IMG/VR virus record: IMGVR_UViG_3300005336_000019
Location: 1-64,000 of that record
Length of the DNA: 64,000 nucleotides
Origin: a virus
Lineage: Duplodnaviria > Caudoviricetes
Direction: 5' to 3' (one strand)
A program made the translations under genes and the position numbers. The notes under the pieces were generated by a model. It was not told the origin of the DNA, searched no databases, and saw only the letters and a list, made by a program, of their open reading frames with translations. Below are positions 1 to 64,000 of the stretch, one piece after another (the first letter of the stretch is position 1; each line of letters opens with the position of its first letter).

Positions 1-2
1 GG

Positions 3-164
3 TGCGAGGTCGACACGGACGCGGCCGGGAACATCGTCCTGGTCAGGCGGTGCGCCGATCACAACCCGTGCGAGGGTCACGCCGGGGAGGACGCCGATCT
101 GATGAACCCGAACGTCGGGATGGGCGAGACGACCTACTGCGACGGGTCGTGCGTGCGCCGCTGA
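3..164 (+). CDS. 3' end of hypothetical phage protein (CEGH...YCDGSC motif), partial
   Basis: Frame 3 reads CEVDTDAAGNIV...CEGHAGED...MGETTYCDGSCVRR*; GC3-biased. Confidence 0.7.
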   Translation, partial: CEVDTDAAGNIVLVRRCADHNPCEGHAGEDADLMNPNVGMGETTYCDGSCVRR

Positions 165-237
165 CCATCCGCGTGCTTCGGGCGGGCATCCGGGAGACCG
201 GGTGCCCCACCGTGGACCACGGAAGGGAGATCGGCAA

Positions 238-771
238 GTGACCGACATTCAGATCAAGGACGAGAACACGTACCCGCTGAGCCTGTGGCGTGAGGCCCTG
301 GAGGTGGCAGAGGTGGCGGAGTTCTGCCCCACTGACACCCGGGAGTGGAACGGCGGAGAGCTGGGTGCCCTCGGAGCGTGGCTGTGTGACGAGCTGTACG
401 GCAAGCCCGTCAACCCGGACAACGTCCGGGAGGACACGGGTGAGATCGTCACGGAGAACGTCATCGACGGGGCGCTGGCCGTGCTCGACCAGGAGGACCG
501 GGAAACCCTCACTCCGGCCGACCTGCGCAAGGTGATCGAGTCCTACCGGGGCGAGACCTTCGACGACTTCGAAGAGCTGGCCCGGGACTACGCCGAGAAC
601 GACTACATCGGCCCGGACGACGAGAACCCGGCGCTCACGGAGTGGGAGGGGTTCAACTCCCCCGAGGACTTCGAACGCTGGTACACGAAGTACGGCACGG
701 GCGAGGGCGAGGTCTGCGGGGAGATCCGCGCGGGCGGGACCCTGATCTGGTTCGACAAGTTCAAGTGGTGA
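238..771 (+). CDS. ArdA-like antirestriction (acidic DNA-mimic) protein
   Basis: GTG after GGAAGGGAGA; very acidic; ESYRGETFDDFEELARDYAE resembles the ArdA Y.G.(Y/F)...E(D/E)(F/L)A motif. Confidence 0.6.
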   Translation: MTDIQIKDENTYPLSLWREALEVAEVAEFCPTDTREWNGGELGALGAWLCDELYGKPVNPDNVREDTGEIVTENVIDGALAVLDQEDRETLTPADLRKVIESYRGETFDDFEELARDYAENDYIGPDDENPALTEWEGFNSPEDFERWYTKYGTGEGEVCGEIRAGGTLIWFDKFKW

Positions 772-780
772 GGTGACGAG

Positions 781-1023
781 ATGCACGGATCGTATGACGA
801 CATGCGGGACATGCAGTACCGGGAGGAGAACCCGGGGTACGAGCGGGAGGTCGGCCTGACGGCCGGTGACCTGGAGGACTGCGACCCCGAGGTGGCCGTG
901 CTGGTGGCCGAGTCGTACGCCCGGGACAACGCCGCCCGCCGGGAGCAGAACCACCGGACCGAGGTCGCCGGTCTGCGGGCGCTGCTCGAAGAGCACGGGA
1001 TCGAGATCCCGGACCACCTGTGA
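781..1023 (+). CDS. hypothetical protein
   Basis: RBS GAGGTG, GC3 bias. Confidence 0.8.
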   Translation: MHGSYDDMRDMQYREENPGYEREVGLTAGDLEDCDPEVAVLVAESYARDNAARREQNHRTEVAGLRALLEEHGIEIPDHL

Positions 1024-1110
1024 TCACCGCGTGATTCAGGGGCGCACGGGAGGGGGCTCGTGCGCGCCTGTGTCCCACGGTGGGACGTGACGGACGGAAG
1101 GGACGAAGAC

Positions 1111-1668
1111 GTGATCAAGAAGCTGAAGAGGATCCTGGGGCTGGCCCTGGGGCCGTCGGAGTACGCGCCGAACCCGAGCGTGATCGGTTCGGTGGAGCAG
1201 TCGCCGAGCGGGAACGCCGTACTGCGCATCGGCAAGGCGACCGTGCCCGACGAGGGCCACCCGTCGTGGACGCAGACCGAGCACGTGGTGCTGAACGACG
1301 AAGAGCGGGACGAACTGATCGCCGTGCTCGACTCGCAGCGCGGATACCGCACGGTCAAGTGCGGTGACATCGTCGGCGTCGGCTCCATCGTGCTGGCCGT
1401 GCAGTACGCCCACGGCGGGGGCGGCGGAGAGCACCGCATCGGCACGGCCCTGGCGTGGACCGACCACAAGCGGGAGTACGTGGTCTACACCGTCGACCCG
1501 TACGGCGAGGTGAGCAACGGGACGTACACCTTCGACGAGCAGCGGGCGCTGAACGCGTACATCGCCCGGTCGAACGACCACCTGTTCCGTCACTTCAACG
1601 CCAAGCCCCCGGCCATCACGTACGGCCACGTCGCCGAGCGCGACGTGCTGAAGGGAGACAAGGCGTGA
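1111..1668 (+). CDS. hypothetical protein
   Basis: GTG after CGGAAGGGACGAAGA. Confidence 0.8.
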   Translation: MIKKLKRILGLALGPSEYAPNPSVIGSVEQSPSGNAVLRIGKATVPDEGHPSWTQTEHVVLNDEERDELIAVLDSQRGYRTVKCGDIVGVGSIVLAVQYAHGGGGGEHRIGTALAWTDHKREYVVYTVDPYGEVSNGTYTFDEQRALNAYIARSNDHLFRHFNAKPPAITYGHVAERDVLKGDKA

Positions 1669-1994
1669 ACCTGCCCGAGGACGTCGCCGAGGACTGGAAC
1701 GTGGTCATCACCGACCACATGCACTCTTCGGAGAGCCGGGACATCGTCAAGATCGAGAAGATCGACGCCGACGGTCTGATCCTGCGGCCGAAGCGCCCGT
1801 GGTCCAGTCAGGGGCGCAGCTTCCCGACCATGCGCCTGGACTGGGACGGCATGGAGATCGACGGGCTCACCGCCCGGCGGTACACCGTGCCGACCGGGAC
1901 GACGAGCCGCACCACGGCGGGCGTGCGATACGTCAGCCGCACGTACACCTTCCAGCCGCCCGCCGCATGGCTGAACGAGAAGAGGGGCCGATGA
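1665..1994 (+). CDS. hypothetical protein
   Basis: GTGA overlap, RBS AAGGGAGA. Confidence 0.8.
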   Translation: MNLPEDVAEDWNVVITDHMHSSESRDIVKIEKIDADGLILRPKRPWSSQGRSFPTMRLDWDGMEIDGLTARRYTVPTGTTSRTTAGVRYVSRTYTFQPPAAWLNEKRGR

Positions 1995-2263
1995 CCACGG
2001 GACGATACCCGGCGACGTCGTACGACAAGCTGAACGAGGACTGGGACGTGCGGGCGGAGCCGATCACACAGATCCGCCTCGCCTCGGAGCTGGCCCCGTG
2101 CGTGAGCGCCGGGATGGCCGTGCGCGGCGGCCCGCTGCGGGCGCAGCTTCCCGACGGTTCGAGCGGCCGGGAGATCGGCGCGGTGTCGATCGTGTGGAGT
2201 CAGACCGAGCAGGACGACGGCAGTCGTACGGTGCTCGGGTGGTACGAGTCCGGACGGAACTGA
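1991..2263 (+). CDS. hypothetical protein
   Basis: ATGA overlap, RBS GAGGGG. Confidence 0.75.
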   Translation: MTTGRYPATSYDKLNEDWDVRAEPITQIRLASELAPCVSAGMAVRGGPLRAQLPDGSSGREIGAVSIVWSQTEQDDGSRTVLGWYESGRN

Positions 2264-2294
2264 CGTCCGGGTGGCGGCCCGTGCACGGTGCCGC

Positions 2295-2311
2295 TAGTCT
2301 GGCCTAGGCCG
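2295..2311 (+). promoter_or_regulatory. -10 element TAGTCT followed by palindromic operator TGGCCTAGGCCG
   Basis: Member of the recurring TGRCCYRGGYCA family. Confidence 0.65.
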
Positions 2312-2396
2312 ACGGGTTCGGGAGCGGCCGGTCCTCCGGGATCGGCCGCTGACGTGCCGTGTCGGACGGTGAGTTGAATCGGAGAGGGAGAAGAAC

Positions 2397-2747
2397 ATGG
2401 GGACGTACGTCACCGACGGTGAGAACGAGATCGGCGTTGCCCTGACGGAGTCGTGGGCGGCCGTGTGGACCGTCGACACGGAGTACATCGAGGTCATCCG
2501 GCGCGACTTCTGGGACGAGCACGCCGACGAGATCAAGGCGGCGGCCGAGAAGGGCCGGGACTTCACCGACGAGAGCGGCAACAACGGCACCGTCGCGGTG
2601 ATCAGCACGAACGGCGACCTGGACGGCGAGGGGTTCCCGAAGAACTTCAACGACGCCTCGGAGTACGTCGCCGACGAGCTGTCCTCGTGGACCAGGTCGG
2701 ACGGCGGCGCGTACGAGCGGGCCACCATCGAGGGCTACAGCTACTGA
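2397..2747 (+). CDS. hypothetical acidic protein
   Basis: RBS CGGAGAGGGAGAAGA. Confidence 0.85.
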   Translation: MGTYVTDGENEIGVALTESWAAVWTVDTEYIEVIRRDFWDEHADEIKAAAEKGRDFTDESGNNGTVAVISTNGDLDGEGFPKNFNDASEYVADELSSWTRSDGGAYERATIEGYSY

Positions 2748-2760
2748 CGGGAGCGGCGGG

Positions 2761-3213
2761 ATGCAAGGGGAACTGATCCGGTACACGTGGGCTCCGAACC
2801 CCGGGATGGCCTGGGGCCTGGTCCACCTGTCGCAGGGGCGGGACGGCGACATGGTCGGCCCGTTCGTGTACGAGAGCTGGGAGGCGGCCGTGGCGGGCGA
2901 CAAGCGCGCCGGGGACACGCTGTACCGGGTCACCCGGCAGATTCGACCCGCCGACGAGAGCACCGGGACCCCGGATGCCGGGGCCTACGCCTTCGTGTGC
3001 AGTTCGGCCACGGAGTACACCATCTGGACCAAGCCCACGGTCAACGACGTGGGCGGGAGCGAGTACGACGGGGTGTGGTCCTTCCGGGACGCACCGGCCG
3101 CCGTGGAGCGCACCGGATGGGCGAACAAGGAGAACGCTCGGTACGAGGGACCGGATAACCCCCGGTTCGCAACGTTCCTGCTCACGTGGGACGTGACGGA
3201 AGAGGAGAAGTGA
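2761..3213 (+). CDS. hypothetical protein
   Basis: ORF tiling, GC3 bias. Confidence 0.8.
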   Translation: MQGELIRYTWAPNPGMAWGLVHLSQGRDGDMVGPFVYESWEAAVAGDKRAGDTLYRVTRQIRPADESTGTPDAGAYAFVCSSATEYTIWTKPTVNDVGGSEYDGVWSFRDAPAAVERTGWANKENARYEGPDNPRFATFLLTWDVTEEEK

Positions 3214-3214
3214 C

Positions 3215-3772
3215 ATGGCTCAGGTGCTGCGCGGAATCCAGATGTTCGACCGGGGCGACCGGGTCGAGATCGGGGACGGTGAACTGGCCACGGTCGAGCA
3301 CGACATGGGCGGCGAGGTCGTTCACGTGCACCCGGACGGGAGCCGGGGACGATACCCGCATGACGCCGTGCCGGTTGATCGGAACGGCGTGAAGCTGACC
3401 CGGCAGACCGAGAACGGCGAAGAGGTGCAGATCGAGATCTACTCGAACGGCTCCACGCACACCCTGTACGAGTGCTGCGGGTTCGACGAGTGCCGGGAGC
3501 GCATCCTGAACCTCGGTCTCGGCATCGTCCGGGACGAGGTGTTCGCCGGGGACCGGTTCGTGGTCGAGGTCGAGGGTGAGCCGGTCCGGATCACGGTCAA
3601 GCCGCTGGACGACCCGTCGTCCTGCATCTGGTGCTACGGGTGCGGCGACTTCCTCGCGCACGGCGAGGGCTGCGAGTGCGAGGACCGGGGGCACAACCCC
3701 GAGGCCGACCGGGAGCCGATGCGCCCCCTGGTCGTGGAGAACGGGCGACTGGAGCTGACGCCCTTCAACTGA
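3215..3772 (+). CDS. hypothetical Cys-rich protein
   Basis: RBS GAGGAG; CYGC and CEC motifs. Confidence 0.8.
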   Translation: MAQVLRGIQMFDRGDRVEIGDGELATVEHDMGGEVVHVHPDGSRGRYPHDAVPVDRNGVKLTRQTENGEEVQIEIYSNGSTHTLYECCGFDECRERILNLGLGIVRDEVFAGDRFVVEVEGEPVRITVKPLDDPSSCIWCYGCGDFLAHGEGCECEDRGHNPEADREPMRPLVVENGRLELTPFN

Positions 3773-3777
3773 GCGGA

Positions 3778-3837
3778 GACGCCCTAGGGTTCCCGGCCGA
3801 TGCCGGGGGCCCGGGAGTGTCGCTGATCGGGCGATGC
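3778..3837 (+). ncRNA. repeated structured intergenic RNA motif, copy A
   Basis: GACGC-CCTA-11 bp hairpin-GGGA-GTGTC, then an alternative hairpin. Confidence 0.65.
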
Positions 3838-3859
3838 CGGAACGGAGAAGGAGAACGGG

Positions 3860-4450
3860 ATGACCGAGATGGACGTGCTGGAGACGGCGGGCCGGTACCG
3901 GGTGCGTGTGGTTGTTCAGCAGGACTCGCAGGACTGCAACCCCCGCACCGAGCAGGACTGCAACCTGACGAACGTGATCACGCCGAAGGGTCAGCGGTAC
4001 ATCGACGTCGACAAGGACGGCGGCCCGCTGGCCGAGGGGTGGGAGCGGATCGAGGACCGGTACGTGGACGCCGTCCCGGTCTTCACCCGGTGGGCCCGGA
4101 TCTTCCACGGCGCCACCGTCGTCGAGCACCGGCCGCACGACGGCGCCTGGTCGCTGTGGTACGTGATGCCGGGGAAGCTGGCCGAGACGACGTGGCCCGC
4201 CGAGAAGGTCATCGAGTCGGAGCAGACCGAGTACCAGCGGTGGGCCGAGGGTGAGGTGTACGGGCACATCGTCGAGAAGGACGTGACCCGCATTCCCCGG
4301 GACGCCGAGGACCGCGACGACCCGGAGCTGGACGACGAGACCCGCGAGTGGGAGCACGTCGACTCATGCTGGGGTTACATCGGCCGGGAGTACGCCGAGG
4401 AGGCGGCCCGTGAGGCGTTCGCCCCGTACGCCGAGGAGGCCAAGGCGTGA
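3860..4450 (+). CDS. hypothetical phage protein (GEVYG...DSCWGY family)
   Basis: Motif WAEGEVYG...VDSCWGYIG; strong RBS. Confidence 0.85.
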   Translation: MTEMDVLETAGRYRVRVVVQQDSQDCNPRTEQDCNLTNVITPKGQRYIDVDKDGGPLAEGWERIEDRYVDAVPVFTRWARIFHGATVVEHRPHDGAWSLWYVMPGKLAETTWPAEKVIESEQTEYQRWAEGEVYGHIVEKDVTRIPRDAEDRDDPELDDETREWEHVDSCWGYIGREYAEEAAREAFAPYAEEAKA

Positions 4451-4755
4451 AGCGGGAGACGCGGGAGATCGCCCCGCTCACGGTGACCCGGGTCATCCGG
4501 GGCAGGCCGCCGGGCCACGTCGGGCCGTACTGGTTCGGCTTCGACATCAAGGTGAGCGGCCCGGCGGACGGGGCGTACGTGAGTGCCCGCGCTCGGGCCC
4601 TGGCGATGGCTGATGCGCAGGCCCTGTGTGCCGAGGTGAACGCTCCGGATCTGGTGCTCCAGTTCGAGCGGTCCGGTAACTGGGACGACCCCCGCACGTA
4701 CGAATGCACGATCAGCTTCGGTACCAGCCTTTCGGTGGAGGAGGACCCCCTGTGA
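4447..4755 (+). CDS. hypothetical protein
   Basis: GTGA overlap. Confidence 0.75.
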   Translation: MKRETREIAPLTVTRVIRGRPPGHVGPYWFGFDIKVSGPADGAYVSARARALAMADAQALCAEVNAPDLVLQFERSGNWDDPRTYECTISFGTSLSVEEDPL

Positions 4756-5075
4756 GCGGCGAGAACTGGACCCTGCCTGACGGTACGGAACTGGTCTACC
4801 AGGACGGCGACCACGTCACGATCGACATCGACCCCGGATCCCCGTCGGCCCTGCGCCTGCCGTTCCTGAGCGGCTACGTGCGGGGGTACGACGCCGTGAT
4901 CGAGGACGGCGGTCCGGCCCTGGTGGCGTACACGCTGTACAGCGTCGGGAACAACCCGCTGGTCGGCGTGAAGGAGGAACGGCTGAAGAAGACAGTCAGC
5001 CGGTTCGGGATCGGCCACGGCCGGGGTGCCCACGGTGACGGCAAGGCGTGCCACCTGTGCGGTGCGAACCTCTGA
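4752..5075 (+). CDS. hypothetical protein
   Basis: GTGA overlap, RBS GGAGGA. Confidence 0.8.
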   Translation: MSGENWTLPDGTELVYQDGDHVTIDIDPGSPSALRLPFLSGYVRGYDAVIEDGGPALVAYTLYSVGNNPLVGVKEERLKKTVSRFGIGHGRGAHGDGKACHLCGANL

Positions 5076-5081
5076 ACGGGA

Positions 5082-5141
5082 GGCGCCCTAGGGTGACCGG
5101 CTTCGGCCGGTCACCCGGGAGTGTCGCTCGAACGAGCGGAC
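5082..5141 (+). ncRNA. repeated structured intergenic RNA motif, copy B
   Basis: GGCGC-CCTA-GGGTGACCGGC(TTCG)GCCGGTCACCC-GGGA-GTGTC. Confidence 0.65.
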
Positions 5142-5154
5142 GGAGAGGGAGAAG

Positions 5155-5502
5155 ATGCTGACGAGTGAGGGCCTGAACAAGGGCCGTGCATGGGTGGCCA
5201 CGCCGGAGGAATACCTGGAGCGCGCGAAGCCGCACGTCCGGCAGCGCAACGAGCGGAGCATGCAGGGACACCGATTCGACATCATCATCGGTGACCTGTG
5301 CGGGAGCGGCGACTTCGCGTTCCCGTACCCCGGCCACTACGGGACCACGGCCCCGGTGACCGCCTTGCGCCGGGACCAGGCCGAGCACCTGACGGTCGAG
5401 CTGCTGAAGAAGCTGGCCCCGGGTGGTGAGCTGCCGACCGACGCGGCCGAGCTGCTGGACTTCGTGTCCAGCCTGATCCGCAGCGGTTCCGCTCCGGCCT
5501 GA
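5155..5502 (+). CDS. hypothetical protein
   Basis: RBS CGGAGAGGGAGAAG. Confidence 0.8.
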   Translation: MLTSEGLNKGRAWVATPEEYLERAKPHVRQRNERSMQGHRFDIIIGDLCGSGDFAFPYPGHYGTTAPVTALRRDQAEHLTVELLKKLAPGGELPTDAAELLDFVSSLIRSGSAPA

Positions 5503-5507
5503 CGGGA

Positions 5508-5566
5508 TGCGCCCCAGGGCAATCGGCTTCGGCCGGGGGCCCGAGAGCGCCGCTCGTGAGCGGTGT
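5508..5566 (+). ncRNA. repeated structured intergenic RNA motif, copy C
   Basis: TGCGC-CCCA-GGGCAATCGGC(TTCG)GCCGGGGGCCC-GAGA-GCGCC. Confidence 0.6.
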
Positions 5567-5718
5567 GAGCGGAAGGGAGGTGATCGTGATGAGCGAGGAC
5601 GAGTGGGAGAAGGCGGGCCGGGAGGCCGACGAGATCCTACGGAGGCTGAACGGCTGACCCGCCGGGCGACAGCACGATCCCGATGACAGAGAACTGACCC
5701 CGGAAGAGGGAGAAGAGC

Positions 5719-5844
5719 ATGACGCAGGAGAAGCCCGAGATGCCGGACATGATCAACGTTCCGGTTCCGGCCGACCAGCCGCCGCCGGAGGCCATCGCGG
5801 TCACCCCGGAGAACGCGGCGGCGATGGACGCCGACAAGAAGTAG
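5719..5844 (+). CDS. small hypothetical protein (41 aa, MTQEKPEMPD...)
   Basis: RBS CGGAAGAGGGAGAAGA; below the ORF-track cutoff. Confidence 0.7.
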   Translation: MTQEKPEMPDMINVPVPADQPPPEAIAVTPENAAAMDADKK

Positions 5845-5905
5845 CGGGCCGACGGCGCCGCTCGGGGTGGCCGGGAGACCGGCCGCCCCCTCGGAAGGGA
5901 GAGGC

Positions 5906-6274
5906 ATGCACGAACAGGACGTCTGGCGGGTGCGGTTCACCCGGCAGCACGGGGAAGCGTGGTCGCAGACCCTGGAAGGGCTGATCACCTTCCGGTACGG
6001 GGCCAGCGGTACATGGGCCGCACATGCGGCGCTGCTGCACTGGACCTGGATGTGCGGGGTTCCGGGTGCTGCCGAGAACTACCCCATGCGGTACCTCGTT
6101 GAGGCCATCCGCATGAAGGACGGCGAGGAGATCGTCGCCGGGAAGGCGACCGCCGTACGGGACTCCCTGGACGGGAAGTTCCTCAACGAGAACCAGGTGG
6201 ACATTCTTCAGTTCGACCGGGAGGGGACGCTGATCCGCACCCGGGAGAGCTGGACCGAGGCCGTCAGGCACTGA
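5906..6274 (+). CDS. hypothetical protein
   Basis: RBS GGAAGGGAGAGG. Confidence 0.8.
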   Translation: MHEQDVWRVRFTRQHGEAWSQTLEGLITFRYGASGTWAAHAALLHWTWMCGVPGAAENYPMRYLVEAIRMKDGEEIVAGKATAVRDSLDGKFLNENQVDILQFDREGTLIRTRESWTEAVRH

Positions 6275-6290
6275 GAGAAGGGAGTGGGAC

Positions 6291-6512
6291 GTGACCCTCA
6301 CGCTCACGAAGGAACGGGCGCCGGAGCTGAACGGAACGATCGAGATCCGCGCCGAATGGAACCACTCGTGCACGTCGCAGTGCTCGAACCCGTGCACCGT
6401 GAACCGGCTGGCCACGCCCGTCGTCACGGGCCGCATCCCGCAGCAGCCGGGGCCCCAGACGCCCCCGCCGCAGACGCCGAAGGTCCCGCAGCAGCCGGGC
6501 CCCCGGGACTGA
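6291..6512 (+). CDS. hypothetical protein, Pro/Gln-rich tail
   Basis: RBS AAGGGAG; PQQPGP occurs twice. Confidence 0.7.
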   Translation: MTLTLTKERAPELNGTIEIRAEWNHSCTSQCSNPCTVNRLATPVVTGRIPQQPGPQTPPPQTPKVPQQPGPRD

Positions 6513-6540
6513 GACCAGGACGACGGAGAGGCAGAAGATC

Positions 6541-6984
6541 ATGGGTGAGTGGACGCAGCACGGTCAGGTCTGGTCGGACGACGGCGACGTGGGCGGTGAC
6601 ACGCAGATCGGGAAGGCGGCCAGCGTCCGGTTCGTGAACCCGGACTACCCCGGCGCCCGGGTCACGGTGTACGCCTACGCCCACGCCCCCGAGCGGCCGA
6701 TCGAGGCGAAGGTCGGATCGATCGAGGTCCACATGGGCTACGGCCCGGACCTGGGCAACCTCGGGATCGAGTCGCAGGTCTGGTTCGAGATCGACGACGA
6801 CGCCGCCGGGGACGCCGACGAGTGGGACCCGACCTGGTCGGAGATCAAGCACGAGTCGCTGGACTCGTTCATCGGGCCCGGAACGGACGAGCAGCGCGTG
6901 GCCGTGGCCGAGGCGGCGGCACTCGCCTGGATCCGGTCGTACGACCCGAAGAAGTTCATCGACTGGGACGGCAAGCGGTTCTGA
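6541..6984 (+). CDS. hypothetical protein
   Basis: RBS, GC3 bias. Confidence 0.8.
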   Translation: MGEWTQHGQVWSDDGDVGGDTQIGKAASVRFVNPDYPGARVTVYAYAHAPERPIEAKVGSIEVHMGYGPDLGNLGIESQVWFEIDDDAAGDADEWDPTWSEIKHESLDSFIGPGTDEQRVAVAEAAALAWIRSYDPKKFIDWDGKRF

Positions 6985-7059
6985 GCCGGTGCGTTCGAGG
7001 CGCCGGGGGTCCACGGGTTCCCGGCGCCCAGTGCACACCGGACGGAAGGAGAGAGAAGC

Positions 7060-8031
7060 GTGAAGACGATCAGGGACGCCGAACAGACCACCCCGCAGCA
7101 GCTCAAGGGCATGACCCCGCCGGAGGTGGACGAGCTGTTCGCCGCCGTCTGGGACCGGCGGTACGAGCTGCTGGAGGACGTGTACGCCGCCTGGAACGAG
7201 GTGCACTACGCCGTCGGCGACCGCCGGGTCAGCACGCAGACGTGGCGCATGGGCCATGCCGAGGTGCAGGAGAAGGCGGCCGGGACCGAGCGGGGACGCA
7301 AGACGCTCGACCGGGTGAACCGGGCGAAGGGTGCAGTTGCCGAGCTGGACGGCACCGTACTGGTCAAGCTGGAGAACGAGTTCGGCCGCCGGGGCGGATG
7401 GTCCCGGGCCTACCTGGTCACCGACGGGCACGTGCACAGTTCGATGCACTGCTCTTCGTGCAACCGGGGAGAGTTCCCGACCCGGTTCTCCTGGATGATC
7501 GACTACTCCGGGAAGAGCATGGCCGAGATCGTCGAGGCCGCCGGGGAACGGGCCTGCACCATCTGCTACCCGGACGCACCGGTTGCCCGGCGGGACAAGG
7601 GCGAGAACGTGGCCGTGCCCAAGTCGGTGATGCTGACCTCCGAGGAGATCGAGCGGGCCGAGGCCAGGGAGGCGGAGGCCAAGCGCCGGGCGGAGAAGAA
7701 GGTCAAGGCCGCGCTGAACGCGATCACGCAGCCCGACGGCACGCCCCTGCGGGACGAGATGGGCCGCGACGGCAAGCAGAAGGGCTCGGTCGTGAAGACC
7801 TTGCGCACCGCCCGCTCCGAGCTGAAGCGGGAGTGCTGGTACGCATACGCCTGGGGCGACGACGACGGCGCCCACGAGCGGAACATCCAGCATCTGGGCC
7901 GGGCCGTGGCCTGGAAGGAGAACGGTTTGGAGGTCGGTACCGAACCGACCGCCGAGCAGATCGAAGCGGTGATCGTCCCGCTGCGGGACAAGGCCGTCAA
8001 GGAAGTCGACAAGGCCCGAGCCGAGGGCTGA
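7060..8031 (+). CDS. actinophage-type Zn-binding hypothetical protein (HVHSSMHCSSC...ACTICYPDAP)
   Basis: Recognisable motif; strong RBS. Confidence 0.85.
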   Translation: MKTIRDAEQTTPQQLKGMTPPEVDELFAAVWDRRYELLEDVYAAWNEVHYAVGDRRVSTQTWRMGHAEVQEKAAGTERGRKTLDRVNRAKGAVAELDGTVLVKLENEFGRRGGWSRAYLVTDGHVHSSMHCSSCNRGEFPTRFSWMIDYSGKSMAEIVEAAGERACTICYPDAPVARRDKGENVAVPKSVMLTSEEIERAEAREAEAKRRAEKKVKAALNAITQPDGTPLRDEMGRDGKQKGSVVKTLRTARSELKRECWYAYAWGDDDGAHERNIQHLGRAVAWKENGLEVGTEPTAEQIEAVIVPLRDKAVKEVDKARAEG

Positions 8032-8045
8032 AGGAGAGGGAGAAG

Positions 8046-8582
8046 ATGAACGAGACGACGGTACGGATCATCCACTGGATCTGGGGCGAGCCCCGGCTGG
8101 CCGACTTCCTGCGCGGCATCGCCGAGGGGGAGAAGATCCCGCCGCACGACGAGGCGTTCGAGTACGGCGACGACCAGCTCGCCTGCTGGATCTCCGACTT
8201 CGTCTTCCCGGAGGACCGCAGCCGGGGGATCAAGGCGTGGATCGACATCGACGGCGACGAGGCCCGGGTGACCGAGCTGTACGAGGCGCTGACCGAGGGC
8301 CGCAAGTCGCCCGCCGATCGGCTGAAGTGGCTCGACGAGATGGACATCGGCCTGATCCGGGACGCCCTGCTGGGACACAAGGGAGGGTCGGACGTCTACG
8401 TCCACTCCCTGGTCAAGCCGTACCACCCGAACAACATGTACCGGGTGCACGACTCCGGGACCGTGTACGAGCGGGGCTGGACGGCGGCCTCCGGCGCGTG
8501 GGGCCTGGCCGAGAAGGACCGTCAGGTCTGCACGAACCCGGCGGCCTCGCCGTGCGGGTGCAAGGTGGTCCAGCGTGGCTGA
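8046..8582 (+). CDS. hypothetical protein
   Basis: RBS GGAGAGGGAGAAG. Confidence 0.8.
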   Translation: MNETTVRIIHWIWGEPRLADFLRGIAEGEKIPPHDEAFEYGDDQLACWISDFVFPEDRSRGIKAWIDIDGDEARVTELYEALTEGRKSPADRLKWLDEMDIGLIRDALLGHKGGSDVYVHSLVKPYHPNNMYRVHDSGTVYERGWTAASGAWGLAEKDRQVCTNPAASPCGCKVVQRG

Positions 8583-8919
8583 GCTGAGCTGCACCTGTGA
8601 TCCCGGCGAATCGGTCGCCGGGACCCGGCAGGAGATCATCGAGCAGCGGCTGGCCCCGCTCTTCAGCCTCACAGTTCCCGAGGTTCACGCCCTGCTGGAT
8701 CTGCTGGACCGGGCGCTCGACCTCGCGCTCGACATCCCCGACGACGAGCGGAACCCGGAGGGCGGGGAGGCCGAGCGGCTGATGGCGCAGGAGTCCGGCC
8801 GCACCGAGGGCTGGATCAAGAACTTCCTGAGCGCATGGGAGTCAGTGTCCGACGCGCTGGACCGTGAACTGCACGAGAAGCACGGCCCGTGGGGCGGACT
8901 CTTCGGCAAACAGTCCTGA
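8575..8919 (+). CDS. hypothetical protein
   Basis: ORF tiling. Confidence 0.75.
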   Translation: MAELSCTCDPGESVAGTRQEIIEQRLAPLFSLTVPEVHALLDLLDRALDLALDIPDDERNPEGGEAERLMAQESGRTEGWIKNFLSAWESVSDALDRELHEKHGPWGGLFGKQS

Positions 8920-8924
8920 AGAAC

Positions 8925-8953
8925 TGGAACTTCACGGCCTAGGTCAGTAGGAT
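8925..8953 (+). promoter_or_regulatory. promoter TGGAAC-N17-TAGGAT with operator CGGCCTAGGTCA (8935-8946) in the spacer
   Basis: sigma70-like spacing plus palindrome. Confidence 0.65.
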
Positions 8954-8995
8954 TCGAGGGCCCCGGGAGAACCCCGGGGCCGGAGGAGGAACGGC

Positions 8996-9343
8996 ATGCA
9001 GCAGATGGACGAGTACCGGCGCACGGCCGAGTTTGTGGACGTGGTGGCCGGTGAGCCGGGCCAGGTGCACACGGTGTACCGCTTCCCGAACACGGAGGAG
9101 GGGCACGGCCGGGCGATGGAGTACCGCAACGCTTACAACGAGTCCCTGCGCGAAGCGATGAAGATTCCGAAGGCCGATCTGGAGCTGGAGCGGCCCGACT
9201 GGAACCAGCGCCGGGAGGAGTACGACCGGGCCGAGAAGGTCGAGCTGTACCGGTACAACCAGGCGGGCCTGTCCTACGTGCACCCGCCCAAGCTGATCGG
9301 CCCCGGTGACCCGATGCCGACCGACTACCCGCACGACTTCTGA
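8996..9343 (+). CDS. hypothetical protein
   Basis: RBS GGAGGAGG. Confidence 0.8.
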   Translation: MQQMDEYRRTAEFVDVVAGEPGQVHTVYRFPNTEEGHGRAMEYRNAYNESLREAMKIPKADLELERPDWNQRREEYDRAEKVELYRYNQAGLSYVHPPKLIGPGDPMPTDYPHDF

Positions 9344-9354
9344 GGAGATCCGGG

Positions 9355-9663
9355 ATGGCCGAGCTGACCCGCGACACCACGCACTACATCGTCCACTCCA
9401 CGGTCGTCGACCCGGGACCGAACTCCACCTTCGGTACATCGGCACCGATCTCCGGCCCGCACGCCCTGGAGCGGGCGGTCAAGGCCGCGCACGAGGAACT
9501 GAAGGGGCGGCGCCGGGCCTTCGTCACGGCCCGGGATGACGCTTCCCGGATCCTCGCCGTGATCCCGGTCGTGGACTACCCGGTGTTCGGTGACACCCAC
9601 GTCCCCGAGCACGCACAGGACGTCCTCCGGGGCCTGTTCGACGACCTGGACTGGACGGTCTGA
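9355..9663 (+). CDS. hypothetical protein
   Basis: RBS GAGGAG. Confidence 0.8.
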   Translation: MAELTRDTTHYIVHSTVVDPGPNSTFGTSAPISGPHALERAVKAAHEELKGRRRAFVTARDDASRILAVIPVVDYPVFGDTHVPEHAQDVLRGLFDDLDWTV

Positions 9664-9734
9664 CACGGACGAAACCGGGCCCCTGGGAAGGGCTCCCGGT
9701 AGGCGGAACAGGACCGCCCTGACGAGTCCCGTCA
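9661..9734 (+). ncRNA. type II hammerhead ribozyme HH1 (cleavage after GUA, 9701)
   Basis: GGAC-GAAA-stem III CCGGG/CCCGG-UA-stem I GGCGG/CCGCC-CUGACGA-GUCC; all core residues present. Confidence 0.92.
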
Positions 9735-9754
9735 GCACGGAAAGGGAGAAGAAC

Positions 9755-10108
9755 ATGCCGGTGAGCTACGCCTTCAAGAAGCCCGACGGGACCGATCAGG
9801 ACCCGGCCGCCGACCTGAGCCCGGTGCAGCAGGCGTTCCTGGTGCTGAACGAGATGGGAATCGGGATCCCCCGGCTCGACCGCTCCACGCTGGACGAGTT
9901 CGTGCGGCGTGCGGACCTGTTGCAGGCGTACGTCGGCATCGTGTGGCGCAACGGTGACGGAACGCCCCGGATCTTCACCCGGGCGGACTTCACCGAGCTG
10001 CTGCCCGGCGCCCGGACGAACTGGACGGCCCGCAGCAAGCGGGACTTCGACCAGGCCATGAAGAAGGAGATCGACGCGTACTGGAACAGCGTCGACAGTC
10101 GGAAGTGA
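9755..10108 (+). CDS. hypothetical protein (paralog of 18129-18464)
   Basis: Shared GI.R.D..T.DEFVRRADL...Y.G. Confidence 0.85.
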   Translation: MPVSYAFKKPDGTDQDPAADLSPVQQAFLVLNEMGIGIPRLDRSTLDEFVRRADLLQAYVGIVWRNGDGTPRIFTRADFTELLPGARTNWTARSKRDFDQAMKKEIDAYWNSVDSRK

Positions 10109-10117
10109 GGGACGCCT

Positions 10118-10420
10118 GTGGTGGCGGACGAGAAGGGTGACGAGTACGAGGAGACGGCGATCGGCTACGCCATCGGCGTCCTCACGTACATGCAGAACGG
10201 CGGGAAGCTGTCGAGCATCGAGGCGACCGCCTCGGAGATCGTCCGGCTGGCCGGTCGGGAGCTGGCGCAGAAGATGCCGGGCCCGGAGAAGGCCCGAGTG
10301 CTGATGGAGTCCGTCGAGGAGATGCGGCTCCGGCACAACAACCTGAACGCCGACGAGGTGTTCGAGGACATGATGGCGCAGGCGCGGAACGCCGGGCGCC
10401 TTCGGAGCGAGGGGAAGTAG
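10118..10420 (+). CDS. hypothetical protein
   Basis: ORF tiling. Confidence 0.8.
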   Translation: MVADEKGDEYEETAIGYAIGVLTYMQNGGKLSSIEATASEIVRLAGRELAQKMPGPEKARVLMESVEEMRLRHNNLNADEVFEDMMAQARNAGRLRSEGK

Positions 10421-10423
10421 AAC

Positions 10424-10870
10424 GTGGACAGCTTCAGGAACGTGGCCGCCGACGTGGTGACGGCGCACGAGAGCGGGACCTACCGGGCGGGCGCCAACCC
10501 GGCGGCCGATCACGTGGTCGAGGTGATCGGGAAGTACGGCAAGTGGGCGGTGCTCGCCGCCGCCGAGCTGATCAAGGATGACCCGGACACCTTCGAGGAC
10601 ATCCCGGCCGACAAGGTCATGGAGTTCATGGAGGAGAACTACCTGCACTCCGGGGCCACCGTCGGCCACGCGCTGGAGACCTACGCCAAGGACGCCGGGG
10701 ACCACACCGAGCTGGGCCGCCTGTACAACGCGCTCGACAAGGCGGGCGGCGTGGACCGCTTCGACTGGGGCTCGTACGCCGACGACGGCATGACCCCGAC
10801 GATCGGCCTGCACTTCGTCGTGATGCCGGTCCCGGCGGGCGAGTCCGGCACGTTCATCTTCGGGAGCTGA
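10424..10870 (+). CDS. possible ArdA-like C-terminal domain protein
   Basis: FMEENYL...RFDWGSYADD...FIFG resembles the ArdA C-terminal YIDYE.YARD...VF. Confidence 0.45.
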   Translation: MDSFRNVAADVVTAHESGTYRAGANPAADHVVEVIGKYGKWAVLAAAELIKDDPDTFEDIPADKVMEFMEENYLHSGATVGHALETYAKDAGDHTELGRLYNALDKAGGVDRFDWGSYADDGMTPTIGLHFVVMPVPAGESGTFIFGS

Positions 10871-10874
10871 TCAA

Positions 10875-11282
10875 GTGAACGACCTGCTGGACTGGTGGAC
10901 GGTTCCGGGTGCCCGGTGGGGCGTCCGGAACATGGACTTCAAGGTCGAGCTGAAGCGGGACGGGGTGGCCAGCCCGGTCCTGCTGGAGGGATACAGCGAG
11001 GAAGACCTGGCCGCGTTCGACGGCGGGGACTGGCAGTTCGTCATCGTCCGGGTGGTGCCCGTCGACCGGGACCTCACGGACCTGGTGAGCGCCGAACGCT
11101 TCATCCGGGGTGTGGACTGGGGCGACCTGCCGCAGGGCCGCATCGACCGGGAGGACGTGACCGACGCGCAGGTGAAGGAACTGGCCATCGAGTCGGTCCG
11201 GGCTCTGCGCGGCTTCGGGGTCACCGTCGACACGGAGCGGGACAGCGACCTCGCCATCCCGCGCATCACGGCGCCGTTCTGA
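10875..11282 (+). CDS. hypothetical protein
   Basis: ORF tiling. Confidence 0.8.
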   Translation: MNDLLDWWTVPGARWGVRNMDFKVELKRDGVASPVLLEGYSEEDLAAFDGGDWQFVIVRVVPVDRDLTDLVSAERFIRGVDWGDLPQGRIDREDVTDAQVKELAIESVRALRGFGVTVDTERDSDLAIPRITAPF

Positions 11283-11357
11283 ACGAGCCCTGCGGGGCCC
11301 TCGCTGAGGGCCCCGTGGAGTCCGGGTCAGCCCGGTGGAAACGGAAGGGAGAAGAGG

Positions 11358-11567
11358 ATGTTCACGCTGGTGCTGTGCTTCCCGAGGCAGGGGAATCGGC
11401 CTCGGTCGCAGAACTCGGTAACCGCCGGTCACGTGCCGCAGATCGGGTCCACGATCAACACGACGGGCCTGCACTCCGGTACATGGACGGTGCACCACGT
11501 CGGTCAGGACGCCGACGAGGCCACCCTGAGCAACACGGTCTACGTGTACCTGGAGGAGACGGACTGA
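11358..11567 (+). CDS. hypothetical protein
   Basis: RBS CGGAAGGGAGAAGAGG. Confidence 0.75.
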   Translation: MFTLVLCFPRQGNRPRSQNSVTAGHVPQIGSTINTTGLHSGTWTVHHVGQDADEATLSNTVYVYLEETD

Positions 11568-11911
11568 TGGGTCACCGGATCAAGGTCGAGCGGTACGGCG
11601 TCGATCACAGACTGGAGAGCAGCGAGGAGTTCAACGCACCCTCCTGGGAGGGCATCTGGCAGGCCGTCGAGGGCGAGATGGACCGCACCGGGAAAGAGCC
11701 GAGCGGGATGGAGGGCTGGGAGGAGGGCGGCTGCGTCCTGGACCCGGACCACGACTGCGAGGCGGACCCGGCCAAGTGCCAGGAGAACCTGAAGGAAGCG
11801 ATCCGGGACTGGATCAAGTCGGCCTGGGAGCACGACGAGCTGAAGACCGGCAGCTTCCACTTCGGCGGCGTGGACTGGTCGTCGATCACCTTCGGATGGG
11901 ACGGGGAGTAG
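11567..11911 (+). CDS. hypothetical protein
   Basis: TGATG overlap. Confidence 0.8.
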   Translation: MGHRIKVERYGVDHRLESSEEFNAPSWEGIWQAVEGEMDRTGKEPSGMEGWEEGGCVLDPDHDCEADPAKCQENLKEAIRDWIKSAWEHDELKTGSFHFGGVDWSSITFGWDGE

Positions 11912-11914
11912 GGC

Positions 11915-12235
11915 ATGGGCAACGAGGACAAGCTGCGCGTCAAGGAGGCGCCGACCCGGGTGGAAGGGATGCCCGTGATCAAGGGCAGCTTCCTGGGGTG
12001 GCAGCCGAACCTGGTTCTGGCGAAGACGCCGGGCTACTTCGCCTTCGTCATCACATACGACACCAGCCCCGAGCGCAACGGCGACCCGGACGCCTACAAC
12101 GTCCACCTGATGCGGGCCACGTCGCTCGACGGCCGGTGGCTGCGCATCGACAGCCGCCGGGGCCTGTTCCGGAGCGAGGCCGAGGCCGCGTTCAACGAGC
12201 ACGACAAGCTGGCCATCCGGCCGGGGAGGATCTGA
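11915..12235 (+). CDS. hypothetical protein
   Basis: RBS GGGGAG. Confidence 0.8.
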   Translation: MGNEDKLRVKEAPTRVEGMPVIKGSFLGWQPNLVLAKTPGYFAFVITYDTSPERNGDPDAYNVHLMRATSLDGRWLRIDSRRGLFRSEAEAAFNEHDKLAIRPGRI

Positions 12236-12237
12236 GC

Positions 12238-12567
12238 ATGGCAGGCATCCGCATCACCGACCGCGACGGCACGAACGTCCTGCACCCGACGGTGTGGGTC
12301 GACCCGGACGAAGTGCCGGTGATCTTCGTGATCGTGAAGTCCGGGGCGATGGCACTCGCGCACCCGGACTACATCGGCTCGACGCTGTACGACATCGAGC
12401 AGGGTGACCTCCGGATCGAGGAGGCGTGGGACTTCATCCAGGTGAAGACCGAGAAGATGCCGTTCCCCCAGCACTGCCACGTGCGCAGGCTGACCGGCAC
12501 GGGCGGCGGCGCCGAGATCGTCGTCAAGGGTCAGGTCGTGTACCGGATCAGGGGCGTGGACGAGTGA
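12238..12567 (+). CDS. hypothetical protein
   Basis: RBS GGGAGG. Confidence 0.8.
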   Translation: MAGIRITDRDGTNVLHPTVWVDPDEVPVIFVIVKSGAMALAHPDYIGSTLYDIEQGDLRIEEAWDFIQVKTEKMPFPQHCHVRRLTGTGGGAEIVVKGQVVYRIRGVDE

Positions 12568-12878
12568 GCGCCTTCGGCAGGAAGCCCGAGGAGGTCGGCA
12601 AGCGGCCCGAGCCGGGCGCGCTCGACCTGAAGTGGACGTACCTGGGGCCCTACGGCCACAGCGAGTACACCTTCGACATGTACCAGGCGGACGGGTCCGA
12701 CAACCTGTACTTCGTCGACCCGCGCCAGGACCCGCAGCCGTGGGAACTGAGGGACGGCTGCGACGACCTGGCCCTGGACAAGCAGCGCATGACCGAGCTG
12801 CGGGACACACTCACGTACCTGCTGGACAACTGGGGCAGGCCGTGGGCCCGAGAGTCCCACCCGGAAGAGGAGAAGTAA
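12564..12878 (+). CDS. hypothetical protein
   Basis: GTGA overlap. Confidence 0.75.
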   Translation: MSAFGRKPEEVGKRPEPGALDLKWTYLGPYGHSEYTFDMYQADGSDNLYFVDPRQDPQPWELRDGCDDLALDKQRMTELRDTLTYLLDNWGRPWARESHPEEEK

Positions 12879-13214
12879 GTGGCCGAGCTGATCGACATCC
12901 CCAACGTCACCTGCGGGAACGGCCTGCACATGCAGGCGCCAACCCGGGAGCCGGTGTTCCACTTCACGCAGAACGACGGCTTCCACGGGATCATCTACCT
13001 GGACGCCGTGAAGGCGTGGGCACGGGCCATGCGGGAGGACGGGGTCCCCCTGCGGGAGATGGCTCACGACCTCTACGTCCTGCTGCCGGGCAGCCGGGAG
13101 CTGATCCGCTGCACGCTGGTCGTGGCGGACGGGGAGGACGGCCCGGAGATGGAGGTCGAGGCCCTGCGGCCGACGGCCCTGGAGTCGAACACCCTGTACA
13201 CCTGCAAGATCTGA
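12879..13214 (+). CDS. hypothetical protein
   Basis: RBS GAGGAG. Confidence 0.8.
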   Translation: MAELIDIPNVTCGNGLHMQAPTREPVFHFTQNDGFHGIIYLDAVKAWARAMREDGVPLREMAHDLYVLLPGSRELIRCTLVVADGEDGPEMEVEALRPTALESNTLYTCKI

Positions 13215-13287
13215 GCCGGTCGGCTTCCGGGGAGCACGGGCTTCGGTCCGTGCCCCTCGGTGGATCATCGGAACGGAGGAGAAACAG

Positions 13288-13527
13288 ATGCGGTATCGCG
13301 TGTGGACCTACCAGGACGGCGTCGCTCCGCCGGTCGTCCGGGATGCTTCCGGGCGACCGGCTTTCCCGGGCGGCCCCAACCCTGCGAAGGGGGCGCCGGG
13401 CCGGGCTTCCGCGAGGGAGGAGGCTGAAGGACTGTCGGCAGCCGTCGACAGAATCATGCAGCTCATGGAGGGCAACGGCCTGAGCGACGAGGCCGAGAAG
13501 GTCATCGTCCGGGGCAGGGCCACCTAG
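13288..13527 (+). CDS. hypothetical protein
   Basis: RBS GGAGGAG. Confidence 0.7.
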   Translation: MRYRVWTYQDGVAPPVVRDASGRPAFPGGPNPAKGAPGRASAREEAEGLSAAVDRIMQLMEGNGLSDEAEKVIVRGRAT

Positions 13528-13604
13528 GCGCTTCGGGATCACGGCGCCTACCGCACGGCACTTCCGGCACGGGGCCGCTGGGTCCTGGCCGAGGTGGTGA
13601 AGTA

Positions 13605-13877
13605 GTGGCCGGATGGGTTATGCAGATCGGCGAAGACCCTCTCAACATGGTCGTCGCGATGGACTGCTTCACGGTCATGGTCGGTGTTCAGAGCGCCCTG
13701 ATGACGGCCGGTATGCCGCAGTCGCAGGCTCTCGACGCCGCCGAAGAGGCATGGACGACCGTCGAAGAGGGTCGCAACACCTGGACCACCCAGATGGACA
13801 ACGGGGTGGCTCTGAAGGTGTATCGCATGCCGGTATACCGCACGACGGAAACCGGGAACGGAAAGGGGAAGTCATGA
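13605..13877 (+). CDS. hypothetical protein (repeat-domain family)
   Basis: Helix SALMTAG shared in kind with the neighbours. Confidence 0.75.
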   Translation: MAGWVMQIGEDPLNMVVAMDCFTVMVGVQSALMTAGMPQSQALDAAEEAWTTVEEGRNTWTTQMDNGVALKVYRMPVYRTTETGNGKGKS

Positions 13878-14359
13878 GGTACGGAATCACGGTGAACAAC
13901 GGCCGGGTGCTGAGCGGGAACACGGAGGAGGTGAAGGGTCTCATCATCGGCGTCCTGCTGGCCGCCGGGTTCAACGAGCCGGTCTCCGTGCAGGAGAAGG
14001 CGGACGAAGTGCTGCGCCGGGCCGACGCCCTGCCCTCCGACGAGGTGCAGTCGGTGAAGCTGGCCAGCATCGGCGAGATGCTGGTCTGGCGGGAGCGCGG
14101 GCGCCAGGTCCCGAACCGGGCGTACTTCGTGAAGGCCGGGGACCTCGGTCCCGCCTTCCGGGCGACAAGCGAGGCGCCGCTGGTGGCCTACCTGATGGGC
14201 ATCCTGGTCGGCAGCGAGGGCATCGGCCTGGAGCGGTCGGCCGCGCTCGCCGAGGGCGTGGCGCACTGCCTCTCGGAGGGCGGCAGCTACCCCGACCGGG
14301 TCATCACGGAACTGAAGGACGGCAGCAGCCTGCTGGCCTGGTGGGAGGACGAGAAGTGA
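13874..14359 (+). CDS. hypothetical protein, two internal domain repeats
   Basis: ATGA overlap; GVLLAAG and GILVGSEG helices. Confidence 0.8.
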   Translation: MRYGITVNNGRVLSGNTEEVKGLIIGVLLAAGFNEPVSVQEKADEVLRRADALPSDEVQSVKLASIGEMLVWRERGRQVPNRAYFVKAGDLGPAFRATSEAPLVAYLMGILVGSEGIGLERSAALAEGVAHCLSEGGSYPDRVITELKDGSSLLAWWEDEK

Positions 14360-14715
14360 CGCACCACTGGAGCTGGACGGTCCGGGTCAAGCAGGGCGAT
14401 CCGGGATACCGGGTGCACAGCACTGAGGCCCTGATGGCGGCCGTCGCGGGCGCCCTCATGGCAGAGGGCACTGATTCCCGGATGGCCGACACGTTCGCCC
14501 GGTCGGTCCGGGAACGGGCGAACGAACAGTCCCAGCAGCGCCGCATGAACCACGCCACGCCGCCGCTGGAGTACCAGCAGATCCTCGGTGCCACGAAGGT
14601 GCTGCACATCACCTCGGACGACCTCCCGGAGGACCCGGACCGGTACTGCGAGGGCCGCACCGAGTCCGGGAGCCGCTGCCCGAGGCACCTCAACCACCTC
14701 GGGGAGTGCAAGTGA
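14356..14715 (+). CDS. hypothetical protein with C-terminal C/H finger
   Basis: GALMAEG helix; CEGRTESGSRCPRHLNH. Confidence 0.8.
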   Translation: MTHHWSWTVRVKQGDPGYRVHSTEALMAAVAGALMAEGTDSRMADTFARSVRERANEQSQQRRMNHATPPLEYQQILGATKVLHITSDDLPEDPDRYCEGRTESGSRCPRHLNHLGECK

Positions 14716-14939
14716 GGTGGGGTGACGACGCCGACGAGGTCGGCGGCAAGGACCGGAGCTGGATCAACCTGGCTCCGGGGCTGGCGGTCGAGATCGAGTA
14801 CAGCTCGACCAGTTACGAGATGGCGCAGAGCGAGGAAGAGATCGAGGCGAAGCTGACCGGCCAGGTCCGCATCACCCGGGAGAAGATCTTCGCCGCCGAC
14901 TTCCTGATCGACTCGCTGACCGGGGAAGAGAAGGACTGA
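14712..14939 (+). CDS. hypothetical protein
   Basis: GTGA overlap. Confidence 0.7.
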   Translation: MRWGDDADEVGGKDRSWINLAPGLAVEIEYSSTSYEMAQSEEEIEAKLTGQVRITREKIFAADFLIDSLTGEEKD

Positions 14940-14962
14940 TCCGGCCGAGGCTGGCCGGATAC

Positions 14963-15013
14963 CGAGGGGCCCGCTTGACGGCGGGCCCCTTCGCTGTACG
15001 ATGGCCTAGGTCA
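14963..15013 (+). promoter_or_regulatory. hairpin with -35 TTGACG as its loop, -10 TACGAT, operator TGGCCTAGGTCA (15002-15013)
   Basis: GAGGGGCCCGC-TTGACG-GCGGGCCCCTT; 16-nt spacer. Confidence 0.7.
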
Positions 15014-15028
15014 AGGAAAGGGAGAAGC

Positions 15029-15487
15029 GTGAAGGCCATCGAATTCCCGGATGCGCTCCGGGAGTTGAAGATCGAAGGCGCCTCGGTGAAACCGGCCGAG
15101 GGCAAGCCAGGTTCCGGTGTGGAGCACGGCTTCATCGTCACGGGCCAGCATGGCGCCCGCATCGCCTGGCAGGTGGCCACGCAGGAGGACGGCCTGATGG
15201 CCGGTACCGGAAACCCTGCCGCCTACCCATCGGCCGTGGCCGCCGCTCCCGACAGGCTCGTCTGCGCCGACGTCGAGGCGTCCATCGCCTGCTGGATCGG
15301 CCAGAACCTCGGTGAGCACATCAGCGAGATCGTCCGGTACAGCGAGACCCGGGACCGGGGCATCCGCTACGGCCTGCGGCTCGACCTGTACAGCGGGGGC
15401 CGGGTGTTCATCCAGGCCCTGTGGATTCTGGAGCCCGGAGAGGAACCGAACCGGGACAACAAGTACCGCATGCGCAACGCGGTCTGA
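15029..15487 (+). CDS. hypothetical protein
   Basis: RBS GGAAAGGGAGAAG. Confidence 0.8.
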   Translation: MKAIEFPDALRELKIEGASVKPAEGKPGSGVEHGFIVTGQHGARIAWQVATQEDGLMAGTGNPAAYPSAVAAAPDRLVCADVEASIACWIGQNLGEHISEIVRYSETRDRGIRYGLRLDLYSGGRVFIQALWILEPGEEPNRDNKYRMRNAV

Positions 15488-15502
15488 AGAAGGAGAAGAC
15501 GG

Positions 15503-15868
15503 GTGGGCAGGGACATCAGGGTGCACAAGGGGATCTACGCCAAGGGGACCCCCAGGGAGCGGCCGTCGGCATGGATCGAGGTGTCGGTTCCGCTCCAGCT
15601 TGAAGCTCACGAGCTGGTCGACGGACTCGGCGAGAACTTCCTGCGCAACGAGACCGACGTCGACTGGAACGAGCGACCGGCCAACCTCCCGGACTCCCTG
15701 ACTCAGCAGGAGATCGTCCGCATCTACAAGGACGAGCTGATGTACTGGGGCACCAACCTGGGCACCTGGTCCGAGAGTCTGAGCACCGACGAGGCGAAGA
15801 CGGCCCGGGGCTGGCTCATGGACATCGTCCTGGCCGCCTTTCCGGAAATGCGGGGGTACCAGATATGA
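15503..15868 (+). CDS. hypothetical protein
   Basis: RBS AAGGAG. Confidence 0.8.
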   Translation: MGRDIRVHKGIYAKGTPRERPSAWIEVSVPLQLEAHELVDGLGENFLRNETDVDWNERPANLPDSLTQQEIVRIYKDELMYWGTNLGTWSESLSTDEAKTARGWLMDIVLAAFPEMRGYQI

Positions 15869-16215
15869 GCGCCCCGTCCGCAGCGGCCGTCAGCCGCTTC
15901 CTGGGGGAGCGCTTCAACCGGTCCCAGCGTGTCGGTCCCGGGCCGACTGGCGTGACAGCGGGGTTCACGGTACGCCGGGCCCTGGGTGAGGGACTGCGGC
16001 CGACGGACTGGGTGGTCGTCGAGTTCGAGCCCGGCTACCACACGATGGCCCGGTTCAGGTTCGGCGGGAATGCCGAGGGCCTGCTGAAGTACACGCAGAA
16101 GGTGCTCACGGACTACGAGCGGAACCTGAAGGCCCGGTACGACGTGAGCCGCAACGACGAGGACGGCCCGGACCAGTGGAACTGCCTGATCGTCCGGCAC
16201 AAGAAGGCATCGTGA
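15865..16215 (+). CDS. hypothetical protein
   Basis: ATGA overlap. Confidence 0.75.
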   Translation: MSAPSAAAVSRFLGERFNRSQRVGPGPTGVTAGFTVRRALGEGLRPTDWVVVEFEPGYHTMARFRFGGNAEGLLKYTQKVLTDYERNLKARYDVSRNDEDGPDQWNCLIVRHKKAS

Positions 16216-16337
16216 CGGAGCAACGCCGCTGGTGGGAAGAGGGCTGCTACTGCCCGCCCGGGGCCTGCATCTGCGGCACTCCGGCCGATCCGTTCCGGAT
16301 CGAGCCGGAAGAGACGACGGAAAGCGAGAAGGACTGA
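16212..16337 (+). CDS. small Cys-rich protein (41 aa, CYCPPGACIC)
   Basis: GTGA and TGATG overlaps on either side. Confidence 0.65.
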   Translation: MTEQRRWWEEGCYCPPGACICGTPADPFRIEPEETTESEKD

Positions 16338-16642
16338 TGGCACAGACCCACATCGGCCGCCTGGCCACCGAGTTGAAGCAGGCCGCCGCCGCACTGGAGC
16401 AGTTCGAGGAGTTCCGCTCCCCCGTCAACCAGGAGGTCGTCTCGGCCGTCTGGTTCGCCGCTGGGCAGCACGACCAGCACGTGAGGGTCGCGGTCCGCGA
16501 GGAGCACGGCACCTTCTACCGGGGCCGGATCACCGAGGTCGGCACCAAGGGCGGCTGGGAGGTGCTGGCCGACGACGGCGAGCTGGTTCCCAACGTGACG
16601 GCCAGCATGTTCGTCTCGCTCATGCTGGTGCAGCGCCCGTGA
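16337..16642 (+). CDS. hypothetical protein
   Basis: TGATG overlap, RBS AAGGA. Confidence 0.8.
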   Translation: MAQTHIGRLATELKQAAAALEQFEEFRSPVNQEVVSAVWFAAGQHDQHVRVAVREEHGTFYRGRITEVGTKGGWEVLADDGELVPNVTASMFVSLMLVQRP

Positions 16643-16781
16643 ACGAGGAGAGGATGCCCGAGAGAGATCCCACCGACCGCAGCAAGCCGCCGAGGAGGCA
16701 CGAGATGAGCAGCAGCGACGACGCCAAGCACACCCGCCCACTGGAGAAGCGCAAGGACGGCTCCAAGCCGCACCCGCAGTC

Positions 16782-17218
16782 GTGAACTCCGCCGACAGGG
16801 CGAAGGAGTTCGATGCGCTGTGGCGGGAATCCATCGCCCGAGCTGGGCGAAGACCGGACTGGAACGACCTGAGCCTGATCGAGCAGCAGGCGATGTCGTC
16901 GGAGTTCCGGACCGAGATGGACCGGTACGGGGACGAGGATCCCACCGCCGAGAACCGGACGAGGACCGGGCTGTACGCCTCGCCGACGAGTTCGAGGCAT
17001 CCTGGCTGACCTCCTGGCTGAACGCCGGGAGCCGCACGACCACCCTCTCGGGCCGCCTGGCGGGCCGCTGGGGTGACGACTACCGCAACGCACGGGACCG
17101 GGAACAAGGAGAAGATCACGATGGGTGCACGCATCACGACCCCACTCAAGGGAGTCCGGAAGACGTCGGCGTGGCCGTACGCGGAGATGCCGCAGAGCAA
17201 GAAGCCCCGTGCCCGTAA
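16782..17218 (+). pseudogene. hypothetical gene with an apparent 1-nt frameshift near 16978
   Basis: Coding-like GC3 frame switches at TACGCC-TCGCCG; adding one C gives ...GLYALADEFEASWL... Confidence 0.5.
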
Positions 17219-17663
17219 GGGCGGCTGGATCCTGGCGATGTCCATCGAGCCGGAGCTGAGCGGGCTGGTCACGTTCTACCCGGAGGGGACCGACTTCCCG
17301 GTCCCGATGGAGGACCACACCAGCAAGCGCCAGATCCTGCACATCGACAACGGCTCGATCTGGGGCAAGAAGATCACGACCCGCCCCTTCTACCAGGTCG
17401 ACGACAGCAACCAGTGCGAGCGGTTCGCCACCACGTTCTGCTCCCTCGGCTACACCACGAACGAGAAGCTGCTGCCGCACCAGGGCGGCGCCTTCTGGGC
17501 CTTCAACTGGTCCTCGCTCACGGTCGCCACGGTGCACATCGCCTCGCAGGTCGCCGACCACTACTTCAACGACCGGTACGACGAGGCGTGGGCCGTCGGC
17601 AAGGCGTTCGGCGACCAGATCCACGCCGCCGAGAACGCCCACTGGGAAGCCCAGGGGAAGTGA
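17121..17663 (+). CDS. hypothetical protein
   Basis: RBS AAGGAG. Confidence 0.85.
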   Translation: MGARITTPLKGVRKTSAWPYAEMPQSKKPRARKGGWILAMSIEPELSGLVTFYPEGTDFPVPMEDHTSKRQILHIDNGSIWGKKITTRPFYQVDDSNQCERFATTFCSLGYTTNEKLLPHQGGAFWAFNWSSLTVATVHIASQVADHYFNDRYDEAWAVGKAFGDQIHAAENAHWEAQGK

Positions 17664-17667
17664 CCCG

Positions 17668-18045
17668 ATGGTGATGGTCAGCGATCCGGGCACGGTGCAG
17701 ATCCCGCGCTCGGGGACGAACGTCGGCCGGGTCGAGGAGTGGTCCGGCCACCCCGGTACCTGGGACGGCTGGGCCGACATCCCGGGGGCTCCGACCGAGG
17801 AGCTGGTCTGCAACGGCGGCAGCCGGGACTGGTGCCGGTACATGGTCACGAGGCGGTACCTGGACCACCTGCTCGACGAGCTGGGCGGCGCCACCCACTG
17901 GGGGCATGACCGGGACGCGGAGTTCACCGAGAAGTCCCGGATGGTCTCGCACTGCCTGGTCTTCATGAGCGAACTCCTGGCGGCGCACTACCAGGAGATC
18001 CGGCGGGACCGCATGCGGGTTCGCCGGGAGGTACAGCAGGGCTGA
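17668..18045 (+). CDS. hypothetical protein
   Basis: ORF tiling. Confidence 0.75.
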   Translation: MVMVSDPGTVQIPRSGTNVGRVEEWSGHPGTWDGWADIPGAPTEELVCNGGSRDWCRYMVTRRYLDHLLDELGGATHWGHDRDAEFTEKSRMVSHCLVFMSELLAAHYQEIRRDRMRVRREVQQG

Positions 18046-18128
18046 TCCGGCTTCGGCTCGGCGGCGCACGGGCTCTGGTCCGTGCGTCTGCCGTACTGCC
18101 GCCGGGCAGGGAATCGGAAGGGGAAGAG

Positions 18129-18464
18129 ATGCGAGCGTACTTCGAGACCAGCAACGGCGAGACGATCCCGCTGCCGGATCCAATGAGCCCCGAGCAGTCG
18201 GCCATCGTGTACCTCACGGGTGGAACCGGCATCCGCCGGATCGACGACGAGACGATCGACGAGTTCGTACGTCGGGCCGATCTGTACGACACGTACATCG
18301 GCGGGATCAACCTGCTGGAGATCGGGACCGGCAAGCGTGTTCCGATCACTCGCCAGGTCATCACCGAGGCGATGGCCGGTCACCCGGTGCTCTGGACGAA
18401 CGCTGGGCTCATGACCCCGGAATCGTTCGACCGCATGATCCGCGTCGCCAAGTCGGCGCTGTAG
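18129..18464 (+). CDS. hypothetical protein (paralog of 9755-10108)
   Basis: DEFVRRADL motif. Confidence 0.85.
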   Translation: MRAYFETSNGETIPLPDPMSPEQSAIVYLTGGTGIRRIDDETIDEFVRRADLYDTYIGGINLLEIGTGKRVPITRQVITEAMAGHPVLWTNAGLMTPESFDRMIRVAKSAL

Positions 18465-18484
18465 ACCAGGAGAGGGGAAGAGCG

Positions 18485-18910
18485 ATGAGTGAGCCGCTGA
18501 ACACCGACGGCTGGGGAGAGGTGAAGGTCCGGACTCCGGGCTCGTTCGCCGACCCCCGGGAGGTGAACGCGGTGATCCGGGAGCTGTTCTGTCACGACAG
18601 CATCCTGGAGTACCAGCGCAGGATCGCCGAGGCGGCCATGAGGGAAGCCGTGGCGGCCTGGCGCAGGGCGATGGCCAAGAAGGGCCTGAGCGCCGACAGT
18701 GACGCCGGTAAGGCGATCCTGGCGGCCGTGAACGGCGTCCTGGACGGCTTCGACCCGGAGAGCGACGAGTGGGACGGCTTCTTCCCGCCGGTCATGCTCT
18801 GCTCCGAGCACGACAGCCCCGTGAAGCCGAGGTTCGGCAAGGGGATCGTCTTCTCGGCCTGCCCCGGCGTCCCGTGGTGCCGGGCTCACGAACCGGCGCG
18901 TGTCCAGTGA
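18485..18910 (+). CDS. hypothetical protein with C-terminal Zn ribbon
   Basis: CSEH...FSACPGVPWC. Confidence 0.8.
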   Translation: MSEPLNTDGWGEVKVRTPGSFADPREVNAVIRELFCHDSILEYQRRIAEAAMREAVAAWRRAMAKKGLSADSDAGKAILAAVNGVLDGFDPESDEWDGFFPPVMLCSEHDSPVKPRFGKGIVFSACPGVPWCRAHEPARVQ

Positions 18911-19233
18911 GCTACGAATGCCGGGGCTGCGGCGGCACCTGCTGCACGGGGATCGGGAGCGACCCCTGCACCTGCCCGCCGCCGCCCGAGCCGGAAGAGC
19001 AGGAGCTGTACCCCCGGCGGTCGCCGGGGGCGCACGGCAGGCACTGCACCTGGCCGGAGTGTGACGGCTCATGCCTGATCACGGTGACCGTCGAGTGGCG
19101 GGCGCTGGAGGCGTTCTACGAGGCGGCCCGGTGGGGCCGGGCGATGACGCCCAGCACGGCGGGTGAGCGCACCGGGATGGAGCTGGTGGCGCGGATCATC
19201 GAACAGGGCAAGAGGGGTGCGGAACGTGGCTGA
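18907..19233 (+). CDS. hypothetical Cys-rich protein
   Basis: GTGA overlap. Confidence 0.7.
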   Translation: MSYECRGCGGTCCTGIGSDPCTCPPPPEPEEQELYPRRSPGAHGRHCTWPECDGSCLITVTVEWRALEAFYEAARWGRAMTPSTAGERTGMELVARIIEQGKRGAERG

Positions 19234-19326
19234 AGTGATCCGGGCGTTCGCCGGGGTCGTGGCGCTGATCGCCATGAAGAAGACCGAGATCGACCGCCGG
19301 AGGGCGGCCGGAAAGGGGAAGACGGC

Positions 19327-19623
19327 ATGACCACCCAGGACGAGAAGCTGGACATGCGCACGATCCACCTGCTGGCAGCGGCCAAAGAGCTGGCCGACCT
19401 GCTCTACAAGTGGAACGTGATCGACGAGTACGACCTGGTCATCCAGGACGGCCGCAATGGCGGCACCCCGTACCACCACGTGAACGAGGCGCTGGTGGCC
19501 GTGCTGAAGAAGCTCGGCACCGAGAACAAGGACGGCTTCTACGAGGGCGTCACCTCGGGCATGGACCCGCAGGAGGCACTGGACAACGCCATCGCCTACG
19601 AACGCCGCTACGACGAGATCTGA
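19327..19623 (+). CDS. hypothetical protein
   Basis: RBS AAAGGGGAAG. Confidence 0.8.
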   Translation: MTTQDEKLDMRTIHLLAAAKELADLLYKWNVIDEYDLVIQDGRNGGTPYHHVNEALVAVLKKLGTENKDGFYEGVTSGMDPQEALDNAIAYERRYDEI

Positions 19624-19655
19624 GACCGGAAGACACGGAGAGGGAGAGGAAGAAC

Positions 19656-20486
19656 ATGGGCGAGATCAGCAAGTACGAGGGCGGCGGCTCCGGAGCGGAG
19701 CTGAGCAAGCAGGACGGCCTGCCGGACCAGTCGTTCTCCGGGAAGGGTCAGCACTCCGGCCCGGTCCTGCTGGACATCTCGGGTGACTCGATCCACGGCA
19801 CCGTGACGGTGGACGCCGTCGACTTCGCCTCGGTCCGGGTCTACACCCGGTCCACGGTGCAGTCGGTGATCGACGCCGTCCGCAAGACGAAGATCTACCT
19901 GTCCGGCAGCACGCTGACCGTGAAGGTGCCGGACTTCCAGGTCCCACCGACCGTGATCCAAGGAGGTGGCAGCCGGATGGTCTTCTCGGGCAACGTCTCC
20001 TTCGTGTCGGTCGGCCGGGGGGCCACGGTGATCGGCGGCTCCGGCTCCGGGGAGGACATGGTCCGGGTCGAGGTCACGCTGCCCCGACAGTCCGGCATCC
20101 GGGCCGACCTCGGCTCCGGCATGCTCGACGTGCACGGCGACCTCGTCGGCATCGACGGCGACCTGTCCTCGGGCTCGATCGCGGTCCACGGTTCGGTCGG
20201 CAAGGCCCGTGCCGAGCTGTCCTCCGGCTCGTTCCAGATCGGCCGGGTGACGGAGGGGATCGAAGCCACGGCGTCGTCCGGCAGCCTGAACGTGGGCGAG
20301 TACACCGGCTCCCACGCCAAGCTGCGGATCTCCTCCGGCAGCATGAACCTGAACGTCGGTCCGGCCGCCAGCGGCAGCATCGACGTCCGGGTCTCCTCCG
20401 GTTCGGCCAACATCAGCGGAACCCGGGGGCGCACCGACCTGGACATCAGGACGAAGAAGTCCTCCGGCAGCATCAACCTCTACTGA
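19656..20486 (+). CDS. DUF4097-like beta-strand repeat protein
   Basis: Repeated SSGS(I/F/L/M) units. Confidence 0.8.
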   Translation: MGEISKYEGGGSGAELSKQDGLPDQSFSGKGQHSGPVLLDISGDSIHGTVTVDAVDFASVRVYTRSTVQSVIDAVRKTKIYLSGSTLTVKVPDFQVPPTVIQGGGSRMVFSGNVSFVSVGRGATVIGGSGSGEDMVRVEVTLPRQSGIRADLGSGMLDVHGDLVGIDGDLSSGSIAVHGSVGKARAELSSGSFQIGRVTEGIEATASSGSLNVGEYTGSHAKLRISSGSMNLNVGPAASGSIDVRVSSGSANISGTRGRTDLDIRTKKSSGSINLY

Positions 20487-20487
20487 C

Positions 20488-20970
20488 ATGCTGGACGCCG
20501 ACCTCGTCCACGAGACGGGACACTTCAGCTACGCCGACGCCGAGCACCTGGCTGACCTGTGGAACCGGGCCTACCCGGCGATGCGGCAGATCATCACCCG
20601 GTACATCGAGAGCCAGCGGGAGTACATCGAGCGGAGGGGCTGGGTCATCGACCCGAATCACCCCCACGCCGAAGTGCTCCAGGAGCGCGCCACCCCGGAA
20701 CGGAAGGCCCGGTACCGGCTGAAGCTGTCGGAAGAGCTGCGCCGGGACCTCGGCCAGCTCGACCGGGGCACGCACAAGCCGTGCACCCGCAGCCCGGGAT
20801 GCTTCTCGGTGACGGCCGCCTACATGGCGGTGCGGAGCCTGATCAGTCACAGCTCCCTCAACAGTGAGGGGCTGGCCAACATCTACCGCCTGGCCGCCGA
20901 TCTGGCCGAGGCGGAGGAGCGGGTCAACGAGGCCCGCAAGAAGTGGCACCAGGAACAGGAGAAGAAGTGA
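20488..20970 (+). CDS. hypothetical protein
   Basis: ORF tiling. Confidence 0.8.
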   Translation: MLDADLVHETGHFSYADAEHLADLWNRAYPAMRQIITRYIESQREYIERRGWVIDPNHPHAEVLQERATPERKARYRLKLSEELRRDLGQLDRGTHKPCTRSPGCFSVTAAYMAVRSLISHSSLNSEGLANIYRLAADLAEAEERVNEARKKWHQEQEKK

Positions 20971-21209
20971 ACGCAGAAGTCGAGGTCCCCGTCGCCGAGA
21001 GCATCGCCGTGGGTCTGGCGATCGTCTTCTCGGATCTTCCGCAGAGCACCATCACGTGGATGTCCGAGCTGATGGTGCGCACCTGGCACGAGGGGCCGGA
21101 CCGCTCCGACGACCTGCTCTTCAACGCCCTCGACAAGGAGGTCCGGGCGGGCAACGAGGACGCCATCCGCATGGTCCTCGCCGCCGCCCGGCGCGGTCTG
21201 AAGGTCTGA
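20967..21209 (+). CDS. hypothetical protein (paralog of 21308-21529)
   Basis: FSDLPQSTITWM...VRAGNEDAI. Confidence 0.8.
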   Translation: MNAEVEVPVAESIAVGLAIVFSDLPQSTITWMSELMVRTWHEGPDRSDDLLFNALDKEVRAGNEDAIRMVLAAARRGLKV

Positions 21210-21279
21210 CTCCGAGGCCGAAACCCCTGGAAGGGGGTCGTGGGACGAATGGAAGTCCCGCCTGACGATGGCCGTCAGA
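21205..21279 (+). ncRNA. type II hammerhead ribozyme HH2 (cleavage after GUC, 21239)
   Basis: GGCC-GAAA-CCCC/GGGG-UC-stem I GUGGGAC/GUCCCGC-CUGACGA-U-GGCC; outer stem UCUGAC/GUCAGA. Confidence 0.93.
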
Positions 21280-21307
21280 AGAATTCGGAACGGGAGGAGA
21301 ACGCATC

Positions 21308-21529
21308 ATGGAACTGCCCAACCGCGCCGAGGTGCGCAGCCAGATCAGCTCGAAGTTCCCGGGCCTGCCCAACGACACCCTGGACTGGGTGGCGGGCATG
21401 CTCTCCGACAAGATCGAGGCCGACTGGCAGACCGCCGACGCCGAGTTCCACCGCGAGATGGAGCGCGCGATCCGGGCCGGTGAAGAGCACGCGATCCTCG
21501 TGGCCCTCGCCGCGCTCAAGGCCGTCTGA
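21308..21529 (+). CDS. hypothetical protein (paralog of 20967-21209)
   Basis: FPGLPNDTLDWV...IRAGEEHAI. Confidence 0.8.
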   Translation: MELPNRAEVRSQISSKFPGLPNDTLDWVAGMLSDKIEADWQTADAEFHREMERAIRAGEEHAILVALAALKAV

Positions 21530-21544
21530 CCTACGGGTCGCATT

Positions 21545-21601
21545 GAAGGGGCTCCGGTTGCGGCCGGGGCCCCTTCTGCGTATCGTCTTTGACCTAGGCC
21601 A
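21545..21601 (+). promoter_or_regulatory. terminator-like hairpin overlapping promoter TTGCGG-N17-TATCGT, operator TGACCTAGGCCA (21590-21601)
   Basis: GAAGGGGCTCCGGT/GCCGGGGCCCCTTC stem. Confidence 0.7.
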
Positions 21602-21617
21602 TTCGGATGGGAGAGAC

Positions 21618-21902
21618 GTGAGCGAGGACGAATTCGAAGCCCTGGCCGATGAGTTACGGGCTTCATGGAGCGGCGACCGCGAACGCTGGGACGGTCTTCG
21701 CGAGGAGCTGACGGACAAGTCCCTGTGCCTGCGCTGGGACGGCGACCACCGCCTTCTCCTGGAGCAGCACACCAGCAGGCAGACGGCGTTGATCGCCACC
21801 ACGTACGGCCGCAGGCAGGACGACCGGATCCGGTACGCCGTGATCCTGGAGCGCAGCCTGAGATCGGGCCGCATGGAGACCAAGGGGATGGAGCCCTCAT
21901 GA
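21618..21902 (+). CDS. hypothetical protein
   Basis: RBS GGGAGA. Confidence 0.75.
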   Translation: MSEDEFEALADELRASWSGDRERWDGLREELTDKSLCLRWDGDHRLLLEQHTSRQTALIATTYGRRQDDRIRYAVILERSLRSGRMETKGMEPS

Positions 21903-22219
21903 ATCACCCGGAGACCGCAGAGATCGACATTCCGGCCGTGGACGGCACGCTGCTGCACATCGTGCTGAACAAGGAGGAGGGCACCGGGAGGTTCACCTAC
22001 TCCAGCATGGTCGAGGTGCAGCAGCACACCCCGTACGGCCTGCGCCCGCTGGTCACGTACAGCATGGGCGCGGTGCTGCGGGCGCCCCGCAACAAGCCGT
22101 TCCGGCTGCACGACGGGGACGCCGGACTCGTGATCGAGGGCCACTGGCTGATCACGGTCGGGGACTGGATGGAGATGCTGAGCGAGGCCAGCGTCGACAC
22201 GTGGAAGGTGGACATCTGA
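21899..22219 (+). CDS. hypothetical protein
   Basis: ATGA overlap. Confidence 0.75.
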   Translation: MNHPETAEIDIPAVDGTLLHIVLNKEEGTGRFTYSSMVEVQQHTPYGLRPLVTYSMGAVLRAPRNKPFRLHDGDAGLVIEGHWLITVGDWMEMLSEASVDTWKVDI

Positions 22220-22419
22220 TGGCAAGCCTGTCGATCGAGTTCGACAACGACGAGAGCTACCACACGGGACCGCCGCAGGTTCCCCTCGGCAGCGACTTCG
22301 GGTACGCCTCCCTGAAGGGGTACCGGATCGACGAAGGCGGCTTCGTGGTCATGGAGTTCGACAACCACGCCATCCGCAAGGTGCCGGTCCGGCGCCTGCT
22401 GCGCATCACGGAGCTGTGA
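22219..22419 (+). CDS. hypothetical protein
   Basis: TGATG overlap. Confidence 0.75.
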   Translation: MASLSIEFDNDESYHTGPPQVPLGSDFGYASLKGYRIDEGGFVVMEFDNHAIRKVPVRRLLRITEL

Positions 22420-22420
22420 C

Positions 22421-22882
22421 ATGCCGCTGATCTGGACTCAAGGGAACCTGCTGGAGTCGGCGGCGCAAGGACTGGTCAGCCCGGTCAACTGCGTCGGCGT
22501 GCCGGGTGCCGGGCTGGCCCGGCAATTCAAGGACCGCTGGCCCATGCAGGTCGAGGAGTACGTGACCTTCTGCCGGGAGGGCCGGATGAAGCCCGGCCTG
22601 GTGCACGATGCACTTCTGCCGGACGGGCGCCGGATCCTGAGCATCGCCACCAAGCGGCACTGGCGGGACAACTCACGGATCGAGGACGTGGATCGGGGGC
22701 TGGCCGCTCTGAAGGAGTACCTGGACGAGACGGGCCTGATCTCGGTCGCTCTCCCGGCGCTCGGCTGCGGGCTGGGCGGCCTGCCGAAGGCTCTCGTAGC
22801 CCGGCGGGTGCAGTTCTGGCTGGCCGACAATTTCTCCGTGGTCTACGTCTACGGGCTCGACGAGCCGGAGGTGTCGGCGTGA
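22421..22882 (+). CDS. macrodomain ADP-ribosylglycohydrolase (DarG/TARG1-like)
   Basis: GNLLE...VNCVGVPGAGLARQFK...TKRHWR...ALPALGCGLGGL. Confidence 0.9.
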   Translation: MPLIWTQGNLLESAAQGLVSPVNCVGVPGAGLARQFKDRWPMQVEEYVTFCREGRMKPGLVHDALLPDGRRILSIATKRHWRDNSRIEDVDRGLAALKEYLDETGLISVALPALGCGLGGLPKALVARRVQFWLADNFSVVYVYGLDEPEVSA

Positions 22883-23076
22883 GCAAGGAGATCATCCGGG
22901 TGACCGTCGTCTTCGAGTACGAGGTCGACCCGGAGTTGTACCCCGGAGCGAAAACGCCCGGCGAGCGGGCGGAAGTCGACCGGGAGAACTTCGCCAAGAA
23001 CCCGGACCTGGTGGTGGAAACGCTCGCCGACAAGGGAGCGAAGTCCGTCACCCTCGGGTCTTTCACGATCAACTGA
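22879..23076 (+). CDS. hypothetical protein
   Basis: GTGA overlap, RBS GGAGG. Confidence 0.75.
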   Translation: MSKEIIRVTVVFEYEVDPELYPGAKTPGERAEVDRENFAKNPDLVVETLADKGAKSVTLGSFTIN

Positions 23077-23096
23077 TCACCGGAACAGGAGAAGAC

Positions 23097-23702
23097 ATGG
23101 CGATGACCCGCGAAGAGGAGACGGCGCTGGCGAAGGAGATGGCCGAGGAGATGGGCCTGAACCTGCCGTACGCCGCCCAGGTGGGCTTCGAGTACGACGT
23201 GAAGGCGGCCCGGCAGAAGGCCGAGGAACTGCGAGACCTGGCCCGCAGGCGGGAGCAGGAGTCGCGCGACTCGTTCGATCGGTGCGACACGGACGGCGCC
23301 CTCTCGCAGTGGGCGAGCGGGATCAACGCCGAGAAGTACCGGCTCCAGGCCGACATCGTCGAGAACGGCGGCATGTGGTACTTCCCGGCCCTCTTCGACC
23401 TGGAGGGCAACCTGGTTCCGGCCCGGGAGGCGTACGGCCAGTACGGATCCTTCTGGTCTCTGCTGGACGCCGACGGGAACCGCACCGGCCAGACCTTCAA
23501 CGAGTCGAAGGCCCAGAACGACAAGGTGAAGATCCGCAACGATGCCCGGAAGGGCTACTACGTCGGCTCGGTTCTGGCCCCGGCCAGAGTCGTGACGCGC
23601 GGCCAGTCCGTCACCTCGGTCGCCTGCCACATCGACCGGAACGACGGCGGCTGGGACCCGGACGTGATGGTGCTCGACAACGGGAAGGGCGAGCAGGAGT
23701 GA
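23097..23702 (+). CDS. actinophage-type hypothetical protein (SFDRCDTDG.LSQWA family)
   Basis: Recognisable motif; RBS AGGAG. Confidence 0.85.
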   Translation: MAMTREEETALAKEMAEEMGLNLPYAAQVGFEYDVKAARQKAEELRDLARRREQESRDSFDRCDTDGALSQWASGINAEKYRLQADIVENGGMWYFPALFDLEGNLVPAREAYGQYGSFWSLLDADGNRTGQTFNESKAQNDKVKIRNDARKGYYVGSVLAPARVVTRGQSVTSVACHIDRNDGGWDPDVMVLDNGKGEQE

Positions 23703-24019
23703 AGCTGGTCAGCAACACGCCCCGCCTGGAACTGCTGCGGATCGAGCTGACGACCGGCCAGTGCCCGCCGCAGTCATGTCTGGAGTGGGACGAGTTCCTG
23801 CACCTGTACGCCCTGCTGCGGCGACTCCCCGGGGCCGTCCCGGCAGTGCGCTCGGAGGTGCTGACGAAGCTGCTGGGCCGGGGCTTCGAGCACCGGTACG
23901 CCACGAACCTGATGAGCCTGGCAACGGCGGGAACGCAGCCGCTGACCATGCTGGTTCGGCAGGCTGCGTTCCACTCGGAGATCCGGCCCCTTCGCGAAGA
24001 GGAGAAGGTGGACAAGTGA
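23699..24019 (+). CDS. hypothetical protein
   Basis: GTGA overlap. Confidence 0.7.
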   Translation: MKLVSNTPRLELLRIELTTGQCPPQSCLEWDEFLHLYALLRRLPGAVPAVRSEVLTKLLGRGFEHRYATNLMSLATAGTQPLTMLVRQAAFHSEIRPLREEEKVDK

Positions 24020-24420
24020 TGAGCGACCCTGACGACAACAACCCGGACTTCCGGCCCGGCGGGAATGTCCAGGCCGCCGTAGCGCGCATGCTGCTCTGGC
24101 TGGAGCAGTACCCGGACGACGTGAACGTGGCAGCCCAGATCGGAAGTTCGAACGGCTTCATCACGGACGGCTGGCCGTACCGCATGTACGCCGTCGACCG
24201 CCGGGACCTGGCCGCCGTGCTGCGTCTGGTGCAGAAGCTGCCGGACTTCCAGATCTACACAGAGGACGCCTCCACGGTCTGTGAAGCGTGCGACACGAAC
24301 ATCACCTGGGGTGACCAGGACCCCCGGCTGTACTCGCTCGTCGAGGCCGCCGGTCAGCACGTGTGTGACCCGGGGAAGAAGGCGGCGGTCGAACGGGACC
24401 GGGCCGCTCGGAAGGTGTGA
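24019..24420 (+). CDS. hypothetical protein
   Basis: TGATG overlap. Confidence 0.8.
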   Translation: MSDPDDNNPDFRPGGNVQAAVARMLLWLEQYPDDVNVAAQIGSSNGFITDGWPYRMYAVDRRDLAAVLRLVQKLPDFQIYTEDASTVCEACDTNITWGDQDPRLYSLVEAAGQHVCDPGKKAAVERDRAARKV

Positions 24421-24486
24421 GGCGCTTCGGTGGGGTCCGGCTGCGGCCGGGCCTTCGCCGTGGGATCTCACGGAACTGGAGGAGAA

Positions 24487-24759
24487 ATGCACCACAGCGA
24501 GATCGATCACGAGGCCAAGGTCAAGGAGCCCGTGGCCGACCTGGACGACTGGTACGGCGAGCGGCCGTACCTGCTGGAGGGGTTCGTCCCCGTCGACAGC
24601 AGCGACGTCATCGTGCCGGTCGACAGCGACAGCCCGGAGAGCTTCATCCTGGCCCTCACCGAGGGGCAGGCGGTTCAGGCCCTGCTGTCGCTGGCCGAGC
24701 AGATCGGCGACGTCCGGGCCGTGGAGCTGATCCAGCAGCAGGCCGCAACGCCCAAGTAG
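24487..24759 (+). CDS. hypothetical acidic protein
   Basis: RBS GGAGGAG. Confidence 0.8.
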   Translation: MHHSEIDHEAKVKEPVADLDDWYGERPYLLEGFVPVDSSDVIVPVDSDSPESFILALTEGQAVQALLSLAEQIGDVRAVELIQQQAATPK

Positions 24760-24779
24760 CCAGGGCGAGTTCGATCAGA

Positions 24780-24796
24780 TACAGTGGCCTAGGTCA
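24780..24796 (+). promoter_or_regulatory. -10 TACAGT plus operator TGGCCTAGGTCA
   Basis: Palindrome family. Confidence 0.7.
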
Positions 24797-24812
24797 GGGA
24801 AGGAGGAAAGAC

Positions 24813-24896
24813 ATGGCAGAGAAGCTGCCCCAGCGCGAGCCGGGGAAGGCCCTCAAGGAGGCGCGCGAGCGCGAAGAGGGCCAGGGTCAGCGATGA
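24813..24896 (+). CDS. 27-aa peptide MAEKLPQREPGKALKEAREREEGQGQR
   Basis: Perfect SD AAGGAGG, own promoter and downstream hairpin. Confidence 0.7.
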   Translation: MAEKLPQREPGKALKEAREREEGQGQR

Positions 24897-24901
24897 CCTT
24901 C

Positions 24902-24926
24902 AGGGGGCGCCCGACGGGCGCCCCCT
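24902..24926 (+). terminator. GC-rich hairpin
   Basis: AGGGGGCGCCC-GAC-GGGCGCCCCCT. Confidence 0.55.
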
Positions 24927-24962
24927 CATTGATGCAGTGATCGGAACAGGAGAGAGAGACCC

Positions 24963-25397
24963 ATGGAGTTCCACGAGCGCTTCGCCGAGAAGGCTGCCGA
25001 CACCGACTACTCCCGCTACCCCCAGCTCCAGGCGCTGAGCAAGTACGACATCAACGCGACGGCCGAGGCTCTGCGCCTGACCGCGATCCAGCTCGGCACC
25101 CACGTGCGCGGGTGGGGCATGCTGGACGACCTGACGCTCGACGAGCCGACGGTCATCACGGCCCTGCTGGCGCTGAAGCGGCGCTGGGACGACGAGGGGC
25201 ACCTGGTCTCGGTCGACTTCGAGGAGTACTGGGACGCCACCGACACCCACAACTTCCCCTCCTCCCTGCTGGAGGAGATGAAGCGCCACCTCGTCCGCCA
25301 GTTCCTGGAGGGCAAGAAGGCCGAGCACGTCGCGGTCAGCAACCCGTACGGGATCTGGCTGTTCGACAAGGCCGTCCTGGAGGGGATCTTCAAGTGA
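24963..25397 (+). CDS. hypothetical protein
   Basis: RBS AGGAGA. Confidence 0.8.
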   Translation: MEFHERFAEKAADTDYSRYPQLQALSKYDINATAEALRLTAIQLGTHVRGWGMLDDLTLDEPTVITALLALKRRWDDEGHLVSVDFEEYWDATDTHNFPSSLLEEMKRHLVRQFLEGKKAEHVAVSNPYGIWLFDKAVLEGIFK

Positions 25398-25678
25398 TCG
25401 ACTCCCTCTCGAACCTGCCGACCGGGGTCAACGAGCTGTACCCCAACTGGCAGGCCGCCTTCGCCGAGATCACCGTCCGCCCCCGGGAGGATGCGGGTCG
25501 GAAGCCGGAGATGCCCCTGCTCTCCCGTGGGCACTGCTTCGCGGACGACCGGGGTGACGTCTGGACGGTCCTTCGCGCTACCGTCGTGACGGAGACCGAC
25601 GAGTTCAGCGGTGACGAGCTTCCATACCGCTACGCCTACGTCTACGAGGTCGTGAGCGGCAGGCGTCAGCTCGACTGA
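25394..25678 (+). CDS. hypothetical protein
   Basis: GTGA overlap. Confidence 0.75.
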   Translation: MIDSLSNLPTGVNELYPNWQAAFAEITVRPREDAGRKPEMPLLSRGHCFADDRGDVWTVLRATVVTETDEFSGDELPYRYAYVYEVVSGRRQLD

Positions 25679-25684
25679 GCCACC

Positions 25685-25757
25685 CAAGGGGCGGCCCCGG
25701 ATCGGGGTCGCCCCTTGTTGTGTTTCCAGCGTGACCTAGGCCGGTTGATGATAGACT
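25685..25757 (+). promoter_or_regulatory. terminator hairpin, operator TGACCTAGGCCG (25732-25743) and -10 TAGACT
   Basis: CAAGGGGCGGCCCCG/CGGGGTCGCCCCTTG followed by a T-rich tract. Confidence 0.7.
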
Positions 25758-25779
25758 CCCGTGCACGGAAGGAGAGGAA

Positions 25780-26274
25780 ATGGCAAACGACTTGGTGAGA
25801 TTCCCGGAGGCCGGGGATCACTGGGAGGAGATACCGGGGCCCGGCATGTACGTGCTGGCGGTTCTCCCCAGGAAGGCTGAGCCCGACCAGTGCGCCGTGG
25901 GCGCCGCCATCCTCATGCTGCGCCCACAGGGGCGCCTGCTCACCCCGGTCGACCCGCTGTGGCCGACGGAGGAGAGCCGGAACTACGACGCCAGCCTGCT
26001 GGAGGAGGCGGCACAGCTCTTCGAGGAGAGGGGCGAGCGGGTCAAGGCCGCGACGATACGGGCCCAGTTCCCCACCACGGACCTGTCGGTCGAGGTCGTC
26101 CAGGCCACACACATGGGCTCGACAGCGCGCACCCTGCGCAGCACGAAGACCGGCGAGTACTGGCAGGCCCGATGGGAAGACCTCACGCCGTCCGGAATCC
26201 TGCACCTGCACCAGATCCACACCTGCTTCGTACGGCCGCCCGTACTGATCACGTTCCTGGGGGACGAGGACTGA
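25780..26274 (+). CDS. hypothetical protein
   Basis: RBS AAGGAGAGG. Confidence 0.8.
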   Translation: MANDLVRFPEAGDHWEEIPGPGMYVLAVLPRKAEPDQCAVGAAILMLRPQGRLLTPVDPLWPTEESRNYDASLLEEAAQLFEERGERVKAATIRAQFPTTDLSVEVVQATHMGSTARTLRSTKTGEYWQARWEDLTPSGILHLHQIHTCFVRPPVLITFLGDED

Positions 26275-26654
26275 TGAAGCTGTTCGGCAAGAAGAAGCCG
26301 GAAGACGAGAAGCCGCCGACCGGCCAGAGGCCCCGCATCCGGGGGCACGTCGAAGCGTTCTACGTCCAGCGGGCGTCGGAGGCATTCATCGAGGTCATCA
26401 TGAAGGCTTCCGACGCGCAGCGCCCCGGCAGGATCGGAGCCGACCACAGTTCCGACGTGGACCGGGCACAGGTGCTGGAGGCTGCCGTCTCGGTGGCCGC
26501 TCTGCACTGCAACGAAGATCTGCTTTCCCGGCTGTACTCCTTCCGGGACGCCGTGCTCGAACTCACCATGGGCGGCGGCTCGGAAGCCGAAGTACGCGCC
26601 ACCCGAGAGCACTTCACGAAGGGGTGCCGGGAAGCGCTCGGCACCGACCAGTAG
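26274..26654 (+). CDS. hypothetical protein
   Basis: TGATG overlap. Confidence 0.8.
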   Translation: MKLFGKKKPEDEKPPTGQRPRIRGHVEAFYVQRASEAFIEVIMKASDAQRPGRIGADHSSDVDRAQVLEAAVSVAALHCNEDLLSRLYSFRDAVLELTMGGGSEAEVRATREHFTKGCREALGTDQ

Positions 26655-26675
26655 AACCGGAGAGGGAGAAGAGCA

Positions 26676-27191
26676 GTGCGACTCATGCACCAGCACGACC
26701 TGGGCGGACCGGGCCGGGTGATCGTCATGGCAGGTGACCTCCCCGTCACCATCACGGTCGACGAACGGGCCGAGTACCGCTCGGTGGACGTCCTGGCCGA
26801 TCGCGGCCTGGCCGCCTGGGCAGGACCCATCGGCCCGGGAGGCGTCTCGTTCGGGGTCGAGGTCGGCAGGCCCACCCTGATCAACACCCTGCGCGACAAG
26901 CTGGGTCTGCGTATGGGTACCTCAGTGTCCGGCGGCGGCTCGGTCTCCTCGTCCGGGCGCGGCTCGATCGCGGCCGGGGGGAGCATCGTCAACTGTGCCA
27001 CCGGCCGGGGTGCGAAGGTCACCGTGAGCGGAGCGGAGCAGAAGCAGCCGGAGGTCGGCGTACATCTGACTGTTCCCAGGCTGTGCATCTTCGAGATCCG
27101 GTCCCACGGCGGCATCCGCGTTCTGCACGACGGTATCGAGCTGTCCTTCCAGGCGGCCGAGGAGCGCGGGCTTCTGGCGGCGGCCCGATGA
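26676..27191 (+). CDS. hypothetical protein
   Basis: RBS CGGAGAGGGAGAAGA. Confidence 0.8.
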   Translation: MRLMHQHDLGGPGRVIVMAGDLPVTITVDERAEYRSVDVLADRGLAAWAGPIGPGGVSFGVEVGRPTLINTLRDKLGLRMGTSVSGGGSVSSSGRGSIAAGGSIVNCATGRGAKVTVSGAEQKQPEVGVHLTVPRLCIFEIRSHGGIRVLHDGIELSFQAAEERGLLAAAR

Positions 27192-27406
27192 TCTCGGCGG
27201 TCGGCGACTTCCTCGTGGAGCGGTTCCCCGGAGCGGGCCCGAACCGCCGGGTGGCACGCATCGTCAGCAGCCAGCCGGAGGAGGGGCGCCTTCGGGTGTC
27301 CCGGACCGTCCAGGCGGGAGGCCGTCGCTACACGGTGGCCTTCCACTTCCCTCCCGGCATCCGGCAGGGCCGGGCCATCGCCTGGCCGAGGGAGGCGGAG
27401 CGCTGA
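27188..27406 (+). CDS. hypothetical protein
   Basis: ATGA overlap. Confidence 0.65.
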   Translation: MISAVGDFLVERFPGAGPNRRVARIVSSQPEEGRLRVSRTVQAGGRRYTVAFHFPPGIRQGRAIAWPREAER

Positions 27407-27831
27407 TGAGCCTGCGCCAGGAAGCCGAAGCACTGTTCTTCGGAGTCGGAGTCCAGGAGCTGTACGGCCACTGGTCCTGGGCCGACCGGGGCTCGATGTT
27501 CATTCGGTTCGGCGAGTGGGAGCCGGGCCAGGCGCCCGACACCTGGGCCTACCGGGTTCACGCACCTCACCCGCTTGACAGTGATCGCCGGATCGACAAG
27601 GTGATCACGTACTCGGTGCTGTACACAGCAGCCGAGCTGATCGCCTACGAGAACGCCGACACCGAGAAGCCGTTCCACCCGCCGAGCGAAGAAACCGGTC
27701 GAGCCTGTTCCATGTGGGTCTTCAGCGACGAACTCGGCACGTTCGACCCTCACACTCTGGACCAGGTTCTCCAGGTTGCCGTGTTCGGCGGCGTGAAGTA
27801 CCCCCACTTCGAGCCCCGCAACCGGGGCTGA
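27406..27831 (+). CDS. hypothetical protein
   Basis: TGATG overlap. Confidence 0.8.
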   Translation: MSLRQEAEALFFGVGVQELYGHWSWADRGSMFIRFGEWEPGQAPDTWAYRVHAPHPLDSDRRIDKVITYSVLYTAAELIAYENADTEKPFHPPSEETGRACSMWVFSDELGTFDPHTLDQVLQVAVFGGVKYPHFEPRNRG

Positions 27832-27849
27832 CGGAAAGCGAGAAGAGAC

Positions 27850-28179
27850 GTGAAGCACGAGTTCGCCATCGACTACGCCGGGCTCACTCCGCAGCAGAAG
27901 CTCGTGATTCTGGAGGAGATGGGATTCAAGGAGATTCCGCCCTCCGAGCACGGCACGAACTGTCTGTCCCGGCAGGGCAGCGGCATCATCTGCGACTGTC
28001 TCCAGGGCGTGACGACCTGGGGCGCTCCGCAGGACGTGAAGAAGTACCTGGGCGAGACGCACGAGGAACGCGCCGAGTTTGCGGCCCGGCGCCAGCTCTA
28101 CCTGAACGAGGGCGAGGGTGAGAGCCCCGGATCCTGGATCTATCACCTGGAGAAGAACGCCCCCCGCTACTGGCACTGA
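27850..28179 (+). CDS. hypothetical protein
   Basis: Purine-rich RBS. Confidence 0.8.
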   Translation: MKHEFAIDYAGLTPQQKLVILEEMGFKEIPPSEHGTNCLSRQGSGIICDCLQGVTTWGAPQDVKKYLGETHEERAEFAARRQLYLNEGEGESPGSWIYHLEKNAPRYWH

Positions 28180-28194
28180 GGAACGGAGAAGAGC

Positions 28195-28497
28195 ATGGCG
28201 AAGATCGATGTGAACGAGGTCCAGGGCCTCTTCCGGGTCGGTCTGGCCACGGACCAGAAGGGCAACGAGGTCTACGTGCTGGAGATCCTGGGGATCCCGG
28301 TTCTGTACGCCGACGCCCACGAGTTCGAGGCGGGCCACCAGGACGCCGAGGACTGGCAGGAGACCTTCGAGACGCGACTGGCCCGGATGCTGGCCAAGGT
28401 GCTGACGGAGGGCTACGACCACGACTTCGTGAAGTGGCGCACCGAATCGCCGACCGGCCGTGACGTGTACCGCCTCGGCCCCTTCGGGGAGTCGTGA
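28195..28497 (+). CDS. hypothetical protein (tandem paralog 1)
   Basis: VLEILGIPV motif. Confidence 0.8.
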   Translation: MAKIDVNEVQGLFRVGLATDQKGNEVYVLEILGIPVLYADAHEFEAGHQDAEDWQETFETRLARMLAKVLTEGYDHDFVKWRTESPTGRDVYRLGPFGES

Positions 28498-28769
28498 TGG
28501 ACGCCATCCGGATCGGGAAGACCGAGGAGAACGGCCAGCCCCTGATCGTCGTCGAGCTGTTCGGTGTTCCGCTGGCCAGTTCGGTGCACAAGGTCGCCGA
28601 GTACGACGAGGACCCCGAAGGGTTCACGAAGTGGTGGCGGGAGTACTTCGCCCGTCAGATCGTCAGCATGCTGGCGGAGGAACTGCACCAGGAGCGCCGG
28701 GTCACCGGCTGGCTGATGGCCACGAGGCTGTCACCGAGGCCGCCCGGCCTGCCGGTGGAGGAGGCGTGA
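28494..28769 (+). CDS. hypothetical protein (tandem paralog 2)
   Basis: VVELFGVPL motif. Confidence 0.8.
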   Translation: MMDAIRIGKTEENGQPLIVVELFGVPLASSVHKVAEYDEDPEGFTKWWREYFARQIVSMLAEELHQERRVTGWLMATRLSPRPPGLPVEEA

Positions 28770-29050
28770 ACCCCGAACTGTTCAAGGCGGGAAGCGTCGA
28801 GCTGCCGAACGGCGGGTGCATCACCGTCGTGGAATTCATGGGGCATCCGATCGCCGAGGGCCCGGCCGAGGCCCTGGATGGCGAGGGTGCGGCCGAGAGG
28901 GTTCAGGAGGCTTTCTGTGCTGCTCTCGTCGCCGCCCTGTCCATGGTGATGGGGAGCGAGCAGTTCGGCCGGTACGCGCCCAGGGAGTGGACGTACTGGC
29001 ACCCGATGGCCCCGCCCCTGGCGAGGCTTCCGAAGGGAGAAGAGGGATGA
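28766..29050 (+). CDS. hypothetical protein (tandem paralog 3)
   Basis: VVEFMGHPI motif. Confidence 0.8.
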   Translation: MNPELFKAGSVELPNGGCITVVEFMGHPIAEGPAEALDGEGAAERVQEAFCAALVAALSMVMGSEQFGRYAPREWTYWHPMAPPLARLPKGEEG

Positions 29051-29295
29051 AGGGAATGGACGGGCAGCTCATGCGAGCCGTGGCCCGGCTCCACGACGAC
29101 GAGCTGGAAACCCGGCGCCGCTGGGCCCAGCACATCCGGGAGGAGTTCGGGAAGTACCACGACCACTCCGGCGGCGGCGAGTGCGGCGCCTGCGGGGCGA
29201 TCCAGGCGGCGAACTGGATGGACCCGGACTATGTCAAGGATGGCCCGCTGGCGGAGCCGTTCGGGACCTGGCGGGACCGTCACCCCAGCATGTGA
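29047..29295 (+). CDS. hypothetical protein
   Basis: ATGA overlap. Confidence 0.75.
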   Translation: MKGMDGQLMRAVARLHDDELETRRRWAQHIREEFGKYHDHSGGGECGACGAIQAANWMDPDYVKDGPLAEPFGTWRDRHPSM

Positions 29296-29296
29296 T

Positions 29297-29366
29297 CTGA
29301 CCAGAGGCCGAAACCGGGCAGCCAGCCCGGTCGTGCAGTGAGACTGCACCTGACGATGGCCGTCAG
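29297..29366 (+). ncRNA. type II hammerhead ribozyme HH3 (cleavage after GUC, 29332)
   Basis: GGCC-GAAA-CCGGGC/GCCCGG-UC-stem I GUGCAG/CUGCAC-CUGACGA-U-GGCC; outer stem CUGAC/GUCAG. Confidence 0.93.
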
Positions 29367-29382
29367 TGAGAGAGGAAGGGTG

Positions 29383-29577
29383 ATGGCGAAGCGACAGAAG
29401 ACGGTGGACTCGGTCTACGACTGGGCCGCCCGTCATGATGTACCGGCACCCGACGCCTTCGCGGTGAGCCACGTCGGGCTCGACGGTCACGACAGGCTTC
29501 TCAGGCTGGCCGCTGCGCGCTGGCGCCGCCTGGTGGCGACGAAGAAGACGGGCTTCCCGCTCATCGACGGGGACTGA
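29383..29577 (+). CDS. hypothetical protein
   Basis: RBS GAGGAAGG. Confidence 0.7.
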   Translation: MAKRQKTVDSVYDWAARHDVPAPDAFAVSHVGLDGHDRLLRLAAARWRRLVATKKTGFPLIDGD

Positions 29578-29637
29578 AGCAGCTCGGAAGGTGTCCGGAA
29601 GCCGGGCGAACTGATTCGGAAGGGACGAGGAAGAGGC

Positions 29638-30114
29638 ATGGAACTCACGGAACCGAAGCGTGGCGACAAGGTCGTCTACCAGGGACAGCTCCGCACGATC
29701 GAGGGGTTCGACGAGGATCACGGCACCCACCTGGGGATGGGCGCCTGGATCTCGATCAACGAGTACGAGAAGAACGGTGATGGTGTGTGGGTTCGCGCCG
29801 ATTCGCCCCGTACCTACCTGATCGGCGAGCCCTACGAGAACTACCGCTCCTCGCGCACGGGTGTCGCCGTGATCCGGCCCGCCGTCTACCAGAGGGGCAG
29901 CACGGAGAAGGTCATCACCACCTCCCCCTGCTGCACCCTGAACGTCCGGCACCTCAACTACGCGGACGTCAACTCCGACCTGGCCAAGAGGACCGGCGGC
30001 TGGAGCGAGACGTGCACGCAGTGCGGCTGGCACTACGCGGTCTCCCTCGTCTCCCAGACCAACGACCCCCGCCTCGGCCTGTACGGCGTGCGCTGGGAGT
30101 CCAAGGGGTTCTGA
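29638..30114 (+). CDS. hypothetical protein
   Basis: RBS GAGGAAGAGG. Confidence 0.8.
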   Translation: MELTEPKRGDKVVYQGQLRTIEGFDEDHGTHLGMGAWISINEYEKNGDGVWVRADSPRTYLIGEPYENYRSSRTGVAVIRPAVYQRGSTEKVITTSPCCTLNVRHLNYADVNSDLAKRTGGWSETCTQCGWHYAVSLVSQTNDPRLGLYGVRWESKGF

Positions 30115-30129
30115 AAGGGTCGAATCAAC

Positions 30130-30663
30130 ATGAATCAGGCACAACAGCAGGAAGCGGAGATCTTCGACGTTGACGGCACCCTGTGCGACGTCAGCAGCGT
30201 GCGCCACTACGTCACTCCTCCGAACCGCGACTTCCACTCCTTCCACATGGCTTCCGCCTTCTGCCCGCCACACCCCGAGGTAGTCGAGCGGGTGCACGAG
30301 GCCAAGGCGAAAGGCCGGGCCGTCCTCGTAGTGACCGCCCGCATGGCCCGGTACCGGACCCTCACCCGGAAGTGGCTGGAGAGCTGCCAGATCCCGTTCG
30401 ACAGCATCTGGACGCGGGCGAACGACGACTTCCGCAAGGACGCGATCGTGAAGCGGGAGATCCTGGCGAAGATCCGGGCCAACGGGTTCGTCGTGATGAA
30501 GGCGCACGACGACAACCCGGCCGTGGTCGAGGTCTGGGAGGACGAGGGGATCGAGACCAAGATCGTGCCCGGCTGGGACGATCAGTTCACTGGCCTCCTG
30601 CTGCCGCAGGACGGCTTGACCGTGGTCAGGGAGTCTGACCGCATCGGAAAGGGAGAGAAGTGA
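30130..30663 (+). CDS. HAD phosphatase resembling the T4 PNK 3'-phosphatase domain
   Basis: FDVDGTL, VTAR, D.RKD..VK, DDNP.VV..W motifs. Confidence 0.85.
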   Translation: MNQAQQQEAEIFDVDGTLCDVSSVRHYVTPPNRDFHSFHMASAFCPPHPEVVERVHEAKAKGRAVLVVTARMARYRTLTRKWLESCQIPFDSIWTRANDDFRKDAIVKREILAKIRANGFVVMKAHDDNPAVVEVWEDEGIETKIVPGWDDQFTGLLLPQDGLTVVRESDRIGKGEK

Positions 30664-30926
30664 CCATCAAGATCAAGCCGCTGGGCAAGCGGCCCGACTA
30701 CTTCGACGGCGAGTTCGAGGCGACCGAGATCCGCCACGAGCCCTACGACTGGGACGTCTGGCCGACCGGCCCCGTCTTCCCAGAGGGGCACATCTTCCAG
30801 GACAAGGACGGCAACGCCTACGAGATCGTCGTCCCCCGTACCGTCCAGGAGTCCAGGCCCGCCCACTCCGTCCGGTACGTCCACGTCTACCTGTGCCGCC
30901 CGGCCGACCCGAAGGACGCCGTCTGA
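30660..30926 (+). CDS. hypothetical protein
   Basis: GTGA overlap. Confidence 0.75.
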   Translation: MTIKIKPLGKRPDYFDGEFEATEIRHEPYDWDVWPTGPVFPEGHIFQDKDGNAYEIVVPRTVQESRPAHSVRYVHVYLCRPADPKDAV

Positions 30927-31417
30927 TGCTCTCCGTCACCGACGTGCTGACCCTCATGGCCGAGGGCAAGCCGCTCCCGCAGCAGGAGTTCCCCGACATC
31001 ACCCAGGAGCAGATCGACGACCTCCAGGAGTTCGAACCCGCCCTGCTGAACCGGCTGATCGAGTCGGAGCAGGGCGGCGAGGAGTCCGTCGATACCGTCC
31101 TGGCCGAACTCCAGCAGAAGGTGGACCAGCACGGCTGGTACCCGGTGGTCGCCACTCTCTGCTGGCAGTTCGCGCACCGGTACCACGAGGACATGGTGCC
31201 GGTGAACCTCCAGCTCTCCGACGGCACGGTGGGACTGCTGAAGATGCTCCCCATCGCCAGCCGGGCAGAGGAGAAGGACGAGGGTGCCTGGACGATTCCG
31301 TTCGCCATGCTGGCCAGCCTGGGCGAGGAGGAGGCTCTGGCGTTCACCGTCGGCGCCGCCATGTGCGCGGCCGTCGGATTCATCCAGTCCACCCTGGAAG
31401 AGGAGGCCCGAGGGTGA
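30926..31417 (+). CDS. hypothetical protein
   Basis: TGATG overlap. Confidence 0.8.
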   Translation: MLSVTDVLTLMAEGKPLPQQEFPDITQEQIDDLQEFEPALLNRLIESEQGGEESVDTVLAELQQKVDQHGWYPVVATLCWQFAHRYHEDMVPVNLQLSDGTVGLLKMLPIASRAEEKDEGAWTIPFAMLASLGEEEALAFTVGAAMCAAVGFIQSTLEEEARG

Positions 31418-31839
31418 GCACCGACGACATCTACCTCTGCCCGACCTGCGGAAAGCCGTTCGACAAGAGCGACCGGCTCTTCGATTTCGCCATCGCGGCG
31501 CACGAGAAGGACCACACGCCGCAGCGGAACAACCCGGCGAACATGATCCGCTGGAACGAGGACGGCCTGATGTGGTGCTGCGTCCTGTGCGGTGCACCGA
31601 TGCACATCGGCGAGTACACAGCCCGCCAGATGATCATCGGTCACTGCCGGGTGGTGCACGACTCCGTGACCGCAGGCTCTTCTTCCGCCCCCGTTACGGC
31701 CGGGGGCGGCCGGAGTTCCAGCGGCTCGCGCGGGTTCGGCGAGGCGGTCGGCGACATCGTCGAGGACTGCGCCGAGGGAATCGGCAAGGTCTTCAAGGCC
31801 ATCGGGGAAGCTGTCGGCGACGCCTTCTCCGGCAACTAG
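31414..31839 (+). CDS. C2H2-type zinc-finger hypothetical protein
   Basis: CPTCGKPF...H...H and CVLC...H...H. Confidence 0.75.
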   Translation: MSTDDIYLCPTCGKPFDKSDRLFDFAIAAHEKDHTPQRNNPANMIRWNEDGLMWCCVLCGAPMHIGEYTARQMIIGHCRVVHDSVTAGSSSAPVTAGGGRSSSGSRGFGEAVGDIVEDCAEGIGKVFKAIGEAVGDAFSGN

Positions 31840-31939
31840 CCGGAGAACATCCGGATGGCGGCCGTCTCGACCATCGTCTTGACGGCCGCCACCTCGATCG
31901 TGTTCTATGTAGTCACACACCCGGAAAGGTGAGAGAAAA

Positions 31940-33052
31940 GTGGCGCGAGAAGAGAACCTTTCGACCATCGAGAGGATGCTGGGATTCGAGTTCGTCTCGG
32001 ACCCCCGCAAGGCGCGGTTCCCGATCCCGGAGACGCCGCAGGAGTACCTGAAGAAGAACCCCGAGCGGCCCTACCCGCACCCGTCCATGAAGATCACCCC
32101 CGAGATGGCGCGCGACGTCCTCAAGTACCGGGTGATCCGCGTCGAGCGGATGCCGCGCGAGCTGCGTCACCCCGAGGTCACGGCCAACCGCCGCTTCCTC
32201 ATCACGACGCTCAACGGCACCAAGAAGAACAAGGGCCTCGTCTCCATCGTTGCCGACGGCGGCTGGGACGACCGGATCTCCACCTCCGTGGTCTTCACGG
32301 AGGACGGCTTCCTGCTCGACGGCCAGCACCGGTTCGCCGCCTGCGCCCTGTCGGGCAAGACGATCGAGGTCCCGGTCACCACGAACGGCCAGTGGGGCAC
32401 CTTCTCCGTGCTCGACACGGGCCGTGGCCGCAACGCCGGTCAGCTCCTCGGTGACATCCCCTACCCGGACCAGTCGGCCGCCGCCGCCAAGCTCATCCTC
32501 CCGGTCATCCGGGGCACCGAGCGCACCGAGTGGACCGTCGCCGACGCCAGCAACCAGGAGATCTACGAGCTGGTCCACGGCTGGCCCTTCTTCCACGAGA
32601 CGTGGGAGGGCTCCGGCTCCTGGATGAAGCACGTGCTCCAGGCGGCGGCCAGCCGGATCCCGCCGAGCGCCCTGGCGGCCTCCGTCATGATGGCGCTGGC
32701 GGCCGGTGCGAACGCCTCGCACGTCCAGGAGTTCCTGAACGGCCTGAAGCCGGGCTACCGCGACGGCTTCCCCCGGATCGGGCCCAAGGGCGAGGACCCG
32801 CGTCACCTGCTGCGCCGCCAGTACATGAACAAGGGCAACCGGAAGCCCACCGACAAGGACCGCCGCGACCAGGTCAGTCACGTCCGCAAGGCGATGGACG
32901 TCTGGCTGGAGTGGAGGGCCCACGAGGAGGGTGACCCGAAGGCGAAGGTCGTCGAGCTGCTGAAGCTCCAGGCCGCCGCCGAGAACGCCGACCTGCCCGA
33001 GGTCTGGCACGCCGACGCCGTTCGTCAGTTCCACAGCGAGAGGGTTTCCTGA
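31940..33052 (+). CDS. DGQHR / ParB-like N-terminal domain protein
   Basis: LLDGQHRFAA and DTGRGR motifs. Confidence 0.75.
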   Translation: MAREENLSTIERMLGFEFVSDPRKARFPIPETPQEYLKKNPERPYPHPSMKITPEMARDVLKYRVIRVERMPRELRHPEVTANRRFLITTLNGTKKNKGLVSIVADGGWDDRISTSVVFTEDGFLLDGQHRFAACALSGKTIEVPVTTNGQWGTFSVLDTGRGRNAGQLLGDIPYPDQSAAAAKLILPVIRGTERTEWTVADASNQEIYELVHGWPFFHETWEGSGSWMKHVLQAAASRIPPSALAASVMMALAAGANASHVQEFLNGLKPGYRDGFPRIGPKGEDPRHLLRRQYMNKGNRKPTDKDRRDQVSHVRKAMDVWLEWRAHEEGDPKAKVVELLKLQAAAENADLPEVWHADAVRQFHSERVS

Positions 33053-33054
33053 AC

Positions 33055-33465
33055 ATGGCCGAGATCTGGCTGCGTCCCGAGTTCCAGGGGCGCGAGAAGG
33101 AGCTGGAGACCCGGGTCGACTTCGAGCGGCGTACGGGCATCTCCGCCCAGTCCCTGTCCTCCAAGTTCTCCAACTACGCCGACCGGCTGCCGAAGCTGGT
33201 CAAGCGCAACGGCAAGCTGAAGTACTTCGTCGCCGTCGAACTCGACGAGTTCGTGGGCTGGATCGAGGCTCACGCGGGCACCCGCTCCGAGGCTGACGTC
33301 CGCCGTGCCGAACTGGCCCGGGTCCAGAACGCGATCGAGGACACGATGGAGCGGGTCGCCGACCGGCAGCGCGACCTCGACAAGGCGAAGCGCGACCTGG
33401 CCAAGTACCAGCGCCAGGCGAAGACCCTGAAGTCCGACATCGAGTTCCTGGACCAGGTCGAGTAA
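33055..33465 (+). CDS. AlpA/excisionase-like wHTH plus coiled-coil protein
   Basis: FERRTGISAQSL...KYF...ELDEF; C-terminal heptads. Confidence 0.6.
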   Translation: MAEIWLRPEFQGREKELETRVDFERRTGISAQSLSSKFSNYADRLPKLVKRNGKLKYFVAVELDEFVGWIEAHAGTRSEADVRRAELARVQNAIEDTMERVADRQRDLDKAKRDLAKYQRQAKTLKSDIEFLDQVE

Positions 33466-33507
33466 CACCGCAGAATCCGGCCGCTTTTCGGTGGCTGGCG
33501 AGCAGCG

Positions 33508-33534
33508 AGAGAGGGCCCTCCGGGGCCCTCTTTT
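33508..33534 (+). terminator. intrinsic terminator
   Basis: AGAGGGCCC-TCCG-GGGCCCTCT-TTT. Confidence 0.75.
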
Positions 33535-33569
33535 CGTGGTACCGTATTGCTCAAGGGAAGGAGAATACC

Positions 33570-33770
33570 GTGGAGTTCACGGTCGAGGTATTCGACTACG
33601 GACGGTATGGCTGCACGGTGAAGGAGCCCCGCACGGGGCTCTCTGGTGAGGGTGACACCAAGGAAGAAGCGATGGACGATCTCCGGAGGAAACTCTGGAG
33701 CCACATCGAGTACGACTTCGTCCCGCCCGAAGAGGGTCCGACCCGCAGCATCGAGAAGATCACCATCTGA
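33570..33770 (+). CDS. stand-alone HicB-like protein
   Basis: GLSGEGDTKEEAMDDLR motif; no adjacent HicA. Confidence 0.6.
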   Translation: MEFTVEVFDYGRYGCTVKEPRTGLSGEGDTKEEAMDDLRRKLWSHIEYDFVPPEEGPTRSIEKITI

Positions 33771-33781
33771 AGGAGACCGTC

Positions 33782-34069
33782 GTGTACACCCTGGTCAGGC
33801 ACAACCTCTGGACGATCGAGTGCTTCCCCCGCTTCCGGCGGGGGCTGGAGCCGCTGCTCATCAGTCCGATGACAGCACGGCGTGTGCGCGAGGAGGGCGG
33901 GGTCCTCTTCTCCACTCCGGAGGAGGCATGGGACGCGGCTGAGGGGTTCATGTACCCGGCCGGGGACACGACGGTTCCGGCCAATCCGGTCGGATCTTTC
34001 AAGGACATCTTCTTCCTGCGCCAGCCGCTTTTCGTTCCGGAATTTTCCGGCGATCTCATCGCGGCATAG
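33782..34069 (+). CDS. hypothetical protein
   Basis: RBS AAGGAG. Confidence 0.75.
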   Translation: MYTLVRHNLWTIECFPRFRRGLEPLLISPMTARRVREEGGVLFSTPEEAWDAAEGFMYPAGDTTVPANPVGSFKDIFFLRQPLFVPEFSGDLIAA

Positions 34070-34137
34070 GCTGGGTGCAGGTGCAGGTCAACGCGGGTAA
34101 CATCCTGCACTGTTTCCGGCAGTGAGGGAGTTGAGCA

Positions 34138-34608
34138 ATGGCACGCGTTCACGGTGTGTATCTGAGGAAGCCTCCGAAGGGTCCATCGTCCTACACCTCG
34201 AAGGAAGCGGCACTGGCCGCTTCGCCCACCCTGGTCGTGCCGGATGCGGCCTTCCCGAAGAACAAGGTCGAGTCGGTCAGGAACGCGGCCTTCCGGGTGA
34301 ACTCGGGAGGCCGTGGCGACTGGTCGCCGGGGCAGTTCTTCGCGATCTGGGACTACGCACAGGATGTCGTCCTGCGCGTACGCCGGGACGAGGACGGTGA
34401 CGGCCCGGTCGAGGTCATCGGCTTCGTCAAGGAGGGCGAGGTCATCGGGAGCACCGGGGAATCCGTCGGCTCCCTGGAGGCGGTCCTGAAGGAAGAGGAC
34501 GTCGAGACCGGCGGGTGGGTGCTGCTGATCGGCATCCACCCGAACGTGCCCGAGGGCTGGGAAGAAGTGGTGAGCGCTCCGGGCAGCCGGAAGCGCAAGA
34601 AGAGCTGA
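34138..34608 (+). CDS. hypothetical protein
   Basis: RBS GAGGGAG. Confidence 0.8.
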   Translation: MARVHGVYLRKPPKGPSSYTSKEAALAASPTLVVPDAAFPKNKVESVRNAAFRVNSGGRGDWSPGQFFAIWDYAQDVVLRVRRDEDGDGPVEVIGFVKEGEVIGSTGESVGSLEAVLKEEDVETGGWVLLIGIHPNVPEGWEEVVSAPGSRKRKKS

Positions 34609-34650
34609 AGGGCGGGGCCTCGCACGGCCCCGCCACGGAAGGGAGACAGG

Positions 34651-34815
34651 GTGGAAACGCGCGTCGTGATCAGGGACAACCTGACCGAGAAGACGATCGA
34701 GCTGATCGCGGATCTCAGCCCCGAGGATGTCGGGCTGATCAACGGAATCGGCGAGCGGGTGGCGCAGGGAACCGGCTGGGATGTGACGGTCCTGGCGGTT
34801 GAGGCGGAGAAGTGA
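34651..34815 (+). CDS. small hypothetical protein (54 aa)
   Basis: RBS CGGAAGGGAGA; GTGA overlap with the next gene. Confidence 0.7.
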   Translation: METRVVIRDNLTEKTIELIADLSPEDVGLINGIGERVAQGTGWDVTVLAVEAEK

Positions 34816-35321
34816 GCCTCGATCCTCACGAGCTGGGATGGCACGAGTTCTGGCTGAGGATCGGGGTGATCTTCTTCATTCTGCTGCTCCTGCTGCTGGC
34901 CGTTCTGGTCGTGGGCCGGATCCTGCTGACCGCCTATGACCTGGCCCACTGGGTGAAGAGGAAGATCCACGGGGAGGAAGAAGAGATGTCGCCTGTGCGC
35001 ATGCACCGAGCCCTGCTGAGCCTGATCCCGGTCTCGCGCCGGAACCAGGCGGAGAAGCTGCTGAGGGGGCTCCTGGCGGCCGACGAGAGCGGTCGTGAGG
35101 TGTTCGTTGCGGAGTACGACGGCCAGCCCGCCAGCGTCCACGTGAGCGCCGAGGCGGCGATGTCCGCCTGCGCCCGGCACCTGTCGGCCGAGCCCGGTCC
35201 GGATGTCCCGTGGGACTGGTTCGAGGACGAGTACGGCTGGGTGATGCGGCGGATCGATCTCGACACCGACAAGCCGCTCAGCCTGCTGGGCGGCAAGGTG
35301 ACCCGGACTGAGGTCGAGTGA
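34812..35321 (+). CDS. membrane protein
   Basis: N-terminal TM helix IGVIFFILLLLLLAVLVVG. Confidence 0.75.
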   Translation: MSLDPHELGWHEFWLRIGVIFFILLLLLLAVLVVGRILLTAYDLAHWVKRKIHGEEEEMSPVRMHRALLSLIPVSRRNQAEKLLRGLLAADESGREVFVAEYDGQPASVHVSAEAAMSACARHLSAEPGPDVPWDWFEDEYGWVMRRIDLDTDKPLSLLGGKVTRTEVE

Positions 35322-35403
35322 GGGAAGTTCTGAGCTAGGCATGAGGTTCAACTTCGCCTCATCGCAGTAGAGTTGAAGAACGCCAACGGGAAGAGAGAAG
35401 AAC

Positions 35404-35738
35404 GTGAACGGCATGAAGAAGATCGCCACGGTCACCGGCTCGGCAGCCCTTGCCCTGGCCCTGCTGACGGGCTGCGGCTCCAACGACAAGCGCGACGTCG
35501 AGGGCGTGAAGTCGATGGACCCCGACTACATCGAGGTCTACAACAACACCGACGGCCGCCCGAACGTGGTCCTGCTCTGCATCCGGGGCGTCGGCTTCGC
35601 GTCGGCTTCGCCTCGACCACGCGCGACTACACGTCCCTCATGCCCATCGAGAAGTGGGACGACTTCTGCAAGACGAAGATGAAGGAGCGTTCGGTCCAGG
35701 ACGACCAGCGCGGCGAGAACGGCAACGGCCCGAGCTGA
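35404..35738 (+). pseudogene. lipoprotein frameshifted by an 11-bp tandem duplication
   Basis: Lipobox LLTGC; GCGTCGGCTTC x2 at 35588-35609; removing one copy joins the two frames. Confidence 0.75.
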
Positions 35739-35755
35739 CCGGCCAGCAGGCACTG

Positions 35756-35788
35756 AGAAGGGGCGTCCCGCAAGGGGCGCCCCTTCTC
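35756..35788. terminator. bidirectional terminator hairpin
   Basis: GAGAAGGGGCGTCCC-GCAA-GGGGCGCCCCTTCTC between convergent genes. Confidence 0.75.
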
Positions 35789-35804
35789 TGCGTTCCGGCT
35801 CCGC

Positions 35805-36095
35805 TCAGACGCCGTGCACCGACAGGCCGGGAACCCAGAACCGGGTGTCCCCCGTCTCGGTGTGCTGGAGCTGCACACGATCGGCCAGCATCAGCAGGTC
35901 GTCCGCGTGCCGGTACTGCACGGCCAGCGCCACCAGGAAGGCGCTGTACTCCCGGACGTCGGCCTCCAGGTAGAGGCAGTCCGCCCCGTTGTCGGGGTGC
36001 GGCCCCCGCTTCAGCCCGCGCCACGTCAGGTTGGCGAAGGTCAGGGCGCGGCCGACTGCATCCCGGCTGAGGCTTATCCGCGTATCCGAGTCCAC
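35805..36095 (-). CDS. hypothetical protein
   Basis: RBS GAGGGGG; upstream -10 TAGAAT. Confidence 0.75.
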   Translation of the reverse strand: MDSDTRISLSRDAVGRALTFANLTWRGLKRGPHPDNGADCLYLEADVREYSAFLVALAVQYRHADDLLMLADRVQLQHTETGDTRFWVPGLSVHGV

Positions 36096-36220
36096 TTTTT
36101 ACCCCCTCGTTTCTCCTCTTTTCCTGCCTGTATTCTACCCCTATCCCCTGGTCAGAGCGATAGAAGAGGTTCAAGTTGCAACCGCTGAACGTGGTGGAGC
36201 AGGAGTTCGAAGGGGCTGCG

Positions 36221-36421
36221 ATGATGGTGGCAGTCCCCCAGACCGGCACCTTTCTTCAGGATCCCCACGTGCCCATGCCGTCGCCCCTGCGCGCCCTCCT
36301 GTATGCCACCATCGCCACCCTCCTCGCCGTCTCCCTGTACGTATGCGTCGAGGCGGCCGTCATGATCTACGACTTCTACCAGATCATCCAGTGGTTGGGG
36401 GCGCTTGCGGAGCATCCCTGA
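36221..36421 (+). CDS. small membrane protein
   Basis: Hydrophobic helix; RBS AAGGGG. Confidence 0.6.
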   Translation: MMVAVPQTGTFLQDPHVPMPSPLRALLYATIATLLAVSLYVCVEAAVMIYDFYQIIQWLGALAEHP

Positions 36422-36455
36422 GACACTGCCCGTACGAATCGAAGGGGAGGTCGAG

Positions 36456-36632
36456 ATGACCACGCAAGCCAGCTCCAGCGGGTGCAGCAGCACCACGACC
36501 GGGATCCGTGGATCCCTCACCGGCCGCGTCGCCCGCGAACCGGTGCGGAACTACTGGCCGGATCACGACATGACCCCGAGGACCGACTTCATCAGCGAGC
36601 GGAACCGCACCGCTTTGATGTGGCGACTCTGA
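36456..36632 (+). CDS. small hypothetical protein
   Basis: RBS GGGGAGG. Confidence 0.55.
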   Translation: MTTQASSSGCSSTTTGIRGSLTGRVAREPVRNYWPDHDMTPRTDFISERNRTALMWRL

Positions 36633-36686
36633 CACCCTTTTCCCGGTAGGATTTCCCCAGGAAAACGGAGAAGAGGGGACCGGGAA

Positions 36687-37205
36687 ATGTCGAAGTGGCC
36701 TCAGCCTCACGAGGGCGTCACCGGAATCAAGCGGACCCGGGACGATCTGCTCGCCCTCGACGAGGCCGCCATGCAGCGGCGGGTGGTGATCCTTCAGATC
36801 GCCACCGAGCTGTGGAGAGCGGCGCTGAACGGCGCCCACACCGAGAGCGGCCGGGAGCTGTACGAGCGGATGGCAAATCCCCGGATGGGTGATCTCGTGG
36901 TCGAGACCGTCGGCATGCGAACGCCGCTCGGCCGGGACTCCGACGGCGATGCACGGGCAGTCACCTGCTTCGGCATTCTGCTGGGCCAGCGCACCGAGTG
37001 GTCATGCACCGATGAAAAGTGGCGCGAGTACCAGGCGGAGGCGGAGGCGGAGGGCTACACCCTGGCCGACGCCGACCGGATCACTGACGAGGGCGCCTAC
37101 GTGCAGTACGGCCCGGAACCGCAGGACATCTGCCGCTGGGCGAACTGCTCCCTCATCGCGCTACCGACCGGCATGCTCTACCACACGGCCGACCAGAACC
37201 CCTGA
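36687..37205 (+). CDS. hypothetical protein
   Basis: RBS; upstream -10 TAGGAT. Confidence 0.8.
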   Translation: MSKWPQPHEGVTGIKRTRDDLLALDEAAMQRRVVILQIATELWRAALNGAHTESGRELYERMANPRMGDLVVETVGMRTPLGRDSDGDARAVTCFGILLGQRTEWSCTDEKWREYQAEAEAEGYTLADADRITDEGAYVQYGPEPQDICRWANCSLIALPTGMLYHTADQNP

Positions 37206-37370
37206 GTTCTTCCCGGCTGTTCGGACTCTTCCGGATCTCTTGCCCGGCGGACCGGGCGGGCGCAATGATGGATCTGCTCACGAGGCGCCTGCGGTGACCC
37301 GGACGGCCCTCCAGAACCCCGCTGCCCGGCCTTGCCCGGCCGACTTCACCGGCAGCGGGGTTCGCCCATC

Positions 37371-38135
37371 TCAGCTCACGTCCATGTTCGGGTACTTCTT
37401 CTTCACGGCCGCCTTCACTTTGGCCTCTTCGCCTTCCTTGCCGAACTGCTTCACGCGGGCGAGCGCGGCACGGGCCCGAGCGGGCGTGTCGATGGGGTAC
37501 CGGCGGCCCGGCAGGGCGAAGTCGGAGGAGTCCAGGGCGTTGCGCTTCTTGGCGTCGAGAGGGGCTTCCTGAAGGTCGCTCTCCCCCATGTAGCTGTACT
37601 CGTCCTCGTCGGGGTCGCCGTATTCGTAGTCGTCGACCGGCTGCACCTCCATCGGGTCGCCGTACTGGTCCTCGATCGCCTGCTGAAGATCGTCGAGGGT
37701 GTCGCCGTCCACGAACTGGCTCAGCACGGCGAGCGCCATGCGCGCGTCCTCCTCGCAGGGGAAGGCGCTCATGTTCTCGCGCACGAACTCGGCGGCTGCC
37801 TCCTTCTGCTCCTCCTCGTCGCCCTCGCCCTTCTTCTGGAGCCACGGGGGCAGCGCTTCGAGCAGGCCGGACTTCTCCAGGGTGGCGCGCGGCCGGATCT
37901 GCGGGCTCGTCGCCTCCTGTGCCGTCTCCCAGGGCCGCTGCGACTCGTCCATGCCGCGCTTGCGGTTGGCCGTGCCGCCGGGGTAGTCGGCCTCCTGCTG
38001 GGTCCGGAAGCCGATGCCGTTCCGGGTGAACCTCTTGTCCTTCACCGCCGTGCGCAGACCCATCGGCATGTCCGAACTGGCCGCCTCGCTCAGGCCGGTC
38101 GTCTTCAGGCTGTGACTGTCGTATCCGTTGGCCAC
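37371..38135 (-). CDS. protein with C-terminal DUF6582-like domain
   Basis: KRNALDSSDFALPGRRYPIDTPARARAAL. Confidence 0.7.
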   Translation of the reverse strand: MANGYDSHSLKTTGLSEAASSDMPMGLRTAVKDKRFTRNGIGFRTQQEADYPGGTANRKRGMDESQRPWETAQEATSPQIRPRATLEKSGLLEALPPWLQKKGEGDEEEQKEAAAEFVRENMSAFPCEEDARMALAVLSQFVDGDTLDDLQQAIEDQYGDPMEVQPVDDYEYGDPDEDEYSYMGESDLQEAPLDAKKRNALDSSDFALPGRRYPIDTPARARAALARVKQFGKEGEEAKVKAAVKKKYPNMDVS

Positions 38136-38250
38136 TGCTCCACCTCATTTCCGGGCGTGCCCGTATCAGCAAGAGCGTATCCGTGGGAACGGCGAACGGC
38201 CCGCCTCCAGGGTCTGGGGAGACGGGCCGTTCTGTCCTGCGCGGTGTAGG

Positions 38251-38967
38251 TCAGGCGTTCTGCGCGGCGTTCCCGGCAGCGACGGCGGCGTTGATGAACG
38301 CCTCCACGTTGCCGTGCTCGACGTTCACGCGGGCCTTGCGCTTGCGCAGCTCCCACGTGGTGGTCGGGCGGCCGGAGCCGTCGAGGACCCGGTCGAGGAC
38401 GCAGACGATCACGCAGTTCTCGCGGCCGACCAGCGAGGGACGGATGCAGAACTGCTTGTTGTTGGCCGTGGGCTCGCCGTCGTAGACGGTGAACAGGACG
38501 TTGCTCGCGCCCTGGAAGCCCTGGTCCTTCATCGCCTTGTTCTTCTTCTTGAACGCGGCGACCTGGACCACGATGCGGTGGAACTCGGCGGGGATCTGGT
38601 CGAGGTGCAGGATCACGGCCTCGTCGTCGCCGTCCTGGGCCTCGGCCCCGGTGATGGCGTCACCCGTGTGCCGCACCGAGCCGTCGCCGGGCTGGCCGTG
38701 CAGGGGGTTCTTGTAGTTCTCGTCCCAGCCGACGCAGAGGGTGACCGGGTCGTTGTCCTGGAAGAGGACGGCGGCGGCGTCGAGGTCCGCGCCCGCCTTC
38801 TTCGAGGCTCGGCCGAAGATGCCTCCACGGCCCTTGGTGCTGGCGTCCCACGCGGCGCCGACCGAGATGGTTCCGGTGACCTGGGCGACGTCGTCCATGC
38901 CCAGTACGGGCAGTCCCGCCGGGGCGAGCTGCGCGTCCGACAGGGTTTCCTTGGTCATGTCCGCCAT
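38251..38967 (-). CDS. terD: TerD/TerZ-family stress protein
   Basis: GAAWD, DLDAAA, HTGDAITG, DDEAV..HL..IP motifs. Confidence 0.9.
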   Translation of the reverse strand: MADMTKETLSDAQLAPAGLPVLGMDDVAQVTGTISVGAAWDASTKGRGGIFGRASKKAGADLDAAAVLFQDNDPVTLCVGWDENYKNPLHGQPGDGSVRHTGDAITGAEAQDGDDEAVILHLDQIPAEFHRIVVQVAAFKKKNKAMKDQGFQGASNVLFTVYDGEPTANNKQFCIRPSLVGRENCVIVCVLDRVLDGSGRPTTTWELRKRKARVNVEHGNVEAFINAAVAAGNAAQNA

Positions 38968-39122
38968 TACTTGGTCCTCCCGACCCGGAAACCGTTCAGG
39001 GTGCCGTCGTTGTCGGGCCCCTTGCCCCGGTCACCCGCCGGGATACCGCTGCTGCCGTTGCCGGACCCGCTGGATCCGGAACCGCCGGAGCTGCCACTTC
39101 CGTTCTGGAATTCGAGCGTCAC
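38967..39122 (-). CDS. 51-aa Gly/Ser-rich peptide coupled to terD
   Basis: RBS GAGGAAAGGGAAGA; TAATG overlap; MTLEFQNGSGSSGGSGSSGSGNGSSG... Confidence 0.7.
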   Translation of the reverse strand: MTLEFQNGSGSSGGSGSSGSGNGSSGIPAGDRGKGPDNDGTLNGFRVGRTK

Positions 39123-39163
39123 GCTCTTCCCTTTCCTCGGCTTATTCTGCCGTTTTTCCGTTG

Positions 39164-39204
39164 CTGCCTAGGCCAGTCTATCCACATCAACATGTTTGCC
39201 GCAA
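39164..39204 (-). promoter_or_regulatory. promoter TTGCGG-N18-TAGACT plus operator TGGCCTAGGCAG
   Basis: Same layout as 2295-2311. Confidence 0.7.
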
Positions 39205-39349
39205 GCTCGTCTTGGCGATCTGCATCACAGAGAGTTCTATGGTTTCACGTCATTCGGTGAACGATGAACCGAGAGTGACACGTGCAGGTCAACGGCGATA
39301 TGATGCCTATCATGATCCCCGTGCTCCGGGGACAAGGAAGGGAGAGAAC

Positions 39350-40108
39350 GTGAACGAGAAGCAGCCCTGGACGGGTATCGCCCCGTCGCCGACGGTTCTC
39401 GGTCAGCTCGACTACGAAGAGATGGCGGTCCTGGCCCTGCTCTCCTGGTCGACCGCCGCCAACAGGCCCGTGACGTCGCTCGACGTAGCCAACCTCGAAG
39501 ACCGCGACGGCAAGAAGCTGGGCCAGGCCGAGGCGAGGGACATCGTGCGCCAGCTCGGTGACCTGAAGATCGTGTCGGTGTACGGCATGGGCAACGAGCG
39601 CCCCATGTCGGTGCGGCTCGGCGGCTTCGTGCCCCGGGTGCCCCGCAAGTTCGACGACCGGCGTCCGGCACCTCAGCGCTCCATCCCGGCGCCGCGCAGT
39701 GCGCCCGCCGCATCCCGGCGTCCCGAGACCCGCAGCAAGCCACCGCAGGGCAAGCGGGGCGGCACTCCTCCGTGGGTACTGAAGGAACGCCGGGTGGAGA
39801 CCGGCCTGGCCGTCAGCCCCCGCACTCCGGACTACGTCCTGCCGGAGGCGACGCGGCTGCGTGAGGAGCAGATCCGGATCGAGAGCGGCGACTTCTCCGG
39901 CACGCTCGTCGAGCAGGCTCAGGCCCGGCTCGCCGTGCTGGAGGGCAGGATCCGCCTGTACGAGAAGTGGCTGCGTGACGAGCCCCGCCACCCGGGGCTG
40001 CCCGAGGCGCTGGCCAAGAAGCGCAAGGCGGTGCCGGAGATGAAGTTCCAGATCGAGCGGGCCGCCGTGAAGCAGGCCGAGCTGGCGGCGGAGGCGAGTG
40101 GTGACTGA
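39350..40108 (+). CDS. putative wHTH DNA-binding protein
   Basis: RBS AAGGGAGA; N-terminal wHTH-like pattern. Confidence 0.7.
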   Translation: MNEKQPWTGIAPSPTVLGQLDYEEMAVLALLSWSTAANRPVTSLDVANLEDRDGKKLGQAEARDIVRQLGDLKIVSVYGMGNERPMSVRLGGFVPRVPRKFDDRRPAPQRSIPAPRSAPAASRRPETRSKPPQGKRGGTPPWVLKERRVETGLAVSPRTPDYVLPEATRLREEQIRIESGDFSGTLVEQAQARLAVLEGRIRLYEKWLRDEPRHPGLPEALAKKRKAVPEMKFQIERAAVKQAELAAEASGD

Positions 40109-40550
40109 CTATCAGGAGCAGGCCCGGCGTGAGCGGGAGGCGAGCCGGGCCCGGCGACGGCACTTCCAGCAGATGGACGAGCGGATGCGTCTCGACGGTG
40201 AGCGCGCCACCCGCCTGCTGCTGGACGAGTTCTTCCCGGCGGGGGCGCCCGAGGGCCTGCTGGAACGCATCTGCACCAGCCGGAACCGCCTGGTCAAGGA
40301 GATCGTCTCGCTGGAGAAGGTCGTCAGGGAGATGCACGACGGCATCAACCGGATCAAGAACGAGGCTGATCAGCGCTGGGTGGACGGGTTCAACGAGTGC
40401 GCCCAGCAGGTGCGTGCACATGCCGAGGAGCTGGGCGTGAGCGAGCCCGTCGTCAACAGCCTGCTCCGCAACCAGGTCAGGATGCAGGAAGCCGAGCAGG
40501 CCGAGAAGAACCAGGCCGCCACCCAGCAGGTGGAGTGGTCGCGGACCTGA
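40098..40550 (+). CDS. hypothetical coiled-coil protein
   Basis: ORF tiling. Confidence 0.75.
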   Translation: MVTDYQEQARREREASRARRRHFQQMDERMRLDGERATRLLLDEFFPAGAPEGLLERICTSRNRLVKEIVSLEKVVREMHDGINRIKNEADQRWVDGFNECAQQVRAHAEELGVSEPVVNSLLRNQVRMQEAEQAEKNQAATQQVEWSRT

Positions 40551-40648
40551 CACCCTTGCCGGGTGGCGAAGTTCCGGCCCCCGTCCTGGGCCGAGCCCGA
40601 ACCGGGTGAGGACACGATCGAGATCGAGTACACCGATGGCTCAACGAC

Positions 40649-40697
40649 GAAGGAGCTGCACCTTCCGCTTGCGTGGCGGATCAGGTGCAGCTCCTTC
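40649..40697. terminator. long inverted repeat between convergent gene blocks
   Basis: GAAGGAGCTGCACCT / AGGTGCAGCTCCTTC, perfect 15 bp. Confidence 0.7.
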
Positions 40698-40708
40698 CGG
40701 CGTCTGCG

Positions 40709-40975
40709 TCAGGCCGTGGCCTCGGCGGTGTCCTCCTGCTTCTTGCCGACGAAGAAGTAGCCGTTCTTGCGCGGCGTCCCCTTGCCGGTGTTGCGGTCCT
40801 TGTGCAGGTACTTCACGCCGACGTTGCGGTGGTTCTTCCCGCTCGGGTGGCTGACGATGTTGGCCTTCAGGTAGCCCGGCACGTACGAGGTGACCAGGAT
40901 CTGACGCCCGCCGTCACGCGGATCGGCCGACTCGTAGATGTTGCCCTTCTCGACCCGGTAATTCTCGTCGCTCAC
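40709..40975 (-). CDS. hypothetical protein
   Basis: RBS AAGGGGAGA. Confidence 0.75.
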   Translation of the reverse strand: MSDENYRVEKGNIYESADPRDGGRQILVTSYVPGYLKANIVSHPSGKNHRNVGVKYLHKDRNTGKGTPRKNGYFFVGKKQEDTAEATA

Positions 40976-41760
40976 GAACTCTCCCCTTCCGAAGGGATGG
41001 CGGAGACCGCTCTGATCTCCAGCCGCTGACCGCAGAGGGCCAGGATCTTCTCCGCCCACCCGATGGTGAGCGTCGCCTGCCCCGTGAGCATCTGGCTCAC
41101 GTGCTTGGTGCTCAGTCCGAGGTGCCGGGCCACGTCGGCGTCGTTCAGGTGGGACGCCTCGACGGCCGCCTTCACCTGGGCCCGCATGCTGTCCCGGGCG
41201 CCGGGCTGACCGCGCCCGGCGAGGACGTCCGACAGTTCCGCCCGGCGCTCTTCCCACCACCACGACTGCGGCGGCCCGAAGGGTGCCGTGAGGGTGTTCC
41301 AGTACTCCAGCAGGGCGTAGATCTGCTCGATGAACTCTTCGGCCCTCTGGGCGTTCTCGAAGCGCTGCATGTACCGGACGTGGGGAAGGATCTCGACCCC
41401 GGCCAGGGCGCCGATCTCCTTCAGACTCTCGTAGGGCACATACGTGCCCTTCTCGCTGATCCGCCAGTCGCGGATCGCCCGAGCGTACCGTTCGGCCACG
41501 GACTCCGCCGCCTGGGCTCGCCGGTTCAGCTTCTGGATCGTCTGCCGGGCCTCGGCCAGCTCTGCCGCCGCCCGCACCGGGTCCCCGGTGTGCAGCAGGG
41601 CGCCGATCTTCTCGTACAGCGCGCTGCGCACCGAGCTGTCCGTGGTGGCCTCGTGCACCAGCCGGTTGACCTCGCTCATGAGGGCGGCGAGTGCCGGGTC
41701 GCAGCGGTGGCACCAGCCGTGGTCCGCGCAGTGCCGGGTCGTCTGGCAGGGGTCAGTCAT
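40972..41760 (-). CDS. protein with C-terminal XRE-family HTH
   Basis: LNDADVARHLGLSTKHVSQMLTG. Confidence 0.8.
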   Translation of the reverse strand: MTDPCQTTRHCADHGWCHRCDPALAALMSEVNRLVHEATTDSSVRSALYEKIGALLHTGDPVRAAAELAEARQTIQKLNRRAQAAESVAERYARAIRDWRISEKGTYVPYESLKEIGALAGVEILPHVRYMQRFENAQRAEEFIEQIYALLEYWNTLTAPFGPPQSWWWEERRAELSDVLAGRGQPGARDSMRAQVKAAVEASHLNDADVARHLGLSTKHVSQMLTGQATLTIGWAEKILALCGQRLEIRAVSAIPSEGESS

Positions 41761-42073
41761 CGCCCTCCCCTTCCGCGACCATCTCGTACAGGTGCCAGAC
41801 CAGACCGGCCGGGTCCCGGTCTGTGGTACCGCGCCACTTCGCCTTCTCCGGGAGCGGCTGACCGGTCCCGAACACTTGGAAGGTGCGCTGAAGCAGCGTG
41901 CCGTTCGGCGCTGGGGTGATGTCCTCGGCCCAGAACTCCACGACCGGCATCTTGCCGGGCACCCACTCCTGGGTGGCCACCTTCTTCACGACGCCGTGGA
42001 CCACGTGCCGGTGCTCCTGGTCGTCGACCGGAACCTCGTACCGGAACATCCGCCGCACGCTCTTCTCCTTCAT
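41753..42073 (-). CDS. hypothetical phage protein (F.V.GTG.P...VWHLYE family)
   Basis: Recognisable motif. Confidence 0.8.
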   Translation of the reverse strand: MKEKSVRRMFRYEVPVDDQEHRHVVHGVVKKVATQEWVPGKMPVVEFWAEDITPAPNGTLLQRTFQVFGTGQPLPEKAKWRGTTDRDPAGLVWHLYEMVAEGEGDD

Positions 42074-42894
42074 CGCTTGATCCCCATCTCTTTGCGCAGC
42101 CTGTCGGCCGTCTCCTGCGCCGTCCTGGCGGCCCGGTCCAACTCCCTGACGGCAGACTCTGCCCGATCCTTCGCCCTGTCCAGGCGGAGGCGCCCCTGGA
42201 CGAGGGCCTGAAGGGCTTCAGCAGCCCCCTCCGGCTCCAGCTTGTCCTCCCAGGAGTACTCGGCCAGGCCGACCCCCAGAGCGGCCTCCAGGCGGTCCAT
42301 GAGTTCGAGGCGCCGCCGGTCCTTCTCGTTGAAGGTGCCCCGCTGGCGCTGCGCCTGCCGCTCCTGGTCGTGGAACTTCTGCCGCAGCTCCCGCTCCTGC
42401 CTCTGGAGCGCGTTCGTCCGGGTGGTCTCGGTGTTCTTCAGCAGGGTGATGAGCAGGCCCGGCGTGATCTGCGCCTCCCGCTCCTCCGGCTTCACGAGCA
42501 CTTTGAACCGGCGCCCCCGCGTGCCGGGCATCATCAGGCCCCAGCCCTTGGGCAGCTCGTCGTCCTGCACGATCCCCTCGTGCGGCACGACCAGCCAGAA
42601 GATGTTGCAGTATGGCCACCACGCCTCGGCCTTCTTCGGCTCTTTCAGCTCCCGGAGCCAGTCGGCGCGGCTCACCTTCAGCTCGCAGACCTCGACGATC
42701 CCGGCGCCGCGCGAAGCCCACAGTCCGATGTGCACGGCGTCGGCCCGGCGCCCGGAGTGGCCGGGCGCGGTGACCTCGGTCAGGTACACGGCTCCGGCCC
42801 CGGCAAGGTCGAGCTGATCTTTGTCGCTGATGAAGTGCTGGCGGAGCTTGTCGTCCAGCTCGGCCGTGGTCATGCCGTTCGGCGTGGCCATCAC
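42070..42894 (-). CDS. MmcB-like PD-(D/E)xK nuclease
   Basis: RRADA...ELKVSRADWLREL...FWLVVP. Confidence 0.75.
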   Translation of the reverse strand: MMATPNGMTTAELDDKLRQHFISDKDQLDLAGAGAVYLTEVTAPGHSGRRADAVHIGLWASRGAGIVEVCELKVSRADWLRELKEPKKAEAWWPYCNIFWLVVPHEGIVQDDELPKGWGLMMPGTRGRRFKVLVKPEEREAQITPGLLITLLKNTETTRTNALQRQERELRQKFHDQERQAQRQRGTFNEKDRRRLELMDRLEAALGVGLAEYSWEDKLEPEGAAEALQALVQGRLRLDRAKDRAESAVRELDRAARTAQETADRLRKEMGIKR

Positions 42895-42912
42895 GCTTCC
42901 CCTCTCCCGGCG

Positions 42913-43620
42913 CTAGGCGCCTATCTCGTCCCTGTCCTTGGGCAGCATGCCCTTCGGCTTCGCCTTCGGGTCGCCGATCGTGTCGTCGTCCCAGGCGGCC
43001 GGGGGCGGCCACTCCTGCTCGATCGCCCAGTTCCTGGCCTGCGTCACCCCACCTGGCGTCACCCCGAGGCTCAGCGGATCCACGTTCCACAGCCGGTTGT
43101 AAGCGGCGTGGATCGCCTGATCCATGGAGGCGCGGATGCGCACCCTGTTGCCGTTGCGGATGCTGTCGATGGTGAAGACGCTGGCGTTCATCTCGCGCGC
43201 CATGACCTTCAGCGAGAAGCCTCGCCTGCTCAGAGCCCTGATTCTGCGCTGCGCCGTCAGGGCCGGAACGATGCCGTCACACCCGACGAACTCCTTGCGG
43301 GGAACGGGCACTCCGAGGATGGCGGCGGCCGTGTCGCGGTGAATCCGGGCCACCCGGCCGGAGATCACCTGACCGACGATCGAGCGGGAGACTCCGGCCA
43401 GCCGGGCGATGTCCGTCACGAACATGCCCGCTTCGGTCAGCAGCTTCCCGTGGGCTCGCGCCTCGTCGGCCGGAACCCGTGCACTCTCGCCTCGCTCCTG
43501 CCCGATCCGGCTGAGCTTCTGGGACCGGTAGTACGCCTCCTTGCACTCGGTCCTCTCGCAGCCGTACCGGCCGCAGGAAGCCATGCCGTGTCTGACGTTC
43601 GACTTCTTGGGCCGTTCCAC
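42913..43620 (-). CDS. double-HTH DNA-binding protein with N-terminal Cys motif
   Basis: HG...YGC...C; IARLAGVSRS; RRIRAL...GFS; PPPAAWDDDTI. Confidence 0.8.
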   Translation of the reverse strand: MERPKKSNVRHGMASCGRYGCERTECKEAYYRSQKLSRIGQERGESARVPADEARAHGKLLTEAGMFVTDIARLAGVSRSIVGQVISGRVARIHRDTAAAILGVPVPRKEFVGCDGIVPALTAQRRIRALSRRGFSLKVMAREMNASVFTIDSIRNGNRVRIRASMDQAIHAAYNRLWNVDPLSLGVTPGGVTQARNWAIEQEWPPPAAWDDDTIGDPKAKPKGMLPKDRDEIGA

Positions 43621-43639
43621 GTCCTTCACCCTTTCCGGT

Positions 43640-44164
43640 TCAGCGGTAGTACGACTGCCGCAACTCCTCGTAGTGCGCCTCCTCCGCCTCCTGCTGCTCG
43701 CGGTCGAAGTCGGCCTCCGTGCAGCCCTCTTCCCCGCAGGGCCACGGATGGATCTTCTGCCCGTCGGGATAGCACCCCCGGCACCACGGCTGGTGATCGA
43801 TGCAGAGATGCCCGAGGTCACCGCTGCGCTCGCAGAATTCCTTCGGCAGGTGACAGGTGTGCTCGGCGTTCTCCGACTCGATCAGCTTCGTTCCGTGAGG
43901 GCAGTAGACGCCCCACTCGACCTTCCGCACCGTGACCATGGGGGCAGGATGAATCTTGCCGTCGGGCGTCTTCACCTGAACGCGGTCGTCGCCCTTGTTC
44001 AGCAGCGAGCCGGTCACCTGACGCCCCTTGGAGGTCACGGTGACCATGCCTCCGATCCTCGGCCACGCGCACCCCGGATCGCCGCACTTCTCGACGGGCC
44101 CCTCGTGCCGGTCGAGCTGATCGCCGGACCCGCGCACGTAGTGCGCGGTGCCCATGCCGTCCAT
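43640..44164 (-). CDS. hypothetical Cys-rich protein
   Basis: TGATG overlap. Confidence 0.75.
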   Translation of the reverse strand: MDGMGTAHYVRGSGDQLDRHEGPVEKCGDPGCAWPRIGGMVTVTSKGRQVTGSLLNKGDDRVQVKTPDGKIHPAPMVTVRKVEWGVYCPHGTKLIESENAEHTCHLPKEFCERSGDLGHLCIDHQPWCRGCYPDGQKIHPWPCGEEGCTEADFDREQQEAEEAHYEELRQSYYR

Positions 44165-44577
44165 CAGACGAGTCCCTTCCTGCGCCGGATGTCGTAGATC
44201 CACGCCGCCACGACGGCGGCCGTCTGGATCAGCTCGGTCTCCAGCTTCTCCAGGTCTCCGGCAGCGGCTTCGGCCAGCGCCTCGTAGACCTCCTCCAGGA
44301 GTATGAAGTCCCAGGCCACGTGCTTGTGATCACCCTCGGGCGGGCACTTGCTGCACCGGCCTACGGTCCGGCTGGGGGTCTCACGTTCGTCGTTGACCCC
44401 CTTCATGATCTGGGCCTTGTACTCGTAGTGGTGGTGCGTCACGAACGCGATGTCGCGAGGGTCGATGTCCGGGTGGATCTGGTCGCCCCACTTCTTGAGC
44501 TGGCGGGCGCGCTCGTCGTCCACCTTCTCGGCGAAGTCCTTCATGCCGGGCACCGAGAACAGCGTCGGGTAGCTCAT
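44164..44577 (-). CDS. MazG-like nucleotide pyrophosphohydrolase
   Basis: ERARQ..KWG; ILLEEVYEAL; ELIQTAAV. Confidence 0.7.
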   Translation of the reverse strand: MSYPTLFSVPGMKDFAEKVDDERARQLKKWGDQIHPDIDPRDIAFVTHHHYEYKAQIMKGVNDERETPSRTVGRCSKCPPEGDHKHVAWDFILLEEVYEALAEAAAGDLEKLETELIQTAAVVAAWIYDIRRRKGLV

Positions 44578-45044
44578 GTCCGATCCTCCTCACTCACGGA
44601 GCCGCCGGGCAGCAGCTCCCCCAGTCGGTCGGCGGGGCCCGGCTTGCCCTTGCCCCACTCGGCCATCCCCTTCATCGACATGGCCAGGAAGTCGGCGTCG
44701 TTGGCCGACAGGCGGATCTCCACCTTCCGGCCGACCGCATCCTTCGTTCCGTCCGTGATGCGCACCTCGAAGCAGAGCGCCGTGTCGGGTTCCCGCTCCC
44801 GGTACCAGGCGAGTTCGCGAGGGAAGACGGCGCTGATCACCTGACCCAGCCACGTGGCCGACCGGCGCTCGCGGCGCATGGACTCCATGCGGAGCTTCGC
44901 GTACGCGAGGTGCACGATGTGATCGATCTCCTGAGCCGGGTTCGTGTGGCTCCAGTCCGTCCCGGTCCACTCGTCGAGCACCTTGCGCACGTCAGCCAGT
45001 GCACCCAGCGCCAGGTCAGCGCGTGTCGGTTCACCCTTCCTCAT
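44574..45044 (-). CDS. hypothetical protein
   Basis: ORF tiling. Confidence 0.75.
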   Translation of the reverse strand: MRKGEPTRADLALGALADVRKVLDEWTGTDWSHTNPAQEIDHIVHLAYAKLRMESMRRERRSATWLGQVISAVFPRELAWYREREPDTALCFEVRITDGTKDAVGRKVEIRLSANDADFLAMSMKGMAEWGKGKPGPADRLGELLPGGSVSEEDRT

Positions 45045-45201
45045 CGCCGGGCTCCTTCGACAGGCTCGTCTTCACCGGCCCCTGCTCCGGCTTCATGCCG
45101 AGCTGGGTCAGTCTTCTGTACAGCTCGGCCGAGCCGACGAGCAGGCCCGACAGGATCGCCGCGCCCGCCATACCGACACCGAGGATCCGCCCCGCGTCCA
45201 T
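45031..45201 (-). CDS. small membrane protein (56 aa)
   Basis: TGATG overlap; RBS GGAGGAG. Confidence 0.65.
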   Translation of the reverse strand: MDAGRILGVGMAGAAILSGLLVGSAELYRRLTQLGMKPEQGPVKTSLSKEPGDEEG

Positions 45202-45491
45202 CACTCCTCCCGCCGGGTGACGACCATGACGCCCCGGGCATCGAAACGCACGACGTTCCGGCCGCCCGCCCGCATGGCCTCCATCAGGTCGTCCCGCTGC
45301 CTCTTCTCGTCGAGGCGCGAGCGCAGCGCGTGCATGGCGTCGTCGGCCACGGCGAACTCCATGACCGCCCCGGTCTCCAGCCGGACCCCGGGCAGCGTGC
45401 GCCCGAGGAAGCAGCTCTTGTTCTGGCAGCGGGCGATCGTCGGGTACATCAGCCCGTGCAGCAGGCGGACCATGCTGACACGTTCGCTCAC
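45201..45491 (-). CDS. hypothetical protein
   Basis: GTGA overlap. Confidence 0.75.
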   Translation of the reverse strand: MSERVSMVRLLHGLMYPTIARCQNKSCFLGRTLPGVRLETGAVMEFAVADDAMHALRSRLDEKRQRDDLMEAMRAGGRNVVRFDARGVMVVTRREE

Positions 45492-45688
45492 GGTGTCACC
45501 TCGATCTCGTTCAGCAGCCGGTGGTCGTGGATCTGGTCGTACAGCTCACGCAGGCGCTCGGCCGCCAGGTCGTCGGTCTTCTTCAGGGCGTTCTTCACCC
45601 AGACCCGGAGCTGGTCCCAGCAGGAGGTGCACAGGTACTGCCTGCGCCTGCGTTCCGCCCCGCAGCAGGGGCACGGCGTGGGGTTCAC
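45488..45688 (-). CDS. small Zn-finger protein
   Basis: CPCC...CTSCW. Confidence 0.75.
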   Translation of the reverse strand: MNPTPCPCCGAERRRRQYLCTSCWDQLRVWVKNALKKTDDLAAERLRELYDQIHDHRLLNEIEVTP

Positions 45689-46212
45689 TGCTTCTCCCCC
45701 ATGGCCACGGCCCTGTAGGCGCGCTCGGCCAGGATCTGGAGGTGGTCCAGGATGTCCTGCGGGGCACCTTCCTCCTCGGCCTGGCGGATCACATACGCCA
45801 CGGCGGCCGGGTCCTCCCGGTTCTCCCGCACCCGGCGCACGAAGCGGTGCTGCCAGTAGGCGCTCTCCTGCTTCATGCGCCACTCGCGCAGCGCGCGGAG
45901 CTGAATGCGAGCCCGCGTCCGGCAGTTCATGTCCGGGCAGCCGCCGTCGTGCGCGAAGTTGTGCAGGATGTCGATCCCGCTGATGATCTGCGGGGCCTTC
46001 TGGCCGTCGGGTGCCGGGAGGATGTTCACCTCGGTCGACTCGCCGATGCGCCAGCCCTGGCCCCAGTCGAGCAGCACGGTGCGCACCGGGTACGGGATGT
46101 AGTCGATCTCGTCGTGGATCTTCACGAGGAAACCGGCCGCGCTCTCACCATCCGGGTCGATCAGCTCCACGTACTTGCCGAGGTACTGGTCGAGATCGTT
46201 GATGTCGGTCAC
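45685..46212 (-). CDS. hypothetical protein
   Basis: GTGA overlap. Confidence 0.8.
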   Translation of the reverse strand: MTDINDLDQYLGKYVELIDPDGESAAGFLVKIHDEIDYIPYPVRTVLLDWGQGWRIGESTEVNILPAPDGQKAPQIISGIDILHNFAHDGGCPDMNCRTRARIQLRALREWRMKQESAYWQHRFVRRVRENREDPAAVAYVIRQAEEEGAPQDILDHLQILAERAYRAVAMGEKQ

Positions 46213-46472
46213 GTGTCCCTCCGGTTCATGATCGCGAGACGCGCCTGGGAGGCCCAGTTCCTGCGGCCCGGCACGATCTCCCGGTGCATCCGATCGGAGA
46301 AGGCTTCGCCGAGACTCGCGCCTTCCGGCCGGTTGTCCAGCAGCTCGATCGCCACGGTGACCAGCTCCAGCGCTTCCTCGTCGCTGAGCCCGGGGTAGAT
46401 CTTCCGGACCTCGTCCGTGATCGTCCCGAGCAGCTTAATCACGGGCCACCCGTCGTCGGGTCCGGTGTTCAC
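46209..46472 (-). CDS. hypothetical protein
   Basis: GTGA overlap. Confidence 0.75.
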   Translation of the reverse strand: MNTGPDDGWPVIKLLGTITDEVRKIYPGLSDEEALELVTVAIELLDNRPEGASLGEAFSDRMHREIVPGRRNWASQARLAIMNRRDT

Positions 46473-46912
46473 AGCCGGTCCGCCGTCAGGCCGACGACCG
46501 TCTCACCGGCCGCCACGACGTCCAGCTTCTGGATCACCGTCAGGTGGCCGTTGCGGATCTCCTGGCGGGTACCGGGCGAGCACGGGTGGACGAGGGCGGC
46601 ACCGGTCGTGCCGACGTAGACGATCCGGTCGGCGGCGTACGCGAGATCGGTGAGGCGGCCGTCGAAGGCGCTGCGGTCCAGCCGCCCCTCGACCTCGGCC
46701 ATGGAGGCGAAGACGACGATGGGGCGCCCTTCGCGGGCGACCTCCGCCTTCAGTGCGTCCACATCCACGTCGCCGCTGAAGTGCCGCATGTCGAAGGCGA
46801 TGCCCGCCTTCGAGACGATCTCGCGGATCCGGCTGTAGTCCGGCCCGGCCATCAGGACCAGAGCCGGTTGGCTGGCATCGCCGAGCAGGTGGTACGGGGC
46901 AACCTGTCCCAT
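46469..46912 (-). CDS. hypothetical protein
   Basis: RBS CGGAGAGGGAAGA. Confidence 0.8.
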   Translation of the reverse strand: MGQVAPYHLLGDASQPALVLMAGPDYSRIREIVSKAGIAFDMRHFSGDVDVDALKAEVAREGRPIVVFASMAEVEGRLDRSAFDGRLTDLAYAADRIVYVGTTGAALVHPCSPGTRQEIRNGHLTVIQKLDVVAAGETVVGLTADRL

Positions 46913-46961
46913 GTTCTTCCCTCTCCGAAGTTCCTTGCCAGTAAGGCAAGTTGGTCCTTCG

Positions 46962-46982
46962 ATTCTAACATGGCCCAGGCCA
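46962..46982 (-). promoter_or_regulatory. operator TGGCCCAGGCCA upstream of -10 TAGAAT
   Basis: Palindrome family. Confidence 0.65.
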
Positions 46983-47027
46983 TTGAGGATACGAGAACGG
47001 GCCCCTCCGTCAGGAGAGGCCCGTCAC

Positions 47028-47540
47028 TCAGCCGATCCGGCCGCCCGGCCAGACGAACGTTTTGATCTCGGTGTTCTTCAAGATCTTCAAGCACCCTGCG
47101 CAGGGCTGCTCGGTGATGTACATCGTGGCACCGACCAGGCGGCTGCGATCCGAGACATCCAGCAGGGCGTTCATCTCGGCGTGCACCGCGATGCACGTGC
47201 CGGGCCCGGTGTCGTACGAACTCCCGGGGGCCACCGACCAGGTGCAGGGCCACATCTCGCCGCAGGCGCACTGGCCGGTGAAAACCCGGCACTTGCAGTC
47301 CGGCGGGTGTGGCGGCCCAGGGCACCGCGAGATCTCGTAGTGCCTGCCGCGCGGGCACTCACCGGCCAGGCAGCTCTCGCCACCGCGCGGGCCGCCGTTG
47401 TAGCCGCAGCCGATGACCCGATGAGCCTCATCCAGCAGAACGGCCCCGACCTGTCGCCTGGTGCAGTCACCCCGGAGGGAGACGGCCTCGGCGATGCCGA
47501 GGGCCCAGGCGTCCCAGTCGGGGCGCTCCGCCGTTCTCAC
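47028..47540 (-). CDS. dCMP deaminase (ComEB-like)
   Basis: RPDWD...CTRRQVGA...GYNG...HAEMNAL...PCAGC. Confidence 0.92.
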
Positions 47541-47743
47541 GAAGTGACCGTGACGCCCTGCGCCTCGATCCCCTTCTTGCCCTGCTGGGTCTCGAAGACC
47601 ACCCGCTGACCCTCCTCCAGGCTGCGGTAGCCCTGGGCGTTGATCTGCGAGTAGTGCACGAAGACGTCGGGGCCACCGCCGTCCTGGGCGATGAAGCCGA
47701 AGCCCTTTTCGGCGTTGAACCACTTCACGGTGCCAGCAGGCAT
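47537..47743 (-). CDS. cspA: cold-shock protein
   Basis: [15 protein letters not shown]...DVFVHYS. Confidence 0.95.
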
Positions 47744-47811
47744 GTTTCTCTCCGGTCTCTCTGCTGTCTTGCCGGAGGAAATCTACCCTGTTTTCTCGGC
47801 CCGTGGTGGGG

Positions 47812-48054
47812 TCACTTCTCGTCGGGAAGCTGGTCCACGTAGGCGGCCTTCGAGCGCCAGCGCGTCGGGCATGCCGTGCACCGGATCTCGGAGTAGTCGC
47901 TGGGGGTGCGGTGGTAGCCGTTGAAGGCGGAGTAGTTCGCCTTCCTGACCGTCACCACCCAGTGGCCGAAGTGCTGCTTTCGGTTCCGGCATGCCGTTCC
48001 GGACCGGCCACGGTCGCTGACATGGCCGTGGCTGTCCCAGCCGGATCCGGTCAC
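47812..48054 (-). CDS. hypothetical protein (NYSAFNG...S...C..C...WR family)
   Basis: Recognisable motif. Confidence 0.8.
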   Translation of the reverse strand: MTGSGWDSHGHVSDRGRSGTACRNRKQHFGHWVVTVRKANYSAFNGYHRTPSDYSEIRCTACPTRWRSKAAYVDQLPDEK

Positions 48055-48482
48055 TTCATCTCCCCCGTCTCGTCGGTGGGCTTCATCTCCTGGGCGGCGC
48101 GCAGCGCACGGGCGGCGTCCTTCAGGAACTGCTCGACGTCACCGTTGCCCTCCAGGAACTCGATGTCGCCGAGGTCGCACAGCTCCTGGATGTTGCGCTG
48201 GGCCGACTTGATCCGGCGCAGCGCCTCGTCCAGGTTGCCGTGCAGGCTGCGCGCGGCCTGACGCATGAGCCGGTTCGTCCCGGCGATCTCGGTGGCCTCG
48301 TTGAAGATGTACTCGGCCTCGCTGTCGCCGCCTTCGGGCGCCTCGCCGAAGTCCAGGTCGGGCCCGAACGCGTAGCCGGTACCGCCCTTGCGGATGGCTT
48401 CACGCACCTCGCCCCAACGGGCGGTGTCGAGCGATCCGAGGATGGTGGCGACGTCGTACTCGCTCTCGATCTTCGTCGTCAC
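48051..48482 (-). CDS. hypothetical protein
   Basis: GTGA overlap. Confidence 0.8.
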   Translation of the reverse strand: MTTKIESEYDVATILGSLDTARWGEVREAIRKGGTGYAFGPDLDFGEAPEGGDSEAEYIFNEATEIAGTNRLMRQAARSLHGNLDEALRRIKSAQRNIQELCDLGDIEFLEGNGDVEQFLKDAARALRAAQEMKPTDETGEMK

Positions 48483-48691
48483 TGGCCACCGCCGTGGCCG
48501 AAGTTGCGCAGGGTGTGGCCGTTGCCGCCGTTCGCGTACGGGTCCGGGGTGACAGCCCGCTTCATGGTGCCGGTGGTCTCGTCGCGCACCATCGGCGCCG
48601 GGGCCGGGTGCGTCTCGCCGCCCTTGCCGCTGGTCGGCTGCTTCCAGGTCGAGCTGTCCACGGGCGCCTGCCCGCCGTCGTACGTGCCCAT
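48479..48691 (-). CDS. hypothetical protein
   Basis: RBS GAGGAGA. Confidence 0.7.
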   Translation of the reverse strand: MGTYDGGQAPVDSSTWKQPTSGKGGETHPAPAPMVRDETTGTMKRAVTPDPYANGGNGHTLRNFGHGGGQ

Positions 48692-48791
48692 CGCTTCTCT
48701 CCTCGTCCGATGACGGAACCCCCGATCGCCAGACCGGGGGTTCCGTGGGTTGCGATTCTTCAACTGTACCGAACTGTAGCTGAGTTGACTA

Positions 48792-49016
48792 CTACCCGAA
48801 GTGCATGACCGCGCGAATCGCCTTCACGTCGAACTCGGGGCCGCGATCCAGTTCCTTCACGAAGATCCGCACTTCTTCGGCCGTCGCCTTCGGGTACCGG
48901 CCGATCGCCTCTCGGATCAGTGCGGCCGTCGCCTCGTCCGGCATGTCCTCGGGACCCGGCGGCTGCCGCTTGATCGGCCGGTGCTTGCGCCTTCCGTCGT
49001 AGTACTCGCCGTACAT
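48792..49016 (-). CDS. hypothetical protein
   Basis: RBS GGGAGG. Confidence 0.75.
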   Translation of the reverse strand: MYGEYYDGRRKHRPIKRQPPGPEDMPDEATAALIREAIGRYPKATAEEVRIFVKELDRGPEFDVKAIRAVMHFG

Positions 49017-49025
49017 GACCCCTCC

Positions 49026-49316
49026 CTACCGGGTGAAGACCTCAAGGAGGAAGCTGCGGTCCTTGTCGTCGATCATGGCCTGAGCGAAGTCCTCCATGTA
49101 GATCGGCGGATGGTTGGACAGGAAAAGCTCGCTGAAGGTGATCTTCTGGAACGGGTCGGTATGGCGGGGGATGATCCGGTAGACCTGATCGGTGCCGACC
49201 CGGCGCACGTAGATGCGGCCGTTGCCGTACCCCTCCCGGTCCAACGTCATGACGATGTCGCGGAACTCGGTCGCGCCCTCGACCCGCGTCAGGTTCTTCT
49301 CCTGCCAGGTCATCAC
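49026..49316 (-). CDS. hypothetical protein
   Basis: ORF tiling. Confidence 0.75.
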   Translation of the reverse strand: MMTWQEKNLTRVEGATEFRDIVMTLDREGYGNGRIYVRRVGTDQVYRIIPRHTDPFQKITFSELFLSNHPPIYMEDFAQAMIDDKDRSFLLEVFTR

Positions 49317-49840
49317 TTCTCACCCTTCTCCAGCTCGGCCTGAACCTGGTCGGCGAGACCCTTGGTGCCCTTGTAGACATGCAGGCGGTTGACGTAGTTC
49401 CGCATGTACTCGCCCGCGTCGTACGCCTCCTTGACCGCTCGGGCCAGCTCCTGCTCCTCGCTGGGCGTCAGGCGGCGCAGCACCTCGTCGCTGCTGTAGC
49501 CCGTGGTGCTGACGGTGAGCTGACCGTTGCCGCCACCCGACACGCTGTCCCAGGCGATCATCAGGTTTCCGGTCCCGCTGTGGATGCCGGTGACGACGCC
49601 GTGCTTCACCTTGAGGTAGCCGTTGTTCTTGCTCTCGACCACCGTGATGGGGATGTTGACGGCCTTCTTCTTCACGCGCATCACGCGGTCGATATCGGCG
49701 ACCAGCTTGGCCCTGGTGGGCTGCTTCAGGTCGCGGCCGTCCACCTCGGTCAGCCAGTCACCGTCGTCGTTCACGCGCAGCTTGAACCAGGCCCCAGCGT
49801 GCTTGATGACCCCTGCCTTGTACTCCGCCACGCCGCTCAC
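49313..49840 (-). CDS. hypothetical protein
   Basis: GTGA overlap. Confidence 0.8.
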   Translation of the reverse strand: MSGVAEYKAGVIKHAGAWFKLRVNDDGDWLTEVDGRDLKQPTRAKLVADIDRVMRVKKKAVNIPITVVESKNNGYLKVKHGVVTGIHSGTGNLMIAWDSVSGGGNGQLTVSTTGYSSDEVLRRLTPSEEQELARAVKEAYDAGEYMRNYVNRLHVYKGTKGLADQVQAELEKGEK

Positions 49841-50154
49841 CGACCGAACTGCGAGTCGAAAGGCGTGTCGTCCCACGGCTCCGGGTCGTCCGACGTGTCG
49901 CGCGTAGCCGTGTAGACCCACGTCCAGTAGACGTACCCCTTCTGCACGGGCACCTGCTTGGCGCTCTCGACCCAGTACGTCTGCCCCTCCAGCGTGGTGA
50001 ATCCGTCACCCTTGTGCAGGAAGGGGAGGCTGGGCACCGTCTGGCCGGGCGCCGAAGGGGTGATCATGATCCGGTATTGCTGGGGCCAGCCGGATGACAT
50101 GCCGGTCCGCTTCGGCAGCTCAATCACTGTGATCTCGTCGATCTCGTGGTCCAC
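49837..50154 (-). CDS. hypothetical protein
   Basis: RBS AAAGGA. Confidence 0.8.
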   Translation of the reverse strand: MDHEIDEITVIELPKRTGMSSGWPQQYRIMITPSAPGQTVPSLPFLHKGDGFTTLEGQTYWVESAKQVPVQKGYVYWTWVYTATRDTSDDPEPWDDTPFDSQFGR

Positions 50155-50298
50155 TTTTCCTTTTCCTCTCCGATACGAGAATGCGGGGGTCGCCTACTAC
50201 GACCGCAGGGGATCTTTCACCAGGAGAGCTGCCACGCAGATCACTGGAGTTGGCCTCACCCTGCCCAAGCGGAGTAAGGATTTCCGCAGGCACCGCCG

Positions 50299-50371
50299 TG
50301 CTCCTGGCAGGAATTGAACCTGCGACATCCGGATCCGGAATCCGGCGCTCTATCCCCTGAGCTACAGGAGC
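50299..50371 (-). tRNA. tRNA-Arg(CCG)
   Basis: Cloverleaf; anticodon arm CCGGA-TTCCGGA-TCCGG; no encoded CCA. Confidence 0.93.
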
Positions 50372-50380
50372 TTTCCTCTC

Positions 50381-50776
50381 TCACCAGATGTCGTACAGCA
50401 TCCGGCGAGGAACCTTCTCGGCCTTCTCGTACAGCCGACGTTCGAGTTCGCCCTTCGTGCGGCGCCCGGCTTCCAGCTTGCTCTTCACGTAGCGCCGGTT
50501 GGCGCGCTCGTGCTTACCAGCCCAGTAGGTCCGGCTGGAACTGGGGGTCCAGGCCCCGGTGTAGGTCCACCAGCGAGCGGTACGCCTCACCTTCCGGGGC
50601 TGCGGCCTGCGGCCCTGCCTCTCGGCGTCACGGAGTTCCGCAGCGCTGTAGCGCAGGTCGTAGACCTCGTGCTCGCGCACCGGAGTGATCGGCCGCTTGC
50701 GCCAGTACATCCTGTAGCCGTCAGGCCAGTCGCGCTGGTCGAACTTTCCGGGCGTGTGATGCGTCGTCTTGCCCAT
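50381..50776 (-). CDS. basic Arg/Trp-rich hypothetical protein within the tRNA cluster
   Basis: RBS AGGAGG; ends ...RMLYDIW. Confidence 0.8.
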   Translation of the reverse strand: MGKTTHHTPGKFDQRDWPDGYRMYWRKRPITPVREHEVYDLRYSAAELRDAERQGRRPQPRKVRRTARWWTYTGAWTPSSSRTYWAGKHERANRRYVKSKLEAGRRTKGELERRLYEKAEKVPRRMLYDIW

Positions 50777-50877
50777 CGGAATTCATCCTCCTAGGGCCGC
50801 GAATTTCGCGGACCTAGGTGAATCCGGTGACGATGTCCATCACCCCTCCAAGCTGTTCAGGCACGGTTGTTCCCAAG

Positions 50878-50975
50878 TGCGCGAGGCAGGGATCGAACCT
50901 GCACTGGACGTCTCCACAGGGCCTTTCCGAGTGCCCTGTTCGCCGGGCTCTGACTCGGAGTTCCCTTACACGCGC
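50878..50975 (-). ncRNA. tRNA-like RNA with aberrant D and anticodon arms
   Basis: Acceptor GCGCGTG/CTCGCGC; canonical T arm GCAGG-TTCGATC-CCTGC; 10-nt anticodon-position loop. Confidence 0.75.
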
Positions 50976-51066
50976 GACCGCACTGCGCAATGCGGTCCTT
51001 TACCACCGACTGTAATTCCGACCGGGTTTTTCAGACCACGGAAGGATATGGTGTCGTCGGCACACG

Positions 51067-51139
51067 CTCTCCTGACTGGACTTGAACCAGTAACATCCGG
51101 ATTAACAATCCGGCGCTCTGCCGGTTGAGCTACAGGAGA
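51067..51139 (-). tRNA. tRNA-Asn(GTT)
   Basis: Cloverleaf; loop TTGTTAA. Confidence 0.95.
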
Positions 51140-51274
51140 TCGAATCTGAAATTGTAGTGGGCCTCATCCCTAGCACCACGCGGCGCACCGACCTTGTTCT
51201 GCTGCGCTTCTCAACTGTTCCGGTTGTCGGGCGGATGGCAACCGGACCGCACTCCTATCTCCGCCACGTGCACG

Positions 51275-51346
51275 CTCCCCCGTCTGGACTTGAACCAAAA
51301 CTTCCGATTCCAGAGACCGGCGGTCTGCCAATTAACCTACGGGGGA
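51275..51346 (-). tRNA. tRNA-Gln(CTG)
   Basis: Cloverleaf; loop CTCTGGA. Confidence 0.93.
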
Positions 51347-51459
51347 TCGCTCTTGAATTGTTGGCAACCGGACGGCAATGCTTCCACGCATGGACTATCT
51401 TCGCATGTATGTCCCACCCGCCACAGTGGGGCTGCGTTGATAGCTTACCGTCCGGCCAG

Positions 51460-51535
51460 TGGCCCCGGCCCGATTTGAACGGGCGACCTCTCGCTTTTCA
51501 GGCGAGCGCTCTTTCGCGAACTGAGCTACAGGGCC
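51460..51535 (-). tRNA. tRNA-Phe(GAA)
   Basis: Cloverleaf; loop CTGAAAA. Confidence 0.93.
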
Positions 51536-51686
51536 TTGCACCCCTTGATGTATAGCTGGGCAGGGGCCGCCCTCCACTCGCCTCCCGGAGAAGGTTGGCT
51601 CATGGACTCGCTTTGCCTCACTCTCTGCCCGGTGGATAGTGGCCTTGTGAGCCACGAACTCCACCGGAATCTGCCTCCGAAGCCAG

Positions 51687-51760
51687 CGGTCCCGACGGGA
51701 TTTGAACCCGCGACCTCTCGGATGACAACCGAGTGCTCTGCCGAACTGAGCCACGAGACC
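51687..51760 (-). tRNA. tRNA-Asp(GTC)
   Basis: Cloverleaf; loop TTGTCAT. Confidence 0.95.
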
Positions 51761-51855
51761 ATTGCTTCTTACCGCTGTTGAGTTGAAAAGGGAGCCCCGC
51801 TTTCCCGGCCTCCGCCTTACGGCGGGGCTCCCGATAGACCCGTCAGGGGGTCTCG

Positions 51856-51929
51856 TGGAGATGGAGGGATTCGAACCCCCGTCCTTCCGATCCGTAGTCG
51901 GCTGCCCCATCCAACTGGGCCACACCTCC
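51856..51929 (-). tRNA. tRNA-Arg(ACG)
   Basis: Cloverleaf; loop CTACGGA. Confidence 0.93.
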
Positions 51930-52019
51930 ATCAGCCTTTCACCCTTCGCGCCAAGCGTGACCAAGGCAGGATCCAGGCCGACCGCATCCAAGCCCCAGGA
52001 AGCCGTGAGGATGCGGCAG

Positions 52020-52092
52020 TACGCCCTACTGGACTTGAACCAGTGACACGAGGATTAAGAATCCCCTGCTCTGCCAACTGAGCTAAGGGCGC
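52020..52092 (-). tRNA. tRNA-Lys(CTT)
   Basis: Cloverleaf; loop TTCTTAA. Confidence 0.95.
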
Positions 52093-52099
52093 GCGTTCT

Positions 52100-52222
52100 T
52101 CAGTTCTGTCTGTCGTCCTTGGGGCCCCAGTAGTGGCCCGTGTAGACGTGGACGGGGTATCCGTCCTTCTGCACCTTCTTCAGGTGCCCTTCGTACGTCC
52201 GAGCCTTGCACTTACAGCTCAC
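52100..52222 (-). CDS. small hypothetical protein (40 aa, MSCKCKARTY...)
   Basis: RBS AAGAAGGT before GTG. Confidence 0.6.
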   Translation of the reverse strand: MSCKCKARTYEGHLKKVQKDGYPVHVYTGHYWGPKDDRQN

Positions 52223-52378
52223 GATCGCACCTTCTTTCTTGTCCCGATTCCAACAGGAACCCCTGGTTTCCCGGGACAGCGTTCCACCAGGGGTCTGCCT
52301 AGCGTCCGGCCGGTTCTGTCCTCCCGATCCTTCTGCTGGCATACGGCTTACGGATTATGAGTCCGCGCCGCACCTTCG

Positions 52379-52452
52379 TATCCCTGACTGGACTTGAACC
52401 AGTGGCCTTTCCCTTATGAGGGGAGTGCTCTGACCGACTGAGCTACAGGGAT
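52379..52452 (-). tRNA. tRNA with CAT anticodon (elongator Met or Ile2)
   Basis: Cloverleaf; loop CTCATAA; lacks initiator hallmarks. Confidence 0.92.
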
Positions 52453-52457
52453 CTGCG

Positions 52458-52530
52458 AGCCCCCGACCGGAATTGAACCGATGGCATCCGACTTACGAAG
52501 ACGGCGCTCTACCGACTGAGCTACGGAGGC
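52458..52530 (-). tRNA. tRNA-Thr(CGT)
   Basis: Cloverleaf; loop TTCGTAA. Confidence 0.93.
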
Positions 52531-52798
52531 ATGAACTCCGGGTCCTAGGAGGGACGCAGACTTGCATGGGATAGCGAGCTGAGAAACAACGCTAGGCCCC
52601 GGAGTTCTGTCGGGAGAATCCTGCCCGATCTTTAATCGACCACCCGCTGGATCGATGGACAGGTTCCTCCCTTTGCGAGACACCAACCTCGCGATTCCCA
52701 GGCTGTAGACCTGGCGGCAGCGGGAACTGCGGACTCCGGGCGGAGTGGACGACGTCGTAAGGGAAAGAGGTACTTCCGATACGCCGCCCGGAGTCCAG

Positions 52799-52873
52799 TC
52801 GGAATGGCGGGATTTGAACCCGCGACCTCTCGCTCCCGAAGCGAGTGCTCTACGCAAGCTGAGCCACATTCCG
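52799..52873 (-). tRNA. tRNA-Pro(CGG)
   Basis: Cloverleaf; loop TTCGGGA. Confidence 0.95.
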
Positions 52874-52922
52874 ATTGAAGGTTCCCCAGGGTGACGGGGG
52901 GGTTGTAACCCCGGGGAACCAG

Positions 52923-52997
52923 CAGGGATAGCAGGATTTGAACCTACGACACGCCGCTTTGGAGACGGCTGCTCTGGCCGAACTGAGCTATATCCCT
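52923..52997 (-). tRNA. tRNA-Trp(CCA)
   Basis: Cloverleaf; loop CTCCAAA. Confidence 0.95.
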
Positions 52998-53086
52998 TTG
53001 CCCGCCGGGAAGGTTTCCCCTCCCGGCTACAAGTACTACTCTACCGCAGAACTTCGCTATCTCATAGCGGTTTTCGGTGACGAGCC

Positions 53087-53713
53087 TCACGCACGACGGA
53101 GGAAAGAGAAGCCCGTTCCACTGCTCGTGCACGTCTGAAGCGCCACCGAAGCGCCGAGACCGGCCGACGGGAAGGTGCCACCCTGGCTGCCCCGCTTCGC
53201 CCAGCCGTGGCCGTACACCCGGTACGTGCCCGCCAGGGCGCCCGAGCCGATGACCACCTTCCGGCCCACGGGCAGGTCATCCATCCAGGACCAGCCCATG
53301 TAGTTGTGCCCCGCCAGCGTCCTCACCCCTGCCGGGTAGTACAGCGTCAGCTTGCCCTGGTCGATGCAGCGCTGGGCCGACGCAACGGCCGACCCGCAGA
53401 AGACGTACCCGCCGATCCGGGTGACCGGCTCGGCGGGCTTCCTCTTCACCGTCTTGGTCGGCTTCGACTTGGGCTTCACCACGGGCTTCGGCTTGACCGT
53501 GGGAGCCTTCGTGCGGACCGGCGGAGTGAGGGTCGGCCGGGGCTCGGGTTTCGGTCCCTCGATCCGGCCGAGCGGTGGCAGCTCGATGCGCACGGAGGCG
53601 ACCGCTCGCGCCGTGGCCGGTCGCTCCTCCGTTCCGGCCGCCGTGGCGGCCGTGCAGGTCGAGGCCACCAGGACCCCGGCAGCACTGAGCGCCAGCAGTC
53701 GTCTCCGTCTCAC
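53087..53713 (-). CDS. secreted sortase-fold protein
   Basis: Signal peptide; Pro/Lys linker; LAGH and LQTC motifs. Confidence 0.65.
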   Translation of the reverse strand: MRRRRLLALSAAGVLVASTCTAATAAGTEERPATARAVASVRIELPPLGRIEGPKPEPRPTLTPPVRTKAPTVKPKPVVKPKSKPTKTVKRKPAEPVTRIGGYVFCGSAVASAQRCIDQGKLTLYYPAGVRTLAGHNYMGWSWMDDLPVGRKVVIGSGALAGTYRVYGHGWAKRGSQGGTFPSAGLGASVALQTCTSSGTGFSFLRRA

Positions 53714-53732
53714 GTCGTTCCGCCTTTCCGGA

Positions 53733-54197
53733 TCACCGCACGTCGGTGATCTCGATGTCGTAGGGCAGCGCCTTCACTGCCTCTTCGATGTCCCATTCGA
53801 CCGGATTCGCGTCAGCGTCGTGACCGATCTTGACCTTGAGCACCACCAGCAGCTCCCGGTGCCGGGGCTTCGGCTTCGGTTCGGGGTTGCCCCAGCCGCG
53901 CTCCTGGAGGGCCACCAGCAAGGGCAGCTCCTTGATCCAGCCGATGGGGTTGCTGCGCGCCGCCTCCAGCCGGGCCAGCTCGCCCTCGTAGGCGTCGGTC
54001 GCGGCGTCCCCGCTCGGGCCCGGCCCCAGCAGGTACGAGGAGATCAGAAGGTCGAGGTGGGCCAGCGCCCGGTCGGCCATGGTCAGGTACCGGTAGGTGT
54101 TCTGGGCGTGCTTGATGTCCATGTCGGCAACCCGGTGGATCCGGCCCGGACCGTCCACCCAGTACTCGTCCTGGAACAGCAGCTCTCTGCGGTCCAT
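53733..54197 (-). CDS. hypothetical protein
   Basis: TGATG overlap. Confidence 0.8.
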   Translation of the reverse strand: MDRRELLFQDEYWVDGPGRIHRVADMDIKHAQNTYRYLTMADRALAHLDLLISSYLLGPGPSGDAATDAYEGELARLEAARSNPIGWIKELPLLVALQERGWGNPEPKPKPRHRELLVVLKVKIGHDADANPVEWDIEEAVKALPYDIEITDVR

Positions 54198-54631
54198 CAG
54201 TCTCCCCTCCTTCCCAGCAGTTTGCCCAGCAGGTTCCAGCTCCGGCCGCCGGACTCCATCTCGCCCGGCTGCGGGCCGCTTCCTGGGGTGTCGTCACTGA
54301 TCTGCCAGCCCGGCATCCCGCTGAAGCGGGGGCCCATGGCCTCGTCGTGCATCCGGGGCGGGCTCGTCACGAGAACCGTGTACAGCCGCCTCGGGGCCAG
54401 CTTGCCCAGGTGCAGCCAGTAGACGGGGAACCCCTTGACGTGCTCGATCCGCAGCAGGCGGTCGTCGGCGAGCGGCTGCATGCCGACACCTGTGAGGTAC
54501 AGGCCCATCTCGATGGTCTGGCCGGTGTGCACCAGCTTGATCGACGAGCCGCCGGTCGTGATGATGCAGGGCTCGCCGACGTTGAGGCTCTTCAGGTCGA
54601 GGCGACCGGTGTTCACCCGCACTGGATCCAC
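54197..54631 (-). CDS. hypothetical protein
   Basis: ORF tiling. Confidence 0.75.
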   Translation of the reverse strand: MDPVRVNTGRLDLKSLNVGEPCIITTGGSSIKLVHTGQTIEMGLYLTGVGMQPLADDRLLRIEHVKGFPVYWLHLGKLAPRRLYTVLVTSPPRMHDEAMGPRFSGMPGWQISDDTPGSGPQPGEMESGGRSWNLLGKLLGRRGD

Positions 54632-55005
54632 CTCCAGGAATCAGAGGGAAGCGGCCAGTACCAGCGGAAGCTGTTGCCGTCCGAGTCGGCTCGTTCCACC
54701 CTGACACCGCCGAGCGGATCCAGCTCCAGCCAGTACTCCCGCCAGGGCGTCAGGGCGGCGACGTCCAGCCAGCCGTCCCGGTCGATGGGCGACATGTGCT
54801 CGTCGTACCCGCGCGTGATGCAGTGGATGGTCACCCACGGACCGGGCGTACCGATGCCGATCCCCGCCTGGTCCGGGTGGCCGAGTTCGCTGACGATGAC
54901 CATGTCGCCGCCGACTCCAAGGTGCCGACGGCCGCCGATCAGCGGCTTGCGGTTGATCCGGTCGGCCATGGTGCGCAGGTCCAGGCGGGTGCCGTCGATC
55001 CTCAT
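54613..55005 (-). CDS. hypothetical protein
   Basis: ATGA overlap. Confidence 0.75.
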   Translation of the reverse strand: MRIDGTRLDLRTMADRINRKPLIGGRRHLGVGGDMVIVSELGHPDQAGIGIGTPGPWVTIHCITRGYDEHMSPIDRDGWLDVAALTPWREYWLELDPLGGVRVERADSDGNSFRWYWPLPSDSWRWIQCG

Positions 55006-55223
55006 ACGCCCACCGGCCGGATGTCCTCGATCGCGTCGTCGATGGCCTCGATGACGCTCTTCAGCGCATCGGCCGCGCTGGCGTAGGCGCCGTCGCGCAG
55101 CTCGACGGGCAGGCGCTTGACGTCCGCCAGCAGCCTGCTGCGCAGAACCTCGAACCGCTCCTTCGGGGACTCTGCCTCCTCCAGCAGATCCTCGTAGTAC
55201 TTCTCGCGTCCCTTGCGTGCCAC
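55002..55223 (-). CDS. hypothetical protein
   Basis: RBS AAGGAG. Confidence 0.8.
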   Translation of the reverse strand: MARKGREKYYEDLLEEAESPKERFEVLRSRLLADVKRLPVELRDGAYASAADALKSVIEAIDDAIEDIRPVGV

Positions 55224-55278
55224 GTCGTCTCCTTCCGAAAGCCCCGGTTCTCAACCGGGGCTCCGTTTCCTTCTGTTG

Positions 55279-55307
55279 AGATTACCAGATGGCCTGGGCC
55301 ATGTCAG
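55279..55307 (-). promoter_or_regulatory. promoter CTGACA-N17-TAATCT with operator TGGCCCAGGCCA in the spacer
   Basis: Palindrome at 55290-55301. Confidence 0.65.
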
Positions 55308-56830
55308 CTTCCCTGGACCGCCCTGGGCCGGTACGTCACACCCTGCTTCTTCGGGTGCATCGGGGTGACGTTCGTCTTCTCCTGCTCGATCTCTTCCATC
55401 ATGACGATCTCTTCGAGGACGTCCCCGGTGAACACGTCGCCGACCGGTTCGCAGTACTCGCGCTCCAGCGAGACGTACTCCTCGTTCATCCGTTCCGCCG
55501 TCCGGCCGACCTCGGCAAGGATTTGATCCAGCGGCCTCTTCTCATCCTGGGCCGCCGACTCGGTGGCCCGGCTGACAAGCGCCAGCATCCGACGCATGGT
55601 GCGCTCCCGCAGGATGCGCGCTGCGACGAGCGGCTTGGTCGTGTCGTCGAAGGCGACCGCTTCCAGTTCGAGGGCGTAGGGCAGCACCTTCTCGAAGGTG
55701 CTTACCCCCATCTCCTCAACCTCGGCCGCCACCATGTCCGGCGTGATCACGTTCTCCTGCCGGGCCAGCCGGGCAGCCGCCTTGATGATCACGTTCATGC
55801 GGCTGTCGGTCTGGATGTCGACCTCGGCGATCCCGTAGGAGTGGCCGTACCGCAGAATCGATCCGACCAGGCTGCGCTCGACGGACTCCTGACTGAAGCC
55901 GCTGAACACCACTGGCTTCTCGCGGTGCTCCTCCTCGACCAGGATCACCATCTCGGGCCGCTTCTTGATCGGCGTGAAGGGCACGATCTCGAACTCGTCG
56001 AGACCGAATCCGTGATCACGGTGATCGGAGAAGTCGGCGCCGTCGGCCATGAGCGGCGAGCACACCACCTTGACCTTGGTCACCACATTGCTCAGGTGCT
56101 TGTGCACCTCCTCGGCGAACTCCAGGCCGGTGCGGTCGCAGTCGGCCACGATGATCACCTCGGAGGCGCCCTTGAAGTAGCGGCCGTACTCCAGCCGCCA
56201 CTTCGACTTGCCCGCACCCGAGACGATGGTCGTCACCGCTTCATCGGGGAAGTCCCGCCTCATCCGGTCGGCGTCCTTCTCGCCCTCCATGAGCCAGATC
56301 CGGCGCCCGGCCTTCGCCGCCTCGATCACCTTCGCCAGGTTGTAGAGCACCCGGCGCACCGAGGAGGGCAGACCCCACTTCTTACCGAACTTCTTGCTGG
56401 CGTCCGGCACCCACTGGGCGAACGGCTGCGGGCAGCCGTCACCCTTGCGCGAGCACCGCGCGACCGCGTAGAGGAAGTTCCCGTTCTCGTCCGAATACCG
56501 GTACTCGGCCGACTTGTGGCCGCCGCAGCCGTTCTTCTGGCAGGGCATCCACAGGTCGGCCGCGAGCTGACGGTCCTCGTCCCCCATCTGGCCGCCGTTG
56601 TCGAACAGGTCGGGCCAGTTGAGGTCGAGCGCGATGCGGATGTCGTCGGTGGCGCACCGGGCGTGACAGTTGAGCACCGCGCCCTTCTCGCCCTGGGTGA
56701 TGCTGAGGGAAGCGTTCCGGTCCTCGTGTGCCGGGCACTGGGCGGTGTAGTACCCACCGTGCTGCTTGACCCGACTTCCGCTCCTGTCCAGCGCCGCGAG
56801 TACGTTCCTGAGTCCTGACCCTCGTGCCAT
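55304..56830 (-). CDS. DNA primase (Zn finger + Toprim) with DnaB-NTD-like C-terminus
   Basis: CPAHEDRNASLS, CHARC, EGEKDA, ADCD..G motifs. Confidence 0.9.
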   Translation of the reverse strand: MARGSGLRNVLAALDRSGSRVKQHGGYYTAQCPAHEDRNASLSITQGEKGAVLNCHARCATDDIRIALDLNWPDLFDNGGQMGDEDRQLAADLWMPCQKNGCGGHKSAEYRYSDENGNFLYAVARCSRKGDGCPQPFAQWVPDASKKFGKKWGLPSSVRRVLYNLAKVIEAAKAGRRIWLMEGEKDADRMRRDFPDEAVTTIVSGAGKSKWRLEYGRYFKGASEVIIVADCDRTGLEFAEEVHKHLSNVVTKVKVVCSPLMADGADFSDHRDHGFGLDEFEIVPFTPIKKRPEMVILVEEEHREKPVVFSGFSQESVERSLVGSILRYGHSYGIAEVDIQTDSRMNVIIKAAARLARQENVITPDMVAAEVEEMGVSTFEKVLPYALELEAVAFDDTTKPLVAARILRERTMRRMLALVSRATESAAQDEKRPLDQILAEVGRTAERMNEEYVSLEREYCEPVGDVFTGDVLEEIVMMEEIEQEKTNVTPMHPKKQGVTYRPRAVQGS

Positions 56831-56893
56831 TCGCACAACCTCTCTCACCGGGCGCCGCGTACGCCCCACCGGTAGCGGGGCGTGCGACGACCA

Positions 56894-57475
56894 TCATGCC
56901 GGGCGATAGACCGGACCGCTCGGGTCGAACACGACAGGAACCTCGAAGCCCTCGGCGTCGTAGACGATCGTGTCGCCGCCGACGCGGATCACTTCGCTGG
57001 ACAGCCGCTTCGCCGTCTCGCTTTCGAGGTCGGCGAGGGTCAGGATCGGGGCCGTCGTCTCATCGCTGAGGCGGCCGAGTTCGGAGGGGCTGAGTCCAGG
57101 AGCGTACACCAGCTCAGCCTTGTTAACGTGCTCCCGGCCGGTGCCGGAGGCGTACATGACGAGTCGCAGATGGCGCATCTCCTTGGCCGCCATGCGCCCG
57201 TCCCCGCCGCCCAGGATCTGGCCGACCGATGACCACACCTCGTCGTCGGACCGAAGCCCCGGCAGCAGCACGAGCACCTTCATTCCGCAGATCGCCGCGT
57301 TCAGCAGCATCTGCGCGCAGAGGACGTCCGGCCTGCCTCCCGAGTCGTTCGACACAAGCGACGTGACCGCGCCCTCCTTCAGTCCCCATCCGGGCCGCGC
57401 CAGAGCGATGGGCCCCACAGACACAACCATCTCTTCACCCTTTCCGAGGGGTGAACCAACATCAACTTGGTTCAC
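56894..57475 (-). CDS. degenerate DnaB/RecA-fold protein
   Basis: GLKEGAVTSL...GRP...AQMLLNAA..GMKV aligns to the DnaB H1/H1a region. Confidence 0.55.
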   Translation of the reverse strand: MNQVDVGSPLGKGEEMVVSVGPIALARPGWGLKEGAVTSLVSNDSGGRPDVLCAQMLLNAAICGMKVLVLLPGLRSDDEVWSSVGQILGGGDGRMAAKEMRHLRLVMYASGTGREHVNKAELVYAPGLSPSELGRLSDETTAPILTLADLESETAKRLSSEVIRVGGDTIVYDAEGFEVPVVFDPSGPVYRPA

Positions 57476-57479
57476 CCAC

Positions 57480-57502
57480 AGCCTACTACATGGCCTGGGC
57501 CA
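57480..57502 (-). promoter_or_regulatory. operator TGGCCCAGGCCA upstream of -10 TAGGCT (probably leaderless start)
   Basis: Palindrome at 57491-57502; GTG start 4 nt after the -10. Confidence 0.65.
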
Positions 57503-57509
57503 CTTCTAC

Positions 57510-57537
57510 TGGCAAGCCCCTCGAAAGGGGCTTGCCA
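57510..57537. terminator. hairpin terminator
   Basis: TGGCAAGCCCCT-CGAA-AGGGGCTTGCCA. Confidence 0.65.
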
Positions 57538-57637
57538 CCCGTCACCCATGGCTGCCATACTCTACATGCCGCCCCACGAGGGGCAGGAAGTGGGGCCAGG
57601 CCATCCGGTGGACACCGGACGCCTGGCCTTCGCGCTT

Positions 57638-58084
57638 CTACCGGAGCTTCGCCCGGAACCGGGCGCCCCCGATGATCTCCTCGTCGGTCGCCTCGACAAC
57701 CTTCTTCGTCAGCTCGCGGATCGGGCCGAAGCCGTTGTACGAGAAGTTCTTCGGCACGTTCATCGCCTGTTGCTTGCCCATCTCCAGCAGGCCGACGACG
57801 CTCAGCAGCCAGCCGTCGCAGACGGCGTACTTCGCAGCCTCGATGGTCCAGATGTCGAACCATTCCCGGATCGCGTCACGCCGTCCCCGCAGGTGGGCCG
57901 TCTTCAGCCACTTCCGGTACTTCTCGGCCTTCCCGTCGGCCTCCAGGTACTTTTCGTTGATCCACTTGCGTTCGGAGATCACGAGGCTGACGTCCCGGGG
58001 CTCCATCACGAAGAGGTCGCCGGGCGGAGCCAGCCGTCCGAGCGGACCGAGATCGTCGCAGACCAGGAACTCTCCCGTGATCAC
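57638..58084 (-). CDS. hypothetical protein
   Basis: GTGA overlap with dnaB. Confidence 0.8.
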   Translation of the reverse strand: MITGEFLVCDDLGPLGRLAPPGDLFVMEPRDVSLVISERKWINEKYLEADGKAEKYRKWLKTAHLRGRRDAIREWFDIWTIEAAKYAVCDGWLLSVVGLLEMGKQQAMNVPKNFSYNGFGPIRELTKKVVEATDEEIIGGARFRAKLR

Positions 58085-59442
58085 GACGAGATCCCGGCGA
58101 GCATGTCGGACGGGTTGAGGAACCGGCTGTGGGCGCCGTCGAACAGCATCACCCGCTCGGCCGTCTTGCCCCCTCGGTTCTTCGCGAGGATCAGGTCGGC
58201 CTCCTTGCCGCGCGCCGTGTCGGGATCGATCTTGAACGGCAGGTGGACCAGGATGACCACGTTCGCGTCCTGCTCGATCTGGCCGGACTGGCGCAGGTCG
58301 GTCAGCTTCGGCTTGCCGTCGTCGCGACCGGCCGACTCACGGTTGAGCTGAGCCAGCGCGATGATGATGACCCGGAGCGTACGGGCCAGCCTGCGCAGCC
58401 CTTCCGAGACGATCGCCACGTCCACCGTCGGGTTGCCGGTCGGCTTGTCCGGCTTCACGAGCTGGAGGTAGTCGATCACGAAGACCTTCGCACCCTTCTC
58501 CCGGGCCGACTTGCGGACCTTCAGCGCGATCTCTCCGAGCGTCTGGCCCGGGTCGTCGTCGACCGTCATCGGGTAGTCGGCCTGGCTGGCGTCGTACTCG
58601 ATCAGTCGCTCGATCGCCTCGGCGTCCACCCGGCCGTCACGGATGTCCTCGAAGGGGATGCCGGTCTCGGCCGACGCGTTGCGCTGGCCCAGCTCCTCCT
58701 TCGGCATCTCCAACGAGAAGATCTCCGTGGCCATCCCCTGGTGCGCCACGTTCCGCGCGACCTGGGCGCCGACGGTGGTCTTGCCGTGGCCGGGCCGCCC
58801 GGCGATCACGATGAACTGGCCCAGCCGCATGCCGCCGGTCAGTTCGTCGATGTCGTGCAGCCCCATCGGGATGCCCTTCTCCATGGTCCGCCCGTGGAGG
58901 ATGTGCCCCAGGGCAGCCTCGGAGACCTGCGATGCGGAGAAGGTGGTCTCCACCTTCGTGGAGGTGTCGATGACCTCCGACACCACCACCGAGACCTCCC
59001 CGGCGATCTCGCCGTAGGACCCGCCGCCCGCCTGGACCCGGCCGGAGGACTCCACCAGCACCTTGTGCAGCATGCGCCGCCGGTACAGGTCGAGCAGGCT
59101 CCGCGCCCCGCCGTGCGAGGCCGCGAGGTTCCCGGCCTTCGACGGCAGGCTGTGCACGTGGTCGAACAGCTCGGCGGTCAGCTCCCCCTCCTGCCGCAGG
59201 GCGCCGACGACCGCCACCGGGTCGGTGTGGCCGCCGTCGATGAAGCAGGACAGGAACGCCTCGTACACCTTGCGGTTCAGCGGGTCGTGGAACACTTCCG
59301 GCCCGGCGTCCCGCAGGATGTCGGTGACTTCGTCACGACAGTCGAGCGGGTGGCCGTCGGAGACGAGCAGTTCCCCCAGAACGGCCGTCTCCGCGTGCGG
59401 GTCGACCATGGTTCCGCCCGCAATGGCGCGTACTTCACCCAC
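58081..59442 (-). CDS. dnaB: replicative DNA helicase
   Basis: AGRPGHGKT, FSLEM, VIDYLQL, AQLNR, DLRQSGQIEQDA, KNRGG. Confidence 0.96.
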   Translation of the reverse strand: MGEVRAIAGGTMVDPHAETAVLGELLVSDGHPLDCRDEVTDILRDAGPEVFHDPLNRKVYEAFLSCFIDGGHTDPVAVVGALRQEGELTAELFDHVHSLPSKAGNLAASHGGARSLLDLYRRRMLHKVLVESSGRVQAGGGSYGEIAGEVSVVVSEVIDTSTKVETTFSASQVSEAALGHILHGRTMEKGIPMGLHDIDELTGGMRLGQFIVIAGRPGHGKTTVGAQVARNVAHQGMATEIFSLEMPKEELGQRNASAETGIPFEDIRDGRVDAEAIERLIEYDASQADYPMTVDDDPGQTLGEIALKVRKSAREKGAKVFVIDYLQLVKPDKPTGNPTVDVAIVSEGLRRLARTLRVIIIALAQLNRESAGRDDGKPKLTDLRQSGQIEQDANVVILVHLPFKIDPDTARGKEADLILAKNRGGKTAERVMLFDGAHSRFLNPSDMLAGISS

Positions 59443-59465
59443 GTTTGTTCTCCTTATCCGTTTCT

Positions 59466-60410
59466 TCAGCTCTTCAGCAGGTTGGCCCGGTCACGCTGGG
59501 CCTGGTACTCACGCAGCCTCGCGTCGATCTTCTCCTGCTCCTCGGGGCTGATGTCCAGGCCGGGCCGCTGGTGGAACTGCTTCGGCGGCACGTACCGGTT
59601 GAGCTGGTCGTCTTCCTTCGGTGCCTCGGGCATCACGGTGCGCGTCTTCGGCGGCTTGCCAAGGTCCCCCGCCTTGCTGATCAGCAGTCGCTCCGGGGCA
59701 TTGACCCGGGGGTTCAGCTCGGCCGCCATCCGCAGCGCCAGTTCGCGCGGGTTCCATCCGGCCTCCAACGCCGGGCGCACCGCAGCGGCAACACGCTCGC
59801 AGGCGGCCGACATCAGGCGCAGCCGGGGCTCGGTGTTCCGTGCGGTGATCTCTTCCAGCTCGACGACGAACTCCGCCTCGGCGCCGGTCGGCCCGGAATC
59901 CTCCAGGGCCGACATGTCGAACTCGGGCTCCGGCTCCTCGGCCTCTTCGTCCATGAGGACGATCGCCTGCGCCTGCGCTTCCTGCTGGCGGGCGCCCTTA
60001 CGGGGCCTGCGGTTCAGCGGCACCGTCACGAAGACCACGCTGCGGCTCTTCTTTTTGCTGATCGCGGCGGCCTCGGCCATCACGCTCTTGGGTCCGGCGT
60101 ACTCCTCCGGCGGCACCACGACGAACTCGAAGTCGGCACCCTCGCCGGACTGCGGGTTGTTGAGCCTGCGCAGGATTCCCTTCTTAGCCAGGGCCTGCAT
60201 CGCCTTGTGCGCAGTGCTCACCGACACGAGGCCGTTGGAGATCTCGTTGACCCAGGCGGCGGTCGCGCGGAAGCCGGTCTCGGGCACACCTCCGTGGGTG
60301 TGCTTCAGGTTGCCCTTGATGATCGAGTAGATCCGGTACTCGGTGGACGTCACGTCCGGGTGCAGCAGCACCCAGTCGTCGACCACGGTGAAGTGCCTTG
60401 AATCCGACAT
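59466..60410 (-). CDS. putative replication initiator (N-terminal wHTH)
   Basis: FTVVDDWVL...EYRIY...VSVSTAHKAMQALAKKGIL; lies upstream of dnaB. Confidence 0.7.
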   Translation of the reverse strand: MSDSRHFTVVDDWVLLHPDVTSTEYRIYSIIKGNLKHTHGGVPETGFRATAAWVNEISNGLVSVSTAHKAMQALAKKGILRRLNNPQSGEGADFEFVVVPPEEYAGPKSVMAEAAAISKKKSRSVVFVTVPLNRRPRKGARQQEAQAQAIVLMDEEAEEPEPEFDMSALEDSGPTGAEAEFVVELEEITARNTEPRLRLMSAACERVAAAVRPALEAGWNPRELALRMAAELNPRVNAPERLLISKAGDLGKPPKTRTVMPEAPKEDDQLNRYVPPKQFHQRPGLDISPEEQEKIDARLREYQAQRDRANLLKS

Positions 60411-60481
60411 GGCTTCCGCTGTAACCTTTCAGTCAGTTTGCTTGATCGAGGCCCCAGTTCACGCTGGGGCCTTCTCCTTTC

Positions 60482-60877
60482 TCAGGAGAAGGCTGCCACC
60501 AGCTTGCCGTTCGGGCGCCGGTAAGCGTCCAGCTCGTCGCGGATGTCGGGCGGGTACGCCTCCATCTGAAGCCGGACCTTGCCGCTGCGGTACACGGCGA
60601 CCTTCGTGATCGCCTCGATGTCCAGCAGGAACTGCATTGGCTTCTTCCACTCGCCGTCCTCGCCGAACAGGGCGTCGGCCCAGTCCTTCGAGATGGTGAC
60701 GCGCATCCTGTCGGAGTCCTCCATCGTCGCGGCGGAGGCGATCCGCGCGTACAGGCCCAGGGCCTCGAACTCCTCGCTGAGCTTCGCCACCACCCAGATG
60801 GGGAACGGCGCCGTCTGGGCGTACTGCCCGAACTCGTTCATCAGGGTCGCGTCGATGACGCTGGCCTCGTGTCCCAT
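60482..60877 (-). CDS. hypothetical protein, possible wHTH paralog of the initiator N-terminus
   Basis: RBS AAAGGAG; PIWV...LGLYARI...KPMQFLL. Confidence 0.7.
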   Translation of the reverse strand: MGHEASVIDATLMNEFGQYAQTAPFPIWVVAKLSEEFEALGLYARIASAATMEDSDRMRVTISKDWADALFGEDGEWKKPMQFLLDIEAITKVAVYRSGKVRLQMEAYPPDIRDELDAYRRPNGKLVAAFS

Positions 60878-60899
60878 GCCGGTCACTCCTTTCCGTAGT

Positions 60900-61290
60900 T
60901 GCGACTCTAGCAGAATGATCTCGGCAGTGCAGCTAGAAGTCGCCCCCTTGTCCACCAGAAGGTACTCCCTCTATCCGCGTATGAGAAGGGTGCGACAGGG
61001 AGAGCGGGGTCACATTGATGACATGTTCACGCTAGTAGAGATGTCCAAATTTGCCATGAAATACCCTTGACCTCTCGTTGCCAAAGTAGGCCATATGGTT
61101 GACCATATGAGGTCAACGTCCCTGGCAGAAAATGACAGAGTCGGTAGCCCACCTGACCTGGGGAAACGTCGATTTTCCACCCCCTATAGAAGTATCTAGA
61201 AGTCCTCCTCTTCAGGCTTGGCTCCAGCCATGCCAGGCACATGCCGGAGTGGGTTCCCCACCCACCGGCCCGCACCTGACCTGTCTTCCG
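60900..61290. other. putative replication origin / divergent control region
   Basis: Non-coding and AT-enriched; CCATATG x2, CACCTGACCTG x2, TAGAAGT repeats; adjacent to the replication module. Confidence 0.45.
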
Positions 61291-61583
61291 CCAAGCCTTC
61301 ATCGTCGTCCTCAGCGCGTCGGCGCTCCGCGCCGCCGGAGGAGGGATGGACTCGCTGCGCTCGAAAGACCTCTGGGCTTCTGTTGTCTGCCGGGTGCGGG
61401 GTGCTGGCGGGGCTCGCGCTGCGGGTGAGGCAGGAAGGTGGCTGGGCGCCCGGCTGCGGGCCGGTGGCGGGTGCGGCGCCCCTCGGGTGGTCGGCGAGCG
61501 CAGTCGGCCGCCTGCGAGCCGCAGGGGCCTGAAGGCGTACGTGAGAAGTAGGGTGGCCGGGTTTCCCCGACTGGAGGTTGATC

Positions 61584-61859
61584 ATGGCAATACCGACCGG
61601 CGCCTACGCCGTCACGTACCGGCTGTGGCTGTTCAACGACACGGACCCCGAGAACCCGGTGGACACCGGCATCGAGCAGACCTTCCCGCTCACGAACGGC
61701 TTCGGCTCGACGGTGACGGAGAACGAGGACGCGGCAGCCGAGGCGGCGATGGGCGCCTGGAAGGCGTCGATGGAGGCGGCATATCCCGGTGTGACGGTGA
61801 ACGCGAACCGGCAGTACCTGGTGCGCACCGAGACTGACGCGTGGCCCTGGTCCTCCTGA
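61584..61859 (+). CDS. hypothetical protein
   Basis: RBS GGAGG. Confidence 0.75.
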   Translation: MAIPTGAYAVTYRLWLFNDTDPENPVDTGIEQTFPLTNGFGSTVTENEDAAAEAAMGAWKASMEAAYPGVTVNANRQYLVRTETDAWPWSS

Positions 61860-61861
61860 TT

Positions 61862-61873
61862 CGGCCCAGGCCA
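61862..61873 (+). promoter_or_regulatory. operator CGGCCCAGGCCA near -10 TATCCT
   Basis: Palindrome family. Confidence 0.55.
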
Positions 61874-61932
61874 TCAAGATCCGCTGATATCCTCTCCGTT
61901 GGGGAATGGGCCCCGACGGAGAGGATGAGATC

Positions 61933-62307
61933 ATGGGAGCGATGGACGCGGCGGACCGCAAGGTGAACGCGGTGAAGGATCTGCTGTACACGGAGGGGGT
62001 CCGCAGCAATGAGCATGTCCACCTGGACGTATACCCGTCGGCCGACCGCCTGACGGTGACGACCTCGGTTCACCGGCACCACTACGACTGCGAGGGATGC
62101 CGCAGCAGGACGCTCGGCGCGAAGATCATGGAGGGTCTGAAGCGCGGCCTCCCCCCGACGTGCCCGCAGTGCCGGATCCACAACGAGTCGATGGAGTTCG
62201 AGCAGCGGGCGCTCCTCAAGCGGATCGCAGCCGTGCTCAGCCGGGAGTTCACGGTCACCGACGAGTACGCGGGCTCGGTGGTCGCGTCGGTGGGCATCGC
62301 CGTCTGA
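61933..62307 (+). CDS. hypothetical Zn-binding protein
   Basis: CEGC...CPQC; RBS GGAGAGG. Confidence 0.75.
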   Translation: MGAMDAADRKVNAVKDLLYTEGVRSNEHVHLDVYPSADRLTVTTSVHRHHYDCEGCRSRTLGAKIMEGLKRGLPPTCPQCRIHNESMEFEQRALLKRIAAVLSREFTVTDEYAGSVVASVGIAV

Positions 62308-62386
62308 ACTTCTTGAAATGGCAGCCAAGTTCAGAATAGGCTCCTCATAGGAGGTGGGCGCGGCCCACCAGTGGGAGGGAGAGACC

Positions 62387-62707
62387 ATGGTCATCCTGGT
62401 GTCGCCGGACTCGCGCGGCCGGATCAACCTGAACCGGGTGGTTCAGGACCGGCAGTACGCGGTGACGGTCGACGGGGACGGCGTGATCACGCTGACGCCC
62501 TCGGTCGTGATCAGTGAGCGCGAACTGCTGGACCTGACCGCTGTTCGGCCGGTGCTGTCTCCGGAGGAGGCGTTCGGCCAGCGCGGCGCGGTCGAGGCGG
62601 CGCAGGCCGTGCAGGACAACCGCGCGTCCCGCAGTGCGGGGGACTGGGGGCGCCGGATTTCCACCCCGGCTGACCTGAGTGCGCTGATCTGGGGGGACGC
62701 GGCATGA
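62387..62707 (+). CDS. AbrB/MraZ-like antitoxin
   Basis: DSRGRINL...Y.V.V..DG.ITLTP; promoter TTGAAA-N18-TAGGCT upstream. Confidence 0.7.
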   Translation: MVILVSPDSRGRINLNRVVQDRQYAVTVDGDGVITLTPSVVISERELLDLTAVRPVLSPEEAFGQRGAVEAAQAVQDNRASRSAGDWGRRISTPADLSALIWGDAA

Positions 62708-63009
62708 GGTTCACGCTGGAGATCACCCCGGCCGCCGAGAAGGGGATCAAGAAGATCCGCAAGTCCGGCGACCGGGGCAAGTTGAAACAGGTCCAGTCCG
62801 CGCTGGAGAAGCTGGCCGACAATCCGGCCCATCCCGGTCTGAACACGCACCGGATGAAGCCCGAGCCCCGCTTCGGAAACCGCGACGACCTGTGGATCTC
62901 GTACATCCGCATCGGCCCCGGCGGCGAGCGCATCCTGTGGGCGTACGGCGAACAGGGTGAAGAGGTCAAGGTCATCGAGGTCGAGTACATCGGCCGCCAC
63001 ATCGACTGA
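62704..63009 (+). CDS. RelE/ParE-family toxin
   Basis: EITPAAEK...L..LADNP.HPGL..H...RILW...IEV.YIGRH. Confidence 0.8.
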   Translation: MRFTLEITPAAEKGIKKIRKSGDRGKLKQVQSALEKLADNPAHPGLNTHRMKPEPRFGNRDDLWISYIRIGPGGERILWAYGEQGEEVKVIEVEYIGRHID

Positions 63010-63151
63010 CTGCCCAGATCCTCAACTCCCTTGTGGTAGAGTAGTTTTCAGGAGAAAGGGAGGAGCCCCGGGGGCGCCCGCGCTCCGGCCAAGAACAACG
63101 GCACCCCGGGGCTTTCGGCCCATCTCACATCGGAATCGGACGGAGAAGAGC

Positions 63152-63907
63152 TTGACCACGCTCAGCATCGACAACATGCCCGAGGTCGTCCACGAGCCGT
63201 ACGCCTTCCTGCTCGACAAGACGGGCGTCGAGCCCATCGTCGAGCGCAACGGCTACGGCAAGATCCTGCTCACCCACCTGGGCGAGCGGACGAAGATGAC
63301 CATCAAGTTCCGCCTCGACGGCCGGAAGTGGCGCTGGGAGAAGTCCCACCTCTTCATCGACGGCAAGGCCAAGCCCCTGGCCAGCGGATGGGACATGTAC
63401 GTCTCCATCTACAAGGACCCGGACAACGGCCGCAAGGACTTCGTCCCGGCGGGCGCCAAGAAGGCCAAGCTGCCCGAGATGCGCACCGTGGAGAACGAGG
63501 AGCACCTGCCCTCGACGGTGGCCGAGTGCCTGCGCAGCATGCGCGGCGCCAGCACCAAGACGACCACGGTCGTCACGGCCTCGATCTCGCTCGACGGCAA
63601 GCAGTACATCCTGAGCGTCACCGACACCGACGAGGACGGCGACGAGAGCACGGTCGCCCTCACCTTCGGGTTCGTCGGCGGCGGCTCCGGGTCGATGGAC
63701 TGGACGATCACGGGTGGGCTGGCGGTCAACCGCCGGGGCTACGACGTGACCAACCACCTTCACTGCGACCTGAACACGTTCCTCATGGACCTGCTCGGCG
63801 CCCAGTCGCGGGCCGCTCAGGTGCCGTTCGTCCCGGGCGGATCCGCCCAGCAGGCGGCGACCACGAACTCGGTCAACGTCCGCAAGTCCACCGTCTTCCG
63901 GATCTGA
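63152..63907 (+). CDS. hypothetical protein
   Basis: TTG after CGGAGAAGAG. Confidence 0.8.
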   Translation: MTTLSIDNMPEVVHEPYAFLLDKTGVEPIVERNGYGKILLTHLGERTKMTIKFRLDGRKWRWEKSHLFIDGKAKPLASGWDMYVSIYKDPDNGRKDFVPAGAKKAKLPEMRTVENEEHLPSTVAECLRSMRGASTKTTTVVTASISLDGKQYILSVTDTDEDGDESTVALTFGFVGGGSGSMDWTITGGLAVNRRGYDVTNHLHCDLNTFLMDLLGAQSRAAQVPFVPGGSAQQAATTNSVNVRKSTVFRI

Positions 63908-64000
63908 GGAGAGCCGTGCGACGCATCGACGAGCCGGACCGTGGCGACCTGGCCCGCGCCTACCTGGGCAGGGCCAGGGAGCACGCCGACTTCCTGAACG

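Follow-up and report, generated by a model that had tools for sequence, protein, structure and literature searches.

The locus described here raises the question of why a phage tRNA array would carry, directly behind a complete tRNA gene, what looks like the anticodon arm of another tRNA and nothing else of that molecule. The window, by which we mean the whole 64-kb stretch of DNA that was analysed, is part of a 76.5-kb viral record, and on its minus strand 11 tRNA genes called by ARAGORN are arrayed from 52997 to 50298. The original prediction, made from the letters alone, described a free-standing stem-loop with a CAU anticodon behind the tRNA(CAT) of this array, and proposed a decoy for anticodon nucleases or modifying enzymes from which the phage's own tRNA, having an altered stem, would escape. 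The features concerned are these:

52378..52452, minus strand: phage tRNA(CAT), called by ARAGORN and scored at 69.4 bits by the Rfam tRNA model; of its CCA end only C74 is encoded
52374..52377, minus strand: linker GAAG between C74 of this tRNA and P1, reading CGAAG together with C74
52341..52373, minus strand: hairpin P1, consisting of a 7-bp outer helix and a 5-bp inner stem with the loop CUCAUAA, and having an AA bulge on the 3′ side

Read from 52373 to 52341, the minus strand is GUGCGGC-GCGGA-CUCAUAA-UCCGU-AA-GCCGUAU, letter by letter as first described; two of the seven outer pairs and one of the five inner pairs are G-U. The inner stem (GCGGA/UCCGU) indeed differs from the anticodon stem of the adjacent phage tRNA (CUCCC/GGGAA, the first pair of which is a C-A mismatch), and the hairpin has neither the D nor the T arm that were reported missing, nor an acceptor stem or CCA. 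Its inner part has the form of an anticodon arm in the tRNA family (RF00005), with a 5-bp stem and a 7-nt loop in which the second letter is U and the triplet is followed by a purine. As a whole tRNA the region was rejected, as ARAGORN made no call at 52241-52377 and no Rfam tRNA hit was found there at E values up to 10; ARAGORN found no tmRNA either. The minimum-free-energy fold of 52380-52335 includes the P1 rod, at −16.5 kcal/mol, yet 9 of 200 shuffled sequences folded equally well (z = −1.92) and 14 rods of the same shape, as defined in our own script, were counted on the two strands of the window together, so the structure of P1 by itself could be a product of chance. What sets it above chance is threefold: the rarity of CTCATAA, which occurs twice in 64 kb with both strands counted, both times inside the tRNA array; conservation with compensatory changes; and identity with a host tRNA arm.

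Conservation was assessed among relatives of this virus. The window is related to Streptomyces phages of about 185 kb, namely Kela and JustBecause (each about 87% in the region) as well as Quantum, Satis, Kradal and EhyElimayoE, and a blastn search with 52380-52225 matched 6 of 50,697 phage records, these six alone, with 92.9% identity for Kela and JustBecause and 76.6% for the remaining four. Pattern scans of IMG/VR, one giving five loci and another eight of which three were unrelated coding DNA, added five contigs as members. A metagenome scan added three distinct sequences (L218, L219 and L222, the last cut at its 5′ end); its nine loci also comprised the contig of L004 again (L217), L219 again (L221), three unrelated sequences and a weak match of 19 bits (L216). 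Looser patterns did not extend this set: the covariance model, run on 51 of 56 IMG/VR loci and the window, returned no new member; a script applied to a pattern with at least 120 loci found two members among the matches listed, both already known; and among 71 loci of a further pattern the model, run on 66, returned none. With the same model exactly one copy was found in each of the seven related phage records searched, no copy in phage Gilson, and nothing significant in three Streptomyces genomes (best score at most 16 bits). Weaker second hits inside the array, at 19.7 bits and below, begin in the T arms of tRNAs and are taken to reflect tRNA likeness and GC-rich spacer hairpins. The members found form a small lineage made up of the Kela/JustBecause and Quantum/Satis types and their uncultured relatives.

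P1 was kept in all 11 full-length relatives, with each of its 12 pairs formed throughout (100% of cells paired), and in the alignment fitted to the model 5 of the 12 pairs are changed on both sides. Variation is distributed unevenly along the rod: the pairs at its base (G-U, U-A, G-U, C-G) and the G that follows never vary and upper pairs do, in the inner stem three pairs, those in the middle, are invariant among members, and the pair that closes the loop is A-U, C-G or U-A. The loop reads CUCAUAA in 10 of 11 full-length rows, the exception being the contig L006 with CUCAGAA, which indicates that the third letter of the "anticodon" can change and that the CAU triplet is not absolutely fixed. 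Related phages retain P1 through compensatory changes, so P1 is not a scar in decay; the possibility that the hairpin is a recombination scar of a tRNA gene, allowed for in the original prediction, does not agree with pairing that has been maintained in this way.

The alignment also revealed that P1 is not free-standing. Conservation begins directly after the discriminator of the upstream tRNA (CGAAG...) and stops at ...GGGAC (52241), delimiting an element of ~138 nt (52378-52241, minus strand) of which P1 is the 5′ domain; the coordinates first given thus cover the first third of the real feature and no more. The consensus fold has three helical domains, P1, P2 and P3, and the parts beyond P1 are:

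52297..52340, minus strand: P2, a hairpin with internal loops and an apical loop that holds a conserved GGACAGA, from consensus folds
52256..52298, minus strand: core of 43 nt, GCAGACCCCUGGUG-R-AACGCUGUCCCGGGAA-R-CCAGGGGUUCC, which holds P3
52295-52286 with 52267-52258, minus strand: P3, a 10-bp helix in the core with an 18-nt loop
52272..52277, minus strand: GUCCCG, part of the P3 loop and, by inspection, a candidate for the 5′ strand of a pseudoknot
52241..52246, minus strand: CGGGAC at the 3′ end of the element, candidate 3′ strand of the same pseudoknot

P2 comprises two helices of five and six pairs, four of which are changed on both sides. In the core, the 12 rows (11 distinct) agree at 41 of 43 positions, the two varying positions are both R, and the pairs of P3 are invariant but for one U-G/U-A change. 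The GGGAC at the 3′ end is likewise invariant, and the letter before it is C in 9 of 11 distinct rows and otherwise G or A. A pseudoknot between the core and the 3′ tail is possible in the model, its candidate strands GUCCCG and CGGGAC being paired in 97% of cells with zero covariation; CUGUCC (52279-52274), which overlaps GUCCCG, is also complementary to GGACAG in the P2 loop (52321-52316), and from the letters GUCC might alternatively pair with that loop instead of the 3′ tail. Because these letters are invariant, neither pairing draws support from covariation.

For the structure as a whole, 97.8% of 417 cells are paired and nine pairs are changed on both sides, counts that come from an alignment fitted to the model, with 11 distinct rows, few in number and related to one another. 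None of 500 shuffles reached the observed covariation and slid controls were paired in 26-48% of cells; the fold energies are not exceptional on their own (z about −1.9). The sole long ORF across the element (80 aa) is broken in Quantum, where ATG is followed by TGA, and frameshifted in L005. Since this ORF is not conserved and the G-U pairs work on the tRNA-sense strand only, selection acts on RNA of that strand, and the element is a structured non-coding RNA of ~138 nt in tRNA sense.

This conclusion bears on the possibility that P1 is a tRNA leftover without RNA function and that the core is a site acting at the DNA level, for example an inverted repeat to which a protein binds, a site of recombination or a promoter for the sigma factor of the phage. 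Within the core, a perfect 10-bp inverted repeat and the palindrome CCCGGG are indeed both without variation, and the identity of P1 to a host tRNA described below (22 of 24 positions), together with a further tRNA-like 3′ fragment in the same array, would fit a leftover. A scar would be expected to decay, however, and P1 and P2 keep their pairing through nine double-changed pairs, including strand-specific G-U pairs; moreover, the boundaries of conservation coincide with RNA helices. A simple scan found no promoter-like site, and the single terminator-like site (plus strand, 53054-53070) lies outside the element and is matched in number by shuffled sequences. We therefore regard this explanation as very improbable.

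No known RNA family accounted for the element. Scanning 51900-52700 against Rfam at E values up to 10 returned three tRNAs and weak tRNA look-alikes only, and a scan of the whole window at gathering thresholds returned the 11 tRNAs only. YrlA was discarded, its only hit (23.7 bits against a threshold of 69) lying on the tRNA-Thr and tRNA-Met genes and off the element. A hammerhead-like reading was rejected by hand, and a brief likeness between the 3′ strand of P1 and the domain V motif of group II introns was dropped, as it is not kept in Quantum and has no Rfam hit. In the three Streptomyces genomes, the covariance model and BLAST found no homologue or antisense target beyond the tRNA arm. 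The element is a new RNA at the level of a family, of a broadly known kind, the small tRNA-related RNAs of phage tRNA operons.

Its position in the operon is more constant at one end than at the other. In all members for which 5′ sequence is available it begins 4 nt behind C74 of the upstream tRNA, but the identity of that tRNA differs: it is tRNA-Met in the window, L004, L007, L008, L219 and the Quantum type, and tRNA-Thr(CGT) in Kela, JustBecause, G005, L218 and G004, so that placement behind the CAT tRNA, as first described, is not general. The linker GAAG is invariant among members except for a change of A to C in L006, and the same linker stands behind tRNA-Thr in the Kela-type phages. 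Two features follow in the window:

52100..52222, minus strand: ORF of 40 codons with a GVG start and the Shine-Dalgarno sequence GAAGG, outside the conserved RNA
52019..52092, minus strand: tRNA-Lys(CTT), the next gene of the array (ARAGORN)

The 40-codon ORF occurs only in window-type and Kela-type phages, where it corresponds to the hypothetical protein Kela gp196, and its product matched no family in PHROG. It is absent in Quantum, in which tRNA-Lys begins 8 nt after the end of the element, and G004 has a different and unrelated ORF of 37 codons, hydrophobic in its product, in its place. As the downstream genes differ, the constant partners of the element are the tRNA array and the upstream tRNA end rather than any coding gene. 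Between 100 and 185 kb, the annotation of Kela lists neither an enzyme that modifies tRNA nor one that repairs it. The array holds at least one more spacer of this sort, the one between Pro and Thr (Pro-Thr spacer) being conserved as a structured RNA as well, from which structured spacers may be a general feature of the array with a role in processing.

The fixed distance to the tRNA end raises the possibility that the element is a cis-acting module that shapes the maturation of flanking tRNAs, either as a new self-cleaving ribozyme near the tRNA 3′ end or as a tRNA-like handle for RNase P or RNase Z. In addition to the constant start and linker (L006 excepted), whichever tRNA precedes, several observations agree with such a role: P1 varies in its upper pairs but neither at its base nor in the G behind it, the invariant core may form a pseudoknot, the structured Pro-Thr spacer offers a parallel, and the dimensions of a 7+5-bp rod with a 7-nt loop match those of the minihelix formed by acceptor and T arm. 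Theta ribozymes are described at distances of up to 5 nt from tRNAs of phages, in many cases tRNA-Met (PMC10879173), and P1, starting 4 nt after C74, falls within that distance; as described there, they also share with the element a 7-bp first helix opened by G-U, and a pseudoknot, which in the element is possible (PMC10879173). The element is about twice the size of theta ribozymes, however, and has no Rfam hit.

The HDV-like topology in particular does not fit. HDV-like and theta ribozymes have the strand order P1-P2-P3-L3-P3′-P1′-P1.1-P4-J4/2-P2′, with a nested double pseudoknot. Their J4/2 opens with a cytosine that is catalytic and conserved (PMC10879173). Mapped onto P1, this strand order leaves only 0-2 nt between the 5′ strand and the inner stem, with no room for a P2 strand, and mapped by inspection onto the core it leaves 6-8 nt for P3 and L3; the letter before the terminal GGGAC, where the catalytic C would fall, varies between C, G and A, and the 5′ mapping leaves J4/2 undefined. 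No ribozyme family of Rfam was hit even at E values up to 10. A processing handle, for its part, would need neither an invariant loop of anticodon type nor an exact copy of a host arm. On balance we consider a cis-acting processing module rather unlikely, although not negligibly so.

The likeness of P1 to a host tRNA is exact where it is found. The inner arm of P1, GCGGACUCAUAAUCCGU (17 nt), matches, letter for letter, nt 27-43 (the anticodon arm) of a Streptomyces CAU tRNA, with which it shares the 5-bp stem including G27-U43 and the loop CUCAUAA with U33 and A37. In a scan of one genome per prokaryote species, the 17-mer GCGGACTCATAATCCGT was found at at least 120 genome loci; among the matches listed, 116 of 120 are tRNA(cat) genes called by ARAGORN with the 17-mer as their anticodon arm, and many lie in Streptomyces, mycobacteria and other Actinomycetes, with other phyla represented as well. 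Three Streptomyces genomes each contain three kinds of CAU tRNA:

type a: initiator type, anticodon stem CTGGG/CCCAG, mismatch at 1-72, 4-7 copies
type b: anticodon stem AGCGG/TCGCT, adjoins tRNA-Thr(GGT), one copy
type c: non-initiator, anticodon stem GCGGA/TCCGT, encoded CCA, one copy

The resemblance to an actinobacterial CAT-tRNA anticodon arm, as originally suggested, was borne out as 17/17 identity with type c of Streptomyces, and when the whole element was used as a BLAST query the type c gene was the best match in all three genomes, at 22 of 24 positions once extended into the variable region. The closest E. coli match of type c is a chromosomal CAT tRNA with the RefSeq label tRNA-Ile; type b matches the plasmid-borne tRNA-Ile better still, and its anticodon stem is the nearer to the E. 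coli one. Judged on these comparisons, type c could be either elongator tRNA-Met or lysidine-bearing tRNA-Ile2. Whereas the arm of type c is the same across many phyla, the P1 stem drifts by compensatory changes among the relatives.

This drift argues against a strict requirement for the copy. The inner stem is UCGGC/GCCGA in the Quantum type and UCGGU/ACCGA in L006, and for both no host arm within two mismatches was found in the three Streptomyces genomes, each having one chance match off the CAU tRNA genes. Quantum, Satis, EhyElimayoE and JustBecause were all isolated on S. lividans JI 1326; as phages with different inner stems (Quantum type and JustBecause) thus share a host strain, exact mimicry of the host is neither required nor selected. 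The exact identity seen in the window type may be best read as ancestry shared with a tRNA gene, or as one of several allowed states. Phage Gilson is informative in this respect: its tRNA(CAT), 81% identical to that of the window, is directly followed by a second CAT tRNA that is closest to host type c (74%), which suggests that P1 is a remnant of such a second gene.

One explanation for these observations, which we favor tentatively and with somewhat less than even confidence, is that the element is a stable RNA of the tRNA operon that presents a tRNA-derived anticodon limb to a partner reading CAU loops. The rod would descend from a second CAU tRNA gene that once stood behind the phage tRNA(CAT) and that would have shed both the D and the T arm, along with the acceptor end, and been put to a new use. 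The element would be transcribed together with the tRNAs and released by tRNA-processing enzymes of the host, namely by RNase P acting at the next tRNA and by trimming of the 3′ end of the previous one, in a manner that would parallel the release of the species I and II RNAs from the tRNA precursor of phage T4. To our knowledge, the function of these two T4 RNAs is unknown, and we know of no copy of an anticodon arm in them. Once freed, the RNA would be a competing ligand for a reader of CAU anticodon loops, which might be an anticodon nuclease, TilS or another modification enzyme, or a synthetase through its anticodon-binding domain; because it has no acceptor end, the limb could be bound but neither charged nor used in decoding. 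The invariant core would act as a second module for binding or folding, and as conservation is strongest there and not in the anticodon-like arm, the arm may be accessory.

The T4 RNAs are comparable in their setting. They are small non-tRNA RNAs inside a phage tRNA cluster, produced from the same precursor (PMC2330249), and in this they are like the element; the hosts and phage groups are unrelated, however, and the likeness drawn here is one of description.

The decoy for VapC-type anticodon nucleases envisaged at the outset would be a special case of an RNA presenting its limb to a reader of CAU loops, and we think it unlikely. The same holds for a somewhat wider formulation, in our view also improbable, by which the element is a natural decoy consisting of an anticodon limb without an acceptor end on an invariant scaffold, soaking up a host factor that reads CAU loops, whether a defence anticodon nuclease or TilS. 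The copy of the target stem-loop is exact in the window type (17/17), as a decoy would have it, but it is inexact in the Quantum and L006 types; Quantum, Satis and EhyElimayoE, whose isolation strain is that of JustBecause, carry UCGGC/GCCGA, for which the three genomes gave no host arm within two mismatches, and L006 has the loop CUCAGAA. Furthermore, P1 forms the 5′ domain of a larger RNA that is most conserved outside this domain, and it is not tied to the CAT tRNA of the phage. The corollary that this stem-altered tRNA would escape while the hairpin is attacked does not fit either, given that the phage tRNA(CAT) is closest to host type b (73%, against 58% for type c) and the hairpin copies type c. 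Phage tRNAs that evade anticodon nucleases of the host share with the element the theme of tRNA clusters answering tRNA-targeting defence, but those tRNAs are described as complete and as replacing the cleaved host tRNAs, whereas the element is partial (PMC10264068, PMC11555353). In the literature on phage tRNAs and tRNA-targeting defence, part of which was available as excerpts, we found no acceptor-less anticodon-limb decoy.

An additional scenario is that the element is a cis-regulatory leader, resembling a riboswitch or a T-box-like tRNA sensor, that controls what lies downstream. Such a leader could present the triplet AUA followed by A (AGA followed by A in L006) from its loop to a tRNA anticodon; AUA and AGA are rare codons in high-GC hosts, and a single loop change turns one into the other. 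The invariant UGGU would pair with the NCCA end of a tRNA or, alternatively, with RCCA inside P3, and GUCC, with two possible partners in the P2 loop and the 3′ tail, has by inspection a switch-like appearance. A Shine-Dalgarno sequence and a small ORF come 10-20 nt after the end of the element in most members. The Quantum-type phages have no such ORF, however, tRNA-Lys following 8 nt on; the downstream ORFs are unrelated to one another; and the switch pairings show no covariation. The features that define a T-box are absent as well. The T-box bulge is given as a 7-nt 5′-UGGN-ACC-3′ between helices A1 and A2 (PMC7583486), but in the element UGGU is followed by GRAACGC instead of ACC, lies inside or at the end of P3, and has no A2 helix; the F-box CCGUCA, which in T-boxes goes with a Stem II S-turn and a Stem IIA/B pseudoknot, is missing from the element in the window row and no such motif was seen in P2 by inspection. 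The T-box family (RF00230) gave no Rfam hit at E values up to 10, and the element is followed by a small ORF or a tRNA instead of an aminoacyl-tRNA synthetase gene. T-boxes, including the actinobacterial ileS type with a short Stem I, do share with the element a hairpin that presents a triplet, a UGGN motif and a pseudoknot, which in the element is a possible one, yet they have a specifier loop with an S-turn (PMC7583486) where the element has an anticodon loop. Taken together, we judge a leader quite unlikely.

The current view of tRNA clusters in phages is that they serve as weapons in a conflict about host translation and tRNA-targeting defence, and attention has so far centered on complete tRNAs and, recently, on adjacent ribozymes. 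This locus adds a third kind of tenant, a conserved structured RNA belonging to no known family, whose first domain copies the anticodon arm of a host tRNA alone. If the RNA is stable and binds a reader of CAU loops, it would offer an example, open to direct testing, of a phage that mimics part of a tRNA; if it instead cleaves or guides processing, it would be a new RNA module linked to tRNAs. In both cases it is a small, defined and mutable element in phages that grow on Streptomyces strains kept in the laboratory. Should the decoy proposal hold true, AUG/AUA decoding would be protected or reprogrammed during infection, and this would be the first phage counter-measure to mimic part of a tRNA rather than supply a replacement tRNA.

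There is weak evidence that the element is expressed. Contigs from RNA libraries of four runs in three studies cover it, and one contig of 156 nt is identical over 52264-52413; these contigs come without ends, strand or level, from libraries that can contain DNA, and the parts they leave uncovered are uninformative.

One last observation concerns L006, which alone carries both a change in the linker (A to C, giving CGACG) and a change in the loop (U to G). Jointly, the two would turn an A-U contact into C-G. A direct pair between linker and loop within one molecule is unlikely since the positions sit at opposite ends of a 12-bp rod, and the paired changes may reflect either coincidence or a contact between molecules.

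The RNA element is kept while the small ORFs at the spot downstream of it are exchanged, as seen when the window is compared with the related IMG/VR record G004.

Window 52100–52222, minus strand: 40-aa ORF containing Cys and His residues in a CxC...H...H spacing
G004, locus L214:1650–1763: 37-aa hydrophobic ORF (MRKVLMDILDAW...) with a GGAGAGG Shine-Dalgarno sequence in front

The second of these occupies the place of the first, and the two are unrelated. The related Streptomyces phages Kela and JustBecause keep the 40-aa ORF, with both synonymous and non-synonymous changes. It matched none of the PHROG families, and its residue spacing makes a small zinc-binding protein a possible product.

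Two further features of the tRNA array lie in spacers between or behind its genes.

Window 51790–51832, minus strand: GC-rich hairpin of 11 bp with a 21-nt loop, between tRNA-Arg(ACG) and tRNA-Asp
Window 50877–50975, minus strand: tRNA-like 3′ fragment in the 694-nt spacer 3′ of tRNA-Asn

The loop of the hairpin ends in CCGGGAAA, and UUUUC comes after the hairpin. In shape and in the end of its loop it is like P3, the helix in the core of the element, and the covariance model built from the element gives it a score of 19.7 bits, which is in part due to the adjoining T arm. A terminator-like hairpin is one possibility, a related module another. The fragment has a T arm (GCAGG-TTCGATC-CCTGC) followed by an acceptor-like strand and AC, and was called by neither ARAGORN nor Rfam; a possible 5′ partner lies approximately 90 nt upstream, and the ORF just downstream is a positional homologue of Kela gp203.

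The spacer between tRNA-Pro and tRNA-Thr (52531–52797, minus strand), in which no ORF was noted, is a second conserved structured RNA of the array. RNAalifold, applied to the sequences from the window, Kela, the related phage Quantum and G004, predicted 36 pairs, 12 of them changed on both sides; these include a hairpin of approximately 15 bp, and the 3′ end of tRNA-Pro takes part in a predicted long-range helix. On its 3′ side, the spacer has approximately 70 nt extra in the window.

Across the array (50298–52997), a C follows the discriminator in all 11 tRNA genes, but the complete CCA is not encoded in any of them, so that the phage tRNAs rely on trimming of their 3′ ends and on the CCA-adding enzyme of the host.

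Streptomyces phage Gilson has a pair of CAT tRNA genes that stand back to back with no spacer (L226:1194–1343). In the second gene of the pair the D arm is odd and pair 1–72 is mismatched; the host CAU tRNAs closest to this gene are types c (non-initiator) and a (initiator). Each of three Streptomyces genomes carries 4–7 copies of the initiator-type CAU tRNA and one copy of each of the two non-initiator types.
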